From Pseudomonadota bacterium (GTDB lineage: Bacteria > Pseudomonadota > Gammaproteobacteria > UBA9214), in the NCBI GenBank assembly GCA_039714975.1, contig JBDLIH010000001.1, positions 34,756 through 98,755 on the forward strand: a stretch of 64,000 nucleotides of DNA. Direction: 5' to 3'. Each line of letters begins with the position of its first letter. Within the stretch, counting starts at the first letter, position 1. Positions 1 to 64,000 of this stretch are shown here, in pieces. A program made the translations under genes and the position numbers. The notes beneath the pieces are model-generated. The model searched no databases and was not told the DNA's origin. It saw only the letters and a program-made list of their open reading frames with translations.

Positions 1-637
1 CACCGGTATAGAGTATCGGCCGTCTGGCGGTCTGCATCAGCTTCACTGCACGCCTGATCTGTCCGGTATGTCCGACATGCACCGGGTTGTAGGAGCGCAT
101 ATTTACCCTGTCTGGGTAGCTGAATCCGGCTTTATCGGCGGTAATATCCTTGGGAATATCCACCACCACCGGGCCGGGACGCCCCGTGGTCGCGACATAA
201 AACGCCTTCTTGATCGTCTCGGCCAGATCGTTGACGTCCTTCACCAGGAAATTGTGTTTTACACAGGGACGCGTAATACCGATGTTATCCGCTTCCTGGA
301 AGGCATCATTCCCGATCAGGTGTGTCGGTACCTGGCCGGTAAAGACCACCAGGGGAATGGAATCCATATACGCTGTGGCAATGCCAGTCACAGCATTGGT
401 TGCACCCGGACCTGAAGTCACAAGTACCACGCCGGGTTTTCCGCTTGAACGGGCATAGCCATCGGCGGCATGTGTAGCCGCCTGCTCATGACGCACCAGA
501 ATATGCTGCACCTTGTCCTGTGTGTACAGGGCATCATAGATATGCAACACGGCACCACCGGGGTAACCGAATATATATTCAACCCCTTCTGCTTCCAGCG
601 AGCGCACAAAGATTTCCGCGCCTGTGAGTTCCACCAA
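1..637 (-). CDS. Acetolactate synthase large subunit (IlvB/IlvI family), N-terminal part; 3' end lies beyond the left window edge
   Basis: Minus-strand translation from TTG (637) or GTG (634) with GGAG RBS gives [36 protein letters not shown]...[31 protein letters not shown]..., the TPP-enzyme N-terminal domain, near-identical to IlvI. Not in the ORF track because the frame runs off the window and starts with a non-ATG codon. The plus-strand ORFs 68..415 and 210..458 are antisense shadows. Confidence 0.85.
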
Positions 638-888
638 TCCTTACTCCTGCCGTAAACCGCTTTATTTTCTGACTGCGTAAAAAAAAGCCCGGGAAACGGG
701 CGATTCGGTCGCTTTCTTGAAACATGAGAAAGTACTGATATTCAAAGTAAAGGTCAAGGGATTCCCGCCATGCTACGCTGCCCCCGACAGTAATGCCGGA
801 CGGATATTCAATGTGTGACCTGATAACTTGTCCTGCAGCCTGCGCAACCTTACTATTAGTGCAGATTTCTAACAGGATAGCTCGCCTA

Positions 889-1377
889 ATGAAGCCATTT
901 TACGCTCCCCCGGTGTCACGCAGATGGCTGCGGACAACCACCCTGCTCATCGCCATGCTGCTACTGCAATCCCCCGCATTAGGAGACATTTACAAGTGGA
1001 CTGATAAAACCGGCGAAGTTCAGTATACCCAGACGCCGCCACCGGGCGGTATTACCACCCAGAAAATTCAGGGTGCTCCACCCCCTGCGGAATCGCAGGA
1101 GACCATTCACGAGGATCAGAAGCGGCTGCAGGAGAGACTCGAGGCCTTCGAAGAACGTCGCGCCAGGCAGGAGGAAGACGAAGCTATCAAGAAAAAAGAC
1201 AGTGAAATCAATGAGAAAAACTGCATTACCGCTGAAAACAACCTTGCCAAACTGCAGAAGGGTGGTATAAAGCGCTACCTAACACCCGAAGGTGAAGTCA
1301 TACGCCTCACTGAAGAGGACCGCCAGCGGCGCATCACCGAGGCGAATAACCAGGTAAAGCAATACTGCAACCCCTGA
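889..1377 (+). CDS. DUF4124 domain-containing secreted protein
   Basis: ATG at 889 (internal M33 of ORF 793..1377). Signal peptide MKPFYAPPVSRRWLRTTTLLIAMLLLQSPALG followed by DIYKWTDKTGEVQYTQTPPP (DUF4124 signature), then a charged coiled-coil tail. Confidence 0.7.
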   Translation: MKPFYAPPVSRRWLRTTTLLIAMLLLQSPALGDIYKWTDKTGEVQYTQTPPPGGITTQKIQGAPPPAESQETIHEDQKRLQERLEAFEERRARQEEDEAIKKKDSEINEKNCITAENNLAKLQKGGIKRYLTPEGEVIRLTEEDRQRRITEANNQVKQYCNP

Positions 1378-1390
1378 GGATAGTGCTCCC

Positions 1391-1735
1391 ATGCCCTACC
1401 TTAAAATCCAGACCAACCAGAACCTGCCGGTGGACAGCGCCAGGCAGCTCGCCAAAAAAGCATCCGCACTGGTGGCCAGACAGCTTGGCAAGCCGGAAAG
1501 CTACGTCATGACCTCGGTAGAAAACAGTCCGGCCATGACCTTTGCCGGCACGGACGAACCACTGGCCTTTCTGGAACTCAAGAGTATCGGGCTTCCGGAG
1601 TCCCTCACCGCTGACACGTCCCGGGCGCTATGTGAACTGGTCTCGACAGAGGCCGCGATTGATTCGGCCCGTATCTATATCGAATTTTCCGACGCAGCAC
1701 GCAAAATGTGGGGCTGGGACAAGGGTACCTTCTAG
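1391..1735 (+). CDS. MIF/tautomerase-superfamily protein (phenylpyruvate tautomerase-like)
   Basis: 114 aa starting [12 protein letters not shown] (Pro-1 after Met, typical of tautomerase superfamily/MIF). Compact ORF between the DUF4124 gene and proS. Confidence 0.6.
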
Positions 1736-1826
1736 GCCGGTTCCCCCCCGGGACCACCTCCGGTGTACCTGCAGCCGTCTGGCCGCTACAATCTGCGCCC
1801 ATCCAGGCCAATTTTTTTCAAACACC

Positions 1827-3539
1827 ATGCGACTTTCCCGGTTCCCGCTCTCCACACTGAAAGAAACCCCGGCTGATGCCGAGATCATCAGCCACCAGTT
1901 AATGATGCGCGCCGGCATGCTGCGCAAGCAGGCGGCCGGGATCTACAGCTGGTTACCGCTCGGCCTGCGGATTCTGCGCAAGGTTGAGGCCGTTGTGCGG
2001 GAAGAGATGGAACGCGCCGGCGCCCTGGAATTACTGATGCCGGCAGTACAACCTGCCGAACTGTGGGAAGAATCCGGCCGCTGGGAGCAATATGGACCGG
2101 AACTGTTGCGTTTCCATGACCGTCACCAGCGAGAATTCTGCTTCGGCCCGACACATGAAGAGATCATCACCGATATCGCACGACGCGAGATCCGCAGTTA
2201 TAAGCAACTGCCGGTGAATTACTACCAGATTCAGACCAAGTTCCGTGACGAAATCCGGCCACGTTTTGGCGTGATGCGTGCACGTGAATTTCTGATGAAA
2301 GACGCCTACTCCTTCCACGTCGACCAGACTTCGCTGGATAAAACCTATCAGCTGATGTACGACACCTACAGTCGTATCTTTACCCGGCTGGGACTCGGAT
2401 TTCGCGCCGTGCAGGCCGACAGCGGCACTATTGGCGGCAGTGTCTCCCACGAGTTTCATGTGCTGGCAGACTCCGGTGAAGATGCCATCGCGTTCTCATC
2501 CAGTGGTGAATATGCCGCCAATGTCGAACGTGCCGAGACCGTTGCACCTGCGGGCGACCGCGCAGCTCCGGCCACAAACATGACCGTTGTGGACACGCCG
2601 GGCCAGCACACGATCGAAGAACTGTGTACCTTCCTGGATGTTCGTGCGGACCGCTGCGTAAAAACCCTGCTGGTAAATGGCCAGGAATCCGATGTCGTTG
2701 CACTGATAATACGAGGCGACCATGAACTGAATGCCATCAAGGCAGAGCAGCAGCCGGCAGTCGCCGCACCCCTGCAGTTTGCAACAGACGAACAGATCAG
2801 GCAGGCAGCCGGGTGTGATGCCGGGTCACTGGGTCCGGTCGGGCTGGCGATACCGACCATTGTCGATCATGCCGCCGCACATCTGGCTGACTTTATTTGC
2901 GGTGCCAATGAAGAGAGCCGGCATCTCACCGGGGTGAACTGGGAACGGGATTTGCCGGTGCCGGACTGTGCCGACCTGCGCAATGTGGTTGAGGGTGATC
3001 CTGCTCCCGAGGGAAACGGAACGCTGAGCATCGCACGGGGCATCGAGGTCGGGCATATTTTCCAGCTCGGAAAAAAATACAGTGAGGCCATGAAAGCCAA
3101 CGTGCTGGATGAACGGGGCAAGGAACAGGCCATGATCATGGGTTGCTACGGTATCGGCGTTTCGCGCATCGTCGCAGCCGCCATCGAACAAAACAACGAT
3201 GACAAGGGCATGATCTGGCCGGATGCAATCGCACCCTACCAGGTCGCCCTGCTGCCGATGAATATGAAAAAGTCGCAACGGGTACGGGAAGCCACGGAGG
3301 CGCTGTACGAGGAACTGCTGGCAGCCGGCTTTGAAGTACTGCTGGACGACCGGCCGGTGCGTCCCGGCGTAATGTTCTCCGACATGGAACTGATCGGCAT
3401 TCCGCACCGCGTCGTGGTGGGAGAAAAGAACCTTGATCAGGGCAAGCTGGAATACAAGTCACGCCGCGACATGGAAAGCCGGGATATTCCGCGCACTGAT
3501 ATCGTCGCCTTCCTTAACACTCAACTGGACAACCGCTGA
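1827..3539 (+). CDS. proS: Proline--tRNA ligase
   Basis: True start [31 protein letters not shown]... at ATG 1827 (M96 of track ORF 1542..3539; the upstream extension overlaps the tautomerase gene). About 571 aa with class II aaRS motifs and full-length similarity to ProS. Confidence 0.95.
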
Positions 3540-3554
3540 ACCGATATACAGGGT

Positions 3555-4139
3555 ATGGCACGTCTCATACCACATATAACAGGGATCTTTCTGGTGATCA
3601 TGCTGTTGACCAACCACGCCGCCCGGGCTGCCACCCAGGAACGCCCGGACGCCGATATGCGTGCCAGCCTGATTGCAGCCATCAACTCGAGCGACAGTTT
3701 CGCTGACCGCTTCGATGCCGAGGTCTGGCTGACGGATATGTCCAGCCGTCTGCAAGGCCGTGTAGAAGACCCGGATGAGCGCCTGATGATACTCAGGCAG
3801 GTTCACTACGAGGCCCGCCGTTCAGGTCTTGAACCGGAACTGGTGCTCGCTCTGATCAATGTCGAAAGCAACTTTGATCACTTCGCGATTTCCAGTGCCG
3901 GTGCCCGTGGCCTGATGCAGATCATGCCCTTCTGGCTGGATGAAATCGGCCGTCCCGATGACAACCTGTTCGACATCAATACCAACCTGCGTTTTGGTTG
4001 CACCATTCTCAATATCTATCTGAAACGGGAAAACGGTGACATGCGGCGTGCCCTCGCCCGCTACAATGGCAGCGTCGGCAAGAACTGGTATCCGCGGCGG
4101 ATTTACAAGGCGTTACGCACGACATGGTACCAGCAGTAG
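3555..4139 (+). CDS. Lytic transglycosylase (SLT domain) with signal peptide
   Basis: LALINVESNFDHFAISSAGARGLMQIMP...YNGS: catalytic ES, GLMQ and YN motifs of family-1 SLT. N-terminal signal MARLIPHITGIFLVIMLLTNHAARA. Confidence 0.8.
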   Translation: MARLIPHITGIFLVIMLLTNHAARAATQERPDADMRASLIAAINSSDSFADRFDAEVWLTDMSSRLQGRVEDPDERLMILRQVHYEARRSGLEPELVLALINVESNFDHFAISSAGARGLMQIMPFWLDEIGRPDDNLFDINTNLRFGCTILNIYLKRENGDMRRALARYNGSVGKNWYPRRIYKALRTTWYQQ

Positions 4140-4145
4140 CTGAAT

Positions 4146-5477
4146 CTATCCCGATTCAAAAAGTGCAATCGACTCCACGTGCGCGGTGTGAGGAAACATG
4201 TCCATCACCCCGGCCGATAATAAGCGATAGCCCTTTTCATTAACCAGTGTGCCGGCATCCCGTGCCAGCGAACCGGGGTGACAGGAGACATAGACGATGC
4301 GTTGTGGCCCGATATTGCCCAGCACATCCATCACCTCGGCCGCACCACTGCGTGGCGGGTCAAGTAATACCTTGTTATAACCCGCCCCCGCCCACTGCGC
4401 CCCGGTGGCATCATCAGCAAGATTGGCCGTATAGAATGTAGCATTCCCGATACCGTTCAGTATGGCATTGTCACGCGCACGACTGACCAGACCCGCCTCA
4501 CCTTCTACACCCGTAACCGTGCCCGCATGGCGTGCCATGGGCAAGGTGAAATTACCCAGCCCGCAGAACAGATCCAGGACCGCATCATCCCGATCCAGCG
4601 CCAGCATACCGAGTACACGCGCAACCATTTGTTCATTTATTGCTGTATTGATCTGGGTGAAATCTGTCGGATTAAACTGAATTTCAATCGACTCTGCCGG
4701 CAAGTGGTAGGACAGGACGGACTGTTCCGGCCAGAGTGGCTGTACACTGTCCGGCCCGGCAGCTTGCAGGTAGACATGCAGCGCCTGATCAATTGCACTC
4801 TGCTTTAGCCTGTCGCAATCACGCTGGCTCAAGAGGTCCAGATGCCTGAAAATCAGTGCTGTAATGGACCCGGTAACGGCTACCTCAATCTGCGGAATAC
4901 GTGCCCTGGCTTCCAGCTGTTCGATCAGTTCCGACAAGTCGCCAAGGTGTTCACCAACCGACGGATGCAGGACCTCACACCTTGTCAGATCGGCGACATA
5001 GGGACTGCGCTTTTCACGGAAGCCAACCAGCACCCGGCCCTTTTTGATGACATCTTTTACACCCAGCCGTCCCTTGGTACGGTAACCCCAGACCGGCCCC
5101 GTGAGCGGTGGCAGCACCGCTTCCGGTACAACCTTGCCGATGTGCCTGAGATTATCGAGCAATACCTGCTGCTTGGCTTTTATTTGTGCAGCGGGTTCCA
5201 TGTGCTGCAGGCTGCAGCCGCCACACAGTCCGAAATGCGGGCACTTCGGTTCCACCCGCTGCGGTGAAGCCTGTGTCACCCCGGTGACGCGGCCTTCATC
5301 AAACTTCCTGCGGGAACTCAGGTATTCAAAGCTGACCACTTCACCGGGCAAGGCACCATCAATGAAGACCGCCTTGCCCTCCAGATGCGTAACACCGCGA
5401 CCGTCGTGGCCCAATGACTCAATGGTGATGCCACTGACCGGCGCCGGCAGGCGTTTTTTACGACTGCGTTTGCTCAT
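4146..5477 (-). CDS. rlmD: 23S rRNA (uracil1939-C5)-methyltransferase RlmD (RumA)
   Basis: 443 aa with TRAM domain, Fe-S cysteines CPHFGLCGGCSLQH, SAM motif LDLFCGLGNFTLP and C-terminal nucleophile region, as in RumA. Confidence 0.9.
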   Translation of the reverse strand: MSKRSRKKRLPAPVSGITIESLGHDGRGVTHLEGKAVFIDGALPGEVVSFEYLSSRRKFDEGRVTGVTQASPQRVEPKCPHFGLCGGCSLQHMEPAAQIKAKQQVLLDNLRHIGKVVPEAVLPPLTGPVWGYRTKGRLGVKDVIKKGRVLVGFREKRSPYVADLTRCEVLHPSVGEHLGDLSELIEQLEARARIPQIEVAVTGSITALIFRHLDLLSQRDCDRLKQSAIDQALHVYLQAAGPDSVQPLWPEQSVLSYHLPAESIEIQFNPTDFTQINTAINEQMVARVLGMLALDRDDAVLDLFCGLGNFTLPMARHAGTVTGVEGEAGLVSRARDNAILNGIGNATFYTANLADDATGAQWAGAGYNKVLLDPPRSGAAEVMDVLGNIGPQRIVYVSCHPGSLARDAGTLVNEKGYRLLSAGVMDMFPHTAHVESIALFESG

Positions 5478-5529
5478 GTTCAGGGATAGTAATTCTGGTA
5501 ACTGTGATACAACAGGAGATCAGGAATCG

Positions 5530-6306
5530 TCAACCGTTCTCCCAGTTCTGCAGGAACTCGGTCAGGTGTGGCTTGTTTTCCTTTTCCAGTTCCGCCCGCA
5601 CCTGCTCACACGACTGATCGTACTGCGTATCACTGATACGGCCACGAATCATTTCAAAGCGCTGGTAGACGAGATAGGTATTGAGTACATCCGTTTCACA
5701 ATAATTGCGGATGCCCTCGACATCACCGGCCTGGTAATTATCCCACACCTTGCTGCCGTCCATGCCCATCTTGCCCGGAAAACCCAGCATGGTCGCTATG
5801 TCATCCAGTCGCGCCACCGCCCGCGCCTGGTAGCCGGCCAGCACATCCATAACGTCTGTGTGTCGCTCATGAAAGCGGCTCAGGTAGTTATTCCACTTGA
5901 AGTTCTTGTCATCATTGCCATTGTCCCAGTAGCGCGGTGCTGCAATGCCATGCAACAAACTGCGGTAATGGATGACCGGCAGGTCAAAACCGGAGCCGTT
6001 CCAGGAAACCAGTGTCGGTGTAAAACGTTCTATGCCGTCAAAAAAACGCTGCAGCAGTTCCTGTTCCGGTGAATCCGGCTCACCCAGTGACCACACCTTG
6101 AACTTGTCCGGTGTCTGTAACACCACGGAGATGGCCACGATGCGATGCAGATGATGCCGCAGGAATTCCGAGCCGCCCGTCTCGGCGGCACGCTTGTGAA
6201 ACATCACCTTGCCGACGTTGTCGTCATCCAGTTCGTCAAGTCCGTACAAACGGCGGCCTGATGCCACATCGGGAACCGTCTCGATATCAAATACGAAGGT
6301 ATTCAC
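5530..6306 (-). CDS. 3'-5' exonuclease (PolB-exonuclease-like, RNase H fold)
   Basis: MNTFVFDIETVPD...SWNGSGFDLPV...YCETDVLNTYLVYQRF: DEDD-type exonuclease motifs of the predicted PolB-like 3'-5' exonuclease family. Confidence 0.75.
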   Translation of the reverse strand: MNTFVFDIETVPDVASGRRLYGLDELDDDNVGKVMFHKRAAETGGSEFLRHHLHRIVAISVVLQTPDKFKVWSLGEPDSPEQELLQRFFDGIERFTPTLVSWNGSGFDLPVIHYRSLLHGIAAPRYWDNGNDDKNFKWNNYLSRFHERHTDVMDVLAGYQARAVARLDDIATMLGFPGKMGMDGSKVWDNYQAGDVEGIRNYCETDVLNTYLVYQRFEMIRGRISDTQYDQSCEQVRAELEKENKPHLTEFLQNWENG

Positions 6307-6322
6307 TTAGTACCTGCCAGGC

Positions 6323-6922
6323 CTATTTCTGCATCCACGCACCCTTCTTGTTCTGGTGCCACCAGCCGGCCGGTGCATTACCGACCCAGCGTTTGGCAAA
6401 GGTACTGCGAATCTCGGCTTCCCATTCCGGGTGTCCGTTGGCCCTGGCAATTTCCTTATACAAGGCGCTGCGATCGCGGTTCTCTTTTGAGACGAGGCCC
6501 TTGACAGCATTTCTGTCCTGCATGGGCACCAGTTTCTGATCCCGCACGATGATCTCGCCATTAGCTGTCATGCCAATAGCCCCGGATTTATAGTGAGGCG
6601 CCAGTTTCTTGTGGCGCTTCTCCATACTGGCTTTTAGTTGCTGGATCGCCGGGGTGTTCACGGAAATATCCGCATTGGCCTGTGCCGGACTGAAAAACCA
6701 GTCCAGCAGGACAATCGCTGCAGACGGCTGCTCCCCGGTCTGAATCCGCGACTGTGGTTCCACTGGTGTTACTGTTTCGACCGGTTGCTCACCGTAGACA
6801 TCCCGGATAATACGGTCTGCCGCCTTTTCTGCGGCTTCCGCCGGAAAATACACATTAATCGTGACGCAGGCTGCAACAAACAGCAGCAGGGTCATTGCCA
6901 CAGGAATCCGTAATTTTTTCAT
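6323..6922 (-). CDS. YdbL-like DUF1318 lipoprotein, possibly with YnbE-like N-terminal segment
   Basis: ATG at 6922 (M25 of track ORF 6323..6994) with GAGG RBS. MKKLRIPVAMTLLLFVAAC lipobox, then C-terminal DUF1318-type region. Lies directly downstream of the ydbH-like gene. Confidence 0.65.
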   Translation of the reverse strand: MKKLRIPVAMTLLLFVAACVTINVYFPAEAAEKAADRIIRDVYGEQPVETVTPVEPQSRIQTGEQPSAAIVLLDWFFSPAQANADISVNTPAIQQLKASMEKRHKKLAPHYKSGAIGMTANGEIIVRDQKLVPMQDRNAVKGLVSKENRDRSALYKEIARANGHPEWEAEIRSTFAKRWVGNAPAGWWHQNKKGAWMQK

Positions 6923-7010
6923 CACCTCGCCTCTCTTCTCCATGAATTTCGTGAATCGGGTACTGGCATCTGCTAACCCGCAAAAGGGTAACACGGACTT
7001 TGACAGGGTT

Positions 7011-9095
7011 TCACTCCACGATCACGTCCTGCTGTCCGGTGACGGCCATGATCTGTGCGATCAGGGTGTCCCAGTCAACACGATCAGCATAACCAATCAC
7101 ATCCAGCCGGGGCGGAATCAGCCGTCCCTTGACTAGATAATAACCCTCCGTTGCCGGCACAACACCACCCATGTCACAAATTCCATTCTCCAGGCGACAG
7201 CGGATACCGAGGCGGTCATACGGGAAGTCTTCGAAAAAGCGCATAAAGCTGCGTGACAACGCACCGCCCACCCCGGCTCCCCCGATGCTGGAGATATTAT
7301 CCACGGCCTTCTGACTGATGCGATGGCGTGAGGAATCATTTTCGGGCGTCGCAAACTCGGCGTCGAAGGCCACCGGTCGCCATGATTCCATATCCAGCCC
7401 GTCAACCCTGCCTTCAAGACGGCCTTCAATCCTGCCAAACGAGAATGCCCGGGTCAGTGTTTCAAGATCGATATGATCGACATGTGCGTCAAGTTGCAGG
7501 CGTGGCACCAGGCCGAACGGTTGTTCCAGTATCAGGTTCTGCAAGGTCACCTCACCGTCGAAGACGCGTATAAGCAGAATGCCGCCAACTTCGAGGTTGC
7601 CATTATCATAGCGAACATTCGGAATCACCCCGGACAGTTTGCCTGCCAGTTCCGGCCATCCCAGCGCCAGGCTTAATTGCGACAGTGACACCGGCTCGAG
7701 CAGACCATTGACCTGCCAGCGCAACCCGGCGTCCTGTCCGGATTCCAACTGGAAATCATCAATTTCAAGTGCACCGTCCAGCACCGGTATTGCAACCGGC
7801 TGCACCAGATGGACATAATCACGGCCCACATCAATCACAAAGTGTGTCGCACCCAGCGCCACCTGGAAGACACTGCCGCCTGCCCAGGCAAGCTCGGAAC
7901 GCACCGGCGTGGGGGTGTCGGACCAGCGCAGCTGGCCATTCATTGCATTCAGTTCGAAGCGGCCCTCGCGGTCATCGACTGACAGGTTGACCGGGTCAAG
8001 TGCAACATGACTGAGCTTGCCCTGCTCCCAGCGCAAGTTGCCGCTGAGTTGCCCGGCGGTGTCCAGATCGGCAGCCGCGGAATCATACAACCATGGCTGC
8101 AAATAGGTGTCATACAGGGATGGAAATTCTGCCTGGCGAACCTCAAGTCGCAGTTCCCGGACCGGTGGATCCCCTGCCAGGTTAATTAAACCGTAGGCCT
8201 CAATTTCCAGACTGCCGGGGTGCCTGAAAGTAAATGACTGCAACGCCACTTGTTGCTGCGTTGACAACCAGTCAAAACGGGCATTAAGCTGCAGCGGCTG
8301 CGATGGCATTTCAACAAACACCGGATCAATGTACAGCGCGCCCCGCCGCCCGCTTATGTCCAGCGACACCCGCATGCCGGTGGTCACCCCTTTCAGGGCC
8401 GCATGCAGCGAAACATCCAGGTTCTCACCGGCAAGACCGCCTTCAGCATCGGAAATTTCTTCTGCCAGAAGGCGCACCTCGACATCGGCCTCGCTTAACT
8501 GCAACGCCACTCCATTCATGTTTACGTTCACATCCAGTCGGCCGCTGCCGTCAACGACGGGGACCGCAATACCAGTGGCAGCCAGATGACGCGTGACGGC
8601 TGGCAGAGACAGCGCCTCACCGTTGGCAGTTATCTGCCAGTGCGTGTCTGACAGCGTTGCCTTAATTGCCAGTCTCCCGTCAAACACACGGACTCCCAGC
8701 AACTCGGCCTCGATATGACCTGTGTCAAGCTGGTAACGAAAGGCGGCCCTGATATCCTGCCGACCCAGCACACTGGATTGCGCCTTGAGTCTGCCCTTTG
8801 CACAATGCACATCAGCGGCCGTGTACCGGGCACGCGCACAAGAGAGTGTGACCCCGGACAGTTCACCGAGACCTTCTGGCAGTGCAACGCCCTGTGCCTG
8901 CAATACCAGTCCGGCATGCCGTTCATCCAGCCAGTTGAGTTGCACCGTGACCGCTTCTGCCGACCAGCCCTCACCCTCAATTGTACCCAGCTTCAGACGA
9001 ACGACATCAACAGCGAAACCCGGCAGTACGACAATGGCCAGCAGGCCAGGTACAAGCAGTAACGCTGTTACAAGCCTGCGCCGGGGGCACATCAT
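7011..9095 (-). CDS. YdbH-like AsmA-family envelope protein
   Basis: 694 aa with N-terminal TM anchor MMCPRRRLVTALLLVPGLLAIVVL and a long beta-rich periplasmic region. Synteny with the downstream DUF1318 (YdbL-like) gene mirrors ydbH-ynbE-ydbL. Its start abuts the cysM stop. Confidence 0.65.
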   Translation of the reverse strand: MMCPRRRLVTALLLVPGLLAIVVLPGFAVDVVRLKLGTIEGEGWSAEAVTVQLNWLDERHAGLVLQAQGVALPEGLGELSGVTLSCARARYTAADVHCAKGRLKAQSSVLGRQDIRAAFRYQLDTGHIEAELLGVRVFDGRLAIKATLSDTHWQITANGEALSLPAVTRHLAATGIAVPVVDGSGRLDVNVNMNGVALQLSEADVEVRLLAEEISDAEGGLAGENLDVSLHAALKGVTTGMRVSLDISGRRGALYIDPVFVEMPSQPLQLNARFDWLSTQQQVALQSFTFRHPGSLEIEAYGLINLAGDPPVRELRLEVRQAEFPSLYDTYLQPWLYDSAAADLDTAGQLSGNLRWEQGKLSHVALDPVNLSVDDREGRFELNAMNGQLRWSDTPTPVRSELAWAGGSVFQVALGATHFVIDVGRDYVHLVQPVAIPVLDGALEIDDFQLESGQDAGLRWQVNGLLEPVSLSQLSLALGWPELAGKLSGVIPNVRYDNGNLEVGGILLIRVFDGEVTLQNLILEQPFGLVPRLQLDAHVDHIDLETLTRAFSFGRIEGRLEGRVDGLDMESWRPVAFDAEFATPENDSSRHRISQKAVDNISSIGGAGVGGALSRSFMRFFEDFPYDRLGIRCRLENGICDMGGVVPATEGYYLVKGRLIPPRLDVIGYADRVDWDTLIAQIMAVTGQQDVIVE

Positions 9096-9986
9096 TCAGG
9101 CAGGAAAGACTCCGGTTGACAGGTAGCGGTCACCCCGGTCACAAATAATCGTGACGATCACCGCCTGTTCAACCTGTTGCGAAAGCTCCAGGGCGGCAGC
9201 CACTGCGCCGCCGGAGGAAACACCGGCGAAGATACCTTCCCGGGCCGCCAGTGCCAGCGTGATGCGTTCCGCATCAGCCTGGTCTACCTCGATAGTGCGA
9301 TCCACACTGGCCACGTCGAAGATCGAGGGCAGATAGGCTTCAGGCCAGCGACGAATGCCCGGGATTGACGATCCTTCAGACGGCGTCACACCGACAATCT
9401 CCACTGCCGGGTTCTGTTCTTTCAGGTAGCGCGAGGTTCCCATAATGGTACCGGTGGTCCCCATGGCACTGACAAAATGGGTAATGCTGCCCGCAGTATC
9501 GCGCCAGATTTCCGGACCCGTGCCTTCGTAGTGCGCCAGCGGGTTGTCGGGGTTTGAAAACTGGTCCAGCACCTTGCCCTCGCCACGCACCTCCATTTCC
9601 TTCGCCAGGTCACGGGCGCCTTCCATACTGGCCTCCTTGCTGACCAGAATGATCTCCGCACCAAAGGTCTTCATCACCGCACGCCGTTCGGTACTCATGT
9701 GTTCGGGCATAATCAGCACCATGCGATAGCCCTTCATCGCTGCCGCCATCGCCAGTGCTATACCGGTGTTGCCGCTGGTCGCTTCTATCAGCGTGTCACC
9801 CGGCTTGATCTCGCCGCGTTCCTCGGCATATTTGATCATGGCGAGTGCCGGGCGGTCCTTTACCGAACCAGCCGGATTATTACCCTCCAGCTTGACCAGC
9901 AGTGTATTCGTAGTGTCACCCGGCAGTCGTTGCAGGCGTACCAGCGGTGTATTGCCAACAGTCGATTCAAGCGTGGGGAAATTCAT
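9096..9986 (-). CDS. cysM: Cysteine synthase B
   Basis: MNFPTLESTVGNTPLVRLQRL...EGNNPAGSVKDRPALAMI...EATSGNTGIALAM...ICDRGDRYLSTGVF: near colinear with CysM, including the PLP lysine and SGNTG loop. Confidence 0.93.
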   Translation of the reverse strand: MNFPTLESTVGNTPLVRLQRLPGDTTNTLLVKLEGNNPAGSVKDRPALAMIKYAEERGEIKPGDTLIEATSGNTGIALAMAAAMKGYRMVLIMPEHMSTERRAVMKTFGAEIILVSKEASMEGARDLAKEMEVRGEGKVLDQFSNPDNPLAHYEGTGPEIWRDTAGSITHFVSAMGTTGTIMGTSRYLKEQNPAVEIVGVTPSEGSSIPGIRRWPEAYLPSIFDVASVDRTIEVDQADAERITLALAAREGIFAGVSSGGAVAAALELSQQVEQAVIVTIICDRGDRYLSTGVFPA

Positions 9987-10173
9987 GCCCGTCCATCCGT
10001 CATTATCAGTGGACTATAGTATAACCATGAACAGGATTTATCAGACAGCCATTAGTGGATTTTACTGACTGCACCCGCATGGCGAACAGCGCCCGCTTCC
10101 TTTAGCATGTCACCTGCGCCGGTTAATGGCAGCCCTGCCGGTCTGAATAACTGACAACAGGATAATTGAGCCT

Positions 10174-10638
10174 ATGGACAGTAATAATGAACCGGTACAA
10201 CCCGGGCACACTGGACGCCTTGCCCGGGCAGCAGAATCAATACTGCAATTCTTCATGCGTGCCCTGACACCCGTCAACAATCCTCTCTCAGTGATACCTG
10301 AAGTCCCGGAGTTACCAATAGACACCCGGGCGCCGAAGGGACGCAGACACTCCTTTTCAGGTGAATTATTTGCCGAGTTACTGATCGAACTGCCCGTGCA
10401 TCGCCGTCAAATATTGCGTGCCTGGGAGGCCGGCGATCTTGATACGCTCAGGCAAGCTGTCCACAAGCTGCTTGGCGCCGTTGCCTACTGTGATGCACCG
10501 GAACTGGAGGAAGCAATACGAGAGCTGCGACTGGCATTAAAGACTGAAGATCAACACACCATTGATGTCTACCATGAGCGAGCCCTCAATGTGATTGACG
10601 GTACACTGAGGTACAGTGGCTACCGGGGTCACGGATAG
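10174..10638 (+). CDS. Stand-alone Hpt (histidine phosphotransfer) domain protein
   Basis: C-terminal ...LRQAVHKLLGAVAYCDAPELEEAI... matches the Hpt helix with phospho-accepting His (HKLKG-like). 154 aa, no other domain. Confidence 0.6.
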   Translation: MDSNNEPVQPGHTGRLARAAESILQFFMRALTPVNNPLSVIPEVPELPIDTRAPKGRRHSFSGELFAELLIELPVHRRQILRAWEAGDLDTLRQAVHKLLGAVAYCDAPELEEAIRELRLALKTEDQHTIDVYHERALNVIDGTLRYSGYRGHG

Positions 10639-10676
10639 CAAGGATATCCTGAATAAAGGCCGCCCTGCTCCTGGTG

Positions 10677-11429
10677 CTAGATCGGCCGCGCCTCCCGCAT
10701 CAGCCGTTTCATGTCTGCAACAGCCGTTGCCAGCCCGGTAAAAACGGCCTGCGCAATAATGGCGTGACCAATATTCAACTCACGGATCTCCGGGATGGCC
10801 GCGATCTGTTTTACATTGTGATAGTGCAACCCATGACCGGCATGCACCGTTAGCCCGGCAGCAACGCCCTGGCGAACCGCCTCCACGATACGGGCCAGTT
10901 CCCCGGCCTGCTGCGACGCATCACCGGCATCGGCAAAATGACCGGTATGGATCTCAATACAGGGGGCACCTGATTCGGCGGCCGCAGCAATCTGCCCGGG
11001 ATCGGCATCAATAAACAGGGAGACACGGATACCGGCTGCCTGCAGACATGCACAGGCCTCGCGTATCCGGGGTAACTGGCCAGCAACATCAAGCCCGCCC
11101 TCGGTGGTCAATTCCTCACGCCGCTCGGGTACCAGACAACAGTCCTCCGGTTGTACCCGTTCGGCAAACGCCAACATGTCGTCTGTCACCGCCATTTCCA
11201 GATTCATACGGGTCTGCAAAATATCTTTCAGCATCAGCACGTCACGTTCCTGGATATGACGGCGGTCTTCACGCAAGTGCAGCGTGATGCTGTCTGCACC
11301 GGCCTGTTCCGATTCGATGGCCGCCTGCACCGGGTCCGGATAGCGCGTACCCCGTGCCTGACGCAGCGTCGCGACGTGATCAATATTCACACCCAGCAAC
11401 AATTCAGCATCGTGTCCCATAGTCTTCAA
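10677..11429 (-). CDS. pdxJ: Pyridoxine 5'-phosphate synthase
   Basis: [30 protein letters not shown]...[12 protein letters not shown]: strong PdxJ identity. Start ATG overlaps the recO stop as ATGA (11426-11429). Confidence 0.93.
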
Positions 11430-12196
11430 CCTGTCCCTTGATTAGCCGCTGTTGCCACCGTTTCACGCTGTCCTGCATGTGACATAACCGACAACTGGCG
11501 TAACACTTCCCGGGTACGCAACGGCCGTGCGCCCAGATACAGTGCCAGCGCTGCACGCATCAGGCGTTTGACCTCGCGGCAAATCTGTGACTCCTGCAGT
11601 TCATCGCGGTGCAGTGCCAGCAGACTGGAGCCATGCAGGAAGATACCCGCATCACCTGTCTGTTGACACCGCACCGGCCCCCTCTCCAGGTGATATTCAT
11701 AGAGCAGGTCTTCCCGGACCGGCGTACCGCTGTCGAACTCGTGTTCCAGCAGCAAGCCGTAACCCAGCGACTCCAGCAGGCGTTTTTCAAAAACACGCAA
11801 TGCCTGCTCCTCGTTCATGCCCAGCATCATGATCGCCTGCTCATAGGCATCAAATATTCCGGGGTGTGGGTCATGCCGGGTCATCAGCCGCAGCAATAAC
11901 TCATTCAGATAACAGGCACACAGGATCTGGCGCCCCGGGAATATGTCAACCGCCCCGCGACTCTCCACACCTGTCAGGGTACCCAGCTCACCACGCAGAC
12001 TCCATGACAACGCCAGTGGCCGTAATATCTGCAACTGGTTCCGGCTGCGCGACCGTGCAGACCGTGCACCACGCGCAACCAGCCCGATGCGTCCGTATTC
12101 CCGGCTGAACACCTCCAGCAGCAGGCTTGAATCCCGGTAAGGGTGTTGATGCAATATCCAGGCGGGTTCGAGTGAGACTCTTGTTGTTTGCGTCAT
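11426..12196 (-). CDS. recO: DNA repair protein RecO
   Basis: 256 aa, [32 protein letters not shown]... N-terminal OB fold and C-terminal helical domain. Sits in the canonical era-recO-pdxJ order. Confidence 0.9.
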
Positions 12197-12213
12197 GTCA
12201 GATAGTCAGCAGC

Positions 12214-13113
12214 TTACTCGTCGTGAGTATATCCCAGACTGCGCAGTGCCCGCTCATCATCTGCCCAGCCCTCCTTGATCTTGACCCACAGTTTCAGGTT
12301 AACCTTGCCATCAATCAAGGCTTCAATATCCTTGCGCGCCTCTATCCCCACCTCCTTCAACAAGCGCCCCTGCCTGCCAATAACAATCGTCTTTTGACTC
12401 TTGCGCTCGACCCAGATCAGCGCATGAATATGGGTAATACCGGGTTCACTTCTGAACGACTCGATTTCCACTGTCAGTCCATACGGTAATTCCCGGCCCA
12501 GCTTGCGAAACAGCTTTTCCCTGACCAGTTCCGCTGCCAGGAACCGCACCGAGCGGTCTGTCACCTGGTCTTCCGGAAACATTGCGGGTGCCTGCGGGAG
12601 TAACGCTTCAATCGCGCTCTCCAGTGCGGCGACGTTATCTCCCTTGGTGGCTGAAATCGGAATAACCTGCTCGAAGGTGTATTTCCCGGAAAGGTCCTGC
12701 AGCCGGGGCAACAGTTCATCCCGGTTGGCAAGCAGATCGATCTTGTTCACGGCCAGTACTACCGGACAGTCTATGCTATCGAGTTTTTTCAGTACCAGAT
12801 CATCATCCTGCGTCCATTTAAAACCATCCACCAGGAACACCACCACATCAACATCCAGCAACACGCTGCTGGCCGTTCGGTTCATGTGACGATTCATGGC
12901 GCGGCCGCTGTAATCGTGAATACCAGGCGTATCCACATAGATCAGCTGTGCCGTCTCCTGTGTCTTTATGCCCAGTACACGATGGCGTGTCGTTTGCGGG
13001 CGGCGCGAGGTAATACTGATTTTCTGTCCGAGTATGCGGTTCAGGAGCGTGGACTTACCCACATTGGGCCGGCCAACCAGTGCAACGTAACCACAACGGA
13101 AAGCGCTATCCAT
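12214..13113 (-). CDS. era: GTPase Era
   Basis: G1 [15 protein letters not shown]3 DTPG, NKID and C-terminal KH domain. 299 aa. Confidence 0.95.
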
Positions 13114-13793
13114 TAACCAGCCTCAAGTTGCGCCAGCATGCGCTCCGCGGCTTGCTGCTCCGCATGACGACGACTGCCGCCCTGTCCGCTGGTCGAGGGC
13201 ACATCAACGTCATTGACGACACAGGTCACCTTGAAAAACTGCGCATGCGCCTGACCGCTGACACTGGAGACGGCATATTCGGGCAGGGCCTTTTGGCGGG
13301 ACTGAAGGTATTCCTGCAAGCGCGTCTTGGCATCCTTCAAAAAGGCGACTTCGGACAGTGAGGACAACTTGCTCTCGAACAGCGCGAGAATACAGACCCT
13401 GCATTCACTAAATCCGCTATCGAGATAGATGGCACCCAGCAGTGCCTCAACGGCATCCGAAAGAATGGAATCGCGATGATGACCGCCACTGCGGCGTTCA
13501 CCGGCCCCAAGCGTCAGGTATTGACCGACATCCAGGGTACGGGCAATATCCGTCAGCGATTCACGCCGGACCAGGATTGAACGCAGGCGACTCAGTTCAC
13601 CTTCCCTTGCCTGCGGGTAACGCCGGTACAGGTCTTCGGCGATGACACTGCCGAGGACAGCATCACCCAGAAACTCCAGCCGTTCATTATTACGGCTACC
13701 GGCACTGCGATGTGTAAGCGCCTGCTGCAGCAATGCCCGGTCTGTGAACTCATGACCGAGCGACCGCTCCAGCAAGCCGGTTGATTTGATCAA
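13113..13793 (-). CDS. rnc: Ribonuclease III
   Basis: [29 protein letters not shown] signature plus C-terminal dsRBD. 226 aa. Confidence 0.95.
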
Positions 13794-14158
13794 ATCCGTT
13801 TTACTTTGACCTGTTTATTAAAGTCCATTATCACAGAAATATTAAAAAACAGGGGTACACGTGACTCATACTTGGCCGTAACCAGGTAAGACTGGCCGTA
13901 GGACTTGATTTTCAGATCCTTATGGGTGATCGAGTGTACATAACTGATATCAAAACGCCGTTCTGCACTATCCCTGATCTCTGCAGGACTCCCATAACCC
14001 GAATCTTTTGTCATCGTTTCCAGAGTCGAGGATATCTTGTAGTACTCCAGATAGGACGGCAGCATCTTGAGTGTCAATAATACGAAAAATCCAATCAGGC
14101 CAAGAATTATCAGCCAGCCAATCGCTGTGACACCTTTCTGTTGATGCAAAGAATGCAT
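13790..14158 (-). CDS. DUF4845 domain-containing membrane protein
   Basis: 122 aa with a single TM (TAIGWLIILGLIGFFVLLTL), occupying the conserved slot between lepB and rnc. Overlaps the rnc start by 4 nt. Confidence 0.6.
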   Translation of the reverse strand: MHSLHQQKGVTAIGWLIILGLIGFFVLLTLKMLPSYLEYYKISSTLETMTKDSGYGSPAEIRDSAERRFDISYVHSITHKDLKIKSYGQSYLVTAKYESRVPLFFNISVIMDFNKQVKVKRI

Positions 14159-14180
14159 AGTCTTCCCTCCGTGATTTACC

Positions 14181-15008
14181 CTATTGAATTTTCATGCCGA
14201 TCCGGTCCCAATCGACACCCCCGTTCGCACCATCCCAGTTCATCCAGACACGAAACGCCTTGCCCACCAGGTTTGACTCCGGCACCGGTCCCCAGTAACG
14301 GCTGTCATTGCTGTTATCGCGATTGTCACCCATGACGAAATATTCATCTGCCCCCACAAGATACTCACCCTCGAGCCCCGGTGTGCGTGGCATCACCAGA
14401 ATATCATGTATCACGTCTCCCAGTTGCTCCTGGCGCTCACTGGCGCCTGACATGGAGATACCGGAACCGACACCAATATAGACGCCGGCCGGAACCTGTC
14501 CGATCGGTTCACCGTTGATGAAGACGATTTTGTTGTAGTAGCCGACCCGGTCACCCGGCAGTCCGACGATACGCTTGATGTAATCGACGGAAGGATCTTT
14601 TGGATAACGGAACACCACCACATCACCGCGCACGGGTTCACCCATTTCAACAATCTTGTTGTTCAGCACAGGCAGTCGTATTCCGTAGGAAAACTTGTTC
14701 ACCAGGATGAAGTCACCGGTCAGCAATGTCGGCATCATGGAGTTGGAGGGAATGCGAAACGGTTCCACCAGAAACGAGCGCAGCAACAGAACCGCAAGAA
14801 TCACCGGGAAGAATGACTTGCAATATTCGACGAACGTGGATTCTTTTAACGTCGTGATGACCTGGTCGGAGTCCTGGGCAGCCCCCCTGTCAACCAGTGC
14901 AGCTACCTTGCGACGGCGCTGCCGCGCCAGGACCAGAGCATCAAATGCCCATGCGAAACCTGTAAAAAAGGTTGCCGCAATCAGTAATGCCGGAAAATCA
15001 ATATTCAT
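14181..15008 (-). CDS. lepB: Signal peptidase I
   Basis: Two N-terminal TMs, catalytic SMMPTL (Ser) and KRIVGLPGD (Lys) boxes, GDNRDNSNDSR box. 275 aa. Confidence 0.93.
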   Translation of the reverse strand: MNIDFPALLIAATFFTGFAWAFDALVLARQRRRKVAALVDRGAAQDSDQVITTLKESTFVEYCKSFFPVILAVLLLRSFLVEPFRIPSNSMMPTLLTGDFILVNKFSYGIRLPVLNNKIVEMGEPVRGDVVVFRYPKDPSVDYIKRIVGLPGDRVGYYNKIVFINGEPIGQVPAGVYIGVGSGISMSGASERQEQLGDVIHDILVMPRTPGLEGEYLVGADEYFVMGDNRDNSNDSRYWGPVPESNLVGKAFRVWMNWDGANGGVDWDRIGMKIQ

Positions 15009-15079
15009 CGTTCCCTCATTTGCTCATGCTGATAACAACGGGTTCTGCTGATCCAGGGCCATTATATTCATAGCCATGA

Positions 15080-16879
15080 TCAGTCATCCACACGCAACAC
15101 GGCCAGAAATGCCGCCTGTGGTATCTCTACCTTGCCAAACTGTTTCATGCGTTTCTTGCCAGCCTTTTGCTTCTCCAGTAACTTGCGCTTGCGGGTGATA
15201 TCGCCACCATAACATTTTGCTGTCACATTTTTACGTAATGCCTTGACTGTGGTGCGTGCAATAATCTGTGCCCCAATCGCCGCCTGGATGGCGACATCAT
15301 ACATCTGCCGCGGGATCAGTTCCTTCATCTTGCTTGCCAGTGCCCGGCCACGGGACTGCGAGGCATCGCGGTGTACAATCAGCGACAGGGCATCAACCCG
15401 CTCGCCATTGATGAGCACATCCAGCTTGATCAGCGGGGCGGCCTGGAAACGCAGGAAATGGTAGTCGAACGAGGCATAACCCCGGCTTACCGACTTGAGC
15501 CGGTCAAAGAAGTCCAGCACGATCTCGCTCATGGGTAATTCATAATTCAGTGACACCTGGCTGCCAAGGTACTGCATATCCTTCTGTACCCCGCGCTTCT
15601 CGATACACAGCGTAATCACACTGCCCAGATAATCCTGCGGCACCAGAATGTTTGCCAGGATAATCGGCTCACGAATCTCTTCAATTTTATTGACCGGTGG
15701 CAGACTGGCCGGGTTGTCGATCCTGATGACCTCCCCGCTACTGTCCAGCACCTCATAGATGACGGTCGGTGCGGTGGTAATCAGGTCGAGATCATACTCC
15801 CGTTCCAGCCGCTCCTGTACGATTTCCATGTGCAGCATACCGAGAAAGCCGCAGCGAAAGCCAAAACCCAGCGCCTCCGAAGTCTCCGGCTCATAATGCA
15901 GTGCCGCATCATTCAGCCGCAGCTTCTGCAAGGCATCACGCAGGTTTTCGTAGTCATCCGAGCTGACCGGGTAAAGGCCGGCGAACACATTGGGCTGCAC
16001 GGTCTTGAACCCGGGCAGTGCCTCCTCGGCCGGATCGTTTACCAGTGTCAGGGTATCGCCCACGGGCGCACCATCGATGTCCTTGATGCCGGCAACCAGA
16101 AAGCCGACGTCACCGGCGACCAGTTCTTCCCGGTCCAGCGGTTTCGGTGTGAATACACCCAGCTTTTCAACCTGGAAATGACGCCCGGTCGACATGACGC
16201 GAATCTTGTCACGGCGTGACAGGCGGCCGTCCACCACACGGACCAGCGACACCACGCCGACATAGTTATCAAACCAGGAATCGACAATCAGCACCTTCAG
16301 CGGGGCATCCACATTACCGCGTGGCGGCGGGATGCGGCGGATCAGTTCTTCCAGGATATCCGGCACACCCTCACCGGTCTTGGCACTCACCAGCACAGCG
16401 TCACCGGCATCAATGCCGATGATCTCTTCAATTTCCTGCTTTACCCGCTCGGGGTCAGCCGCTGGCAGGTCGATCTTGTTCAGCACCGGTACGACTTCAA
16501 GATCCAGATCAATTGCGGTATAGCAGTTCGCGACACTCTGGGCCTCGACCCCCTGGGCGGCATCGACAATCAACAGGGCGCCTTCACAGGCAGCCAGTGA
16601 ACGTGACACTTCGTAGGAAAAATCCACATGTCCCGGGGTATCAATCAGGTTGAGTTCATAATCCTGCCCCGAGCGCGACTTGTAGTTCAGGGAGACACTC
16701 TGTGCCTTGATGGTAATGCCGCGTTCGCGCTCCAGGTCCATGGAATCAAGCACCTGATTCTCCATCTCGCGGTCGCTGAGTCCCCCGCACAACTGGATAA
16801 AACGGTCTGCCAGCGTGGACTTGCCGTGATCGATATGCGCAATGATTGAGAAATTGCGGACGTGCTGGCTATCTGTCAT
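15080..16879 (-). CDS. lepA: Elongation factor 4
   Basis: [21 protein letters not shown]-domain and the LepA-specific C-terminal domain. 599 aa. Confidence 0.96.
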
Positions 16880-17097
16880 GAAAATAAGCGCGCTGCTCCC
16901 GAACGCGACGCTCAGGAATGCGGGTTACGGTTGGGAAACAAGCGTCTTGGCTACACGGCCAGGTTATCAGTAAGACATTGATTATACAGTAACCCTGTAG
17001 CAAGTCACCCATCTGCCGAAAATCAGCCGCTAGCCCGCATTTCTTACGGGGTGGCGGGATGATCGCACAGGAATCGGGATTAACAAGCGAGGACTCG

Positions 17098-17358
17098 TCA
17101 ATCCCGTGAGGAGCGCGGGCTTAACTGCAGATGCTCGCGCAAGCACGCTTCCTCCAGAAAGTAGTAACAAATCTCAACCTCCCCGGCCGCCAGCACCGGC
17201 ACCCGGGTATCGTAGCGGCGCCGCAACTCGGGATCGGAATCGATATCCACGCCCAGTAACTGAAAACCGAGTTCGGGACGCAGGCGCTCCAGCGCCTGCA
17301 TCATGTCACTGCATAAATGACACCCACGACGTGTATAGACCGTCAGTTGCTGCATCAA
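17098..17358 (-). CDS. Glutaredoxin-like protein (DUF836 family)
   Basis: 86 aa, YTRRGCHLCSDM CxxC motif and thioredoxin-fold spacing. Lies between mucD/degP and lepA. Confidence 0.6.
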   Translation of the reverse strand: MMQQLTVYTRRGCHLCSDMMQALERLRPELGFQLLGVDIDSDPELRRRYDTRVPVLAAGEVEICYYFLEEACLREHLQLSPRSSRD

Positions 17359-17385
17359 TCAGGCACCACCGCTGGCATGAAACAA

Positions 17386-18816
17386 TCAGTCCTCTGCCGG
17401 CACCTTGATGGCGAGGAAGGTCGGGCTGCCACTCCGCTGCACCAGCAGGGCCACCGATTTGCCGGCCGGCAGTCCCTTGACTGTTTTCTCGAACTGCTGG
17501 AGATCCGTAACCGGTTTATTGTCAATCGCCAGGATAATATCGTCCTTGCGAACACCTGCCTGGGAAGCCGGCCCGGTGACCATGTGAGTCACCAGCACTC
17601 CGTCTTCAATCTCCAGTTCTTCCTTTTGTTCGTTACTGAGATCAGCGGCAGTGAACCCCAGCCGGTTGGCCGTTTTCTTCTCGGACTTGACATCAGCCTG
17701 TGCAACACTCTGATCATCCGGCAATTCACCCAATTTGACGTTCAGGGTCTTTTCCCGGCCATTGCGGATGACGGTCACCGGCAGTTTCACACCCACCTTG
17801 GAGCTGCCGACGATTGGCGGCAAATTGGAGGAATTCATCACCTTCTGCTTGTTGAACTCGACAATGATGTCACCCACGTTGATGCCCGATGCCAGTGCAG
17901 GACTTTCCGGAAGCACCTTTGCCACCAGTGCACCGCGCGGATGTTTCATACCAAAGGACTCGGCCAGATCCAGCGTTACATCCTGAATCAACACACCGAG
18001 CCAGCCACGACTCACTTTGCCGCTGGTCTTCAACTGGTCTGCCACATCCATCGCCACTTCGATCGGAATGGAAAAAGACAGGCCCATATAACCACCGGTG
18101 CGGCTGTATATCTGCGAGTTCACGCCGACCACCTCGCCTTCCTGGTTGAACAGCGGCCCTCCGGAATTACCGGGATTGATGGCAACATCCGTCTGGATGA
18201 ACGGCACATAGTTTTCCCGTGGCAGGCTGCGTCCCTTGGCACTGACAATACCGGCCGTCGCGGAATGATCGAAGCCAAACGGTGAGCCAATCGCCAGGAC
18301 CCACTCGCCCACTTCCAGCTCACTCGATTTGCCAATTTTCACGACTGGCAGGCCGGTCGCCTCTATCTTCAGCAAGGCAACATCACTGCGGGCATCAGCG
18401 CCGATGATTTCAGCCTTCAACTCCCGCCGGTCACTCAGGCGAACGATAACTTCATCCGCATCCTTGACGACATGGTAGTTGGTCATCACATAACCATCCT
18501 TGGAGATAATAAAACCCGAGCCCAGAGACTTCGCATCATGGTAACCGGGATCACCCTGCTCTTCCTGCTCGAAGAAATATTTGAACAGCTCGCCAAACGG
18601 GCTACCCTCCGGAAACTCGGGCATTTCAAACCCTTCCGGAAGCTCCGGCATGCCGGCCTGGATCTTTTGCGTGGTACTGATATTGACGACAGCACTGCTG
18701 GTCTCCTTCACCAGGTCAACAAAGGTGGGAAGGTGATTTGCCCGGGCAGCTTGCATGCCCCACAGGAAAACACCCAGGAACAGGACATACAGTGAAAACT
18801 TGCTAACATTCAACAT
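17386..18816 (-). CDS. Periplasmic serine endoprotease DegP/MucD (HtrA family) with two PDZ domains
   Basis: Catalytic triad context (MTNYHVV, D..., GNSGGPL). Start chosen at MLNVSKF (ATG 18816, GGAGAG RBS) rather than the track's 18831. Follows rseC as in the rpoE-rseABC-mucD operon. Confidence 0.9.
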   Translation of the reverse strand: MLNVSKFSLYVLFLGVFLWGMQAARANHLPTFVDLVKETSSAVVNISTTQKIQAGMPELPEGFEMPEFPEGSPFGELFKYFFEQEEQGDPGYHDAKSLGSGFIISKDGYVMTNYHVVKDADEVIVRLSDRRELKAEIIGADARSDVALLKIEATGLPVVKIGKSSELEVGEWVLAIGSPFGFDHSATAGIVSAKGRSLPRENYVPFIQTDVAINPGNSGGPLFNQEGEVVGVNSQIYSRTGGYMGLSFSIPIEVAMDVADQLKTSGKVSRGWLGVLIQDVTLDLAESFGMKHPRGALVAKVLPESPALASGINVGDIIVEFNKQKVMNSSNLPPIVGSSKVGVKLPVTVIRNGREKTLNVKLGELPDDQSVAQADVKSEKKTANRLGFTAADLSNEQKEELEIEDGVLVTHMVTGPASQAGVRKDDIILAIDNKPVTDLQQFEKTVKGLPAGKSVALLVQRSGSPTFLAIKVPAED

Positions 18817-18856
18817 ACACTTACTCTCCATACCAATTATCAGTCATCATGCCACT

Positions 18857-19324
18857 TTAAACTATATTTCCGGCCTTGATCTGTTGTCGAAGCACCACTG
18901 GCTGATAGGCCGCATCCTGCTCCGTATTCCGGCTGAAACGCTTCAGCCAGATCAATGCCACAACAAAACCGCTGCTTGCACCAACAATAGACAGCAAATC
19001 AGACTGCATGGCTAACAGCTGATGCCCCAGTAGCTGACCGGCCAGCGCACCGGCAAACAGGCCAAGCAACGGGACCGCATACACCGCCAGTGAGCCGCGC
19101 ACCAGACCGGACTCGGCTATACCGACTACCACGTTATCACCGACAGACGCATTGATACGGTTCAACACCCGCAGCCGCACCCGGCGCTGTCCGAGTACTT
19201 TTGCAATCGCCGAGGTACCGCAGCCCTTGCGCACAGTACAGCTACCGCAGGCGGTGGCGCGTGCACTCTCAATCCAGGCAAACTCACCCTGTACCTCAAC
19301 GACCTGTCCGGATTCCTCTATCAT
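18857..19324 (-). CDS. rseC: Sigma-E regulatory protein RseC (SoxR-reducing system RseC/MucC family)
   Basis: 155 aa with an N-terminal cysteine cluster (ACGSCTVRKGCG) and two C-terminal TMs. Position after rseB. Confidence 0.8.
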   Translation of the reverse strand: MIEESGQVVEVQGEFAWIESARATACGSCTVRKGCGTSAIAKVLGQRRVRLRVLNRINASVGDNVVVGIAESGLVRGSLAVYAVPLLGLFAGALAGQLLGHQLLAMQSDLLSIVGASSGFVVALIWLKRFSRNTEQDAAYQPVVLRQQIKAGNIV

Positions 19325-19334
19325 GGACAGAGCA

Positions 19335-20336
19335 CTAGCGTTTGCTTACCGAACGAGCCACACTCTGCACAGTTGCCGCAGGCACTTCACCCACGACAGT
19401 AACCTGGTAGTCGCCAAGCACGGTTCCATATGCATTCATGGCACCCATGTTAGAAAGACCGGTGAATTCTGTATCATTCGCCATCATTTTTTCCACGTAA
19501 ACCGAGACCGTTGCCAGACCATCAGTAAATACCATGTGTTCCGCATGTTCACCACCCTGACGCACCCGCCTGCGCTGGGAATCAGTCATTTTAAAGCCTG
19601 CCGGCAGCAGCGCTACGGTCCAGGTCGACTGCACCGGGTTGACTGCAGGGTTCTCGCCGCCGCTCTCCTGGCGGAACCAGTTATAACCTTCGCCGGTGAG
19701 GGACGGCTCAAGGGAAGCGGCGGGGATCCGGTCACCGACTTTCAGACCGGTAAACATGACCTGTTCGATGGCCGTGCCGTCCACATCGTTTAATTCAAAC
19801 TTGAGCAACATAAAGTTCGTTGTATCGATCCAGAAACGGTAACCGTATCGATATTTATCGCGTGGTGCGATGGCTATCACCCGGGCCATCACTCCGGCAA
19901 CGCGGTCTTCTCCAACATCGCGCAACTGGTAGTAGGGTGACAGACTGTCCAGGTCCTCGGGGACATCGGGAAACGGTTGCCGTGGCCGACTCTGCCCCAC
20001 CATGACGGACTTGTTGTCCGGCATGATGCAGGTCACGACCTTATCATCCCGTAGCACCTCACGCGCACTGCCGGTCAGGGCAATCAAGCGTTCCTTTTCA
20101 CCACCCGGGCTTGCCTGGTGTACGATACGCATCGCCTCCAGCTTGCCACCATGGAGATAGACAAAGGTGCCGTCGTAGTTGAGTGTCTGCAACGCGACGG
20201 ACATGCTGTCCAGCCATTGGCGAGCACTATCCGGGGAAGAATCACCTGTTGCAAAAGCAGGCTGCAGGGGAACCAGCCCGGCAAGGACCAGTGAAGCAAG
20301 CAGCAGCCATTTCACGCCTTTATTCCTTGGCATCAA
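19335..20336 (-). CDS. rseB: Sigma-E regulatory protein RseB (MucB)
   Basis: 333 aa periplasmic protein with signal peptide. MucB/RseB family similarity throughout (LNYDGTFVYLHGG...). Confidence 0.88.
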   Translation of the reverse strand: MMPRNKGVKWLLLASLVLAGLVPLQPAFATGDSSPDSARQWLDSMSVALQTLNYDGTFVYLHGGKLEAMRIVHQASPGGEKERLIALTGSAREVLRDDKVVTCIMPDNKSVMVGQSRPRQPFPDVPEDLDSLSPYYQLRDVGEDRVAGVMARVIAIAPRDKYRYGYRFWIDTTNFMLLKFELNDVDGTAIEQVMFTGLKVGDRIPAASLEPSLTGEGYNWFRQESGGENPAVNPVQSTWTVALLPAGFKMTDSQRRRVRQGGEHAEHMVFTDGLATVSVYVEKMMANDTEFTGLSNMGAMNAYGTVLGDYQVTVVGEVPAATVQSVARSVSKR

Positions 20337-20862
20337 CGTTCATTTCATGACCAACAAGACGCACATAGGGCAACATGCCACGATTCACGGCGTACTCGTT
20401 ATGATTGACCAGATAGGCATCGAGGCTTTGTGGTGCCTGCGGAGAGCTGACAGGCAGTGGCCTGATATCGGCACGCAGGTAGTCTTGTGCAACAGGCGCA
20501 GATGCCATTGCCGGTGCCGATGAGGGTTCATTACGAATGGACTGCAGTGATAACACGGCAACAACCGCAACAGAGGCCGCAACGGCCAGCCCCGCAACCG
20601 GCTTGAACAGGCCGGCAAACCGCGGCGCTTCGACATGCACGGCCGACTCCTCCTGTAATGCGGCCTGTATGCTTTTGTGAAAGCCGGCATCGACCCGGGG
20701 AGGTAAATGATTCTGCAGGGCATCACTGATGATCTGGTAACGTGCCAGACGCTCGCGCAGGGCAGGATCTGTGCCCAGTTGCCTGACCAGTAATGCCTGT
20801 TCGGCAGCTACCAGTTCATCATCAACCAGTGCAGATAATTGTTCGTGTAGTTTCTCTTTCAT
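20320..20862 (-). CDS. rseA: Anti-sigma-E factor RseA (MucA)
   Basis: N-terminal anti-sigma domain LSALVDDEL...ARYQIISDAL, central TM, periplasmic C-terminus. Overlaps the rseB start. Confidence 0.88.
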   Translation of the reverse strand: MKEKLHEQLSALVDDELVAAEQALLVRQLGTDPALRERLARYQIISDALQNHLPPRVDAGFHKSIQAALQEESAVHVEAPRFAGLFKPVAGLAVAASVAVVAVLSLQSIRNEPSSAPAMASAPVAQDYLRADIRPLPVSSPQAPQSLDAYLVNHNEYAVNRGMLPYVRLVGHEMNVDAKE

Positions 20863-20882
20863 AGTGACAAGCCCGTGTAGTC

Positions 20883-21458
20883 CTAATCCAGCAAGGGTTT
20901 CAAACGTGTGTCGATTGCATCCCTTGCCCTGAAGATTCTTGAGCGCACCGTCCCGATGGGGCAGTCCATGGTCTGTGCAATCTCTTCATAACTCAATCCT
21001 TCCAGCTCGCGCAGGATGATTGCTGTTCTCAATTCATCCGGTAACTCGTCTATCGCCTTTGCAATCGAATCCTGGATCTCATCCTTGAGCAGCAATCGTT
21101 CCGGTGTTGCATACTCCTTCAGACCCGTGGCACCTTCATATTGTTCCGCATCCTGGGCATCAATATCGCTTTTCGGTGGCCGGCGACCACCGGCGACCAG
21201 ATAATTCTTGGCAGTATTGATGGCGATCCGGTAGAGCCAGGTATAAAACGCACTGTCGCCCCGGAAGCGGCCAATTGCCTTGTAGGCCTTGATGAAGGCC
21301 TCCTGCGCCACGTCCCGCGCCTCTTCCGGATCATGTACGTAGCGATAGACCAACTGGGTGATTTTGTTCTGATATTTAAGGACCAGGATGTCAAACGCCT
21401 GTTTTTCACCCTCTTGAACCCTCTCAACCAGTGCCTGATCTATGCTTCGTTCGCCCAT
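20883..21458 (-). CDS. rpoE: RNA polymerase sigma-E (sigma-24, AlgU)
   Basis: DQALVERVQEGEKQAFDILVLKYQNK..., region 2 and region 4 motifs colinear with RpoE. 191 aa. Confidence 0.96.
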   Translation of the reverse strand: MGERSIDQALVERVQEGEKQAFDILVLKYQNKITQLVYRYVHDPEEARDVAQEAFIKAYKAIGRFRGDSAFYTWLYRIAINTAKNYLVAGGRRPPKSDIDAQDAEQYEGATGLKEYATPERLLLKDEIQDSIAKAIDELPDELRTAIILRELEGLSYEEIAQTMDCPIGTVRSRIFRARDAIDTRLKPLLD

Positions 21459-21576
21459 CCGGGCTGTCTCCCCTCAACCCGCCACTATCCAAATGGACCC
21501 TGCCCGTAGCGAATAGTTCAGTGTTAGTGTATAAAAATCAGATGCTTCCACAGAAAATACAGCAACCCGCCAACAT

Positions 21577-23199
21577 ATGGTAACTGACAACAGTTTTGAT
21601 GTCCTGATTATTGGCAGCGGTGCGGCCGGACTCACCCTGGCACTGCACCTGCCCGGGTATATACAGGTTGCGGTACTGGCCAAGAGTGCCCTGAATGAAG
21701 GCAGTACGCTGTATGCACAGGGTGGCATTTCCGCCGTCACCCAGGCGACGGATACCTTCGAGTCCCATATTGCCGACACACTGGATGCGGGCGCCAGTCT
21801 CAACAACCCGGAAACCGTACGCTTTACCATCGAAAATGCACCGGCGGCGATCCGCTGGCTGGTCGAGCTGGGTGTGCCGTTTACCCGTGGCAGCGACACC
21901 GGCGACAGCTTTCACCTGACCCGTGAAGGTGGTCACTCCACCCGCCGGGTTTTACATGCGGACGACGCCACCGGACGCGCCATGGAAACCACCCTTGTGG
22001 ATGCAGCCCGCAGGCGCAGTAATATCACCCTGCTGGAACACCATATCGCCATTGATCTGATTACCGCAAAAAAACTGGGCCTGGCGCACAATCGCTGTGT
22101 CGGCGCCTATGTGCTGAATCGCAATCAACAGACGGTCGAGACTTTCACGGCCCGCAACGTGGTGCTGGCCACCGGCGGTGCCAGCAAGGTATACCTGTAC
22201 ACCAGCAACCCGGACACCTCCAGTGGTGATGGTATTGCCATGGCCTGGCGTGCCGGCTGCCGTGTCGCCAACATGGAATTCAACCAGTTTCACCCGACCT
22301 GCCTTTACCATCACAAGGCAAAGTCGTTCCTGGTCTCCGAGGCCGTCCGCGGTGAAGGCGGCCGCCTGCTATTACCCGACGGCACACCGTTCATGGAGCG
22401 TTTTGATGTACGCGGCAACCTGGCACCACGCGACATCGTCGCCCGCGCCATTGATCATGAAATGAAACGCCTCGGTGCCGAATACGTATTACTGGATATC
22501 AGTCACAAACCGGCACCGTTCATCAAGGAGCACTTTCCGACGATCTATGCCCGTTGCCGTGAACTCGGTTACGATATGGCAATGGAGCCGATTCCGGTGG
22601 TACCGGCCGCACACTACACCTGCGGGGGTGTTATAACCGACCTGAATGGCCAAACCGACCTGCCCGGCCTGTATGCCATTGGCGAAGTCGCCTGTACCGG
22701 CATGCACGGTGCCAACCGCATGGCAAGCAACTCACTGCTGGAATGCCTGGTGTTTGGTATCGCGGCCAGCGAACATATTGCCGCTTCTCTGGATAGCATC
22801 CCGGCACCTCCCACCCTGCCCCCGTGGGACGAATCACGGGTGCGTGACTCGGATGAGGAAGTGGTGGTCAGCCATAACTGGGACGAACTGCGCCGCTGTA
22901 TGTGGAACTACGTCGGCATTGTGCGGACCGACAAGCGCCTGCAACGCGCCTGGCGGCGTGTTGACCTGCTGCAGCAGGAAATCCAGGAATACTACAGTCA
23001 TTTCACAGTATCCAATGATTTACTGGAACTGCGCAACCTCGCGCAGGTGGCCGCGCTGATCATTCGCTCCGCACAGTTGCGCAAGGAAAGCCGCGGCCTG
23101 CATTTCACCCTCGACTACCCGGAAGCGGACACCAGCAAGCCACCGACCGACACCATACTTACACCGGAACAAGCGCAGGATATCGACCTGGCGGTGTAG
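21577..23199 (+). CDS. nadB: L-aspartate oxidase
   Basis: [20 protein letters not shown]-binding Rossmann and succinate dehydrogenase/fumarate reductase flavoprotein-like fold. Divergent from rpoE as in enterobacterial and pseudomonad synteny. 540 aa. Confidence 0.95.
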
Positions 23200-23221
23200 G
23201 CAGCAATCAAGGGGGACTTTC

Positions 23222-23338
23222 AAGCTGAGTGCCAGATTTATTATTAGCCACGAAACCCACGAAAGGACACGAAAGAATTCCCAGAAAGGATTTTATTTTT
23301 CTGTGTTTTCCGTGGATTCCGTGGCAAATGTTTTTTTC
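23222..23338. repeat. Palindromic intergenic repeat, copy A (CACGRAA-heptad family)
   Basis: AAGCTGAGTGCCAGATTTATTATTAGCCACGAAACCCACGAAAGGACACGAAAG...TTTTCCGTGGATTCCGTGGC. The left 55 nt is near-identical to copy D at 58735; the arms are inverted copies carrying three CACGRAA units at about 10 bp spacing. Between convergent nadB and acyP. Confidence 0.7.
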
Positions 23339-23343
23339 TTTAA

Positions 23344-23613
23344 TCAGGTAATCTCGAAGCAGCTATAGACGGACTCCTCCGGGCAGGTCTCGCACTGCAC
23401 ATCACTGACCGCTGCTTGCGGCGACCCTTTCCACAACCACTGTTGCAATAACTCGACTGCAGGCTGCGGTCCACAGACCGTGACAGCAACCTGCCCGTCC
23501 GGCAGATTAGACACCCGTCCGGTCAAACCCAGTGCCTGTGCCTGGTCACGTGTTGAAGCACGGAAGAAAACACCCTGTACACGACCGGATACAAAACAGC
23601 GGATACAGGGCAT
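23344..23613 (-). CDS. Acylphosphatase
   Basis: VSGRVQGVFFRASTRDQAQALGLTGRVSNLPDGQVAV: the two acylphosphatase signature regions. Start taken at MPCIRCFVSG (23613) for a roughly 90 aa protein; the track extension to 23694 is likely spurious. Confidence 0.75.
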   Translation of the reverse strand: MPCIRCFVSGRVQGVFFRASTRDQAQALGLTGRVSNLPDGQVAVTVCGPQPAVELLQQWLWKGSPQAAVSDVQCETCPEESVYSCFEIT

Positions 23614-23626
23614 GCGGGTACCAGGA

Positions 23627-24121
23627 TCAGCGGTCGGCAGACGCCGCAGTAGCCGCACCGGGAAACTGTTCCTTGCGTTCAATATATTTCTCAATCGCCT
23701 CCTGCGTCACAGGGCCTTCCTGGCGGGCCATGCGCTCGCCCTGCGGAGAAATGATATAGGTCGTTGGCAGCCCCATCACCGGACCAAGTTTGGTCACCGG
23801 CACCGGATCCATACGCACCACCGGGTAAGACATAAAGTGACTGTCAACAAACTCCTTCAGGTAATCATTGTTGACCTCTTCATAGTCAACGCCAAGCACC
23901 ACCAGCTTGTCACTGTTCTCTTCATGCAGGGACACCAGCTCGGGAATCTCATCAAGACAGGGCGGACACCAGGTCGCCCAGTAATTGACTATGACCCATT
24001 TACCACGAAAGTCCGAGAGCGAGACAGACTTGCCCTCAATATCCTGTGCAGTAAAATCCACTTCGTCCGCAACAGACGGCGCGACGGCAAACAGCGCCAT
24101 AATGAATACCAGTAATTGCAT
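23627..24121 (-). CDS. TlpA/ResA-family periplasmic thiol:disulfide oxidoreductase
   Basis: Signal peptide then VNYWATWCPPCLDEIPEL (WCPPC thioredoxin-fold active site). 164 aa. Confidence 0.85.
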   Translation of the reverse strand: MQLLVFIMALFAVAPSVADEVDFTAQDIEGKSVSLSDFRGKWVIVNYWATWCPPCLDEIPELVSLHEENSDKLVVLGVDYEEVNNDYLKEFVDSHFMSYPVVRMDPVPVTKLGPVMGLPTTYIISPQGERMARQEGPVTQEAIEKYIERKEQFPGAATAASADR

Positions 24122-24228
24122 GTGTGACTCCTTGATAAGGTTTTGGAGATTATACCCTCTTGCCGGCTTCTGCAGTTGAATTCAGTTACACTAACTAACG
24201 TGAACCCTGATTTGCCGGCAATATACGC

Positions 24229-25752
24229 ATGAGTACCATAAGCCAGGATGATTTCATCACCAGTATCTGCGACGCGTTGCAGTACATATCCTATTATCAC
24301 CCGCGGGACTTCATCCAGGCACTGCATGAGGCCTGGCAGCGCGAGGAATCACCGGCCGCACGCGATGCCATGGCACAGATACTGATTAACTCGCGCATGT
24401 GTGCCGAGGGCCACCGGCCCATCTGCCAGGATACCGGTATCGTCAATATTTTCCTTAAGGTGGGTATGGATGTTCACTGGGAATCCGATACCGGCATCGA
24501 TGACATGGTCAACGAGGCGGTCCGTCGCGCCTACCTGGACCCGGATAATCCGCTACGCGGCTCTATTGTCAGTGACCCGGCCGGCAAACGCATCAACACC
24601 GGTGACAACACCCCGGCTGTCATTCACAAGGACATCGTGCCCGGTAACAAGGTCGAGATCATTGTTGCCGCCAAGGGCGGCGGTTCTGAAAACAAGGCCC
24701 GTTTCGCCATCCTGAATCCCAGTGACGACATCGTCGAGTGGGTCTTGCAGCAAGTCCCCACCATGGGTGCAGGCTGGTGCCCGCCCGGCATCCTCGGCAT
24801 CGGCATTGGCGGTACCGCCGAGAAGGCCATGCTGCTGGCCAAGGAAGCGATCCTCGAACCCCTGGACATGCATAACTTGCAGAGACGCTGGCCGGAAAAC
24901 ACACGGGAAGAACTGCGCCTGGAAATTTTTGAAAAGGTGAATGCACTGGGTATAGGCGCCCAGGGGCTTGGCGGCCTGACCACCGTTCTCGACGTCAAGA
25001 TCAGGGACTACCCGACTCACGCCGCCTCCAAGCCGGTCGCCCTGATACCCAACTGCGCCGCCACCCGGCATGTACATTTCACGCTCGATGGCAGTGGTCC
25101 GGTTGACCTTGTGCCCCCACGACTGGAGGACTGGCCGGTAATCACACGCGAGACCAGTGCCAACACCCGACGGGTCCAACTGGATGACATCGATCCGGAA
25201 GCTGAACTGGACTGGCAGCCCGGTGATACCCTGCTCATCAGCGGCAAACTGCTCACCGGACGCGATGCCGCACACAAACGCATCATCAATTATCTCGATC
25301 GCGGTGAACCGCTGCCCAACGGGCTGGATTTCAGGGGACGTTTTATTTATTACGTCGGCCCGGTGGACCCGGTCGGTGACGAGGTCGTCGGGCCTGCCGG
25401 CCCGACCACGGCAACACGTATGGACAAATTCACTGACGAGTTGCTTGAAAAGACCGGGCTACTCGGCATGATCGGCAAGGCGGAACGCGGCCCCGAGGCC
25501 ATCAAGTCCATTGCCAGGCACAAGGCCGTCTATTTAATCGCCACCGGCGGTGCCGCCTACCTCGTGTCCAGGGCAATAAAAAAGGCACGCGTGATCGCCT
25601 TTCCCGAATTGGGCATGGAGGCCGTGTATGAATTTGAAGTCGAGGACATGCCAGTCACCGTCGCCGTCGATACCCGGGGTAATTCCATCCACGAGATCGG
25701 CCCACGGGAATGGAAAATGCGTATCGGTAATATACCGGTGGTCACTAAATAA
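24229..25752 (+). CDS. Class I fumarate hydratase (FumA/FumB type, Fe-S)
   Basis: 507 aa colinear with class I fumarase (CQDTGIVNIF... N-terminal catalytic region and C-terminal beta subunit-like domain). Confidence 0.92.
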   Translation: MSTISQDDFITSICDALQYISYYHPRDFIQALHEAWQREESPAARDAMAQILINSRMCAEGHRPICQDTGIVNIFLKVGMDVHWESDTGIDDMVNEAVRRAYLDPDNPLRGSIVSDPAGKRINTGDNTPAVIHKDIVPGNKVEIIVAAKGGGSENKARFAILNPSDDIVEWVLQQVPTMGAGWCPPGILGIGIGGTAEKAMLLAKEAILEPLDMHNLQRRWPENTREELRLEIFEKVNALGIGAQGLGGLTTVLDVKIRDYPTHAASKPVALIPNCAATRHVHFTLDGSGPVDLVPPRLEDWPVITRETSANTRRVQLDDIDPEAELDWQPGDTLLISGKLLTGRDAAHKRIINYLDRGEPLPNGLDFRGRFIYYVGPVDPVGDEVVGPAGPTTATRMDKFTDELLEKTGLLGMIGKAERGPEAIKSIARHKAVYLIATGGAAYLVSRAIKKARVIAFPELGMEAVYEFEVEDMPVTVAVDTRGNSIHEIGPREWKMRIGNIPVVTK

Positions 25753-25772
25753 ACGCTTACACGAGAAAAATC

Positions 25773-26126
25773 ATGACAGCTGACGTAACCATCTACTTCA
25801 ATCCAGAATGCAGCAAGTGCCGCCTGAGTATCGAAATCCTGGAAAAAGAAGGGCAGCACGCCGAGGTCATTGAATATCTCAGCACGCCACCGGATGCCGG
25901 GACACTGGAATCAATCCTCACCATGCTGGGTATGGAACCGCGTGACCTGATGCGTAAACATGAGCAGGAATACACCGAGACCGGGCTGGATAACCCGGAC
26001 CTGACACGCGAACAACTGATCAATGCCATGATCGACTATCCACGCCTGATTGAACGTCCCGTTGTTATTAAAAACGGCAAGGCAATAATCGGCAGGCCAC
26101 CGGAAAAAATACTGGATATTCTGTGA
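25773..26126 (+). CDS. ArsC/Spx-family (glutaredoxin-type arsenate reductase-like) protein
   Basis: IYFNPECSKCR N-terminal catalytic Cys context and overall ArsC-family length (117 aa). Confidence 0.75.
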   Translation: MTADVTIYFNPECSKCRLSIEILEKEGQHAEVIEYLSTPPDAGTLESILTMLGMEPRDLMRKHEQEYTETGLDNPDLTREQLINAMIDYPRLIERPVVIKNGKAIIGRPPEKILDIL

Positions 26127-26137
26127 GCACTGAGTGA

Positions 26138-26737
<600 letters not shown>

Positions 26738-26762
26738 CCTGCCAGACCTTACACAAACAGCC

Positions 26763-27164
26763 ATGCCCGGCAGCCGCTTTCTCTACGCACTGACCCTGTT
26801 CGGTTACTTCAGTACGCTGGCGCTATTGACTGCATGGTACAGCTGGCTGGCTCCGGCCACCCATTTCCCGGCGGCACTGGTGCTACTGATACTGGTTGCT
26901 CCCCTGCTGTTTCCCCTGCGTGGGCTGTTGCACGGCCGCAAGTACACCTTTGCCTGGAGTTGCTTCCTCGCCCTGCTCTATTTCACCCACGGCGTCATGG
27001 AGGCCTACAGTGATGAACTGACCAGCCCCCTGGGTTTGCTGGAAGTCACGTTCAGCTCCCTCTGGTTCCTGGGTGCCATGGGCTACATCAAGACTCGCCG
27101 ACAGGAAAGGGGGGTGGAAACTGATGACGACACGCGTCTCCATCCCCCTCGTCATCCAGACTAA
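26763..27164 (+). CDS. DUF2069 domain membrane protein
   Basis: ATG 26763 (M19 of track ORF). About 4 TM helices. Conserved partner immediately downstream of wrbA. Confidence 0.65.
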   Translation: MPGSRFLYALTLFGYFSTLALLTAWYSWLAPATHFPAALVLLILVAPLLFPLRGLLHGRKYTFAWSCFLALLYFTHGVMEAYSDELTSPLGLLEVTFSSLWFLGAMGYIKTRRQERGVETDDDTRLHPPRHPD

Positions 27165-27169
27165 TGCCG

Positions 27170-27691
27170 TTAGGCATCCCCGGGCTCGAGACTAAGGTAA
27201 CCAATACCTGCCGCGGCACCCAGTCCGGAATTGGCCTCGATCGCCAGCGGTTGGAGACTGATATTCTTATTCCCGCCACCAACAAGGATCGCTACACCGG
27301 TACCCACACCAACCGTTGCAGAGACCCGGCCACCCAGATAGGTGCCAGCCAGGCCATGGGCACCTGGATGTACATCAGATGAACCGCCGATGACCGCGTA
27401 GACAACATCCTCAGTGTGCTTCCAGTTCAGGTCGAGACCCAGGCCGATTCCGGCACGACCGCTATAGTGCTCACTACCTTCCGGATGCGAAAAGACACAA
27501 TCGACTCCGACGGTCGAGTTGACCAGATAGTATGCGTAGGTACCGGGGATTTTTTTACAGGTCAGCACGCCAATTTCCACACCGCCCGCCCCTTCTGCCA
27601 GCACCTCGCCAGTCAGTAAGGGTAGCGATGTGGCAAGTGCCATTATCACACCACCCGTCACAGCAGATAACTGCTTCTTTAACATATTCAT
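27170..27691 (-). CDS. Secreted Gly-rich hypothetical protein
   Basis: Start ATG 27691 (MNMLKK..., GGAGGG RBS 7 nt upstream). The track M1 at 27706 is actually TTG. Signal peptide, Gly-rich beta-like repeats (GAGGVEIGV..., GIGLGLDL..., VGVGTGVAILVGGG). Confidence 0.55.
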   Translation of the reverse strand: MNMLKKQLSAVTGGVIMALATSLPLLTGEVLAEGAGGVEIGVLTCKKIPGTYAYYLVNSTVGVDCVFSHPEGSEHYSGRAGIGLGLDLNWKHTEDVVYAVIGGSSDVHPGAHGLAGTYLGGRVSATVGVGTGVAILVGGGNKNISLQPLAIEANSGLGAAAGIGYLSLEPGDA

Positions 27692-27894
27692 GATACTGCC
27701 CTCCAATCGTACACATAACAGTTGGAGTCCGGAAGAAAACCATGGTTCTGTAATTACACTTGATTATTGTGTGAACAAATTGCTGTTAAAGCTGTCGCAC
27801 AAAGGTAGATATTTCTGTATATCTTCCCCATGCGCAAGGTAATTATCTATACTAGGCACCCGAAGCAATCCAGCAATAACAAGAGCCGCGTCCC

Positions 27895-28773
27895 GTGTAT
27901 CTACAGCATGCTTCTGCAATCACCCGTATCACCCTGATACCGCTACTGCTTGCCCTTGCGCTGGCTTCCGGTTGTTCAAGCATGGTCGCCAGGGCTACCG
28001 GCAACCTCTCGGACAGCCTGTCTCGGGCGGTACTGAACCAGAATGACCCGGAGACGGTCCGCCAGGGTGCACCGACCTTTCTGCTGATGCTCGACGGTTT
28101 TATCAATGATGATCCGGACAACCAGGCACTGTTATTGTCCGGGTCCCGGTTGTACGGGGCCTATGCGTCTGCATTTGTTGATAACGAGGAGCGTCAACGT
28201 CGTCTGGCAAACAAGGCATTTCACTATGGCCGTCGTGCGGTCTGTGTTTCGCATAATGATTTTTGTGCTGTCATCGACAAGCCCTTTGTAACATTCAAGG
28301 AACATGTGACTGATTTCAACACGGGTGATGTCCCCTTGTTGTTCGGTTTTGCATCTGCCTGGGCGACCTGGATACAGGCTAACAGTGATGACTGGAATGC
28401 CACCATCCAGTTACCCAAAGTTGCCGCACTTATGGACCGCGTCATCGAACTTGACGAAACCTACAACCATGGCAACGCCCACTTGTACATGGGTGTGCTG
28501 ACTACGCAACTGCCACCGGAATACGGGGGCAAGCCGGAGGTCGGAAGGCAACATTTCGAACGTGCCAACGAATTGTCAGCCGGACACAACCTGATGGTGA
28601 ATGTGCTGTTTGCGAAATACTATGCACGGCTGGTATTCAATCAGGAGCTGCATGACAAGCTCCTGAATGAGGTACTTGCCAGTAACACGGAGGCGCCCGA
28701 GTTGACACTGAGCAACGTACTGGCACAACAGCAGGCAAGGGAACTACTGGAAGACAGTCATGATTTTTTCTAG
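27895..28773 (+). CDS. TRAP transporter TatT component (TPR-like lipoprotein)
   Basis: GTG start. Lipobox LALASGC. Helical TPR-like protein of the TatT family placed upstream of dctPQM, the TPAT-type arrangement. Confidence 0.75.
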   Translation: MYLQHASAITRITLIPLLLALALASGCSSMVARATGNLSDSLSRAVLNQNDPETVRQGAPTFLLMLDGFINDDPDNQALLLSGSRLYGAYASAFVDNEERQRRLANKAFHYGRRAVCVSHNDFCAVIDKPFVTFKEHVTDFNTGDVPLLFGFASAWATWIQANSDDWNATIQLPKVAALMDRVIELDETYNHGNAHLYMGVLTTQLPPEYGGKPEVGRQHFERANELSAGHNLMVNVLFAKYYARLVFNQELHDKLLNEVLASNTEAPELTLSNVLAQQQARELLEDSHDFF

Positions 28774-29788
28774 CCGCATGCGTGGAAATCCAGGATTGAT
28801 ACTCACGATTTGTGCTGCACTGCTGCTGACACTGTCAGCAGCAGTCGATGCCATCACACTGAAGGTTGCCACGCTGGCACCGGAGGGTACCTCGTGGATG
28901 AAACAGATGCGCAAGGGGGCCAGTGAAATCAGCGAGAAAACCGATGGCCGGGTGAAAATAAAGTTCTACCCTGGCGGCGTCATGGGCAACACCAGCACCG
29001 TATTGCAGAAAATGCGAGTTGGCCAGTTGCAGGGCGGTGCCTTTACCGGGGCAAGTCTGTCACAGGTTTATCCCGATGCACAGCTATACAGCCTGCCCAT
29101 GGTGTTTCACTCCCATGAAGAAGTTGCCTATGTGCGGCAGCGAATGGATGACACATTGATAAAGGGCCTGGCAGACAAGGGAATGGTCGTACTTGGAATC
29201 AGTGATGGAGGTTTTGCCTACATCATGTGCAAGAAACCATTACGCCGGCTTGGTGACCTGAAGGGTCAGAAGGTATGGATGCCCGAGGGCGACGTCCTGA
29301 CCGAAGCAATGTTTGAATCGGCGGGTGTTTCACCGATACCCTTGCCGGTTGCGGATGTCTATACAGGTCTGCAAACCGGACTGCTGGATACGGTGGCCGG
29401 TGTGCCAACCGGCATTGTTGCCTTCCAGTGGTATACCAGTGTCACCCACCTGACCGATGTTCCCCTGATGTTTCTGTCCGGCATGTTTGCCGTTGACAGC
29501 AAGGCCTTCAAACGCATCAAGCCAGGCGACCAGAAAATCGTCAGGAAGGTCATGGGACGCATTTTCAAGGATCTCGATGCAGTGAACCGGGCCGATAATG
29601 AATCGGCCAGATCGGCGCTACAGAGCCAGGGAATAGAATTTGTTCACCCTAACAGGGCTGAACGGGACAACTGGGAATCAATCGCAAAACAGGGGCGTGA
29701 ACGAATGGTCAGCCGGGCAAAATATACACCGGCACTGGTCGACAGGATGCTTGGCTATATCCGGGAATATCGCACACAGCAACAGTGA
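28760..29788 (+). CDS. TRAP transporter substrate-binding protein (DctP/TatP family)
   Basis: Signal peptide, DctP-family fold (KIKFYPGG...GQLQGG...). 342 aa. Confidence 0.88.
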   Translation: MIFSSRMRGNPGLILTICAALLLTLSAAVDAITLKVATLAPEGTSWMKQMRKGASEISEKTDGRVKIKFYPGGVMGNTSTVLQKMRVGQLQGGAFTGASLSQVYPDAQLYSLPMVFHSHEEVAYVRQRMDDTLIKGLADKGMVVLGISDGGFAYIMCKKPLRRLGDLKGQKVWMPEGDVLTEAMFESAGVSPIPLPVADVYTGLQTGLLDTVAGVPTGIVAFQWYTSVTHLTDVPLMFLSGMFAVDSKAFKRIKPGDQKIVRKVMGRIFKDLDAVNRADNESARSALQSQGIEFVHPNRAERDNWESIAKQGRERMVSRAKYTPALVDRMLGYIREYRTQQQ

Positions 29789-30288
29789 GTGAAGACGACA
29801 AAACCGCATCACCTCCAGCACCGCTATGGCTTCGGTGGCTGCATAACATGGAAGATGGCCTGCTGGGTCTGATCCTTTTTACCATGGTCGTCCTGGCAAG
29901 CAGCCAGGTCATCATGCGCAACCTCTTTGACAGCGGCTTCTCCTGGGGTGACCCCCTGTTACGACTGCTGGTGCTGTGGCTGGGGTTGATGGGTGCCATG
30001 GTGGCCACCCGGCTGGACCGGCACCTCACGGTGGACGCACTGTTGCGCGTGCTGCCACCTGCCCTGCAGCGCATCACCCGATTCATGACAAAGCTGGCCA
30101 CGGCCGCTGTGTGCGCACTGCTGGCCTGGCATTCGGCACGCCTGGTCGCCATTGACTATGAATACCAGAGCCTGGTGATTGGCTCCATACCGGCCTGGAT
30201 CGGTGACCTGATCCTGCCCATCGCCTTTACGGTTATGACCCTACGCCTCGTACTGCAGGCAATCATGCTGTTCAGGGCACGCACATGA
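29785..30288 (+). CDS. TRAP transporter small permease (DctQ family)
   Basis: 167 aa with 4 TM. Overlaps neighbours by 4 nt on each side. Confidence 0.85.
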   Translation: MSEDDKTASPPAPLWLRWLHNMEDGLLGLILFTMVVLASSQVIMRNLFDSGFSWGDPLLRLLVLWLGLMGAMVATRLDRHLTVDALLRVLPPALQRITRFMTKLATAAVCALLAWHSARLVAIDYEYQSLVIGSIPAWIGDLILPIAFTVMTLRLVLQAIMLFRART

Positions 30289-31568
30289 TTGCCTCCAGTC
30301 TCATCCTGATCGGGTTGGCGCTGCTGGGCATGCCGCTGTTTGCTGTCATTGCAGCCGGAGCCTTGTATGGCTTCCATACCGAGGAGATTGACCTTGCCGT
30401 TGTCGCCATCGAAATCAACCGCCTGGCCACCATTCCCGTGCTACTGTCCATTCCGCTGTTTACCTTTGCCGGCTACATGCTGGGTGAAAGCAATGCGCCG
30501 CAACGGCTGGTACGCGTAACCAACGCATTTCTGGGCTGGTTCCCCGGCGGACTGGCCGTGGTGGCCATCATGGCCTGTGGCATGTTTACCGCCTTTACCG
30601 GTGCCTCCGGGGTGACCATTGTTGCACTGGGGGCATTGCTCTATCCGGCCCTGAAGGAAGCCCGCTATCCGAACAATTTCAATCTGGGCCTCATTACAAC
30701 CTCCGGCAGCCTCGGCATTCTGTTTGCCCCCTCACTGCCACTCATCCTCTACGCTGTCGTGGCACAACAATTGTCACTCGACCAGCCGATCAGCATTGAC
30801 GACCTGTTTCTAGCGGGCATCTTCCCTGGCCTGCTGATGCTTGCGGTGCTCGCTGCATGGGCCATGCTGGTACGCAAACGCAGTGACAACGATGCGACGA
30901 CCACGTCTTTCACTGCCAGGGAATGTGGCCTGGCACTCAGGGAAGCGATCTGGGAAATCCCTTTCCCGTTCCTGCTGCTGGGCAGTATCTATACCGGGCT
31001 GCTGGCCGTATCCGAGGCCGCTGCCTTGACCGTGGTCTACGTATTCGTCGTCGAGGTACTGATCTACCGCGAGATCCCGTTGCGCAATCTGGCACGCATC
31101 ACCCGGGAGGCCATGGTCATGGTCGGCGGGATACTGATCATACTGGGTGTATCACTCGCCTCGACCAACTATATTATTGATATTGAACTGCCCGCGCAGC
31201 TGTTCGAAACCATCCGTGAAAACATCGACAGCCGCTGGACCTTCCTGCTGTTACTGAACATCTTTCTCCTTGGCGTCGGTATGATGCTGGACATCTTCTC
31301 GGCACTGGTCATCCTGGTGCCGCTGCTGGTACCGGTTGCCCTGAGCTACGGCATCCATCCCGTGCACCTGGGCATCCTGTTTCTGGCCAATATGCAGCTG
31401 GGTTACTTCACCCCGCCGGTGGGTCTGAACCTGTTCATCGCCAGCTATCGATTCAATCGCCCGATCCTGGAATTGTATAAAGCCACATTGCCGTTCTTTT
31501 TCCTGTTACTCGGCGCGGTACTGATCATCACCTACTGGCCACAATTGAGCCTGTTTCTGATTACTTAA
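30285..31568 (+). CDS. TRAP transporter large permease (DctM family)
   Basis: 427 aa polytopic membrane protein with DctM-family motifs (GASGVTIVALGALLYP..., GILFLANMQLGYFTPPVGLNLF). Confidence 0.9.
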   Translation: MIASSLILIGLALLGMPLFAVIAAGALYGFHTEEIDLAVVAIEINRLATIPVLLSIPLFTFAGYMLGESNAPQRLVRVTNAFLGWFPGGLAVVAIMACGMFTAFTGASGVTIVALGALLYPALKEARYPNNFNLGLITTSGSLGILFAPSLPLILYAVVAQQLSLDQPISIDDLFLAGIFPGLLMLAVLAAWAMLVRKRSDNDATTTSFTARECGLALREAIWEIPFPFLLLGSIYTGLLAVSEAAALTVVYVFVVEVLIYREIPLRNLARITREAMVMVGGILIILGVSLASTNYIIDIELPAQLFETIRENIDSRWTFLLLLNIFLLGVGMMLDIFSALVILVPLLVPVALSYGIHPVHLGILFLANMQLGYFTPPVGLNLFIASYRFNRPILELYKATLPFFFLLLGAVLIITYWPQLSLFLIT

Positions 31569-31695
31569 TCTGGTCCTGCGCCCGCTTAGTCAACAAGGCT
31601 GCGGATAGCATCTACAGAACATGTAGAAGGCCCCGAATTGTACTGGGGACCACAGGAGGGTGTCACCGCCTGATGGTAGAGGAATGGCCACCACA

Positions 31696-32130
31696 TCATG
31701 GGACTGCTGTTCCGGAAATTACTTGCGCAGCGAGATCAAAAGTATAAACTCCGTTGAGTACCTCGCCTTTTCCCACCGTATAAAACTTCGCTTTATTAAT
31801 GATCAATGCATCAGAAAAATCAGCCTCTTTCTTTTTATTACCGACCTTGACCGGTGTTGCTTGTCGATAATCGTTCAAGGCCCGCCACACCGTTTGCCCG
31901 TCCTCAAAACAAATATTAGGTTCTTCGAATAGCGAATGAAGCACATCGATCATCGCTGTTTTGTCTAACTTGTATTTTTTCCCTTTGAGTGTCCACAGGG
32001 TTTCAACCAGCACCACATCTGTTATCAACACAGGTGTAGAGCCATTAATCAACCTGTCAGCCTTTGCTGCTTGCCTTTTGTCATCCCATAGCAGGTAACG
32101 AAGCAATACATTGGTATCGACTGCAATCAT
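31696..32130 (-). CDS. vapC: PIN-domain toxin VapC
   Basis: MIAVDTNVLLRYLL...FSDALIIN: PIN acidic residues D5, E, D in place. 144 aa, 9 nt downstream of the antitoxin gene. Confidence 0.85.
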   Translation of the reverse strand: MIAVDTNVLLRYLLWDDKRQAAKADRLINGSTPVLITDVVLVETLWTLKGKKYKLDKTAMIDVLHSLFEEPNICFEDGQTVWRALNDYRQATPVKVGNKKKEADFSDALIINKAKFYTVGKGEVLNGVYTFDLAAQVISGTAVP

Positions 32131-32139
32131 ACCTATCTC

Positions 32140-32355
32140 CTAGTCCAGGACACTCTGTAGAGATGCTTCGTCGCTTACTGAGGTGTCAGCCTTGACATGT
32201 TTGAGAATCCCCTTGGCTGCACCGGGGATCTTTTTGACAATAGTGATATGACCATCAGCAACAAAGCTCTGGTACTCATCACCGGGTTCGATACCGACTT
32301 GCTGGCATTGATCAACAGGCAATGTGATTTGTCTTTTAGAACTGACTTTTGGCAT
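32140..32355 (-). CDS. vapB: AbrB/MazE/SpoVT-family antitoxin (VapB)
   Basis: MPKVSSKRQITLPVDQCQQVGIEPGDE: swapped-hairpin AbrB-like DNA-binding fold. 71 aa. Confidence 0.8.
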   Translation of the reverse strand: MPKVSSKRQITLPVDQCQQVGIEPGDEYQSFVADGHITIVKKIPGAAKGILKHVKADTSVSDEASLQSVLD

Positions 32356-32359
32356 GTTC

Positions 32360-32432
32360 CCACCCTCTTTACTATTAAGCTATTAGTAAAGAATAGCAAC
32401 GTCTTTACTATAATTCAATATGTAAAGATCTG
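32360..32432 (-). promoter_or_regulatory. Putative vapBC promoter/operator
   Basis: Upstream of vapB: TCTTTACTA at 32366 and 32402 (direct), its reverse complement TAGTAAAGA at 32384, and a TATAAT-containing stretch. This palindromic and direct repeat layout is typical of TA autoregulation. Confidence 0.45.
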
Positions 32433-32750
32433 GCAGTCGTGGCCGGAGTGTGACATTCACACTGATTTGATTGAGGAAACAGATTGAATGCGTACAAAGC
32501 CTAAACACGGCTGCTTCTTTCTGAATCCCCAAGAATCAGTTTACGGCCCCAATGTAACCTGGAGGAGTGGCAGCACTGAGACGCACACTGTGTGATCTAC
32601 TTACAATTCAAACTGTGATGACATCCGCAAGGTGTCTCGCGCCCAAGGCCGCTCTACGGCGAGAATGACCATTCAGCCGGATCTGTTCAGCCCGCATTCA
32701 GCGAACATTGCCTATCCTGTCTGTGAACCATGAAAAACAGGAGACAGACA

Positions 32751-33278
32751 ATGAAACGCATAATGACTGTAATGACATTCGGTATTTCGGTACTGGCATT
32801 CTCCGGTGCGGCCGTCTCGGGGCATGGCTTCATTGACAAGGCCAGGGTCGTCGAGGCGACACCACTGTATGAAACCGTTGAAGTGGCGCAACCTGTCAGG
32901 GAGTGCTGGACCGAAAGGGTCACCCGCAACAGCCATGGGCATGGGTCCTATGTCGCACCGATTGCCGGTGGTATTGTCGGCGGCGTGCTCGGCCACCAGT
33001 TCGGCGGGGGGCGTGGGAAAACAGCGCTGACCGTCGCCGGTACACTGCTTGGCGCCTCACTCGGACACGGCTACAGCACCTCCCACCACCAGCCACGGTC
33101 CACGGTTGAATACATGGAACGCTGTGAGACCGTTGATCGTTATGAACAGCAGCAACAACGCGTCGGCTATCGTGTAAAATACCGCTATGAGGGACAAACC
33201 TACTACACTGAAACCACTGAGCACCCGGGTAAATTTATACCGGTGCGCGTCAGGGTCTCGCCGGCTAACGGCATTTGA
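32751..33278 (+). CDS. Glycine-zipper (2TM) outer-membrane lipoprotein-like protein
   Basis: ATG 32751 with AGGAGA RBS (M8 of track ORF). Signal peptide, then GGIVGGVLGHQFGGGRGKTALTVAGTLLGASLGHG glycine zipper. C-terminal RVGYRVKYRYEGQTYYT motif shared with the paralog at 35760..36158. Confidence 0.7.
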   Translation: MKRIMTVMTFGISVLAFSGAAVSGHGFIDKARVVEATPLYETVEVAQPVRECWTERVTRNSHGHGSYVAPIAGGIVGGVLGHQFGGGRGKTALTVAGTLLGASLGHGYSTSHHQPRSTVEYMERCETVDRYEQQQQRVGYRVKYRYEGQTYYTETTEHPGKFIPVRVRVSPANGI

Positions 33279-33300
33279 TGCCGTATCACACACCATACCT

Positions 33301-33609
33301 ATGACCTGGGCACGACTGATTACTGCCTGGCTGACCCTGTTACTGGCCACCGGCCCGGTAATCGCGGCTCCGTTTCATCACCCCCCCCTGCAAATTGCGC
33401 AACGCGACAATGCAGGCAGAGGCGGCATCAGCCTGGACGAGGCAGTCGCGCAGACACGGCAGCAACACAAAGGCAAGGTCCTGTCTGCGGAGACCACCCG
33501 CGTCGACGGCCGCAAGGTCTACCGCATCAAGATCCTGACGAAGGACGGGCGGGTCAAGCGCACCCGCATAGATGCCCGTACCGGGCAAACAATGTCACGC
33601 GGACGTTGA
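33301..33609 (+). CDS. PepSY-domain periplasmic protein
   Basis: ATG 33301 (M39 of track ORF). Signal peptide, then KGKVLSAETTRVDGRKVYRIKILTKDGRVKRTRIDARTG (PepSY beta-hairpin). Stop lies 4 nt before the response regulator start. Confidence 0.65.
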   Translation: MTWARLITAWLTLLLATGPVIAAPFHHPPLQIAQRDNAGRGGISLDEAVAQTRQQHKGKVLSAETTRVDGRKVYRIKILTKDGRVKRTRIDARTGQTMSRGR

Positions 33610-33612
33610 GTC

Positions 33613-34296
33613 ATGCATATCCTGGTTGTCGAGGACGAAACCCGCCTGCGGGAACAACTCAGGAAGCGCCTGCGTGACAGCGGCTACGCCGTCGATGTAG
33701 CGGCCGACGGTGAAGAAGGCCTGTACTATGGCGAAGAATATCCACTCGACATGGCAATTATCGATATCGGGCTGCCGAAACTGTCCGGCATCGAACTGAT
33801 CCGCCGCCTGCGTGCCCGGGACAAGCATTTCCCTATCCTGATCCTGACGGCCAGGGGCAACTGGCAGGACAAGGTGGAAGGCCTGGAGAGCGGCGCCGAT
33901 GATTACCTGGTCAAACCGTTTCGCTTCGAAGAACTCGAGGCGCGCTTGAATGCCCTGCTGCGACGCGCATCCGGCTGGTCGAAACCGGTGCTGGACTGTG
34001 GACCGGTTTCGCTGGACACCGGCAAACAATGCATCACGGTCTCCGGCAGTCCCGTGGAACTGACCGCCTTCGAGTACCGGGTGCTGGAGTACCTGATGCT
34101 GCATGCCGGTGAGGTCATCTCCAAGACCGAATTGACGGACAATCTCTACGAGCAGGATTACGACCGTGACAGTAACGTACTGGAAGTTTTCATAGGACGA
34201 CTGCGCCGCAAGCTGGACCCGGACAACACCATCAACCCCATAGAAACACTGCGTGGCCGCGGTTATCGATTCCGGCTGGAAGCAAACGCCGGCTGA
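33613..34296 (+). CDS. OmpR/PhoB-family response regulator (PhoP-like)
   Basis: MHILVVEDETRLRE...D51-type receiver, winged-helix C-terminus (TLRGRGYRF). 227 aa. Confidence 0.9.
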   Translation: MHILVVEDETRLREQLRKRLRDSGYAVDVAADGEEGLYYGEEYPLDMAIIDIGLPKLSGIELIRRLRARDKHFPILILTARGNWQDKVEGLESGADDYLVKPFRFEELEARLNALLRRASGWSKPVLDCGPVSLDTGKQCITVSGSPVELTAFEYRVLEYLMLHAGEVISKTELTDNLYEQDYDRDSNVLEVFIGRLRRKLDPDNTINPIETLRGRGYRFRLEANAG

Positions 34297-35645
34297 TGCA
34301 TTCCCTGCACAGTCGACTGCTACTGGCTGCTTCCCTGGTACTTGCCGGATTCCTCGGCGCAACCGGTCTCGCGCTCGACAAGGCCTTTCGTGTCAGTGCC
34401 GAGGCCGCCATGCAGGACCGCCTGCAGTCTCATGTCTACGCCCTGCTCGCTGCTGCAGACGAAGATGGGGACGGCCGCATGATCCCGGCAGATGAGCTAC
34501 CGGAGCCACGTTTTTCGAAACCGGACTCAGGTCTGTATGCTGTTATCAGCAACCACGACAGTGAACCGCTGTGGCACTCCGGTTCACTGACCGGCCGGGA
34601 CTTTGACCTGGGGGAACAGCAAAAACCCGGTGAGCGCCGCTTTAACCGGCTTGCCCGTTCGGGCATGCAACTGTATGCCCTCGCGTATGGCGTCGCCTGG
34701 GAAGACTATGCCGGTACGGAATCACTGTATACGTTCACTGTGGCAGAAGACACCTCTGTGTTCCAGGCAGAGATTGACAGTTTCCGCTCCACCCTGTGGC
34801 GCTGGCTTGGCGGCATGGCACTGGTGTTGCTGCTCGCGCAGGGTTTCATCCTGCGTTGGGGCTTGCGGCCACTGCGGACCGTCACCGCCGACCTGCAACA
34901 GATCGAACAGGGCCGCACTGACCGCCTTGACGGACACTACCCCAAAGAACTCACCGGCCTGACCTCCAGCCTGAATTCCCTGGTCGAACACAGCAAGGCA
35001 GTACAGGTCCGATACCGCAACAGCCTCGATGACCTCGCCCACAGCCTGAAAACACCTTTGGCCATTTTGCAGTCCAGTGATGCAGACGACCGCAGCGACC
35101 CGGGTGACAATCACGCCCTGGTCAGGGAACAGGTGGAACGCATGGATGAAATCATCAGCCATCAACTGCAACGTGCCGCCGTATCCGGCCGGACCACACT
35201 GGCCAAACCGGTGCCGGTCAGCAAGGTCGTGGAACGGCTGGTGCGCTCCCTCGACAAGGTGTACCGGGAAAAACACGTGACGGTTGAGCTGGAACTGGAT
35301 CCGTCAGTCACCTTCACCGGCGACAAGGCCGACCTGACGGAGATCCTGGGTAACCTGCTGGAGAATGCCTACAAGTACTGTCACCATGCGGTGCGGGTCA
35401 GCGTGAGCACTGATCAACAGGCCGATGGCGTTGAGATCAGAATCGAAGATGACGGCCCGGGCATAACACCTGAACAGGTCGACACACTCCTGCAACGCGG
35501 CAGGCGCATGGACGAGTCAATACCCGGCCAGGGCATCGGCCTGAGCATGGCCAACGAGATTATTACCGTGTACGGCGGTCAACTGGTATTTGCTGCCAGC
35601 CCTCTGGGGGGCACCTTGTTGCGGGTAATATTCAACGATCAATAG
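34296..35645 (+). CDS. Sensor histidine kinase (PhoQ-like)
   Basis: Two TMs flanking a periplasmic domain, HAMP, H-box LAHSLKTPLAIL, N/G boxes NLLENAYKY...DDGPGI...GQGIGLS. 449 aa. Confidence 0.88.
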   Translation: MHSLHSRLLLAASLVLAGFLGATGLALDKAFRVSAEAAMQDRLQSHVYALLAAADEDGDGRMIPADELPEPRFSKPDSGLYAVISNHDSEPLWHSGSLTGRDFDLGEQQKPGERRFNRLARSGMQLYALAYGVAWEDYAGTESLYTFTVAEDTSVFQAEIDSFRSTLWRWLGGMALVLLLAQGFILRWGLRPLRTVTADLQQIEQGRTDRLDGHYPKELTGLTSSLNSLVEHSKAVQVRYRNSLDDLAHSLKTPLAILQSSDADDRSDPGDNHALVREQVERMDEIISHQLQRAAVSGRTTLAKPVPVSKVVERLVRSLDKVYREKHVTVELELDPSVTFTGDKADLTEILGNLLENAYKYCHHAVRVSVSTDQQADGVEIRIEDDGPGITPEQVDTLLQRGRRMDESIPGQGIGLSMANEIITVYGGQLVFAASPLGGTLLRVIFNDQ

Positions 35646-35656
35646 GCCTCTGAATG

Positions 35657-35750
35657 TCGTCATTGCGAGCGCAGCGTGGCAATCTCGTAATGCAGACTGG
35701 TTGTTCAGAGATTGCTTCGTCACTTTGTTCCTCGCAATGACGGCGTTTTA
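35657..35750 (+). terminator. Long-loop inverted repeat followed by T-run (putative terminator for the kinase gene)
   Basis: GTCGTCATTGCGAG (35657-35670) and CTCGCAATGACGGC (35731-35744) are reverse complements (13 of 14), followed by GTTTTATTT. Confidence 0.35.
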
Positions 35751-35759
35751 TTTAAACTG

Positions 35760-36158
35760 TCAATGCATCGGCGACAGGCTGACATTTACTGGCATCTGCT
35801 TACCAGGATCGTAAGACATCCGGGTGGTCTCCGTCTCCCTGCCATAACGATAGGTCACCCGATAAGCACTAATGTGTTCACGGGCACGTTGTTCTGTGAC
35901 GTTTCTGCAACGGCGCTGTTGCTGCCACAGACGTGCCTGACTTCGGATATCCTCACCGATGGTCGCCGCGACCCCGTTAAACTCACGCGCCGAACTGTCC
36001 GGTTCCGTGCACACCCGGCGTGTGACCGGCTCATAGCGTGTCTCAATAATCGGCTCCACGTTCAGCACCGGGGCAAAGGCCTGGTATTCAACGGCGTTTG
36101 CGAAACTGCTTATGCAGCTGGTAAATAACAGGATCCCTAGCAGTATTTCAGTTTTCAT
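35760..36158 (-). CDS. YMGG-like lipoprotein paralog (shares C-terminal motif with 32751..33278)
   Basis: ATG 36158 with AGGAAAG RBS (the track M1 is TTG). Signal/lipobox LLFTSC. C-terminal YRVTYRYGRETETTRMSYDPGKQMPVNVSLSP parallels RVGYRVKYRYEGQTYYTETTEHPGKFIPVRVRVSP of the upstream paralog. Confidence 0.6.
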   Translation of the reverse strand: MKTEILLGILLFTSCISSFANAVEYQAFAPVLNVEPIIETRYEPVTRRVCTEPDSSAREFNGVAATIGEDIRSQARLWQQQRRCRNVTEQRAREHISAYRVTYRYGRETETTRMSYDPGKQMPVNVSLSPMH

Positions 36159-36234
36159 TTGTCTTTCCTGCAATTAACCCCTTCGCGCCTTGCAGGCGCG
36201 AACAAAGATTGCCTGTAATTTTCATTTGCAGCAT

Positions 36235-37029
36235 TTATCCAAATCCCATCTTGCCGAGCAACTGCTGCCCCCTGCTCCGCTCAGCCTCATTGGCATACAA
36301 CATCACCACGTCGAAACCGCCAGCCGCTCGACGAAACCAGTCCAGGCGCAACTCGCCGAATCCGGGCTGCAGCCGGTCAACAAAGGCGGCCGCGCGGTAG
36401 GGACGGGAAAAATGGATAATGAACAGGCGACCCTGTCCCGAATAGCGTTGCCCTGGAGCAGCACGACCTGCCTCGCTACGACCATTCAGGACGTAATCAA
36501 GATGCCGCATGATGTAGGCGCTGTACCAGACCGCACCTTCCGGCAAGCGCCCACCGGAAACAGGAATCCGTTCAGGTCCGTAATTATAGGCCGCCAGGGT
36601 GCGATTCAGATCGCCATGATAGCGTTGCTGCAATTCCTTCAGGTAGCGCGCACCTGCATCAACATTAGTACAGGGGTCCAGCACCTCGGACAATCGCTCC
36701 AGACCCAGGTGTTTTGCCGTGCCGGGCCAGAGTATCTGCATCAGCCCGTAGGCATTGGCCTTTGAACGGGCCATTGGTTTGAAATCACTCTCACCCCTGG
36801 CAACGGCCAGTAACAGGGTTTCCGGCAGGTCGTGAGCAATCGCCGCGCGACTGAAACACTGTGCGTATGGAAATTCCAGCGCCGGTTGGGTCTGTTGTGC
36901 AGACTTCGCATACGTCTGCCAGCGTGCTTCCAGTACCCGACTATCAATCGACGGATCTGTTTTTGCGTCAACCGAGATAGCCCGCAGCAAACCCGCACAG
37001 AGTACCACTGTCAATGAATGCCGCATCAT
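36235..37029 (-). CDS. Lytic transglycosylase (SLT domain) with C-terminal SPOR-like domain
   Basis: Signal peptide. ARGESDFKPMARSKANAYGLMQILWPGTAKHLG...AAYNYG (SLT catalytic motifs). C-terminal about 80 aa (GRLFIIHFSRPYRAAAFVDRLQ...FDVVMLYANEAERS) resembles the SPOR fold. Last gene of the seven-gene operon. Confidence 0.7.
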   Translation of the reverse strand: MMRHSLTVVLCAGLLRAISVDAKTDPSIDSRVLEARWQTYAKSAQQTQPALEFPYAQCFSRAAIAHDLPETLLLAVARGESDFKPMARSKANAYGLMQILWPGTAKHLGLERLSEVLDPCTNVDAGARYLKELQQRYHGDLNRTLAAYNYGPERIPVSGGRLPEGAVWYSAYIMRHLDYVLNGRSEAGRAAPGQRYSGQGRLFIIHFSRPYRAAAFVDRLQPGFGELRLDWFRRAAGGFDVVMLYANEAERSRGQQLLGKMGFG

Positions 37030-37031
37030 GA

Positions 37032-37562
37032 CTACTCCAGCTCCAGTCCGGTGACGTCCTCAATTTGAGCGACCATTGCCTGTCGCTCACCGTCATCCCG
37101 GTAACTGAAGACCACCTGGTAATTTTCCGGCCCCTCGCTGATCACTTCCACGGGCACCCCGGTGGCCAGTGTCAGGCGTCGTGCAAACCCCTGTGCGGCC
37201 CACTCACTCCGGAAGGGACTCCAGACCAGGTAATGTGATACCTCCGTGGCCTCATTGCGGTAGGCCGTTTCGTAGCTTGCCATGGATTGATTCCATGACT
37301 GCGGTGTAATCTCAATGTCATCATCGTCAACATCCGGCCGGGATTTCTCATCATGGCTGCTGGCATCGGCAGCCGGAATTACCACGTCCCCAATGACGAC
37401 ATCCTCTGCCGGTACCGGTCCGACGGGTATATCTGCTGCGCTGCTGACGGTCAGCTGTACCGGCACCTGTACTGATGATGGAGACATACCGGCACCCAGA
37501 GCCAGTAAAAAGATGGCCAGCATCAGCAATGCACCCACAAGCATTCCAATTCCCCGTGTCAT
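37032..37562 (-). CDS. SPOR-domain membrane protein
   Basis: Start ATG 37562 forms an ATGA overlap with the stop of the upstream lipoprotein gene. TM helix, acidic linker, C-terminal SPOR domain (YLVWSPFRSEWAAQGFARRL...YQVVFSYRDDGERQAMVAQI). Confidence 0.65.
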   Translation of the reverse strand: MTRGIGMLVGALLMLAIFLLALGAGMSPSSVQVPVQLTVSSAADIPVGPVPAEDVVIGDVVIPAADASSHDEKSRPDVDDDDIEITPQSWNQSMASYETAYRNEATEVSHYLVWSPFRSEWAAQGFARRLTLATGVPVEVISEGPENYQVVFSYRDDGERQAMVAQIEDVTGLELE

Positions 37563-38995
37563 GGCAGTCGCCTCGCTGTCCATACCGTGTGATCAGGGTT
37601 CGACGCAATCAGGCGGTCAAGCCTGTCCAGCCATTGGTCGCGGTTTTCAGTGCCTGTGTGCAGACCACTGACATCACTGCAGGCATCGGGCACGTCGCTC
37701 AACAGCTGGCTGAATTGCCGCCGCTGTTCCACACCCGTGACGGCAATGGCATAGACCGTTGGCCAATCGGACGACGTGAAACGTGATTCAGGAAACCGGT
37801 ACGCATGTCTACCCGGGTGTGACTGCACGGTGGACGTCGTGTCACAGGCACCGGATAGTTGACTAATACCGTCTTTGCTACCGTGTGCAATCACAAATAC
37901 CTGCCCGGCCTGCCCGACATCCACTTCCAGTACCGGGCAACCGCGCAAGCCGTCGCTGCAACCGTCACGATAGGCATTACTGCTTGCGTACCGCACCAGT
38001 TCCATGCGGCTTATGGTCGGCGTCATGCCGCTGTTTTCCTGTACCACGCTGTGCGTGCCGGGACTGTTGGGGCTATTGCCGGCAGGCGGGATACGGACGT
38101 AGGTCGCCGTGTCCATGCCGGCAAGGTGTACGCCGGAGTCCCCGGGATGCAGTACCACCCAAACCTGGTAAAGGTCCGGCTGTATCATGTGGGTCTCACC
38201 ACGAAGAACAAGGTTCGCTTGCCGGCCTGCATCGGTCACCTGCACCTCGCGGTAACGTGACAGGTTGTTGCCGATCAGGCCCAGCAGGGTGCGCAGCTGT
38301 GGCTGATCAGAGCTAATCTGATCGACCTTGATTTTCAGGTCTTCCACATCCTGCTGACGTAGCAGGCAACTCAGGTTGTTGGCCAGGTAAGTAGCGGCCA
38401 GGTCCGGCTGTCCGGCACTGAAGGGCAAGACCCTGAGACCCCGCAGTGACTCATCTGTATGCCGCACTTGCAGGGCACGTAACTCACTGCCGGTCAGATT
38501 CCCCGACCAGTGATGACCGAAACCGCTGACCCATTCACCCGCCTTGACATCCAGGGCACGCACCGACACCCGAAAGCGGGCCGTGGCTGTGCGTGTTATT
38601 TCGATACCAATAAAATAACTGGCATCACGGATTCTGCCGCACTGCACCTGGTCCAGCCGACGATGATGTTGCACCTGCTGTTGTTGCGGTTGCCAGGGCA
38701 CGTGGACGCCCGGGATTTTCAGCAGACTGTCCATAAGCTGGTCACGCATACCGCGCGTTAAACCGTCAATATCCGGCTGTATATCATCGCCATCGAGGCG
38801 CACAATAATCACGGGTTCGCCCTTGAAGCGTGGATGCTGGCCCAGTTGTTGCGACACATAGGGTGCGAGCTCGGTAGCCACCCAGTCCTGCAGCAAGGAC
38901 TCTGTGCTGTGTCCGGAACGCAAGGGCGTCTGGCTGCAGCCTGCAGTCAATAGCAGGACCAGTAATGCAAACAGGGTGTGTCGCCCGGTCATCAT
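37559..38995 (-). CDS. Large uncharacterised lipoprotein
   Basis: Start ATG 38995 (M54 of track ORF), 4 nt after the stop of the upstream coiled-coil gene. Lipobox LLLTAGCSQ. 478 aa with no recognisable catalytic motif. Confidence 0.6.
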   Translation of the reverse strand: MMTGRHTLFALLVLLLTAGCSQTPLRSGHSTESLLQDWVATELAPYVSQQLGQHPRFKGEPVIIVRLDGDDIQPDIDGLTRGMRDQLMDSLLKIPGVHVPWQPQQQQVQHHRRLDQVQCGRIRDASYFIGIEITRTATARFRVSVRALDVKAGEWVSGFGHHWSGNLTGSELRALQVRHTDESLRGLRVLPFSAGQPDLAATYLANNLSCLLRQQDVEDLKIKVDQISSDQPQLRTLLGLIGNNLSRYREVQVTDAGRQANLVLRGETHMIQPDLYQVWVVLHPGDSGVHLAGMDTATYVRIPPAGNSPNSPGTHSVVQENSGMTPTISRMELVRYASSNAYRDGCSDGLRGCPVLEVDVGQAGQVFVIAHGSKDGISQLSGACDTTSTVQSHPGRHAYRFPESRFTSSDWPTVYAIAVTGVEQRRQFSQLLSDVPDACSDVSGLHTGTENRDQWLDRLDRLIASNPDHTVWTARRLP

Positions 38996-38999
38996 GGCA

Positions 39000-39968
39000 T
39001 CACTTCTCCAGTACCACCTGACCGTCACTGCGGATGACCAGCACCCCACCCTGCTGCCCCCGTGTCTGTTCTCCCTGCATAAGCAAGGCAATGGCCGCTT
39101 TTGTAGCCACGGGCAATTGCACTCCCCAGACCACGAGGGGCCGGGCGATGCCATCTACCGTGTTTTCAAGACCGTGAATATAATGTTCCGGAACGGTCGT
39201 TGCCGACATCTCATGAAACCATCCCGGGAAAGGGACCGGCATAACGACAGGCCGGCCTGCATCCATCGAGAGGCGCCACGCCTGCTGATCGACCATGCCG
39301 TACAGCGAAACGCTACCCGCCGTGACCAGTCGGTCCAGTGCGGCATCGGTAGCGAAACGCAAGGTAAATCCCTGCTTGTCGGGTACAGGCCTGGCTACGG
39401 GCACGGGCTGGTCTGTATTCTGTTGCGACTGACGCTTGACCGCCGCTATTTCCTCACGGTTATGATCAAGCTGCTCCTGCGTGCTCAGAAGTCGTCCGCT
39501 GAGTTGCTCGGGATTGTGTGCTTGCTGCGCCGAATCCTGTTCGATGTCAGCCAGCGCCTGGCGTCCCTGATCAAGCTGACGGTCCAGATTCTCCAGCCGG
39601 GTTTCGAGTCGGTCGCGCAACTCGCGCGCCTGTTGAGTTTGCCCGGCAAGCTGTACAAGGTGTTTTTTTGAGTCAGTCAAAACCTGCTGCGTGCGGTCCT
39701 TTTCTGATTTCAGTGCCTGCAACTCGGCCTGCAGTTCCCGCAGCTGTTGCTGCTGCGCCCGGATTTCCTGCCGTATCCTTGCCGCCTGTAAGACCAGCGC
39801 CGGTTTACCCTGCTCCTGCACCGGAATACCTTGCACCAGCGCAAACACCGCCATCAGACACAGTCCGATAATTGACATGAAGCGCATGACATCCGTTTGC
39901 AGGGCATCGGTATCACTGCCTGCAGCAGAGGCTGATAAAAATCTTGCATGTCGACGGCGCCGGATCAT
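39000..39968 (-). CDS. Single-pass membrane protein with long coiled-coil (uncharacterised; partner of MotA/ExbB-like channel)
   Basis: Start ATG 39968 overlaps the stop of the MotA-like gene (ATGA). TM MRFMSIIGLCLMAVFALV, then about 130 aa of heptad-rich coiled coil (LRELQAELQALKSEKDRTQQ...), then a globular C-terminal domain. Confidence 0.6.
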   Translation of the reverse strand: MIRRRRHARFLSASAAGSDTDALQTDVMRFMSIIGLCLMAVFALVQGIPVQEQGKPALVLQAARIRQEIRAQQQQLRELQAELQALKSEKDRTQQVLTDSKKHLVQLAGQTQQARELRDRLETRLENLDRQLDQGRQALADIEQDSAQQAHNPEQLSGRLLSTQEQLDHNREEIAAVKRQSQQNTDQPVPVARPVPDKQGFTLRFATDAALDRLVTAGSVSLYGMVDQQAWRLSMDAGRPVVMPVPFPGWFHEMSATTVPEHYIHGLENTVDGIARPLVVWGVQLPVATKAAIALLMQGEQTRGQQGGVLVIRSDGQVVLEK

Positions 39969-40630
39969 TGCTCTTCCTGCAAACCACAGGGCGTGCTGCT
40001 GCGTGCACTCGCACAGTCGATAGACTCGCGTATATCACTGAGCAATGCCTCCACCCGGTTGGCGTGGTGCTGTTCCTGTTCCTCGTAGTAGCGACTCAGC
40101 CGGGTACCCAACAGCGAACTCTTGGTCACCCGCATCACGTAGCCGCCAATGCCACCCACGATGGTGGTCGTCAGCGCAGTCAGAATGCCGCCTTCCACCA
40201 AACGCTGCAGCACGGCAGAGGCACCGGCTTCCGCGGCCGCATCTGTATCACCGAGTGCAAACAACAGGGCACTGCGCATACCGATCGCGGTCCAGATTAC
40301 GCCAATACCAAAGAACAGACTGGTCCACACATCGTTCAAATGCTCGAGCTGACTGATCTCATCGAGTGGGCGGTTGTCGTCCAGCCATTGTTTCAAGGTC
40401 CGCAGACTGTGGATATACAAGCCCAGGGTGATACCGAAAGGCAGCACGGATAACCCCAGATTACGGCGGCTCCACTCAAACAGCACCTGAACCTGTGGCA
40501 CTTCGAGAACGGATACCGAGATGAGCTCGAGTACTGTCAGCAGGTACACCACCACCAGGCCGGTGATAAAGCTGAGCATCATACCCAGCAACATGCCGTT
40601 GAAAAAGCCGCGATCCTTCAGCCGTTTCAT
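39965..40630 (-). CDS. MotA/TolQ/ExbB proton-channel family protein (orphan, no ExbD/TolR/MotB partner nearby)
   Basis: 221 aa, 4 predicted TMs. The last two (LNDVWTSLFFGIGVIWTAIGM and GGILTALTTTIVGGIGGYVM) match the conserved channel helices of the MotA_ExbB family (GLLGTV.GM / A.ITT..GL pattern). Confidence 0.65.
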   Translation of the reverse strand: MKRLKDRGFFNGMLLGMMLSFITGLVVVYLLTVLELISVSVLEVPQVQVLFEWSRRNLGLSVLPFGITLGLYIHSLRTLKQWLDDNRPLDEISQLEHLNDVWTSLFFGIGVIWTAIGMRSALLFALGDTDAAAEAGASAVLQRLVEGGILTALTTTIVGGIGGYVMRVTKSSLLGTRLSRYYEEQEQHHANRVEALLSDIRESIDCASARSSTPCGLQEEQ

Positions 40631-40636
40631 TGTTGC

Positions 40637-41194
40637 TTACTCAATCGGCCCACAGGCCTCGCAGGTGGCCTCCAGTACCAGTTCAGTTTCCTGGTAAAGG
40701 TTACTGGCACGTGTATAGTTGAGCCGGTCGACACTGATCCTGAGCAGACCCTGCTCCTTGTCAGCCAGTTCCCGGTTCATGTCACGCATGACCTCGGACT
40801 GCTGCGGGCAGGTCTGTGCGCAGACACTGTAATCACTCACCAGGGACACGTACTTGATACCAAAATAACGGTTATAGATTTCCCGCGCCTGACGCTTGCT
40901 CAACAGGCCGGCATCATTTGCCCACAACAGGAAGTCGCTGAAACTGGCCTTGTTTTCCTTTTTCGGGTCACCCTCTGCAATCGTCAGCAGGCGCTGGAAA
41001 TAGGCATCGAACTCATGTTCGCAACCGGTTTCCAGGTCAAAGCGTGCAGCACTGATGGCGTGTTCCAGGTTCGGCCCCTCCGGCAGGCTGCAGGCCGTTG
41101 CCCTGGTTGTATTACTGCTACAGGCCGCCAGTGAGGTCGTGATGACAGCCAGCGTGAAGAGTCCGGTCAGTTTTGTTTTCATTGATGCGTTCAT
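40637..41194 (-). CDS. Uncharacterised Cys-rich lipoprotein
   Basis: Lipobox SLAACSS. 185 aa with 8 cysteines including a C-terminal CEACG. No family recognised. Confidence 0.5.
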   Translation of the reverse strand: MNASMKTKLTGLFTLAVITTSLAACSSNTTRATACSLPEGPNLEHAISAARFDLETGCEHEFDAYFQRLLTIAEGDPKKENKASFSDFLLWANDAGLLSKRQAREIYNRYFGIKYVSLVSDYSVCAQTCPQQSEVMRDMNRELADKEQGLLRISVDRLNYTRASNLYQETELVLEATCEACGPIE

Positions 41195-41218
41195 GATGGT
41201 TCTCCAGTTCAGTTACTG

Positions 41219-42058
41219 TCACATTTGCAGGGCACTTTCATAACCGCTGTCGGCCGGTCCGGCGGGTGGAATCGCCATCGGAATGACATGGGGTTCTTCA
41301 CCAAACAGGATGCCCTTGACGCCGGCCACCACTTCCTGCATTTCCGGGGTAATGGTCCCGAAGGACTGGTTAAGCTGCTCCATCAGGGTTGCGCGGGCAA
41401 TCTCTTCCCGGGTACGTGCAATCAGGCTGGAGGTTTCCTGCATGTCGAGATAGATATCCGAGGCAATCACAGCCAGTGAGGAATTGGTCCTGCCACCGGA
41501 GCGCGCCACCAGCTTGTAGTATTGGCTAAACCGGTCACTCAGCCGCATACCGGAGCGCCCGCGCAGCGACGGCTGACTGGCAGTGGCCGATTGACCGGAC
41601 TCCTCACCAATCAACAGTTCCTGCAAGGTCCAGGACGTTTTCTTCTGACCCAGCTCCTTGCGAATGCGCTTCTCAAGACTGGAAGATGTGGCATTCACCG
41701 CAGTTTCCATCTCCGGCAGCCTGGCTGCCATAACATCCAGCATTTCGAGATAACTTTTTCCGAGTTGCCTGGCGATACGTTCACAGCCGGGATCACCTTC
41801 ATTTCCCTCGCATTTGCTTTCCAGGTAAAGCTTTTGCTGTTCATCCAGCTGGCCGATGACGGCCTGCAATCCGGTTTCCATCTCCGCTGCAACATTGCCG
41901 GTATGCCTGATTTCCTCCAGCACAGTCGTCGGGAACAACTTGATAGTCGGTGCGGTCGAACTTGCATAAGCGGCCACCGGCAGTAACAGACACCCGGTCA
42001 GCAGCATTCCGAGAAATTGCTGTGTACCTTTTCGTTCACAAATTATTGCTGTAATCAT
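41219..42058 (-). CDS. Uncharacterised secreted protein (first gene of seven-gene operon)
   Basis: Start ATG 42058 with AGGAGG RBS (M14 of track ORF). Signal peptide MITAIICERKGTQQFLGMLLTGCLLLPVAAYA. Helical, no family recognised. Confidence 0.5.
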   Translation of the reverse strand: MITAIICERKGTQQFLGMLLTGCLLLPVAAYASSTAPTIKLFPTTVLEEIRHTGNVAAEMETGLQAVIGQLDEQQKLYLESKCEGNEGDPGCERIARQLGKSYLEMLDVMAARLPEMETAVNATSSSLEKRIRKELGQKKTSWTLQELLIGEESGQSATASQPSLRGRSGMRLSDRFSQYYKLVARSGGRTNSSLAVIASDIYLDMQETSSLIARTREEIARATLMEQLNQSFGTITPEMQEVVAGVKGILFGEEPHVIPMAIPPAGPADSGYESALQM

Positions 42059-42370
42059 TGGGATCCCCTCCTTGCAGTTATTGATTTCATGGTTCACCTC
42101 GATGCCTTCATGTCCCTGTCTTTACGAGCTTTAATATAGGCAAGTGTTCCTGAACAGAACCTGAATGACGATGAAAAGACTGACAGTAATTGTCAACGAG
42201 AAAAAAAAGGCCGCGTATAGAGGCAACCGGCAACGGGAAGGAGACTTCAAGCAAACGACACTGGCAGAGAAAACCGTGTCTGGGAATATGAAGGGGCGTC
42301 TCCCGTCTTTTAGTAAATTCAGCCAGGCACGATTCCATAGTGCTATTCTATCTGATGCTGTCAAACACAA

Positions 42371-43342
42371 TTGCTCAAAGCTTATTCCCTCCGTCACCTT
42401 TTATCCCTATCATTCACCGGTACAGACAACATACCCGGGCGCATAGAATTGAGAAAAACTGTCGTATTTATACTTTCATCCAACTACAGCGGCTCACACT
42501 TCCTGTCGCTGTTAATCGGCAGCCACTCGCATGCAATGCACCTGGGTGAAACCCGACGACTTGCCTCATCAGGCAGCCGGGTTGCAAGCAAGGAAGAACC
42601 CCGATTTTGCTTCGTCTGTGGCAGCCATCAGGAATGCAGCCTGTTCAGGGGGATACAGGAAGTACCGCTTGAGGTGATTTACAGCCACCTTTTCATGCGT
42701 GCAAAGTCAGACACCAGTGTACTGGTTGACACTTCAAAAAAAACCGCATGGGCGCAGCAGTTTGAGAATAACCCTGATTATCGAATACTTTATATCCACC
42801 TGGTAAGGGACCCGAGAGCACTGGTACGCAGATGGTCACAATCCTACACAGACTTTACCGACCGGTTGAAACAAAGAAAAAAACAGTTAACAAAACGTCC
42901 GGCACTGGCATTTGCCCCGCAATGGAAGATCTATACTCACAAATGGCTGCACCAGAACAGGAAAATAACCGATTTTCTGAGCACAAGAGGAAGACAGGGA
43001 TACATCGTCTCCTACCATGACCTTGCAGCCTCAACACACAGTACACTCGCAGAACTGATGCAATGGCTCGGACTTGATTTTGAGCCCGGTCAGATTAATT
43101 ACTGGGAACACGAACATCATGGCACCCAGAAAGCCGACTATGGCTGGATCAACCAAAGTAATAGAACTTTCTTTGACCTGCGCTGGCAGGAAGACATTGC
43201 TGAAGAGGTTCAACAATCCATTGCAACCGACACGGATGTGCTTGCCTATCTCGATGGGATCGGTCTTGCACTTCATGATAACGGTCTGACTCGCATCAGG
43301 GAAGAAAAAGGGACACAGGAATCAAAAGCTTGCCAACCCTGA
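42371..43342 (+). CDS. Sulfotransferase-family protein (Stf0-like)
   Basis: VVFILSSNYSGSHFLSLL (5'-PSB-like P-loop, compare RSGST) and IHLVRDPRALV (3'-PB RDP motif). The track start at 42371 is TTG; the true start is probably the internal TTG near 42449 (LRKTVVFIL). Sits in an AT-richer patch. Confidence 0.55.
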   Translation: MLKAYSLRHLLSLSFTGTDNIPGRIELRKTVVFILSSNYSGSHFLSLLIGSHSHAMHLGETRRLASSGSRVASKEEPRFCFVCGSHQECSLFRGIQEVPLEVIYSHLFMRAKSDTSVLVDTSKKTAWAQQFENNPDYRILYIHLVRDPRALVRRWSQSYTDFTDRLKQRKKQLTKRPALAFAPQWKIYTHKWLHQNRKITDFLSTRGRQGYIVSYHDLAASTHSTLAELMQWLGLDFEPGQINYWEHEHHGTQKADYGWINQSNRTFFDLRWQEDIAEEVQQSIATDTDVLAYLDGIGLALHDNGLTRIREEKGTQESKACQP

Positions 43343-43458
43343 ATGGCCATTCCCACCGGCGGGCATTCAATTACAACTCTTAACCGGCAGCATCCCGGAT
43401 CAAAAACACGATATCGGCGGGGTGTTCTTCGTGACGGCCTTCTGCACTTTCAATCAGC

Positions 43459-44328
43459 CTATTCGAAGACAACCGTCCGGTTTACATAGACCAGGATATT
43501 GTGGTGCAGATGGTGCCATACGGCACGGGCCAGCACCATCTTCTCGAGGTCGCGTCCCTTGCGGATCATATCCTCGACAGAATCCTCGTGGCTGACGCGC
43601 ACCACGTCCTGTTCGATGATCGGTCCGGCATCCAGTTCGGCGATCGCATAATGACTGGTTGCGCCAATGATCTTCACTCCCCGCTCATGCGCGGAGTGGT
43701 AGGGCCGGACGCCGGGAAACGCCGGCAGAAAGGAATGATGGATATTAATGATCCGGTCCGTGTAGCTGTCGATCAGCCCGTCGCTCAGGATCTGCATGTA
43801 GCGCGCCAGTACGATGAAATCGATTTGGTACTGCTGCAGCAGTTCAAGCTGTTTGCGCTCCTGTTCCACCCGGTTCTCCGGAGTGATCGGCAGGTGCACA
43901 TAATCGATACCCAGCCGCGCAGCTGCAGTCTGCATATCGGTATGGTTACTGATAATCAGAGGGATCTCGACCTGCCACTCGCCGGCCTCGTAGCGGGCCA
44001 GGATATCGTAGAAACAGTGCGGCTGTTTTGACACAAACAGCGCCATGCGCGGCACTTCATCCGAGAAATGCAGCCGCCAGTTCATCGAGAAACGTTTTGC
44101 TACAAGGGTTTCAAAATACTCACCGATCTTCCCGTCGGCAATAACAAAATCATGCAGGTCCCATTCGATGCGCATGAAGAAGACCTGGCGCTCGGTATCC
44201 ACGTGCTGGTCCAGATACAGGATATTGCCACCGTTCTTGAAGATGAACTCGGTAATTGATATCACAATCCCCTTCTGATCCGGGCAGTGAATCAGCAGGA
44301 TTGCCGACTTCGGTGTTGTATTGTTCAC
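43459..44328 (-). CDS. purU: Formyltetrahydrofolate deformylase
   Basis: ACT domain ILLIHCPDQKGIV, formyltransferase core IINIHHSFLPAFPGVRPYHSAHERGVKIIGATSHY. Start taken at GTG 44328 (RBS AAGGGAAG) for a roughly 290 aa product. The longer track ORF would overlap the cupin gene. Confidence 0.85.
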   Translation of the reverse strand: MNNTTPKSAILLIHCPDQKGIVISITEFIFKNGGNILYLDQHVDTERQVFFMRIEWDLHDFVIADGKIGEYFETLVAKRFSMNWRLHFSDEVPRMALFVSKQPHCFYDILARYEAGEWQVEIPLIISNHTDMQTAAARLGIDYVHLPITPENRVEQERKQLELLQQYQIDFIVLARYMQILSDGLIDSYTDRIINIHHSFLPAFPGVRPYHSAHERGVKIIGATSHYAIAELDAGPIIEQDVVRVSHEDSVEDMIRKGRDLEKMVLARAVWHHLHHNILVYVNRTVVFE

Positions 44329-44347
44329 ATCGCTTCCCTTGAAAACA

Positions 44348-44752
44348 TCAGGACTCTGCAGTAAATCCAAAGGCCTTGTCGTGAACATAGACAAGCTTGC
44401 AGGCCTCCAGATATTTCGCATCGTGAATACGTCCACTGGTGATGTAACCGGTATCACCCTTGTTCAGGATCACGACCTCCCCCTCCGGGACCAGCCCGTC
44501 TGCCGTGCGAGTATAGAACCGGATCGCCATCCTGCCTTCCACCACCACGGTCATGTCATCACCGGGATGGGAGTGTGGCGGCTCCTCGCTACCGGCTTCC
44601 CATTGTTCCAGCATGACTTCAACGCCGTCAGGATTAGTGGGGACGGTTGTTCTCAGAGAAAAGCCATCCGGAGTATCCGGAATGGTTATATGATTATTCC
44701 AAACGGCACTTGTGGATGCAATCACATCAGGCCCCTGGTTGTTTCTGGACAT
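44348..44752 (-). CDS. Cupin-domain protein
   Basis: 134 aa, PHSHPGDDMTVVVEG...G (cupin motifs 1 and 2). Strong AGGAGA RBS. Confidence 0.65.
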   Translation of the reverse strand: MSRNNQGPDVIASTSAVWNNHITIPDTPDGFSLRTTVPTNPDGVEVMLEQWEAGSEEPPHSHPGDDMTVVVEGRMAIRFYTRTADGLVPEGEVVILNKGDTGYITSGRIHDAKYLEACKLVYVHDKAFGFTAES

Positions 44753-44804
44753 ACGGTATCTCCTTTTTTGTTGCGAATAACAGGGTAATGACCATTAATT
44801 CAAG

Positions 44805-44840
44805 CCCCTCTCCCCAACCCTCTCCCGGAGGGAGAGGGAG
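44805..44840 (-). terminator. GC-rich hairpin downstream of hda (putative terminator)
   Basis: CCCTCTCCC GGA GGGAGAGGG perfect 9 bp stem with 3 nt loop, preceded by a second CCCCTCTCCCC copy, about 35 nt after the hda stop. The trailing U-run is weak. Confidence 0.35.
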
Positions 44841-44872
44841 CAAACAATACAACAATGTGTTGATCATGCAGA

Positions 44873-45577
44873 CTAGCGGTTACTATCGAGCACGGACTTG
44901 ACGAAGGGTACCGTGAGGCGGCGCTGTTCAATCAACGAGGCCATATCCAGGGTATCGAACAGTGCGAACAGGGTTTGCAGATCACGCGGAAAACGCCGCA
45001 GCAGATATTGCGCGGTCTCTTCCGGCAACTCCAGCCCACGCGCCTGCGCCCGACAACCCAGCGCCGCGATCATTTCACCCTCGCCCAGCGATTTCAACAC
45101 GTAGGTCAGGCCCCAGCCTAATCTCGATACCAGATCGGGCAGCAGAAACCCCGCTTGATCCGGGCGTTTCTCACCGGCAATTAATAACGTACCACCGGTC
45201 TGCCTGACACGATTAAACAGGTCGAATAAACCACGTTCCCAGTCGTCATGTCCGGCAATGGCTGACACGTCATCAATACAGACAAGATCCAGCTGTTCAA
45301 GGTCATCGAATACAGTCACCGTATATTCAAGCAGCTCCTGTAACGGCAGGTAGCTTGTTGTGCGTCCACTTTGAACGGCAGCGTGACACGCGGCCTGTAG
45401 CAGATGCGTCTTGCCCATACCTTCTTCACCGGCCACATAGACAAGCGATTCGCCCACTCCGGTCGCCGACTGCTTCAGCCCATCTACAGTCTCCAGGTTT
45501 TGGCCCGGAAAGAAAGTGTTGAAACGGGCACTGTCCCTGAGTGCAAGTCCGAGTGGTAATTGGGGATGACTGTTCAT
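44873..45577 (-). CDS. hda: DnaA regulatory inactivator Hda
   Basis: Start MNSHPQLPLGLALRDSARFNTF (ATG 45577) parallels the E. coli Hda N-terminus. Walker A GEEGMGKTHLL and AAA+ DnaA-like fold. Confidence 0.88.
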   Translation of the reverse strand: MNSHPQLPLGLALRDSARFNTFFPGQNLETVDGLKQSATGVGESLVYVAGEEGMGKTHLLQAACHAAVQSGRTTSYLPLQELLEYTVTVFDDLEQLDLVCIDDVSAIAGHDDWERGLFDLFNRVRQTGGTLLIAGEKRPDQAGFLLPDLVSRLGWGLTYVLKSLGEGEMIAALGCRAQARGLELPEETAQYLLRRFPRDLQTLFALFDTLDMASLIEQRRLTVPFVKSVLDSNR

Positions 45578-45655
45578 TGAAAAGCATGACGTCATTACCG
45601 CTGGCGCGGGCATGACGTGATTATGTTCAGGGACTGATGCTGTCCTGGTGTCCTG

Positions 45656-46210
45656 TTAATCCTGGCCTCGCTTGTTCAATGCCCGCCGACCCCATGTCCA
45701 GACGTAATCAAAACCGCTCCAGAGGGTCGTTGCCAGTACACTGTACAAAATGATGTCCAGCCATAATGGCGGCAGTTCATGGATTCCCTGGCTAAAAATA
45801 ACGGCCAGTACCAGCAGGATCTGGGCAAAGGTATTCAGCTTGCTGACCATGCTTGGCTCGGCTTCAAGGCGTTCGACACGCATATGAAACATGATGGCAC
45901 CGCCAACGATAACCAGGTCACGCAGCACTACCAGTGCGACCAGCCACAGGGGTATCCAGCCCATCCACCCGAGCGTCACAAAACAGGATACCAGCAGGAG
46001 TTTGTCGGCCAACGGGTCCATCAATGCGCCCAGGCGACTGGTCCAGTTGTTACGCTTGGCCAGGTAGCCATCCAGCCCATCGGATAAACCGGCAACACCA
46101 AAAAGAATCAGGGCCGCACCAAAACGTTCATTCAACAGCAGCATAACGACGGGCGGCACCAGTAAAAAACGGAAGCCCGTTATCAGGTTGGGTATATCGC
46201 GAGCCTTCAC
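45656..46210 (-). CDS. CDP-alcohol phosphatidyltransferase family protein (PgsA-like)
   Basis: DGLDGYLAKRNNWTSRLGALMDPLADK (D-G-x2-A-R...G-x3-D-x3-D motif) and multiple TMs. 184 aa. Confidence 0.8.
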   Translation of the reverse strand: MKARDIPNLITGFRFLLVPPVVMLLLNERFGAALILFGVAGLSDGLDGYLAKRNNWTSRLGALMDPLADKLLLVSCFVTLGWMGWIPLWLVALVVLRDLVIVGGAIMFHMRVERLEAEPSMVSKLNTFAQILLVLAVIFSQGIHELPPLWLDIILYSVLATTLWSGFDYVWTWGRRALNKRGQD

Positions 46211-47262
46211 TGGCGCAGACGGTAGCTACCCGGAATATCCGTTATGACCGGTTCCAGTACCGTGCCGATGGTAACAGTACGCGTCAAATCCTCCAGGCTG
46301 CCACTGAGCTGCAGCGCATAATCAATTTCTGCACCCGCCACCTGCTCCACCTGTACATCAACCACGGCTGTCAGCCCCCTGAGATAGGCACTGAGGCGTG
46401 CATAGTCAGACAACGAATCCACCCCGGACACGGATATGCTGACCGTGTTCAGGTTCCCGCCGCCCCGCGCAACCGCAAAGCGCGATGCCAGTATGTCCGC
46501 GGTATCATCAATCCCCTGCTGCGACAGCTTGTCCAGTTGCTTCCGACTGTCCGACCAGGCGGAGGGCTTACCCGCAACCTCCAGATGCCAGCGTGACGAC
46601 CAGCCACCGGAGGGACTGCGGTTCAGGCGCCCGATCAATACTGCCTGCGGGTTATAGCGTCTGGATGCCGCCATCACGTTTTCAAAGAAACCACCCCAGA
46701 TGTCCGAGAACCGTACCTGTGACTGGTCCTCAAGATCCATCAATGGAAACACGATGGGCACGCCACGCTGCTTCGCTGCCAGTGCAATCTGCTGATGCAC
46801 ATCCGTGTCATCAGCAGCGGAAACCACATAACGTTTGCCACGATCTTCCACCGCCAGCCACACAAGTGTGTCCGGACGTTCATTTCCCCAGTAGGTTTGA
46901 CCCTGCTGCTGCAGTGACTTGCGGATCGCATCCCCGTCAAAACGCACCCACAGTTTCAGCAACGGCGGCTCACTCCCGGGCTCGTTAAAATACCGGTATT
47001 GCTGTACCAGCGCGTCGGGTTTCTTCAGCATCTGTTTCGCCGTTGCGGTCGTCAGCACCGTATCCTGACCGGCGACCCGTACCAGCACCTCCTGCAGCGC
47101 AGAGCGCATGGCACGGCTGCGCACGCCCGTCGTCTGGTTTGGCACCACCACCTCGGCATCGAACAGGTCCTGCGTGGCGGCCCGGACAGTGGCAGCCGGC
47201 AGCAACAGTAGCAGGCAGAGAAGACCGGCCAGAAAGGTACTGCTTTGTTGATATTTATCCAT
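46207..47262 (-). CDS. DUF2066 domain periplasmic protein
   Basis: 351 aa with signal peptide. Occupies the conserved position between purM and hda seen in pseudomonads. Confidence 0.6.
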   Translation of the reverse strand: MDKYQQSSTFLAGLLCLLLLLPAATVRAATQDLFDAEVVVPNQTTGVRSRAMRSALQEVLVRVAGQDTVLTTATAKQMLKKPDALVQQYRYFNEPGSEPPLLKLWVRFDGDAIRKSLQQQGQTYWGNERPDTLVWLAVEDRGKRYVVSAADDTDVHQQIALAAKQRGVPIVFPLMDLEDQSQVRFSDIWGGFFENVMAASRRYNPQAVLIGRLNRSPSGGWSSRWHLEVAGKPSAWSDSRKQLDKLSQQGIDDTADILASRFAVARGGGNLNTVSISVSGVDSLSDYARLSAYLRGLTAVVDVQVEQVAGAEIDYALQLSGSLEDLTRTVTIGTVLEPVITDIPGSYRLRQ

Positions 47263-47406
47263 GCGTTATCACATCAGGTTAAGGAATGCCGTAAAGCATA
47301 CGGGTATCTGCAGAATTTGACCATATCACAAACTGCGGTTTACACCGGTTGCAGGCGGCCGCTACCATAGCGCCCCTGCACAATTCGGTATCGGGAGAGT
47401 CCGCGC

Positions 47407-48453
47407 GTGAGCGTACCAGACAACAAACAGGCTTTAAATTACCGGGATGCCGGCGTCGACATCGATGCCGGCAGCGAGTTGATCGAACGCATCAAACCGG
47501 CGGTGGCCAGGACCCGCCGCCCGGGCGTACTTGCCGGCCTCGGTGGCTTTGGTGCCCTGTTCGAATTACCGCTGGACCGCTACCGCGAACCGGTGCTGGT
47601 CTCGGGTACCGATGGTGTCGGCACCAAGCTGAAACTGGCCATGGAGGCCGGGCAGCATGACAGCATTGGTATCGACCTGGTGGCGATGTGTGTCAATGAC
47701 ATCGTGGTGGCCGGCGCCGAGCCCTTGTTTTTTCTGGATTACTACGCTACCGGAAAACTCGACCTCGATGTCGCGACCGATGTCATCAAGGGCATCGCCA
47801 GGGGCTGCGAACTCTCGGGCGCGGCGCTGGTCGGTGGCGAGACGGCGGAAATGCCGGGGATGTACAGCGACGGTGATTATGATCTCGCCGGTTTCAGTGT
47901 CGGCATTGTCGAGAAATCCGCCATCCTTGATGGCAGCGCTGTCAAACCCGGCGATACCCTCATTGGCCTGTCCTCATCAGGCCCGCATTCAAACGGTTAC
48001 TCGCTGATACGCAAGATCATCGAGGTCAGCGGCAGCTCGCTGGATGATGACCTCAATGGACGCCCGCTGGCAGAGTGGCTGCTGGCGCCGACGCATATCT
48101 ACGTAAAACCCTTGCTGTCGCTGTTCAAGCAGGTCCCGGTTCATGCCCTCGCCCATATCACCGGCGGTGGGCTGTCCGAAAACCTGCCGCGGGTATTACC
48201 CGAGAACACCTGCGCAGTCATCGACACGGGTTCATGGCAGCAGTCAGCGGTGTTCGAGTGGTTACAGCACAACGGCAAAGTCGAGACACAGGAGATGTAC
48301 CGCACCTTCAACTGCGGAATTGGCATGGTCGTGTGTGTCGCAGCAGCGGATGCAGCGACGACGGTGGCACACCTGAAGGACCAGGGTGAGGACGCCCGCA
48401 TCATCGGCCATGTTGACCAGGGTGAAGGCGTGCCCGTCGTCAGGTTCGACTAG
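47407..48453 (+). CDS. purM: Phosphoribosylformylglycinamidine cyclo-ligase
   Basis: [20 protein letters not shown]...GGFGALF...[11 protein letters not shown]: colinear with PurM. 348 aa. Confidence 0.95.
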
Positions 48454-48483
48454 CTGGCGGCCATCCATAAACACCGTAATTTC

Positions 48484-48570
48484 TCTCGCCAAGGCGCAAA
48501 GATCGCAAAGAAAAACATACCGTTAGAACAGTACGATTTTAACTTTGCGATCTTTGCGTCTTGGCGAGAA
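48484..48570. repeat. Near-perfect 27 bp inverted repeat with 32 nt loop between purM and purN
   Basis: CTCGCCAAGGCGCAAAGATCGCAAAG (48485-48510) and CTTTGCGATCTTTGCGTCTTGGCGAG (48544-48569) with a single G/A difference (G-U in RNA), followed by AATTATTCTTTCT. Confidence 0.7.
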
Positions 48571-48611
48571 TTATTCTTTCTGGATAGACAGTAGTAAAGC
48601 ACAGAGCACTT

Positions 48612-49292
48612 ATGACCGACCCTGCAGCCTCTCCTCTCCCTGTTGTCATCCTGATTTCCGGACGCGGCAGCAACCTGCAGGCCATCATTGCAGCCGTTGC
48701 CGACGATGCGCTGCCGGTCGATATCCGTGCCGTCATCAGTAACCGTCCGAATGCCACCGGTCTGCAAGGGGCGGCACAGGCAGGCATTGCAACAGCCATT
48801 GTCGATCACACTCTGTATACAGACCGGCGGGCATTCGACCAAGCCTTGCAGGCGTGCATCGATCAGTATCAGCCGGGACTGGTGATCCTGGCAGGTTTTA
48901 TGCGCATCCTGAGCGCGGACTTCGTCGATCATTACCGCGGACGCATGTTGAACATCCACCCCTCACTGCTACCGGACTTCCCCGGTCTGAACACCCATCA
49001 ACGGGTACTGGATGCCGGCAATGAAGTACATGGCGCCAGCGTTCATTTCGTGACTGCGGACGTGGACGGCGGACCGGTCGTGCTGCAGGCACGTGTACCG
49101 GTACATACTGACGATACCGCTGAAAGCCTCGCTGCGCGGGTGCTGGAACAGGAACACCAGCTTTATCCGATGGCAATCCGCTGGTTTGCCAGACGTCGGC
49201 TGACACTCGGTGAAAAAGGACAAGCAGTACTCGACGGTGTCATACTGACTGAACCTCGACAACTGTCTGCGATTGTGAGTGAAGCCTGCTGA
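48612..49292 (+). CDS. purN: Phosphoribosylglycinamide formyltransferase
   Basis: VVILISGRGSNLQAII...NIHPSLLPDFPGLNTHQ...: PurN motifs. 226 aa. Confidence 0.93.
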   Translation: MTDPAASPLPVVILISGRGSNLQAIIAAVADDALPVDIRAVISNRPNATGLQGAAQAGIATAIVDHTLYTDRRAFDQALQACIDQYQPGLVILAGFMRILSADFVDHYRGRMLNIHPSLLPDFPGLNTHQRVLDAGNEVHGASVHFVTADVDGGPVVLQARVPVHTDDTAESLAARVLEQEHQLYPMAIRWFARRRLTLGEKGQAVLDGVILTEPRQLSAIVSEAC

Positions 49293-50026
49293 TGAGACGG
49301 CTCAACCTGTCACTGCTGCTGTTCACAGGGATGCTACTGACCGTCGCGGCCGCGGCTGCGCCGCTGCCGGATTTCGAGGCCAGTTACAAACTCGAGCAAC
49401 ACGGCCTGCGTATCGGCACCGCCACCCTCGCATTGCACACAGATGAGCAGGGACAGTACCAGTACGAATTTCGCAGTCGGCCAACCGGCTGGATCTCCTG
49501 GCTGATTAATAACCAGTTACACGAAAGCAGTCGCGGGAAAACCATAGCCGGCGGCATCCGTCCGGACGAATATCACTACCAGCTCAGTGGTGGCAAACGA
49601 CGGGAGGCCAACCTGTCATTTGACTGGGAATCCATGACGGTTGAGAATCATGTCGCCGGCAGTCACTGGGAGATGGATATCCCGGCCGGCACACTCGACA
49701 AGCTGGCCACACAACTGGGCATGATGATCGCCCTTGGCCAGGGCCGGCAGGATGTCACCTTCACTGTCGCTGATGGCGGCATACTCAAGGAATACCGTTA
49801 CCGGGTCATCGGCAAGGAGACCCTGGATCTGCCTGCGGGCACCCTCAAGACCGTCAAGGTCGCCAGGCTGCGCAAGGATATCGACCAGGAAACCATTATC
49901 TGGTTTGCCCCGTCATTGCACTACCTGCCGGTACGCATCAGGCGACGCGACAGTGATGACGAGGAATATCTAAGCGACCTGGAGGAATTCAGCCGGTCGC
50001 TCTGGGGGAAGCAAAACAAGCGTTAG
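49292..50026 (+). CDS. DUF3108 domain protein
   Basis: 244 aa with signal peptide. Conserved neighbour downstream of purN in pseudomonad-like synteny. Start overlaps the purN stop. Confidence 0.6.
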   Translation: MRRLNLSLLLFTGMLLTVAAAAAPLPDFEASYKLEQHGLRIGTATLALHTDEQGQYQYEFRSRPTGWISWLINNQLHESSRGKTIAGGIRPDEYHYQLSGGKRREANLSFDWESMTVENHVAGSHWEMDIPAGTLDKLATQLGMMIALGQGRQDVTFTVADGGILKEYRYRVIGKETLDLPAGTLKTVKVARLRKDIDQETIIWFAPSLHYLPVRIRRRDSDDEEYLSDLEEFSRSLWGKQNKR

Positions 50027-50035
50027 CCGATCCCG

Positions 50036-50180
50036 TCATTCCCGCGAAAACGGGACAAAAGCGCGTAGCACGTTGAACGCCCAAAGGGCGGCCCGAAAGG
50101 GTGAGCATAGCGAATTATCCAGTAACGCATAGAAATTGATTTCTGGATTCCGGGTCTTCGCTACGCTCCGCCCGGAATGA
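50036..50180. repeat. Nested imperfect palindromic element with GNRA-like mini-hairpins between convergent DUF3108 gene and dcd
   Basis: Outer CGTCATTCCCGCG / CGCCCGGAATGACG, inner GCGTAGC / GCTACGC, and internal GCCCAAAGGGC and CCCGAAAGGG hairpins. Contains GGATTCCGGG, reminiscent of the CACGRAA repeat family arms. Confidence 0.4.
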
Positions 50181-50189
50181 CGTATTTCT

Positions 50190-50756
50190 CTAGGTCTTTG
50201 GCAGGGTCACGCCCTGCTGTCCCTGGTACTTGCCACCGCGGTCCTTGTAGGACGTTTCGCAGACTTCATCGGACTCCAGGAACAGTACTTGCGCCACGCC
50301 TTCGTTGGCATAGATCTTTGCAGGCAGGGGTGTGGTATTGGAAAACTCCAGTGTGACGTGTCCTTCCCATTCCGGTTCAAACGGCGTGACATTGACGATA
50401 ATGCCGCAGCGGGCATAGGTGGATTTACCGAGACAGATGGTAAGCACGTTGCGCGGAATACGGAAGTATTCAACCGTACGTGCCAGCGCAAACGAGTTCG
50501 GCGGGATGATGCAGACATCCGACTTCACATCGACAAAACTGTTGTCGTCAAAATTTTTCGGGTCCACGATGGCTGAATTAATATTCGTGAAAATCTTGAA
50601 CTCGTCGGAACAACGAATATCGTAACCATAACTGGAAGTCCCGTAGGACACGATGCGGCCGGCACCGTTTTCACGTACCTGCCCCGATTCAAACGGCTCG
50701 ATCATGCCGTGCTCCTCGGCCATGCGGCGGATCCATTTGTCCGATTTAATTGACAT
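50190..50756 (-). CDS. dcd: dCTP deaminase
   Basis: Start [22 protein letters not shown] (ATG 50756), 188 aa. dUTPase-like jelly-roll with [26 protein letters not shown]... matching Dcd. Confidence 0.9.
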
Positions 50757-50798
50757 GAATGCGTTTCCTTGTCTCAGCCAGCTATTCTGCCGAGCGTC

Positions 50799-50905
50799 GC
50801 TCCTGTGAGTGAAAGACAAGGCGAAAATCCACGGGGAAGCGGAGCGTACAAATAGTACGTGAGCATTTTCCGTGGATTTTTAACGCCGTATTTCGCCACA
50901 GGAGC
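50799..50905. repeat. Palindromic intergenic repeat, copy C (variant with AAATCCACGG core)
   Basis: GCTCCTGTG...GGCGAAAATCCACGGGGAAGCGGAGCGTAC AAATAG TACGTGAGCATTTTCCGTGGATTTTTAACGCCGTATTTCGCCACAGGAGC: near-symmetric about the centre. Shares the ATCCACGG / CCGTGGAT core with copies A, D and E. Confidence 0.65.
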
Positions 50906-50910
50906 GGGGC

Positions 50911-52002
50911 TCAGTCGTTCTGGATAACGATCTGCGGGAAGCGCGCCGCATAATCCTTGGTCTTCAGGGACAGCTTGGCGGCGGTGCGGCGAGCGATCTC
51001 GCAATAGATCTGTGAAATACGCGCATCGGGGTCGGCCACGACCGTAGGCTTGCCGGAATCGGTTTCTTCGCGGATACGCTTGTCCAGCGGCAGTGCGCCG
51101 AGGAAGTCGGCATTGTTCTCTTCCGACATGCGTTCACCGCCACCCTGGCCGAAGATGTACTCCTCATGGCCGCATTCGCTGCAGATATGAATACTCATGT
51201 TCTCGATTACACCCAGCACCGGCACTTCCACCTTCTCGAACATCTTCAGTCCCTTGCGCGCATCCAGCAAGGCAATGTCCTGCGGTGTCGTCACAATCAC
51301 GGCGCCGCTGACCGGCACCTGCTGTGCCAGGGTCAACTGGATGTCACCGGTACCCGGCGGCAGATCGACGACCAGATAATCCAGGTCCTTCCAGTTGGTG
51401 TCGTTCAGTAGTTGTTGCAGGGCCTGGGTCACCATCGGGCCACGCCAGATCATCGGTGTTTCTTCATCCACGAGGAAGCCAATAGACATGGCCTGCAGGT
51501 GGTAACTGTTCATGGGTTCCAGGGACTTGCCGTCCAGCGATTCCGGTTTGCCACTGACACCCAGCATGCGTGGCTGGCTCGGGCCGTAGATATCGGCATC
51601 CAGGATGCCGACCCTGGCGCCTTCGGCCGACAGCGCCAGTGCCAGGTTGACAGCGGTGGTGGATTTACCCACCCCGCCCTTGCCGGAGGCGATAGCGATA
51701 ATGTTCTTGATGCCCTCGATGTGCTTGACGCCTTTCTGGGCAGAATGCGCGGCTATCCTGGTGGACACATCAACAGCGGCGCTATTGATACCGTCGATGG
51801 ACTCGAGCAGTGCTTTCAGTTTCGCGGCCAGTTCATCGTGATAGCCTTTCGCGGGAAAACCCAGTACCACGGAGACTCCAGCCTTGTCACCATCGACCTT
51901 GATCTCCTTGACACTCTTGGTCGAAACCAGGTCTCGTTCCAGATAGGGGTCTATATAGGTTGCCAGTCGTTCTTCAACCTGGGCTTGGGTTACATCGGCC
52001 AT
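50911..52002 (-). CDS. apbC: Iron-sulfur cluster carrier protein ApbC/Mrp
   Basis: Start MADVTQAQVEERL (ATG 52002, GAGGAG RBS). Deviant Walker A GKGGVGKST, CxxC (CSECGHEE) at C-terminus. Divergent from metG as in E. coli mrp-metG. Confidence 0.9.
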   Translation of the reverse strand: MADVTQAQVEERLATYIDPYLERDLVSTKSVKEIKVDGDKAGVSVVLGFPAKGYHDELAAKLKALLESIDGINSAAVDVSTRIAAHSAQKGVKHIEGIKNIIAIASGKGGVGKSTTAVNLALALSAEGARVGILDADIYGPSQPRMLGVSGKPESLDGKSLEPMNSYHLQAMSIGFLVDEETPMIWRGPMVTQALQQLLNDTNWKDLDYLVVDLPPGTGDIQLTLAQQVPVSGAVIVTTPQDIALLDARKGLKMFEKVEVPVLGVIENMSIHICSECGHEEYIFGQGGGERMSEENNADFLGALPLDKRIREETDSGKPTVVADPDARISQIYCEIARRTAAKLSLKTKDYAARFPQIVIQND

Positions 52003-52201
52003 CGCTACACTCCTCGGGAAATCACACGCCGGCCTGACGGCCGGTGAAAATTGACCGCGCATTGTACACGAACTTGCCGGCACCGTCCCGGCGTCGACAA
52101 ATACAGACACCACCGCATGTCCGCACGAACGACAGGTCTATGGCATAATTGGCGCCCGAATATTCATACATGTTTCAGGGTTTTATTCCCGACACCCGCA
52201 A

Positions 52202-54241
52202 ATGAGTCAAGAAAAGCGCACAATTCTGGTCACCAGCGCCCTGCCCTATGCCAACGGGCCTATCCACATTGGCCACCTGGTAGAATACATCCAGACAGAC
52301 ATCTGGGTGCGATTCCAGAAACTGCGCGGGCACGACTGCCGCTATGTCTGTGCGGATGATGCGCACGGCACCCCCATCATGCTGCGTGCCCGCCAGGAAG
52401 GCATTACCCCGGAGGCACTGATTGCGGCATCAGCTCAGGAGCACCAGGCGGATTTTGCCGACTTCAGCGTCGGATTTGATAATTATCACTCCACCCATTC
52501 AGACGAAAACCGCCGCCTGTCTGCACAGGTGTTTGAGCGTAACCAGGCAGCCGGGCATATCTCGGAGCGCACCATCACCCAGGCCTATGATGCACAGGAG
52601 AACATGTTCCTGCCGGACCGTTTCATCAAGGGTGAATGTCCGAAGTGCGGTGCAGCCGACCAGTACGGTGACAATTGCGAGGCCTGTGGCGCCACCTACT
52701 CGCCCACCGAATTAAAGAACGCGGTATCAGCCATCTCCGGTACCACCCCCGTTGAAAAGGAAACCGAGCACCTGTTCTTCAAGCTGACTGACTTCGAGGG
52801 CATGTTGAAGGAGTGGATCAAGGCGGGCCACCTGCAGCCGGAAGTCGCCCACAAGGTGGAAGAATGGTTCAGGGATGGCCTGCAGGAATGGGGCATCTCA
52901 CGGGATGCACCCTACTTCGGTTTCGAGATCCCCGGTCATCCGGACAAGTATTTCTATGTCTGGATGGATGCGCCCATCGGTTACATGGCGAGCTTCCAGA
53001 ATCTCTGTGAGCGCACCGCGGGTCTGGACTTCGAGCGCTACTGGAACAGTGGCTCCGATACCGAGCTGTACCATTTTATTGGCAAGGACATTATCAACTT
53101 CCATGCACTGTTCTGGCCGGCCATGCTCAGCGGTGCGGGTTTCCGCACACCGACTGCAATTTATGCACACGGCTTCCTCACCGTTGACGGCCAGAAGATG
53201 TCCAAGTCGCGTGGCACCTTTATCAAGGCACGGACCTACCTGGACCATTTGAATCCGGAATATCTGCGCTACTACTTTGCCGCCAAGCTCGGCAGCGGCG
53301 TGGATGATATCGACCTGAATCTGGAAGACTTTGTGGCACGGGTTAACAGCGATCTCGTAGGCAAGGTCGTCAATATCGCCAGCCGTTGCGCCGGTTTTAT
53401 AAACAAGCGCTTTGCGGGACGCCTGGCAGATGATTGCAGCGAAGCCGAACTGTATCAATCCTTCGTCACAGAAAGTAATAACATCGCCGCTGATTACGAG
53501 AACCGCGAGTTCGGTCATGCCCTGCGCAAGATCATGGCGCTGGCCGACAGGGCCAACCAGTACATCGATGCCAACAAACCCTGGGTACTGGCAAAACAGG
53601 AAGGCCAGGAACAGGCCGTCCAGGATGCCTGCAGTGTCGGGCTGAATTTATTCCGGGTACTGATAACCTGGCTGCAACCGGTGTTGCCGGTCATGGCAGC
53701 CGAGGCAGAAACCTTTCTGAATATTCCAGCCATGACCTGGGACGCCATTGAGACGCCCCTGACCGGTCACACCATCAACAAATTCAAACCGCTGATGACG
53801 CGTGTTGAACAGGAGAAAATAGATGCCATGCTGGAAGATTCCAAAGACAGTCTCGGGGACAATGCGGCTCAGGCAGAAGCAACAACGGGTCCACTGAAAG
53901 ATGACCCGATTGCGGAGACCATCAGCTTCGAGGATTTTGCGAAGCTGGATCTGCGCATCGCACGCATTACCGGGGCATCACACGTCGAGGGTGCCGACAA
54001 GTTGCTGCAGCTGACACTCGATATCGGTGGCGAGACCCGCAATGTCTTTGCCGGCATCAAATCCGCCTATACGCCTGAAGCACTGCAGGGCAAACTAACC
54101 GTCATGGTCGCCAACCTCGCCCCGCGCAAGATGCGCTTTGGTCTCTCCGATGGCATGGTGCTGGCGGCCGGCCCGGGCGGCAGTGAGCTGTTTGTGCTGC
54201 ACCCCGACGAGGGCGCACAGCCCGGAATGCGCGTCAAGTAG
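52202..54241 (+). CDS. metG: Methionine--tRNA ligase
   Basis: [22 protein letters not shown] (HIGH), KMSKS, zinc knuckle [19 protein letters not shown]-terminal EMAP/tRNA-binding domain. 679 aa. Confidence 0.96.
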
Positions 54242-54262
54242 ACAACGTAACTAACTGATATA

Positions 54263-54844
54263 ATGACAGAACTTGCCCTGATCCTTATCAGCACCGTACT
54301 GGTCAATAACTTTGTGCTGGTGAAATTCCTCGGCCTGTGCCCGTTCATGGGCGTGTCGCGCAGCGTCGATACCGCCACCGGTATGGCACTGGCAACCACC
54401 TTCGTTCTGACACTGTCTTCCATCTGCAGCTACCTCGCCAATGAATATTTACTGGAGCCGCTGGGGCTGGAGTATCTGCGTACCGTGACCTTTATCCTGG
54501 TAATTGCCGCCGTGGTGCAATTCACCGAAATGGTGGTGCACAAGACCAGCCCGCTGCTCTACAAGGTGCTGGGTATCTTTCTGCCACTGATCACGACCAA
54601 CTGCGCCGTACTCGGCGTGGCGTTATTGAACGTCCAGCAACATTTTAATTTTATTGAATCGGCCGTCTACGGCTTTGGTGCCGCTGTCGGTTTTTCAATG
54701 GTACTGATTCTTTTCTCTTCCATTCGTGAACGGGTCGCCGCCGCCGATGTCCCGGTACCGTTCCGCGGTTCTGCCATTGCACTGGTAACCGCCGGTCTCA
54801 TGTCGCTGGCATTCATGGGCTTTTCCGGACTTATCAAAGGGTAA
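54263..54844 (+). CDS. rnfA: Electron transport complex subunit RnfA/RsxA
   Basis: 193 aa, 6 TM. Near-colinear with RnfA. Confidence 0.93.
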
Positions 54845-54867
54845 GCGCCGCTTTCTGGTTTGATGTC

Positions 54868-55428
54868 ATGCTAAGCGCAATCATTGCATTAGGGATACTT
54901 GCCGCACTGATTGGCCTGGTGCTGGGTTATTCGGCGATTCGTTTTCATGTCGACAGTGACCCGGTGGTTGATCAGATCGATGCCCTGTTACCGCAAACCC
55001 AGTGCGGTCAATGCACCTATGCGGGTTGTCGTCCCTATGCAGAAGCCATGGCGGCAGGTGAAGCAGACATCAACCAGTGCCCGCCGGGCGGTGAGGCCAC
55101 CATCCAGGCGCTCGCCGATTTGCTGGGTGTGGATCCCAAGCCGCTGAACCCCGAGCACGGCGAGCATTCAGAAAAAACGGTGGTGATCATTGATGAACAG
55201 GTCTGCATTGGTTGTACCTTGTGTATACAGGCCTGTCCGGTTGATGCCATCGTGGGCGCCGCCAAACAGATGCATACCGTAATCCGCAGTGAATGCACCG
55301 GCTGCGACCTTTGCATCCCGCCCTGCCCGGTCGAGTGTATCCATGTCGTCCCGCTTAAACCCACAATTGGCAGCTGGGTCTGGCCGAAACCATCCGGGCA
55401 GATGTTGAGGGAAGTACAACATGGTTGA
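54868..55428 (+). CDS. rnfB: Electron transport complex subunit RnfB
   Basis: N-terminal TM, CxxC cluster (CGQCTYAGC) and two 4Fe-4S ferredoxin motifs ([24 protein letters not shown]). Confidence 0.92.
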
Positions 55429-57088
55429 GTCCGCTGTCAGTTTCAGCCGGCCACCCGTGTCGTCGTTCGATCGCCTTTATACTTTCCACGGCGGGCTGAA
55501 ACTGCCCGGTCACCGGGAAGTCTCTGCAGCAAGGCCGATTCTGTCGGCCGGCGTGCCAGCAGTCCTGGTATTACCACTGCAGCAGCACATAGGAGAGCCG
55601 GCTGAATGCCTGGTCCAGCCCGGTGACATCGTGTACAAGGGCCAGCTGATTGCTCAACAGGTCGGTGTAGTCAGTGCCGCCGTGCATGCATCGAGTTCCG
55701 GCACGGTCACCGCGGTTGAAGAACGCCCGGTCCCCCACCCTTCGGGCCTGCAGGCACCCTGCATCATCATCGAGACCGATGGACTGGATCGTTACCCGGA
55801 AGACGAAATAACGGCACTTGATTATTCCTGCATGGAACCGCAAGAGCTCTGCGCCCACATCCGCCGTGCCGGTATTGTCGGTCTCGGGGGGGCCGGATTC
55901 CCCACGCAGGCCAAACTGGGGTGCGGTAAACACAAAATCGACCTGCTGCTGATTAATGCCGTCGAGTGCGAACCCTATATCACCTGCGACAACCGGCTGA
56001 TACAGGAGCGTGCGACCGAGGTCATCGAAGGTGTCAGGGTACTGCAACATGCCGTGCAGGCAGACAACTGCATCATTGCCGTTGAGGACGACATGACGGC
56101 AGCCGAACAGGCATTGCACACGGCACTGGCAGCAAGCAATGAAACCGGCATCAAGGTGACACGGGTGCCGGAAGTCTACCCGAGTGGCGGGGAACGCCAG
56201 CTGATCAGGATACTCACCGGACGTGAAGTCCCCAGCCAGGGATTTCCGTCAGACATCGGCATTATTTGCCAGAATGTCGGTACTGCCGCGGCGGTCTACA
56301 ACGCCGTTATAAAACAGCAACCGCTGCTGTCCCGCATTGTCACAGTGACCGGTGACGGCGTGGCACAGCAACAGAACTTCGAAACACTGATCGGCACACC
56401 TGTCAGTCACATGATTGCGGCCGCTGGTGGCTATACGAAAGATGTAGAGCGCTTGCTCATCGGCGGTCCCATGATGGGTTTTACCGTCCCCGTCGACAAT
56501 GTTCCTGTCACCAAGACCCTCAACTGCATACTGGCGGTCACCCGCGAGGAAATGCCTGCGCCACCACCGGCACAAGCCTGCATCCGCTGCGGCAAATGTA
56601 CCGAGGTATGCCCTGCCGACCTGTTGCCACAGCAGCTGTACTGGTATGCGCGCAGCAGCAATCAGGATGCTGCCCAGGATTACAACCTGTTTGATTGCAT
56701 CGAATGCGGCTGTTGCGCCCATGTCTGTCCGAGTCATATACCGCTGGTACAGTATTATCGCCACGCCAAATCAGAAATCTGGATGAAGGAAAAGCAGACA
56801 AAGGCCTCAGACATCGCACGGCAACGGCACGAGGCCCACCTCAATCGGCTGGCTCGTATCAAGCAGGAACGTGCCGAGCGCATGGCCAAAAAGAAACAGG
56901 CATTATCAAGCGATGGTGGCAGCAGCGATAAAAAGAAGGCCGCCATAGAAGCAGCGCTGGAACGGGTAAAACAGAAAAAGGAAAAGGCCAACACGATACC
57001 TAAAAACGTGGAAAACCTGACTACCGAACAGCAGCAGCTAATTGATGCAGTTGATAAACGACGCCAGCATAAAAACGACACTGACTAA
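55421..57088 (+). CDS. rnfC: Electron transport complex subunit RnfC
   Basis: NADH/FMN-binding GLGGAGFPT, two ferredoxin-like Cys clusters ([24 protein letters not shown]), Lys/Ala-rich C-terminal tail. Confidence 0.92.
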
Positions 57089-58104
57089 TGGAATTCAAAA
57101 CCTACAGCTCACCGCACCTGCCGGTTTCCAACAGCGTCACGACCATGATGCGGCGTGTGATGATTGCACTGCTGCCCGGTACCGTGTGTGTCACCTGGCT
57201 ATTTGGCTGGGGCATTGTGATCAATATCCTGCTGGCCGGCCTGACCGCGCTTGTTGCTGAAGCCGCAATACTGGCGTTGCGCAGGCGCCCCGTGACGACA
57301 CTGATGGATGGTAGCGCACTGGTCACCGGGGTACTGCTGGCACTGGCACTGCCGCCACTGACCCCGTGGTGGATTCCCGTCATCGGCAGTCTGTTTGCCA
57401 TTGTGATCGCAAAACAACTTTATGGCGGACTTGGGTACAACCCGTTCAACCCGGCCATGGCCGGATATGTGGTACTGCTGATTTCCTTTCCACTGGAACT
57501 GACGCTGTGGTCTGCACCCGGTGCACATTTCGGATTTACTGATACATTGATCCATGCATTTACCGGCAACCTGCCCGCAGACCAGACGATGGATGCACTG
57601 ACCATGGCCACCCCCATGGATAGCATCAAGACACGCCTGGGTCTGAGCGAAACACTCAGCGAGATACACGGCAGCCCCCTGTTTGGCAGTTTCGCAGGGG
57701 CCGGCTGGGAATGGATCAACCTGTGGTTCCTGCTCGGTGGTTTATGGTTACTGCAAATGAAGGTCATCCAGTGGCAGATTCCGGCCGGTATGCTGGCTGG
57801 CCTGGCGTTCATCGCCTTCGTGTTCTACGCCATCAACCCCGACGTCTACACCACGCCGTTATTTCAGCTGTTCAGTGGTGCCGCCATGCTGGGGGCCTTT
57901 TTTATTGCAACAGACCCGGTGTCCGCCTGCACCACACCCCGTGGGCGTCTCTACTATGGTCTCGGTATCGGCCTGCTGACGTACATCATCCGTACCTGGG
58001 GTGGTTACCCTGATGGCGTTGCCTTCGCAGTGCTGTTGATGAATATGGCGGCACCAACCATTGACCACTACACACGACCACACGTGTTTGGTCATGACGA
58101 ATAG
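57088..58104 (+). CDS. rnfD: Electron transport complex subunit RnfD
   Basis: 338 aa polytopic, FMN-attachment region, RnfD/NqrB family. Confidence 0.92.
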   Translation: MEFKTYSSPHLPVSNSVTTMMRRVMIALLPGTVCVTWLFGWGIVINILLAGLTALVAEAAILALRRRPVTTLMDGSALVTGVLLALALPPLTPWWIPVIGSLFAIVIAKQLYGGLGYNPFNPAMAGYVVLLISFPLELTLWSAPGAHFGFTDTLIHAFTGNLPADQTMDALTMATPMDSIKTRLGLSETLSEIHGSPLFGSFAGAGWEWINLWFLLGGLWLLQMKVIQWQIPAGMLAGLAFIAFVFYAINPDVYTTPLFQLFSGAAMLGAFFIATDPVSACTTPRGRLYYGLGIGLLTYIIRTWGGYPDGVAFAVLLMNMAAPTIDHYTRPHVFGHDE

Positions 58105-58109
58105 CTGCC

Positions 58110-58736
58110 ATGCAGTATCGCCAGATAATCATCACCACCATCATCCTGCTGCTGTTTGCCGTGATCGGTACCACCCTGGTGGCCTTCACCTTTGACAAGA
58201 CCCGTGAACAGATCGCCGCCAATGAACGCGCCACCCTGCTACGTAAACTGCATCGCCTGATCACACCGGACCAGCATGACAACATGCTGCTGGAAGACGC
58301 CGTATCTGTCGCGGATGAAGCACTGCTCGGCACTGATAAACCTGTCATGGTTTACCGTGCCCGCAAGGACGGTGAACCGGTCGCGCTGGTGATCGCGGCC
58401 ATTGCACCGGATGGATACAGCGGTTCTATCAAGATACTGGTCGGCATCAATGTAGACGGTTCCCTGAGCGGTGTGCGCGTGGTTGCCCACCGCGAAACCC
58501 CCGGCCTCGGCGACGCCATTGATGAAGCCCGCTCGGACTGGATACACATTTTTGATGGCAAATCACTGCAATCACCCGTCATAAGCCGCTGGGCTGTGAA
58601 GAAAGACGGTGGCGATTTTGATCAACTGACCGGCGCCACCATCACCCCGCGTGCCATGGTTAGAGCAGTGCGTAATGCCCTGCTATACTACCGTGACCAT
58701 CAGGAAGAATTGTTTGCACCAGCAGCACCAGATTAA
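58110..58736 (+). CDS. rnfG: Electron transport complex subunit RnfG
   Basis: N-terminal TM, FMN-binding domain with TGATITPRA (covalent FMN Thr). Confidence 0.9.
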   Translation: MQYRQIIITTIILLLFAVIGTTLVAFTFDKTREQIAANERATLLRKLHRLITPDQHDNMLLEDAVSVADEALLGTDKPVMVYRARKDGEPVALVIAAIAPDGYSGSIKILVGINVDGSLSGVRVVAHRETPGLGDAIDEARSDWIHIFDGKSLQSPVISRWAVKKDGGDFDQLTGATITPRAMVRAVRNALLYYRDHQEELFAPAAPD

Positions 58737-58852
58737 GCTGAGTGCCGGATTTTTTAATGGCCACGAAATCCACGGAAGAACACGGAAATATTTCTTAAAA
58801 GGCCTTTATTTTTTCGTGGTTTTCGTGGATTCCGGGGCTGATTTTTTTGCTT
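58735..58852. repeat. Palindromic intergenic repeat, copy D (CACGRAA-heptad family), inserted between rnfG and rnfE
   Basis: AAGCTGAGTGCCGGATTTTTTAATGGCCACGAAATCCACGGAAGAACACGGAAA - loop TATTTCTTAAAAGGCCTTTATT - TTTTCGTGGTTTTCGTGGATTCCGGGGC. Begins in the rnfG stop codon. The rnfG-rnfE spacer (146 bp) is the only large gap in the rnf operon. Confidence 0.75.
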
Positions 58853-58881
58853 TTTCAGATTGAATCAGTAGAGGCAGGCAG

Positions 58882-59571
58882 ATGAGCGAGCCAGGCTACA
58901 CACACATTCTCAAAGAGGGCTTATGGGTCAACAACCCGGGCCTGGTACAACTGCTGGGCCTGTGCCCCCTGCTGGCCGTCACCACCAACGCCATCAACGG
59001 ACTGGGGCTGGGTCTTGCCACCCTGCTGACACTGGTTGCCTCCAACGTGACCGTGTCACTGATTCGTAACGTGGTCCGGCCCGAAGTACGCATCCCGGTT
59101 TTCGTACTCGTGATCGCTTCGATTGTCACAGTCATTGAACTGGCAATGAATGCCTGGCTGCATGACCTCTACCTGATCCTGGGGATTTTTATCCCCCTGA
59201 TCGTCACCAATTGCTCCATTATCGGCCGTGCAGAATCCTTTGCCTCCAGACAGTCCGTGGACCGCGCCTTGCTGGACGGACTGGCAATGGGTGCCGGCTT
59301 CACCCTGGTACTGGTCGCCCTGGGTGGCCTGCGTGAACTCATCGGTCAAGGCACCCTGCTGTCGCAGGCCCACCTGATGTTCGGTGAATTCGGGCATCAC
59401 CTGACGCTGACACTGATCGACGATTACCATGGTTTCCTGCTGGCTATCTTGCCGCCGGGTGCATTCCTCGGTCTGGGCTTCCTGATTGCCGGCATGAATA
59501 TCATCAATGCCCGCCGCGAGCGCAAGGCTGCGCGTGTAACCGCAACGACCGCGCAACCGGTAAACGCCTGA
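58882..59571 (+). CDS. rnfE: Electron transport complex subunit RnfE
   Basis: 229 aa, 6 TM, RnfE/NqrD family ([24 protein letters not shown]). Confidence 0.92.
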
Positions 59572-59587
59572 TCGTTTCTGGCAGACC

Positions 59588-60223
59588 ATGAACCGCGCCA
59601 GGCGCCAGGAAATCTTCACGCGGCTGCGAGATGCGAATCCGGAGCCGACCACCGAGCTCCTGTATGGCAATCCATTCCAGCTACTGATCGCCGTCATCCT
59701 GTCAGCACAATCGACCGACGTGGGTGTCAACAAGGCTACCCGCCCGCTGTATAAAAAGATCAAGACACCGCGCGCCATGCTAAAACTCGGTGAAAATGGT
59801 CTCCGGGACTATATAAAAACCATCGGACTGTTCAACACCAAGGCAAAAAACATCATCAAGACCTGTGCCATCCTGGATAAACAGCATGGAGGCAAGGTGC
59901 CAGAGGACCGTGCCGCTCTGGAGGCCCTGCCCGGTGTCGGGCGCAAGACGGCCAATGTGGTACTGAACACGGCCTTCGGCCATCCGACGATTGCTGTGGA
60001 TACCCATATCTTCCGGGTGTCCAACCGCACCGGCATCGCGCCAGGCAAGAATGTCGCCGAAGTCGAGAAACGCCTGCTGCGACTGGTGCCGGATGAATTC
60101 AGGCAGGATGCCCACCACTGGTTGATCCTGCACGGGCGTTATACCTGTGTCGCCCGCAAACCACGTTGCCAGTCATGCTGCATCTCTGACCTGTGCGAAT
60201 ACAAGGACAAGAACCTGGACTAG
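59588..60223 (+). CDS. nth: Endonuclease III
   Basis: HhH-GPD LPGVGRKTANVVL, catalytic K/D, and 4Fe-4S CVARKPRCQSCCISDLC. 211 aa. Follows rnfE as in E. coli. Confidence 0.94.
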   Translation: MNRARRQEIFTRLRDANPEPTTELLYGNPFQLLIAVILSAQSTDVGVNKATRPLYKKIKTPRAMLKLGENGLRDYIKTIGLFNTKAKNIIKTCAILDKQHGGKVPEDRAALEALPGVGRKTANVVLNTAFGHPTIAVDTHIFRVSNRTGIAPGKNVAEVEKRLLRLVPDEFRQDAHHWLILHGRYTCVARKPRCQSCCISDLCEYKDKNLD

Positions 60224-60453
60224 ATCAATATCTTTGCAGCTATTGTAACTCACTGATATTCTGCTATATTTGTAACCATCTTCATGAATATCCATCATCA
60301 CAAGCCATAACTTCAGGCACAGACTTCGCATCCAGAAACTTTTTGATTGAGTCAATGTCGTATTTGTTGACGCAACAACAGGTCGTGGCAAACGACCGGA
60401 ACACCCGGGGCATCTGCCCTGCTTTATATTAAACTCACATGGAGGCATTTCTA

Positions 60454-60792
60454 ATGTCACAAAAAGCTTTAAAGAAACCCCTGGCCATTGCCCTTGGTGC
60501 CGCATTCGTAACTTCTCTGGCCGGTACCCCGGTTGCCAATGCGGCGGAAAACCCGTTTGCCATGTCCGAGCTGTCCAGCGGCTACGTAGTAGCCGAGATG
60601 GAAGAAGGCAAGTGCGGCGAAGGCAAGTGCGGCGGCGACAAGGCCAAGAAAGAAGGCAAGTGCGGCGGTGACAAGGCCGCCACTGAAGACAAGGCCACAG
60701 CAGAAGGCAAGTGCGGTGAAGGCAAGTGCGGTGGCGAGAAGAAAGTGGAAGAAGGCAAGTGCGGTGAAGGCAAGTGCGGCGCTAGCAAGTAA
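60454..60792 (+). CDS. Secreted Cys-repeat RiPP precursor peptide (bufferin-like, EGKCG-repeat type)
   Basis: ATG 60454 with GGAGG RBS (M6 of track ORF). Sec signal MSQKALKKPLAIALGAAFVTSLAGTPVANA|AENPF..., then 7 Cys in EGKCGEGKCGG / EGKCGG modules. Directly upstream of the DUF692 and DUF2063 genes. Confidence 0.7.
   Translation: MSQKALKKPLAIALGAAFVTSLAGTPVANAAENPFAMSELSSGYVVAEMEEGKCGEGKCGGDKAKKEGKCGGDKAATEDKATAEGKCGEGKCGGEKKVEEGKCGEGKCGASK
60604..60790 (+). repeat. Tandem 15 bp coding repeats (GAAGGCAAGTGCGGN, 7 copies) inside the precursor gene
   Basis: gaaggcaagtgcggcgaaggcaagtgcggcggc ... gaaggcaagtgcggtgaaggcaagtgcggt...: visible by eye. Generates the antisense artefact ORF 60582..61004 (PHLPSPHLPS repeats). 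Confidence 0.8.
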
Positions 60793-60812
60793 TTTAACCG
60801 CTCTGTCTTGTT

Positions 60813-61679
60813 GTGAGCACTAAAGCCTATCCTGTTACAGGAACGGGTCTTGGCTTGCGGCGGTCCCTGATGGGGCCGCTGCAGGACAATCCACCCGAAC
60901 CGGTTGATTTTTTCGAGATCGCCCCCGAGAACTGGATCGGTATCGGGGGCAGGATGGGCAAGGACTTCCGCTACTTTACCGAACGTTACCCCTTTATCGC
61001 GCACGGACTGTCGTTGTCAATCGGCAGCCCTGCCCCACTGGACGAAACATTTATCCAGCGCGTCAAGCGCCTGCTCGATGAACATCATATTCGTTTCTAT
61101 TCCGAACACCTGAGTTATTGCAGTGATAACGGACATCTCTATGACCTGATGCCGATCCCCTTTACGGAAGAAGCCGTGCACTATGTTGCCGGACGTATCC
61201 GCCGCGTGCAGAATATACTCGAGCGCCGGATTGCAATGGAGAACGTTTCCTACTACGCCGCACCCGGCAAGGAAATGGAAGAAATCGATTTCATCAATGC
61301 GGTACTTGCAGAGGCCGATTGTGATCTGCTGCTCGACGTGAACAATATCTACGTCAACAGCATCAACCACCGCTATGACGCAGAATCCTTCATGAAGGCA
61401 TTGCCGGCCGAACGCGTGGTCTATTTCCACATGGCCGGACACTATGATGAAGCCGATGACCTCAAGGTAGACACCCATGGCGCGCCGGTTATTGAACCGG
61501 TCTGGTCATTACTGGAAGCGGCCTACCAGCATTTCGGTGTGGTACCCACACTGCTGGAACGTGACTTCAACATCCCGCCACTGCCGGAATTACTCGCTGA
61601 AGTCAGTCACATAAAACGTTTGCAGGACAAGTGGGACGACCACCATGCCAAAGACATCAGTCATGGAATCCACGCCTGA
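60813..61679 (+). CDS. DUF692-family protein (MbnB-like TIM-barrel di-iron enzyme)
   Basis: GTG start. N-terminal [10 protein letters not shown] (GxGLGxR motif of DUF692), HMAGHY..., 288 aa, length and motif pattern of DUF692/MbnB. Confidence 0.75.
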
Positions 61680-62430
61680 ATTTATTCAGCGGCAATATGA
61701 GTTTGCCGCGCATATCCGCGACCCGGATCATAAACCTGCACCCGGTGACGTTGAAGACCGACGCATGGCAATCTATCGTGAACTCTTTTACAACAATGTA
61801 GAAGGCTTTCTCAGCAACACCTTTCCTGTATTACGCGAACTCCATGACGACGACCGCTGGCATGCCATGGTACGGGACTTCTTCAGCCAGCATCTTTCGC
61901 AGACACCGTTGTTCCTGGAGATCCCGCGTGAATTCCTCGCCTGGCTGGAGAACGAGCGGAATACACAGCAGGCAGATCTGCCGTTCATGCAGGAACTGGC
62001 CCATTATGAATGGGTTGAGCTCGCACTCTCGATCTCCGAAGAAAACATCACAGCGGCAGCCGCAGACCCCGAGGGTGACTTCCTGACGGGCATACCGGTA
62101 CTGTCGCCCCTGGTATGGCACCTGGCCTACCACTACCCGGTACACAGGATTGGCCCGGACTACCAGCCAGACCAGCCGGGTGACAGCATGACCTGCCTTG
62201 TGGTCTACCGTAACCGTGAAGATGAAGTCGGCTTTATGGAGGTCAACCCGGTGACCAAGCGTTTACTGGAACTCGTCGATGCAGACGAAGGCGAGAGCGG
62301 TGAACAGTTGTTGAACCGCATCGCGACCGAGATGTCACATCCACAGCCCGAGGTTGTCATCAACAGTGGCCTTGATATTTTCAAGGGACTTGCACAAAAA
62401 GACATTATTCTCGGTGTTAAAACACCGTAA
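61645..62430 (+). CDS. DUF2063-family protein (MbnC-like partner of DUF692)
   Basis: 261 aa overlapping the DUF692 gene end by 35 nt. N-terminal [15 protein letters not shown]...FYNNVEGFL pattern typical of DUF2063 proteins encoded immediately downstream of DUF692. Confidence 0.65.
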
Positions 62431-62478
62431 TCCCGCCACCGGGATTACACGATCATTACAGCACAAAGGGAGAGTCGC

Positions 62479-63123
62479 ATGATCGTAATACTGAATTTTT
62501 TCCAGAACCTGCTGGACAAGTTCCGCGCCCTTGATTTTCTTGCACCACTGGCACTGCGGCTTTACCTGGTACCTATCTTCTGGATGGCAGGCACCATGAA
62601 ACTGAAAAATGCCGGACTCGACTGTCTCTCCGGTGTCAACGGTCCCTGTGATTTCACACCCAAGCAGGACATCATTGACTGGTTCGGCAATGTGGAGTGG
62701 GGCCTCGGGCTGCCCTACCCCGAATTACTGGCCTATCTGGCCTCCTATACCGAATACTTTGGCGCTATCCTGCTGCTGATCGGACTGGCAGTGCGCTGGA
62801 TTTCCATCCCGCTCATGGTCACCATGGTTGTCGCCGCGGTCACGGTTCACCTTCCGAATGGCTGGCTGGCGATTGCGGATGGCAGCGGCATCTTTGCGAC
62901 AGCACGTACCGAGGGTGCCGTCGAGCGACTGAATGTTGCCAAAGACATCCTGCAGGAACATGGCAACTACAGCTGGTTAACCGAAAACGGCAGTTTTGTG
63001 GTACTGAATAACGGCATCGAATTTTCCGTCACCTATTTCATCATGTTACTGACCTTGTTCTTCATTGGTGCCGGCAAGTACTTCAGTGTTGACTACTTTA
63101 TTGCGCGCAAGTGGCGTCGCTGA
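62479..63123 (+). CDS. DoxX-family membrane protein
   Basis: YLASYTEYFGAILLLIGLAVRW (DoxX Y..E..G..LLL.G signature), 4 TM, 214 aa with GGGAGA RBS. Confidence 0.7.
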   Translation: MIVILNFFQNLLDKFRALDFLAPLALRLYLVPIFWMAGTMKLKNAGLDCLSGVNGPCDFTPKQDIIDWFGNVEWGLGLPYPELLAYLASYTEYFGAILLLIGLAVRWISIPLMVTMVVAAVTVHLPNGWLAIADGSGIFATARTEGAVERLNVAKDILQEHGNYSWLTENGSFVVLNNGIEFSVTYFIMLLTLFFIGAGKYFSVDYFIARKWRR

Positions 63124-63153
63124 CCCGGACATTTTTTTAAAGAACACCCAATT

Positions 63154-63233
63154 GGCCACGGAATCCACGAAAACCACGAAAAAATAAAAGCCTTATAAGA
63201 AATCTTTCCGTGTTCTTCAGTGGATTTCGTGGC
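63154..63233. repeat. Palindromic intergenic repeat, copy E (CACGRAA-heptad family, inverted orientation relative to copy D)
   Basis: GGCCACGGAATCCACGAAAACCACGAAAA - loop AATAAAAGCCTTATAAGAAATC - TTTCCGTGTTCTTCAGTGGATTTCGTGGC. The loop and right arm are the reverse complement of copy D's loop and left arm. Confidence 0.7.
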
Positions 63234-63275
63234 TATATTATTTTTTAGTAAGTGATATACGGGGCTTTTCACAAA

Positions 63276-64000
63276 ATGACGAGCGAAATGTTTCCGGTCA
63301 TTGCGACCATTATGCAGGTCATGGCGGCCCTGTTTGTCACCCTGATCGGCTTCGGTGTACTCGCAGTGATTGTGCTGTTTATCATCGACATCACCCAGAC
63401 CAAAAGCGCCATCCGCCGCAACTACCCGGTGGTCGGGCGGTTCCGTTATTTCTTTGAGCAACTCGGCGAATTCTTTCGCCAGTATTTCTTCGCCATGGAC
63501 CGCGAGGAATTACCGTTCAACCGTGCACAGCGCTCCTGGGCCTATCGTGCGGCCAAGGACATCGACAATACCGTCGGGTTCGGCTCCACCCGCGACCTGC
63601 GGCAGACCGGCACGGTGCTGTTTGTGAACTGCCCGTATCCGACGCTGGGGGAGGATGCCGTCCCGACCCGCAATATCACCATTGGACCGTACTGCCAGCA
63701 CCCCTACACGACAAATTCGCTGTTCAATATTTCCGGCATGAGCTATGGCGCTATCTCGAAACCTGCCGTGCTGGCCCTGTCAAAGGGTGCCAGGAAAGCC
63801 GGTTGCTGGATGAATACCGGTGAAGGTGGCCTGTCACCCTATCACCTCGAAGGGGGGGCTGACATCGTCTTCCAGATCGGTACCGCCAAGAACGGGGTTC
63901 GAGACCCGGCAGGCAACCTCAACGATGACAGGATACGAGAGGTCGCCGCACACGAAGCTGTACGCATGTTTGAAATCAAGATGAGTCAGGGCGCAAAACC
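63276..64000 (+). CDS. FMN-dependent glutamate-synthase-family (GltB domain 2-like) membrane-anchored protein, 5' part; continues beyond window
   Basis: ATG 63276. N-terminal TM (VIATIMQVMAALFVTLIGFGVLAVIVLFII), then ...FNISGMSYGAISKPAVLALSKGARKAGCWMNTGEGGLSPYHLEGG..., the conserved FMN-binding region of glutamate synthase-related proteins. Runs off the window edge, hence not in the ORF track. Confidence 0.7.
   Translation, partial: MTSEMFPVIATIMQVMAALFVTLIGFGVLAVIVLFIIDITQTKSAIRRNYPVVGRFRYFFEQLGEFFRQYFFAMDREELPFNRAQRSWAYRAAKDIDNTVGFGSTRDLRQTGTVLFVNCPYPTLGEDAVPTRNITIGPYCQHPYTTNSLFNISGMSYGAISKPAVLALSKGARKAGCWMNTGEGGLSPYHLEGGADIVFQIGTAKNGVRDPAGNLNDDRIREVAAHEAVRMFEIKMSQGAK

Follow-up and report, generated by a model that had tools for sequence, protein, structure and literature searches.

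What does a run of four genes read in one direction, headed by a small cysteine-repeat reading frame, produce at positions 60454-63123 of the 64-kb stretch of DNA analysed here (the window)? The original prediction proposed a bufferin-like operon for an EGKCG-type modified ribosomal peptide with a DoxX component. Curated protein models and the literature support this in outline, while placing the locus with the HvfABCX type and not with bufferins in the strict sense. We consider it very likely that these genes, encoding a precursor, an MNIO/DUF692 enzyme, a DUF2063 partner and a DoxX membrane protein, form an hvfABCX operon of the EGKCG family of copper-binding ribosomal peptides. For this locus we could establish which genes are present and in what order, the families they belong to, the conservation of catalytic residues and the features of a signal peptide (Table 1).

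Table 1. Features of the hvf locus and its flanks (positions in the window)
Feature	Position	Strand	Details
Putative ECF-sigma-type promoter motif	60335..60362	+	GAAACTTT-N14-GTCGTA, upstream of hvfA
Two small 5' UTR hairpins	60381-60397 and 60406-60421	+	from folding
hvfA	60454..60792	+	112-aa precursor; NF050137 (HvfA family) 57.8 bits, cut-off 19.5, in 3 stretches
hvfA predicted signal peptide	60454-60543	+	30 aa
hvfA conserved segment NPFAMSELSSGYVVA	60550-60594	+	N-terminal segment kept in relatives
hvfA array of seven EGKCG modules	60604-60780	+	
hvfB (multinuclear non-haem iron oxidase, MNIO, formerly DUF692)	60813..61679	+	288 aa; PF05114 and NF003818
hvfC (DUF2063 and NGO1945-type C-terminal RRE-like domain)	61645..62430	+	261 aa; PF09836, PF22106, NF050145
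9-bp hairpin between hvfC and hvfX	62427..62448	+	66-nt stretch 62415-62480, z-score -2.5
hvfX (DoxX-family membrane protein)	62479..63123	+	214 aa; about 4 membrane helices predicted from hydropathy
Palindromic REP-like element after hvfX	63153..63235	+	long hairpin, then U-rich tract

The precursor gene starts at an ATG with GGAGG 8 nt upstream. Its length had been given as 113 aa; the reading frame stands, while that figure counts codons, the product being 112 residues followed by a stop codon. By heuristics, its N-terminus has the composition of a Sec-type signal peptide: an n-region MSQKALKKP of charge +3, an h-region LAIALGAAFVTSLAG of mean hydropathy 1.97, and a c-region TPVANA followed by AE, with cleavage predicted between ANA and AE. 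All three regions and the cleavage site are also kept in relatives. The precursor contains exactly seven cysteines, each within an EGKCG module, so that both the signal peptide and the cysteine pattern foreseen for this frame were found. The modules are arranged as EGKCGEGKCGG twice, EGKCGEGKCGA once and a single EGKCGG; three identical doubles plus a single had been described, which is correct in the number of modules and wrong in the ending of the third double. Near-identical 15-nt units (GAAGGCAAGTGCGGY) encode the modules, and Tandem Repeats Finder reported periods of 15 and 48 nt (score 182). Six-frame translation of the whole window yielded only these seven EGKCG occurrences, all in one frame. 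A Pfam search of the precursor returned no match, DUF2282 included, and no relatives of solved structure were found for it.

Relatives have between 2 and 13 EGKCG modules, with EF-hand inserts in some precursors, while the enzymes of close relatives remain 70-88% identical. Since the enzymes are conserved as the module number varies, copper capacity appears to be tuned by expansion of the repeat. A short FonA test peptide bearing just one EGKCG repeat escaped modification in vitro, and by analogy the lone module at Cys70 might stay unmodified, giving six sites instead of seven. The precursor also lacks the N-terminal cysteine pair of Haemophilus influenzae HvfA (C38 and C43), whose mutation led to partially modified products (PMC11252979).

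Downstream of the precursor, the arrangement is as originally described: the DUF692 frame begins after a 20-nt gap, the DUF2063 frame overlaps it (by 35 nt), and the DoxX gene follows in the same direction after a 48-nt spacer. The Pfam families proposed for these three products were likewise recovered, namely PF05114 (MbnB_TglH_ChrH; 3.9e-107) in HvfB, PF09836 (DUF2063; 1.3e-28) in HvfC and PF07681 (DoxX; 6.7e-19) in HvfX. The GTG start of hvfB is backed by its relatives, in which the aligned start codon is GTG in the closest and ATG in more distant ones. HvfB matches the solved structure of the Haemophilus somni MNIO (3BWW; 3.8e-72), a protein 72% identical to a characterised HvfB (10.64898/2026.07.17.739211). 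Across 81 HvfB sequences, the candidate metal-ligand set H64, H99, E143, D175, N178, H206, D220, H222 and E249 is at least 97% conserved. Of these residues, N178, D220 and H222 align with N175, D242 and H244 of the characterised HvfB, each of which abolished activity when mutated (10.64898/2026.07.17.739211). The closest HvfB among the matches listed is 88% identical and belongs to an uncultured gammaproteobacterial MAG; Nitrosomonas also carries close homologues.

HvfC has the domain arrangement of a partner protein (PME type 1), with DUF2063 followed by an RRE-like C-terminal domain (PF22106, NGO1945_C; 2.5e-30), and it matches the solved structure 3DEE (1.4e-09). An exact-sequence look-up with HvfC returned no record. 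In HvfX, alignment revealed a 17-aa loop insert, predicted to face the periplasm, that bears two cysteines, C49 and C57. This pair (CX7C, or CX5C in one relative) is found only in the closest relatives. A gene for a DoxX-family HvfX is frequent in EGKCG clusters and not obligatory; it is present in the window.

How, then, should the locus be classified? The four products all exceed the curated NCBIfam cut-offs: HvfA through its repeat domain, HvfB with 451 bits on NF003818 (cut-off 360), HvfC with 328.8 bits on NF050145 (cut-off 142) and HvfX with 224 bits on NF050144 (cut-off 80). HvfB, on the other hand, falls below the cut-offs of both the BufB model (NF050167; 272 bits against 310) and the MbnB model (TIGR04159; 45.6 bits against 325). 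Taken together, these scores assign the locus to the hvfABCX type. As for bufferins in the strict sense, no DUF2282 match was obtained for the precursor; as for methanobactins, the partner is a DUF2063 protein and not MbnC, and the precursor carries a Sec signal instead of a methanobactin-type leader peptide. On the ortholog-level model for the oxazolin HvfA (NF050188) the precursor reached 47.9 bits against a cut-off of 95, and is thus a member of the family and not an oxazolin ortholog. Judged by its sequences, the locus belongs to the EGKCG/oxazolin family, which is sister to bufferins proper. Other names for the EGKCG family are Buf_EGKCG/oxazolin and 'captophorin'.

The precursor-B-C(-X) order was found again across the 80 related loci retrieved, and related clusters gave at least 585 confirmed matches in GTDB species genomes; EGKCG-type clusters are present in about half of the Pseudomonadota reference genomes. 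The window locus is an ordinary representative of a widespread, already curated cluster.

Regulation was approached through the nth-hvfA spacer, in which a single block is invariant among otherwise unalignable sequences. We compared the window with 49 related loci that also carry a precursor; of these 50 sequences, 30 have the pattern GAAACTTT-N14-GTC[AG][TC]A at an unvarying distance, the background rate being 0.025 per 400 nt. The window contains one strong match, upstream of hvfA only, and transcription is predicted to start near 60369. We infer that this motif acts as an ECF-sigma promoter. Homologous operons are under ECF control by RpoE2 in H. influenzae, sigma-E in Neisseria and sigma-F in Caulobacter, which is consistent with an ECF-type motif at this position. 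The Caulobacter sigma-F motif itself (GTAACC-N16-CGAA) was considered as the promoter type and set aside, as the motifs differ. On its minus strand, at about 18857-21458, the window also encodes an rpoE-rseABC cluster (tblastn with the E. coli RpoE sequence as query, 62% identity). Upstream of this rpoE we found just a loose GAACTAT-N15-TCCAT; the region lies under the 8 bits from which the hvf motif matrix reports a hit, compared with a score of 38.5 for the hvf site. A sigma-70 scan gave promoter-like and terminator-like sites in numbers no higher than in shuffled controls, and was therefore not relied on.

In 12 relatives, the second of the two hairpins folded in the 5' UTR (60406-60421) stays paired, with GC pairs replaced by AU through double changes at two positions. 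An Rfam scan of 60150-63400 returned no family in the hvfA 5' UTR; its sole hit, a sub-threshold nadA match inside hvfB, was taken as chance. The hairpin between hvfC and hvfX has no U-tract on the plus strand. Beyond hvfX, the 131-nt stretch that holds the REP-like element (63130-63260) folds with a minimum free energy of -35.2 kcal/mol (z-score -5.0). This element is one of three copies within the window and probably terminates the hvf operon.

The preceding analysis leads to a mechanism in which the operon most likely turns the cysteines of an exported peptide into copper-binding rings, with ring chemistry, export route and copper binding carried over from characterised homologues. Transcription would depend on a stress-responsive ECF-type sigma factor, as the conserved promoter motif suggests, and HvfA would be synthesised as a 112-aa pre-peptide. 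In the cytoplasm, HvfC, with its DUF2063 and RRE-like domains, would bind both HvfB and the precursor; in H. influenzae, the iron cluster of HvfB depends on HvfC to reach its active, mixed-valent Fe(II)/Fe(III) form. HvfB, using O2, would then carry out a four-electron oxidation of each EGKCG cysteine to a 5-thiooxazole ring, with a loss of 4 Da per site. For the 82-aa mature peptide, a mass shift from 8227.1 to about 8198.9 Da is predicted if all seven sites are modified. The peptide would be exported by Sec and cleaved after ANA by signal peptidase I, and its thiooxazole groups would chelate Cu(I) in the periplasm, sequestering excess copper, with HvfX as a membrane accessory protein.

These steps follow the hallmarks of the family: cysteines turned into 5-thiooxazole with a loss of 4 Da at each site, an absorbance around 302-305 nm, and the binding of Cu(I). 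In H. influenzae, HvfBC modify all six EGKCG cysteines of HvfA, with -4 Da each (PMC11252979). The 5-thiooxazole has been assigned in oxazolin, fontiphorin and gonophorin, with bound copper (PMC12668002; 10.64898/2025.12.15.693703), and Sec export and periplasmic copper protection have been demonstrated for the sister bufferins (PMC11626156). What EGKCG peptides do physiologically is a matter of continuing debate.

Could the small reading frame be something other than the substrate? It is of low complexity and without a Pfam match, as a spurious frame or an unmodified metallothionein-like secreted protein might be, with the enzymes acting elsewhere. We give this next to no credence, for the frame is preceded by a Shine-Dalgarno site, encodes a signal peptide and passes the HvfA-family cut-off, its N-terminal segment is kept in dozens of relatives that differ in repeat number, a precursor frame always lies directly upstream of hvfB in related loci, and homologous precursors are proven substrates (PMC11252979; PMC12668002). 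The same enzymes might instead install oxazolone/thioamide pairs as in methanobactin. Such pairs were the first assignment for oxazolin (PMC11252979), are still used in NCBIfam names, and equal the 5-thiooxazole in mass (-4 Da per Cys). However, alkylation-assisted HMBC NMR led to the reassignment of oxazolin and to 5-thiooxazoles in fontiphorin and gonophorin (PMC12668002), the original authors of oxazolin have accepted the change (10.64898/2026.06.05.730506; 10.64898/2026.07.17.739211), selective-labelling NMR confirmed the ring for Buf1 (10.64898/2025.12.15.693703), and the HvfB of the window reaches just 46 bits on the MbnB model. Oxazolone/thioamide pairs are accordingly a very improbable product here.

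A more serious, if still rather unlikely, alternative keeps the thiooxazole product and changes its main role from copper buffering to envelope defence, within an ECF stress regulon, against oxidants such as hypochlorite, or to the storage and supply of copper for cuproenzymes. The ECF-type motif upstream of hvfA favours it. In H. influenzae, the study of RpoE2, an ECF sigma factor induced by hypochlorite and H2O2, connected oxidative stress with the hvf operon, and in Neisseria the homologous genes are part of the sigma-E operon. Nitrosomonas depends on copper enzymes, and its close homologues would suit a role other than buffering. Bulbicupramide, moreover, gave merely slight copper protection in E. 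coli. Against these points, all characterised EGKCG members bind Cu(I), and bufferins shield Caulobacter from copper (PMC11626156). Copper stress overlaps oxidative stress, so the buffering and oxidant roles are not mutually exclusive. Returning to the copper-buffering peptide, a further elaboration can be imagined in which the HvfX cysteine pair serves the exported thiooxazole peptide as a site for redox chemistry or copper handling, and the ECF-type promoter defines a dedicated envelope stress circuit. We regard this elaboration as improbable; if true, it would give the first concrete function to the DoxX component of such operons. Suggested roles for the cysteine pair are copper loading or reduction, and keeping the ring thiols reduced.

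What the locus adds can be stated briefly. The view that EGKCG chemistry is essentially unexplored is outdated, as oxazolin, bulbicupramide, fontiphorin and gonophorin have been characterised since 2024, the modification, first read as oxazolone/thioamide, is now assigned as 5-thiooxazole, and the iron cofactor too has been examined (10.64898/2026.07.17.739211). All four genes can be named by standard NCBI annotation models, and the chemistry, enzyme cofactor and copper binding of the family are already published. The locus carries little weight as a discovery and serves as a comparative data point, with two testable handles: the cysteine-pair insert of HvfX, on the role of DoxX, and the conserved promoter motif, on regulation in environmental sulfur-oxidiser-like gammaproteobacteria.

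Among known systems, oxazolin of nontypeable H. influenzae (hvfABCX), characterised in 2024 (PMC11252979), shares with the window the same four gene families, EGKCGEGKCG double modules in a Sec-signal precursor, scores above the family cut-offs for HvfB, HvfC and HvfX, and the conserved candidate metal-ligand residues. The window differs in having hvfX as its last gene, seven sites including one single module instead of six, a precursor devoid of the N-terminal cysteine pair (47.9 against 95 on the Haemophilus HvfA equivalog), an additional cysteine-pair loop in HvfX, and an environmental gammaproteobacterium and not a pathogen as host. Fontiphorin (FonABC, Fontimonas thermophila) and gonophorin (NgoABC, Neisseria gonorrhoeae), characterised in 2025 (PMC12668002), resemble it by description, with an EGKCG-repeat precursor, an MNIO and a DUF2063-type partner. 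Both bind copper, and fontiphorin has seven modified cysteines, compared by description with the seven of the window precursor. Neisseria carries its own ECF sigma and anti-sigma genes in the same operon, whereas the window has no adjacent sigma gene.

Bulbicupramide (MmrABC, Microbulbifer), also characterised in 2025 (PMC12538549), likewise has EGKCG cassettes, with five to eight cysteines per precursor across Microbulbifer, and Cu(I)-binding thiooxazole rings of the type proposed here; unlike in the window, no DoxX gene is mentioned and the N-terminal region is termed a leader peptide by its authors (PMC12538549). The bufferins Buf1 (DUF2282) and Buf2 of Caulobacter vibrioides represent the sister family, with a Sec-exported precursor, a closely related MNIO and its DUF2063 partner, a DoxX that may be absent, 5-thiooxazole rings and copper bound in the periplasm (PMC11626156), but differ from the window in precursor fold and family, as well as in the BufB score and DUF2282 domain noted above. 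Methanobactin (MbnABC) is more distant (46 bits against 325): its MNIO also oxidises cysteines of a ribosomal peptide into a copper ligand, but the partner (MbnC) and the product (oxazolone/thioamide) differ, and its leader-peptide precursor yields a product secreted to acquire copper, whereas the window precursor carries a Sec signal.

NCBIfam, Pfam and structural matches place this locus, as an hvfABCX operon, in the EGKCG family, a sister group to the bufferins proper. The class proposed in the original prediction was right, as all four products passed the curated NCBIfam bit cut-offs: HvfA with 57.8 against 19.5 (repeat model NF050137), HvfB with 451 against 360, HvfC with 328.8 against 142 and HvfX with 224 against 80. 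The Pfam searches it had proposed for the enzyme ORFs (DUF692, DUF2063, DoxX) all returned matches: HvfB to MbnB_TglH_ChrH (3.9e-107), HvfC to DUF2063 (1.3e-28) and NGO1945_C (2.5e-30), and HvfX to DoxX (6.7e-19), while HvfA has no Pfam match. Among solved structures, HvfB closely matches the MNIO 3BWW (3.8e-72), and HvfC matches NGO1945 (3DEE). As a BufB, HvfB scored 272 bits (cut-off 310), and as an MbnB 45.6 bits (cut-off 325), so that both assignments were rejected. The suggestion that EGKCG chemistry is essentially unexplored is outdated, since the chemistry of four EGKCG members has been characterised; the locus is a new, unstudied member of an already described family.

All four co-directional ORFs were found on the + strand where they had been predicted, with the expected features, save that the precursor has 112 residues instead of 113. 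The GTG start of hvfB is backed by its relatives, which carry GTG or ATG at the aligned position.

Coordinates and features of the hvf operon, the palindromic element and the rpoE ortholog
Feature	Position	Strand	Details
hvfA	60454-60792	+	112 aa; ATG, GGAGG 8 nt upstream
hvfB, DUF692-type ORF	60813-61679	+	288 aa; GTG start, 20 nt past hvfA stop
hvfC, DUF2063-type ORF	61645-62430	+	261 aa; 35-nt overlap with hvfB
hvfX, DoxX ORF	62479-63123	+	214 aa; preceded by 48-nt spacer
Imperfect palindromic element, ~85 nt, 3 copies	about 23245-23325, 58758-58840, 63153-63235		
rpoE ortholog	20883-21458	-	identified by tblastn

The components of a Sec signal are present at the N-terminus of HvfA: an n-region of charge +3, a hydrophobic core of 15 residues and the sequence ANA before AE. 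Each of its seven Cys lies within EGKCG, as predicted, with a slightly different arrangement: in place of three EGKCGEGKCGG modules and a single one, there are two EGKCGEGKCGG, one EGKCGEGKCGA and a single EGKCGG. The modules are encoded by near-identical 15-nt units, arrayed in tandem with a 15-nt and a 48-nt period, and six-frame translation of the 64-kb window revealed no EGKCG string outside hvfA. Precursors of the relatives have the signal peptide in common, together with a strongly conserved NPFAMsELSSGYMVA segment right past the cleavage site, and carry 2 to 13 EGKCG modules each. In eight loci of close relatives (L005, L007, L008, L009, L012, L014, L021 and L037) an EF-hand calcium-binding domain (DADGDG...DxNxDG) sits in the middle of the array, matching the second of two precursor types that PMC12452194 distinguishes; the HvfA of the window has no such insert.

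By analogy, the locus would most likely work as its characterised homologues do. There, HvfB and HvfC oxidise every EGKCG Cys of HvfA (-4 Da each) with no need of the signal peptide, and the modified product binds copper (PMC11252979). The active cofactor is a mixed-valent diiron cluster, whose formation requires HvfC. The rings of oxazolin, the H. influenzae product, were first described as oxazolone/thioamide and are now reassigned as 5-thiooxazoles (PMC12668002; 10.64898/2026.06.05.730506), which are also found in fontiphorin and gonophorin (PMC12668002) and were confirmed in Buf1 by selective labelling (10.64898/2025.12.15.693703). The sister bufferins have been shown to be exported by Sec, cut where predicted and protective against copper in the periplasm, with DoxX being dispensable (PMC11626156). 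We predict a mature HvfA of 82 aa and 8227.1 Da, or 8198.9 Da with all seven sites modified. It is uncertain whether the lone module at Cys70 becomes modified, since in vitro a short single-repeat FonA peptide stayed unmodified.

In a scan that took one genome per GTDB species, at least 585 HvfB relatives were confirmed, the best match among those listed having 88% identity. The best 80 of these come mostly from uncultured Gammaproteobacteria, in bins whose labels include Ectothiorhodospiraceae, Thiohalobacter, Thiogranum, Thiohalophilus, Nitrosomonas and Lysobacterales. Across 81 sequences, H64, H99, E143, D175, N178, H206, D220, H222 and E249 of HvfB are at least 97% conserved. Aligned through 3BWW, N178, D220 and H222 correspond to N175, D242 and H244 of the characterised HvfB, whose mutation abolishes activity (10.64898/2026.07.17.739211). 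Most related loci have an EGKCG or KCG ORF directly upstream of hvfB, and hvfC always comes next; hvfX directly follows hvfC in 34 of the 62 loci that could be evaluated, and in 6 it lies upstream. More broadly, published counts of EGKCG precursors range from some 2,000 to over 3,000. MNIO-partner loci number over 24,000, and about one half of the Pseudomonadota reference genomes carry them.

The operon is preceded by rnfG, rnfE and nth and followed by a glutamate-synthase-like gene. That downstream ORF (63276-64000) continues past the window end and has a membrane segment at the N-terminus, besides a glutamate-synthase-type domain (PF01645, 7.5e-20); similar DNA comes after hvfX in several close relatives. 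The order rnfG-rnfE-nth-hvfA (58110-60223 in the window) is conserved among the related loci L001-L078, and in 36 of the 62 loci that could be evaluated, from several gammaproteobacterial orders, nth is on the same strand and ends no more than 1.5 kb upstream of hvfB. This order could stem from common ancestry or from a functional tie to the Rnf/Rsx redox system.

The nth-hvfA spacer (230 nt) cannot be aligned among relatives save for one block, GAAACTTTTTGATTGAGTCAATGTCGTA (60335-60362). Of 50 sequences (49 related loci and the window), 30 carry the pattern GAAACTTT-N14-GTC[AG][TC]A at a constant distance, against a background of 0.025 per 400 nt for the looser search pattern; TTT and the final A, although outside the search pattern, are invariant in the 29 tabulated sites. 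With AAC at -35 and GTC/CGT at -10, the block has what we take to be the shape of an ECF sigma promoter, and we infer that it drives the hvfA operon. Published work on Caulobacter, Haemophilus and Neisseria, where homologous operons are under ECF control, fits this reading. No sigma gene adjoins the hvf operon; the window has rpoE-rseABC near 18.9-21.5 kb (minus strand), and the region upstream of this rpoE gave no good match to the hvf motif. The surrounding region (17386-23199) shows the classic gammaproteobacterial arrangement: minus-strand ORFs at the rseA, rseB and rseC positions, named from position, and a 481-aa ORF come after rpoE, and the divergent 540-aa ORF (21577-23199) is probably nadB. 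The predicted hvfA 5' UTR (~85 nt) matches no Rfam family and has two hairpins, the second with pairing kept through double changes in relatives.

At the other end, a long palindromic element directly after hvfX probably ends the operon; the 131-nt stretch containing it has a folding energy of -35.2 kcal/mol (z-score -5.0), with a U-rich tract 3' of the hairpin. The same element (arms GCCACGAAATCCACG...CGTGGATTCCGTGGC) also lies between rnfG and rnfE, in the opposite orientation to the copy after hvfX. Its arm has 8 matches against 2.0 expected, a number reached in 0 of 100 shuffles, and none of the 80 related loci contains the exact arm. The element has the look of a REP or MITE-like repeat specific to this genome.

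A perfect 9-bp hairpin (62427-62448, GUAAUCCCG-ccac-CGGGAUUAC), without a U-tract on the + strand, lies between the stop of hvfC and the start of hvfX and might set hvfX expression apart from hvfABC. HvfX itself, named 'Cu-binding' in NCBIfam and still called uncharacterised as of mid-2026, has in its first predicted periplasmic loop a 17-aa insert with two Cys, which otherwise occurs only in the seven closest relatives. Where HvfB is 81-86% identical to that of the window (L002, L006-L009, L012, L014 and L017), HvfX comes in two sequence types, one ~80% identical with the Cys-pair insert, the other ~50% identical with a different loop (PETELTVPWEWRT); therefore, HvfX diverges or has been exchanged much faster than the enzymes.

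Compared with the oxazolin system, we judge the differences to be minor. The HvfA of the window has seven sites, one of them in a single module, lacks the N-terminal Cys pair and scores under the Haemophilus HvfA equivalog cut-off, while hvfX is the last gene of the operon and its product carries the two-Cys loop insert.
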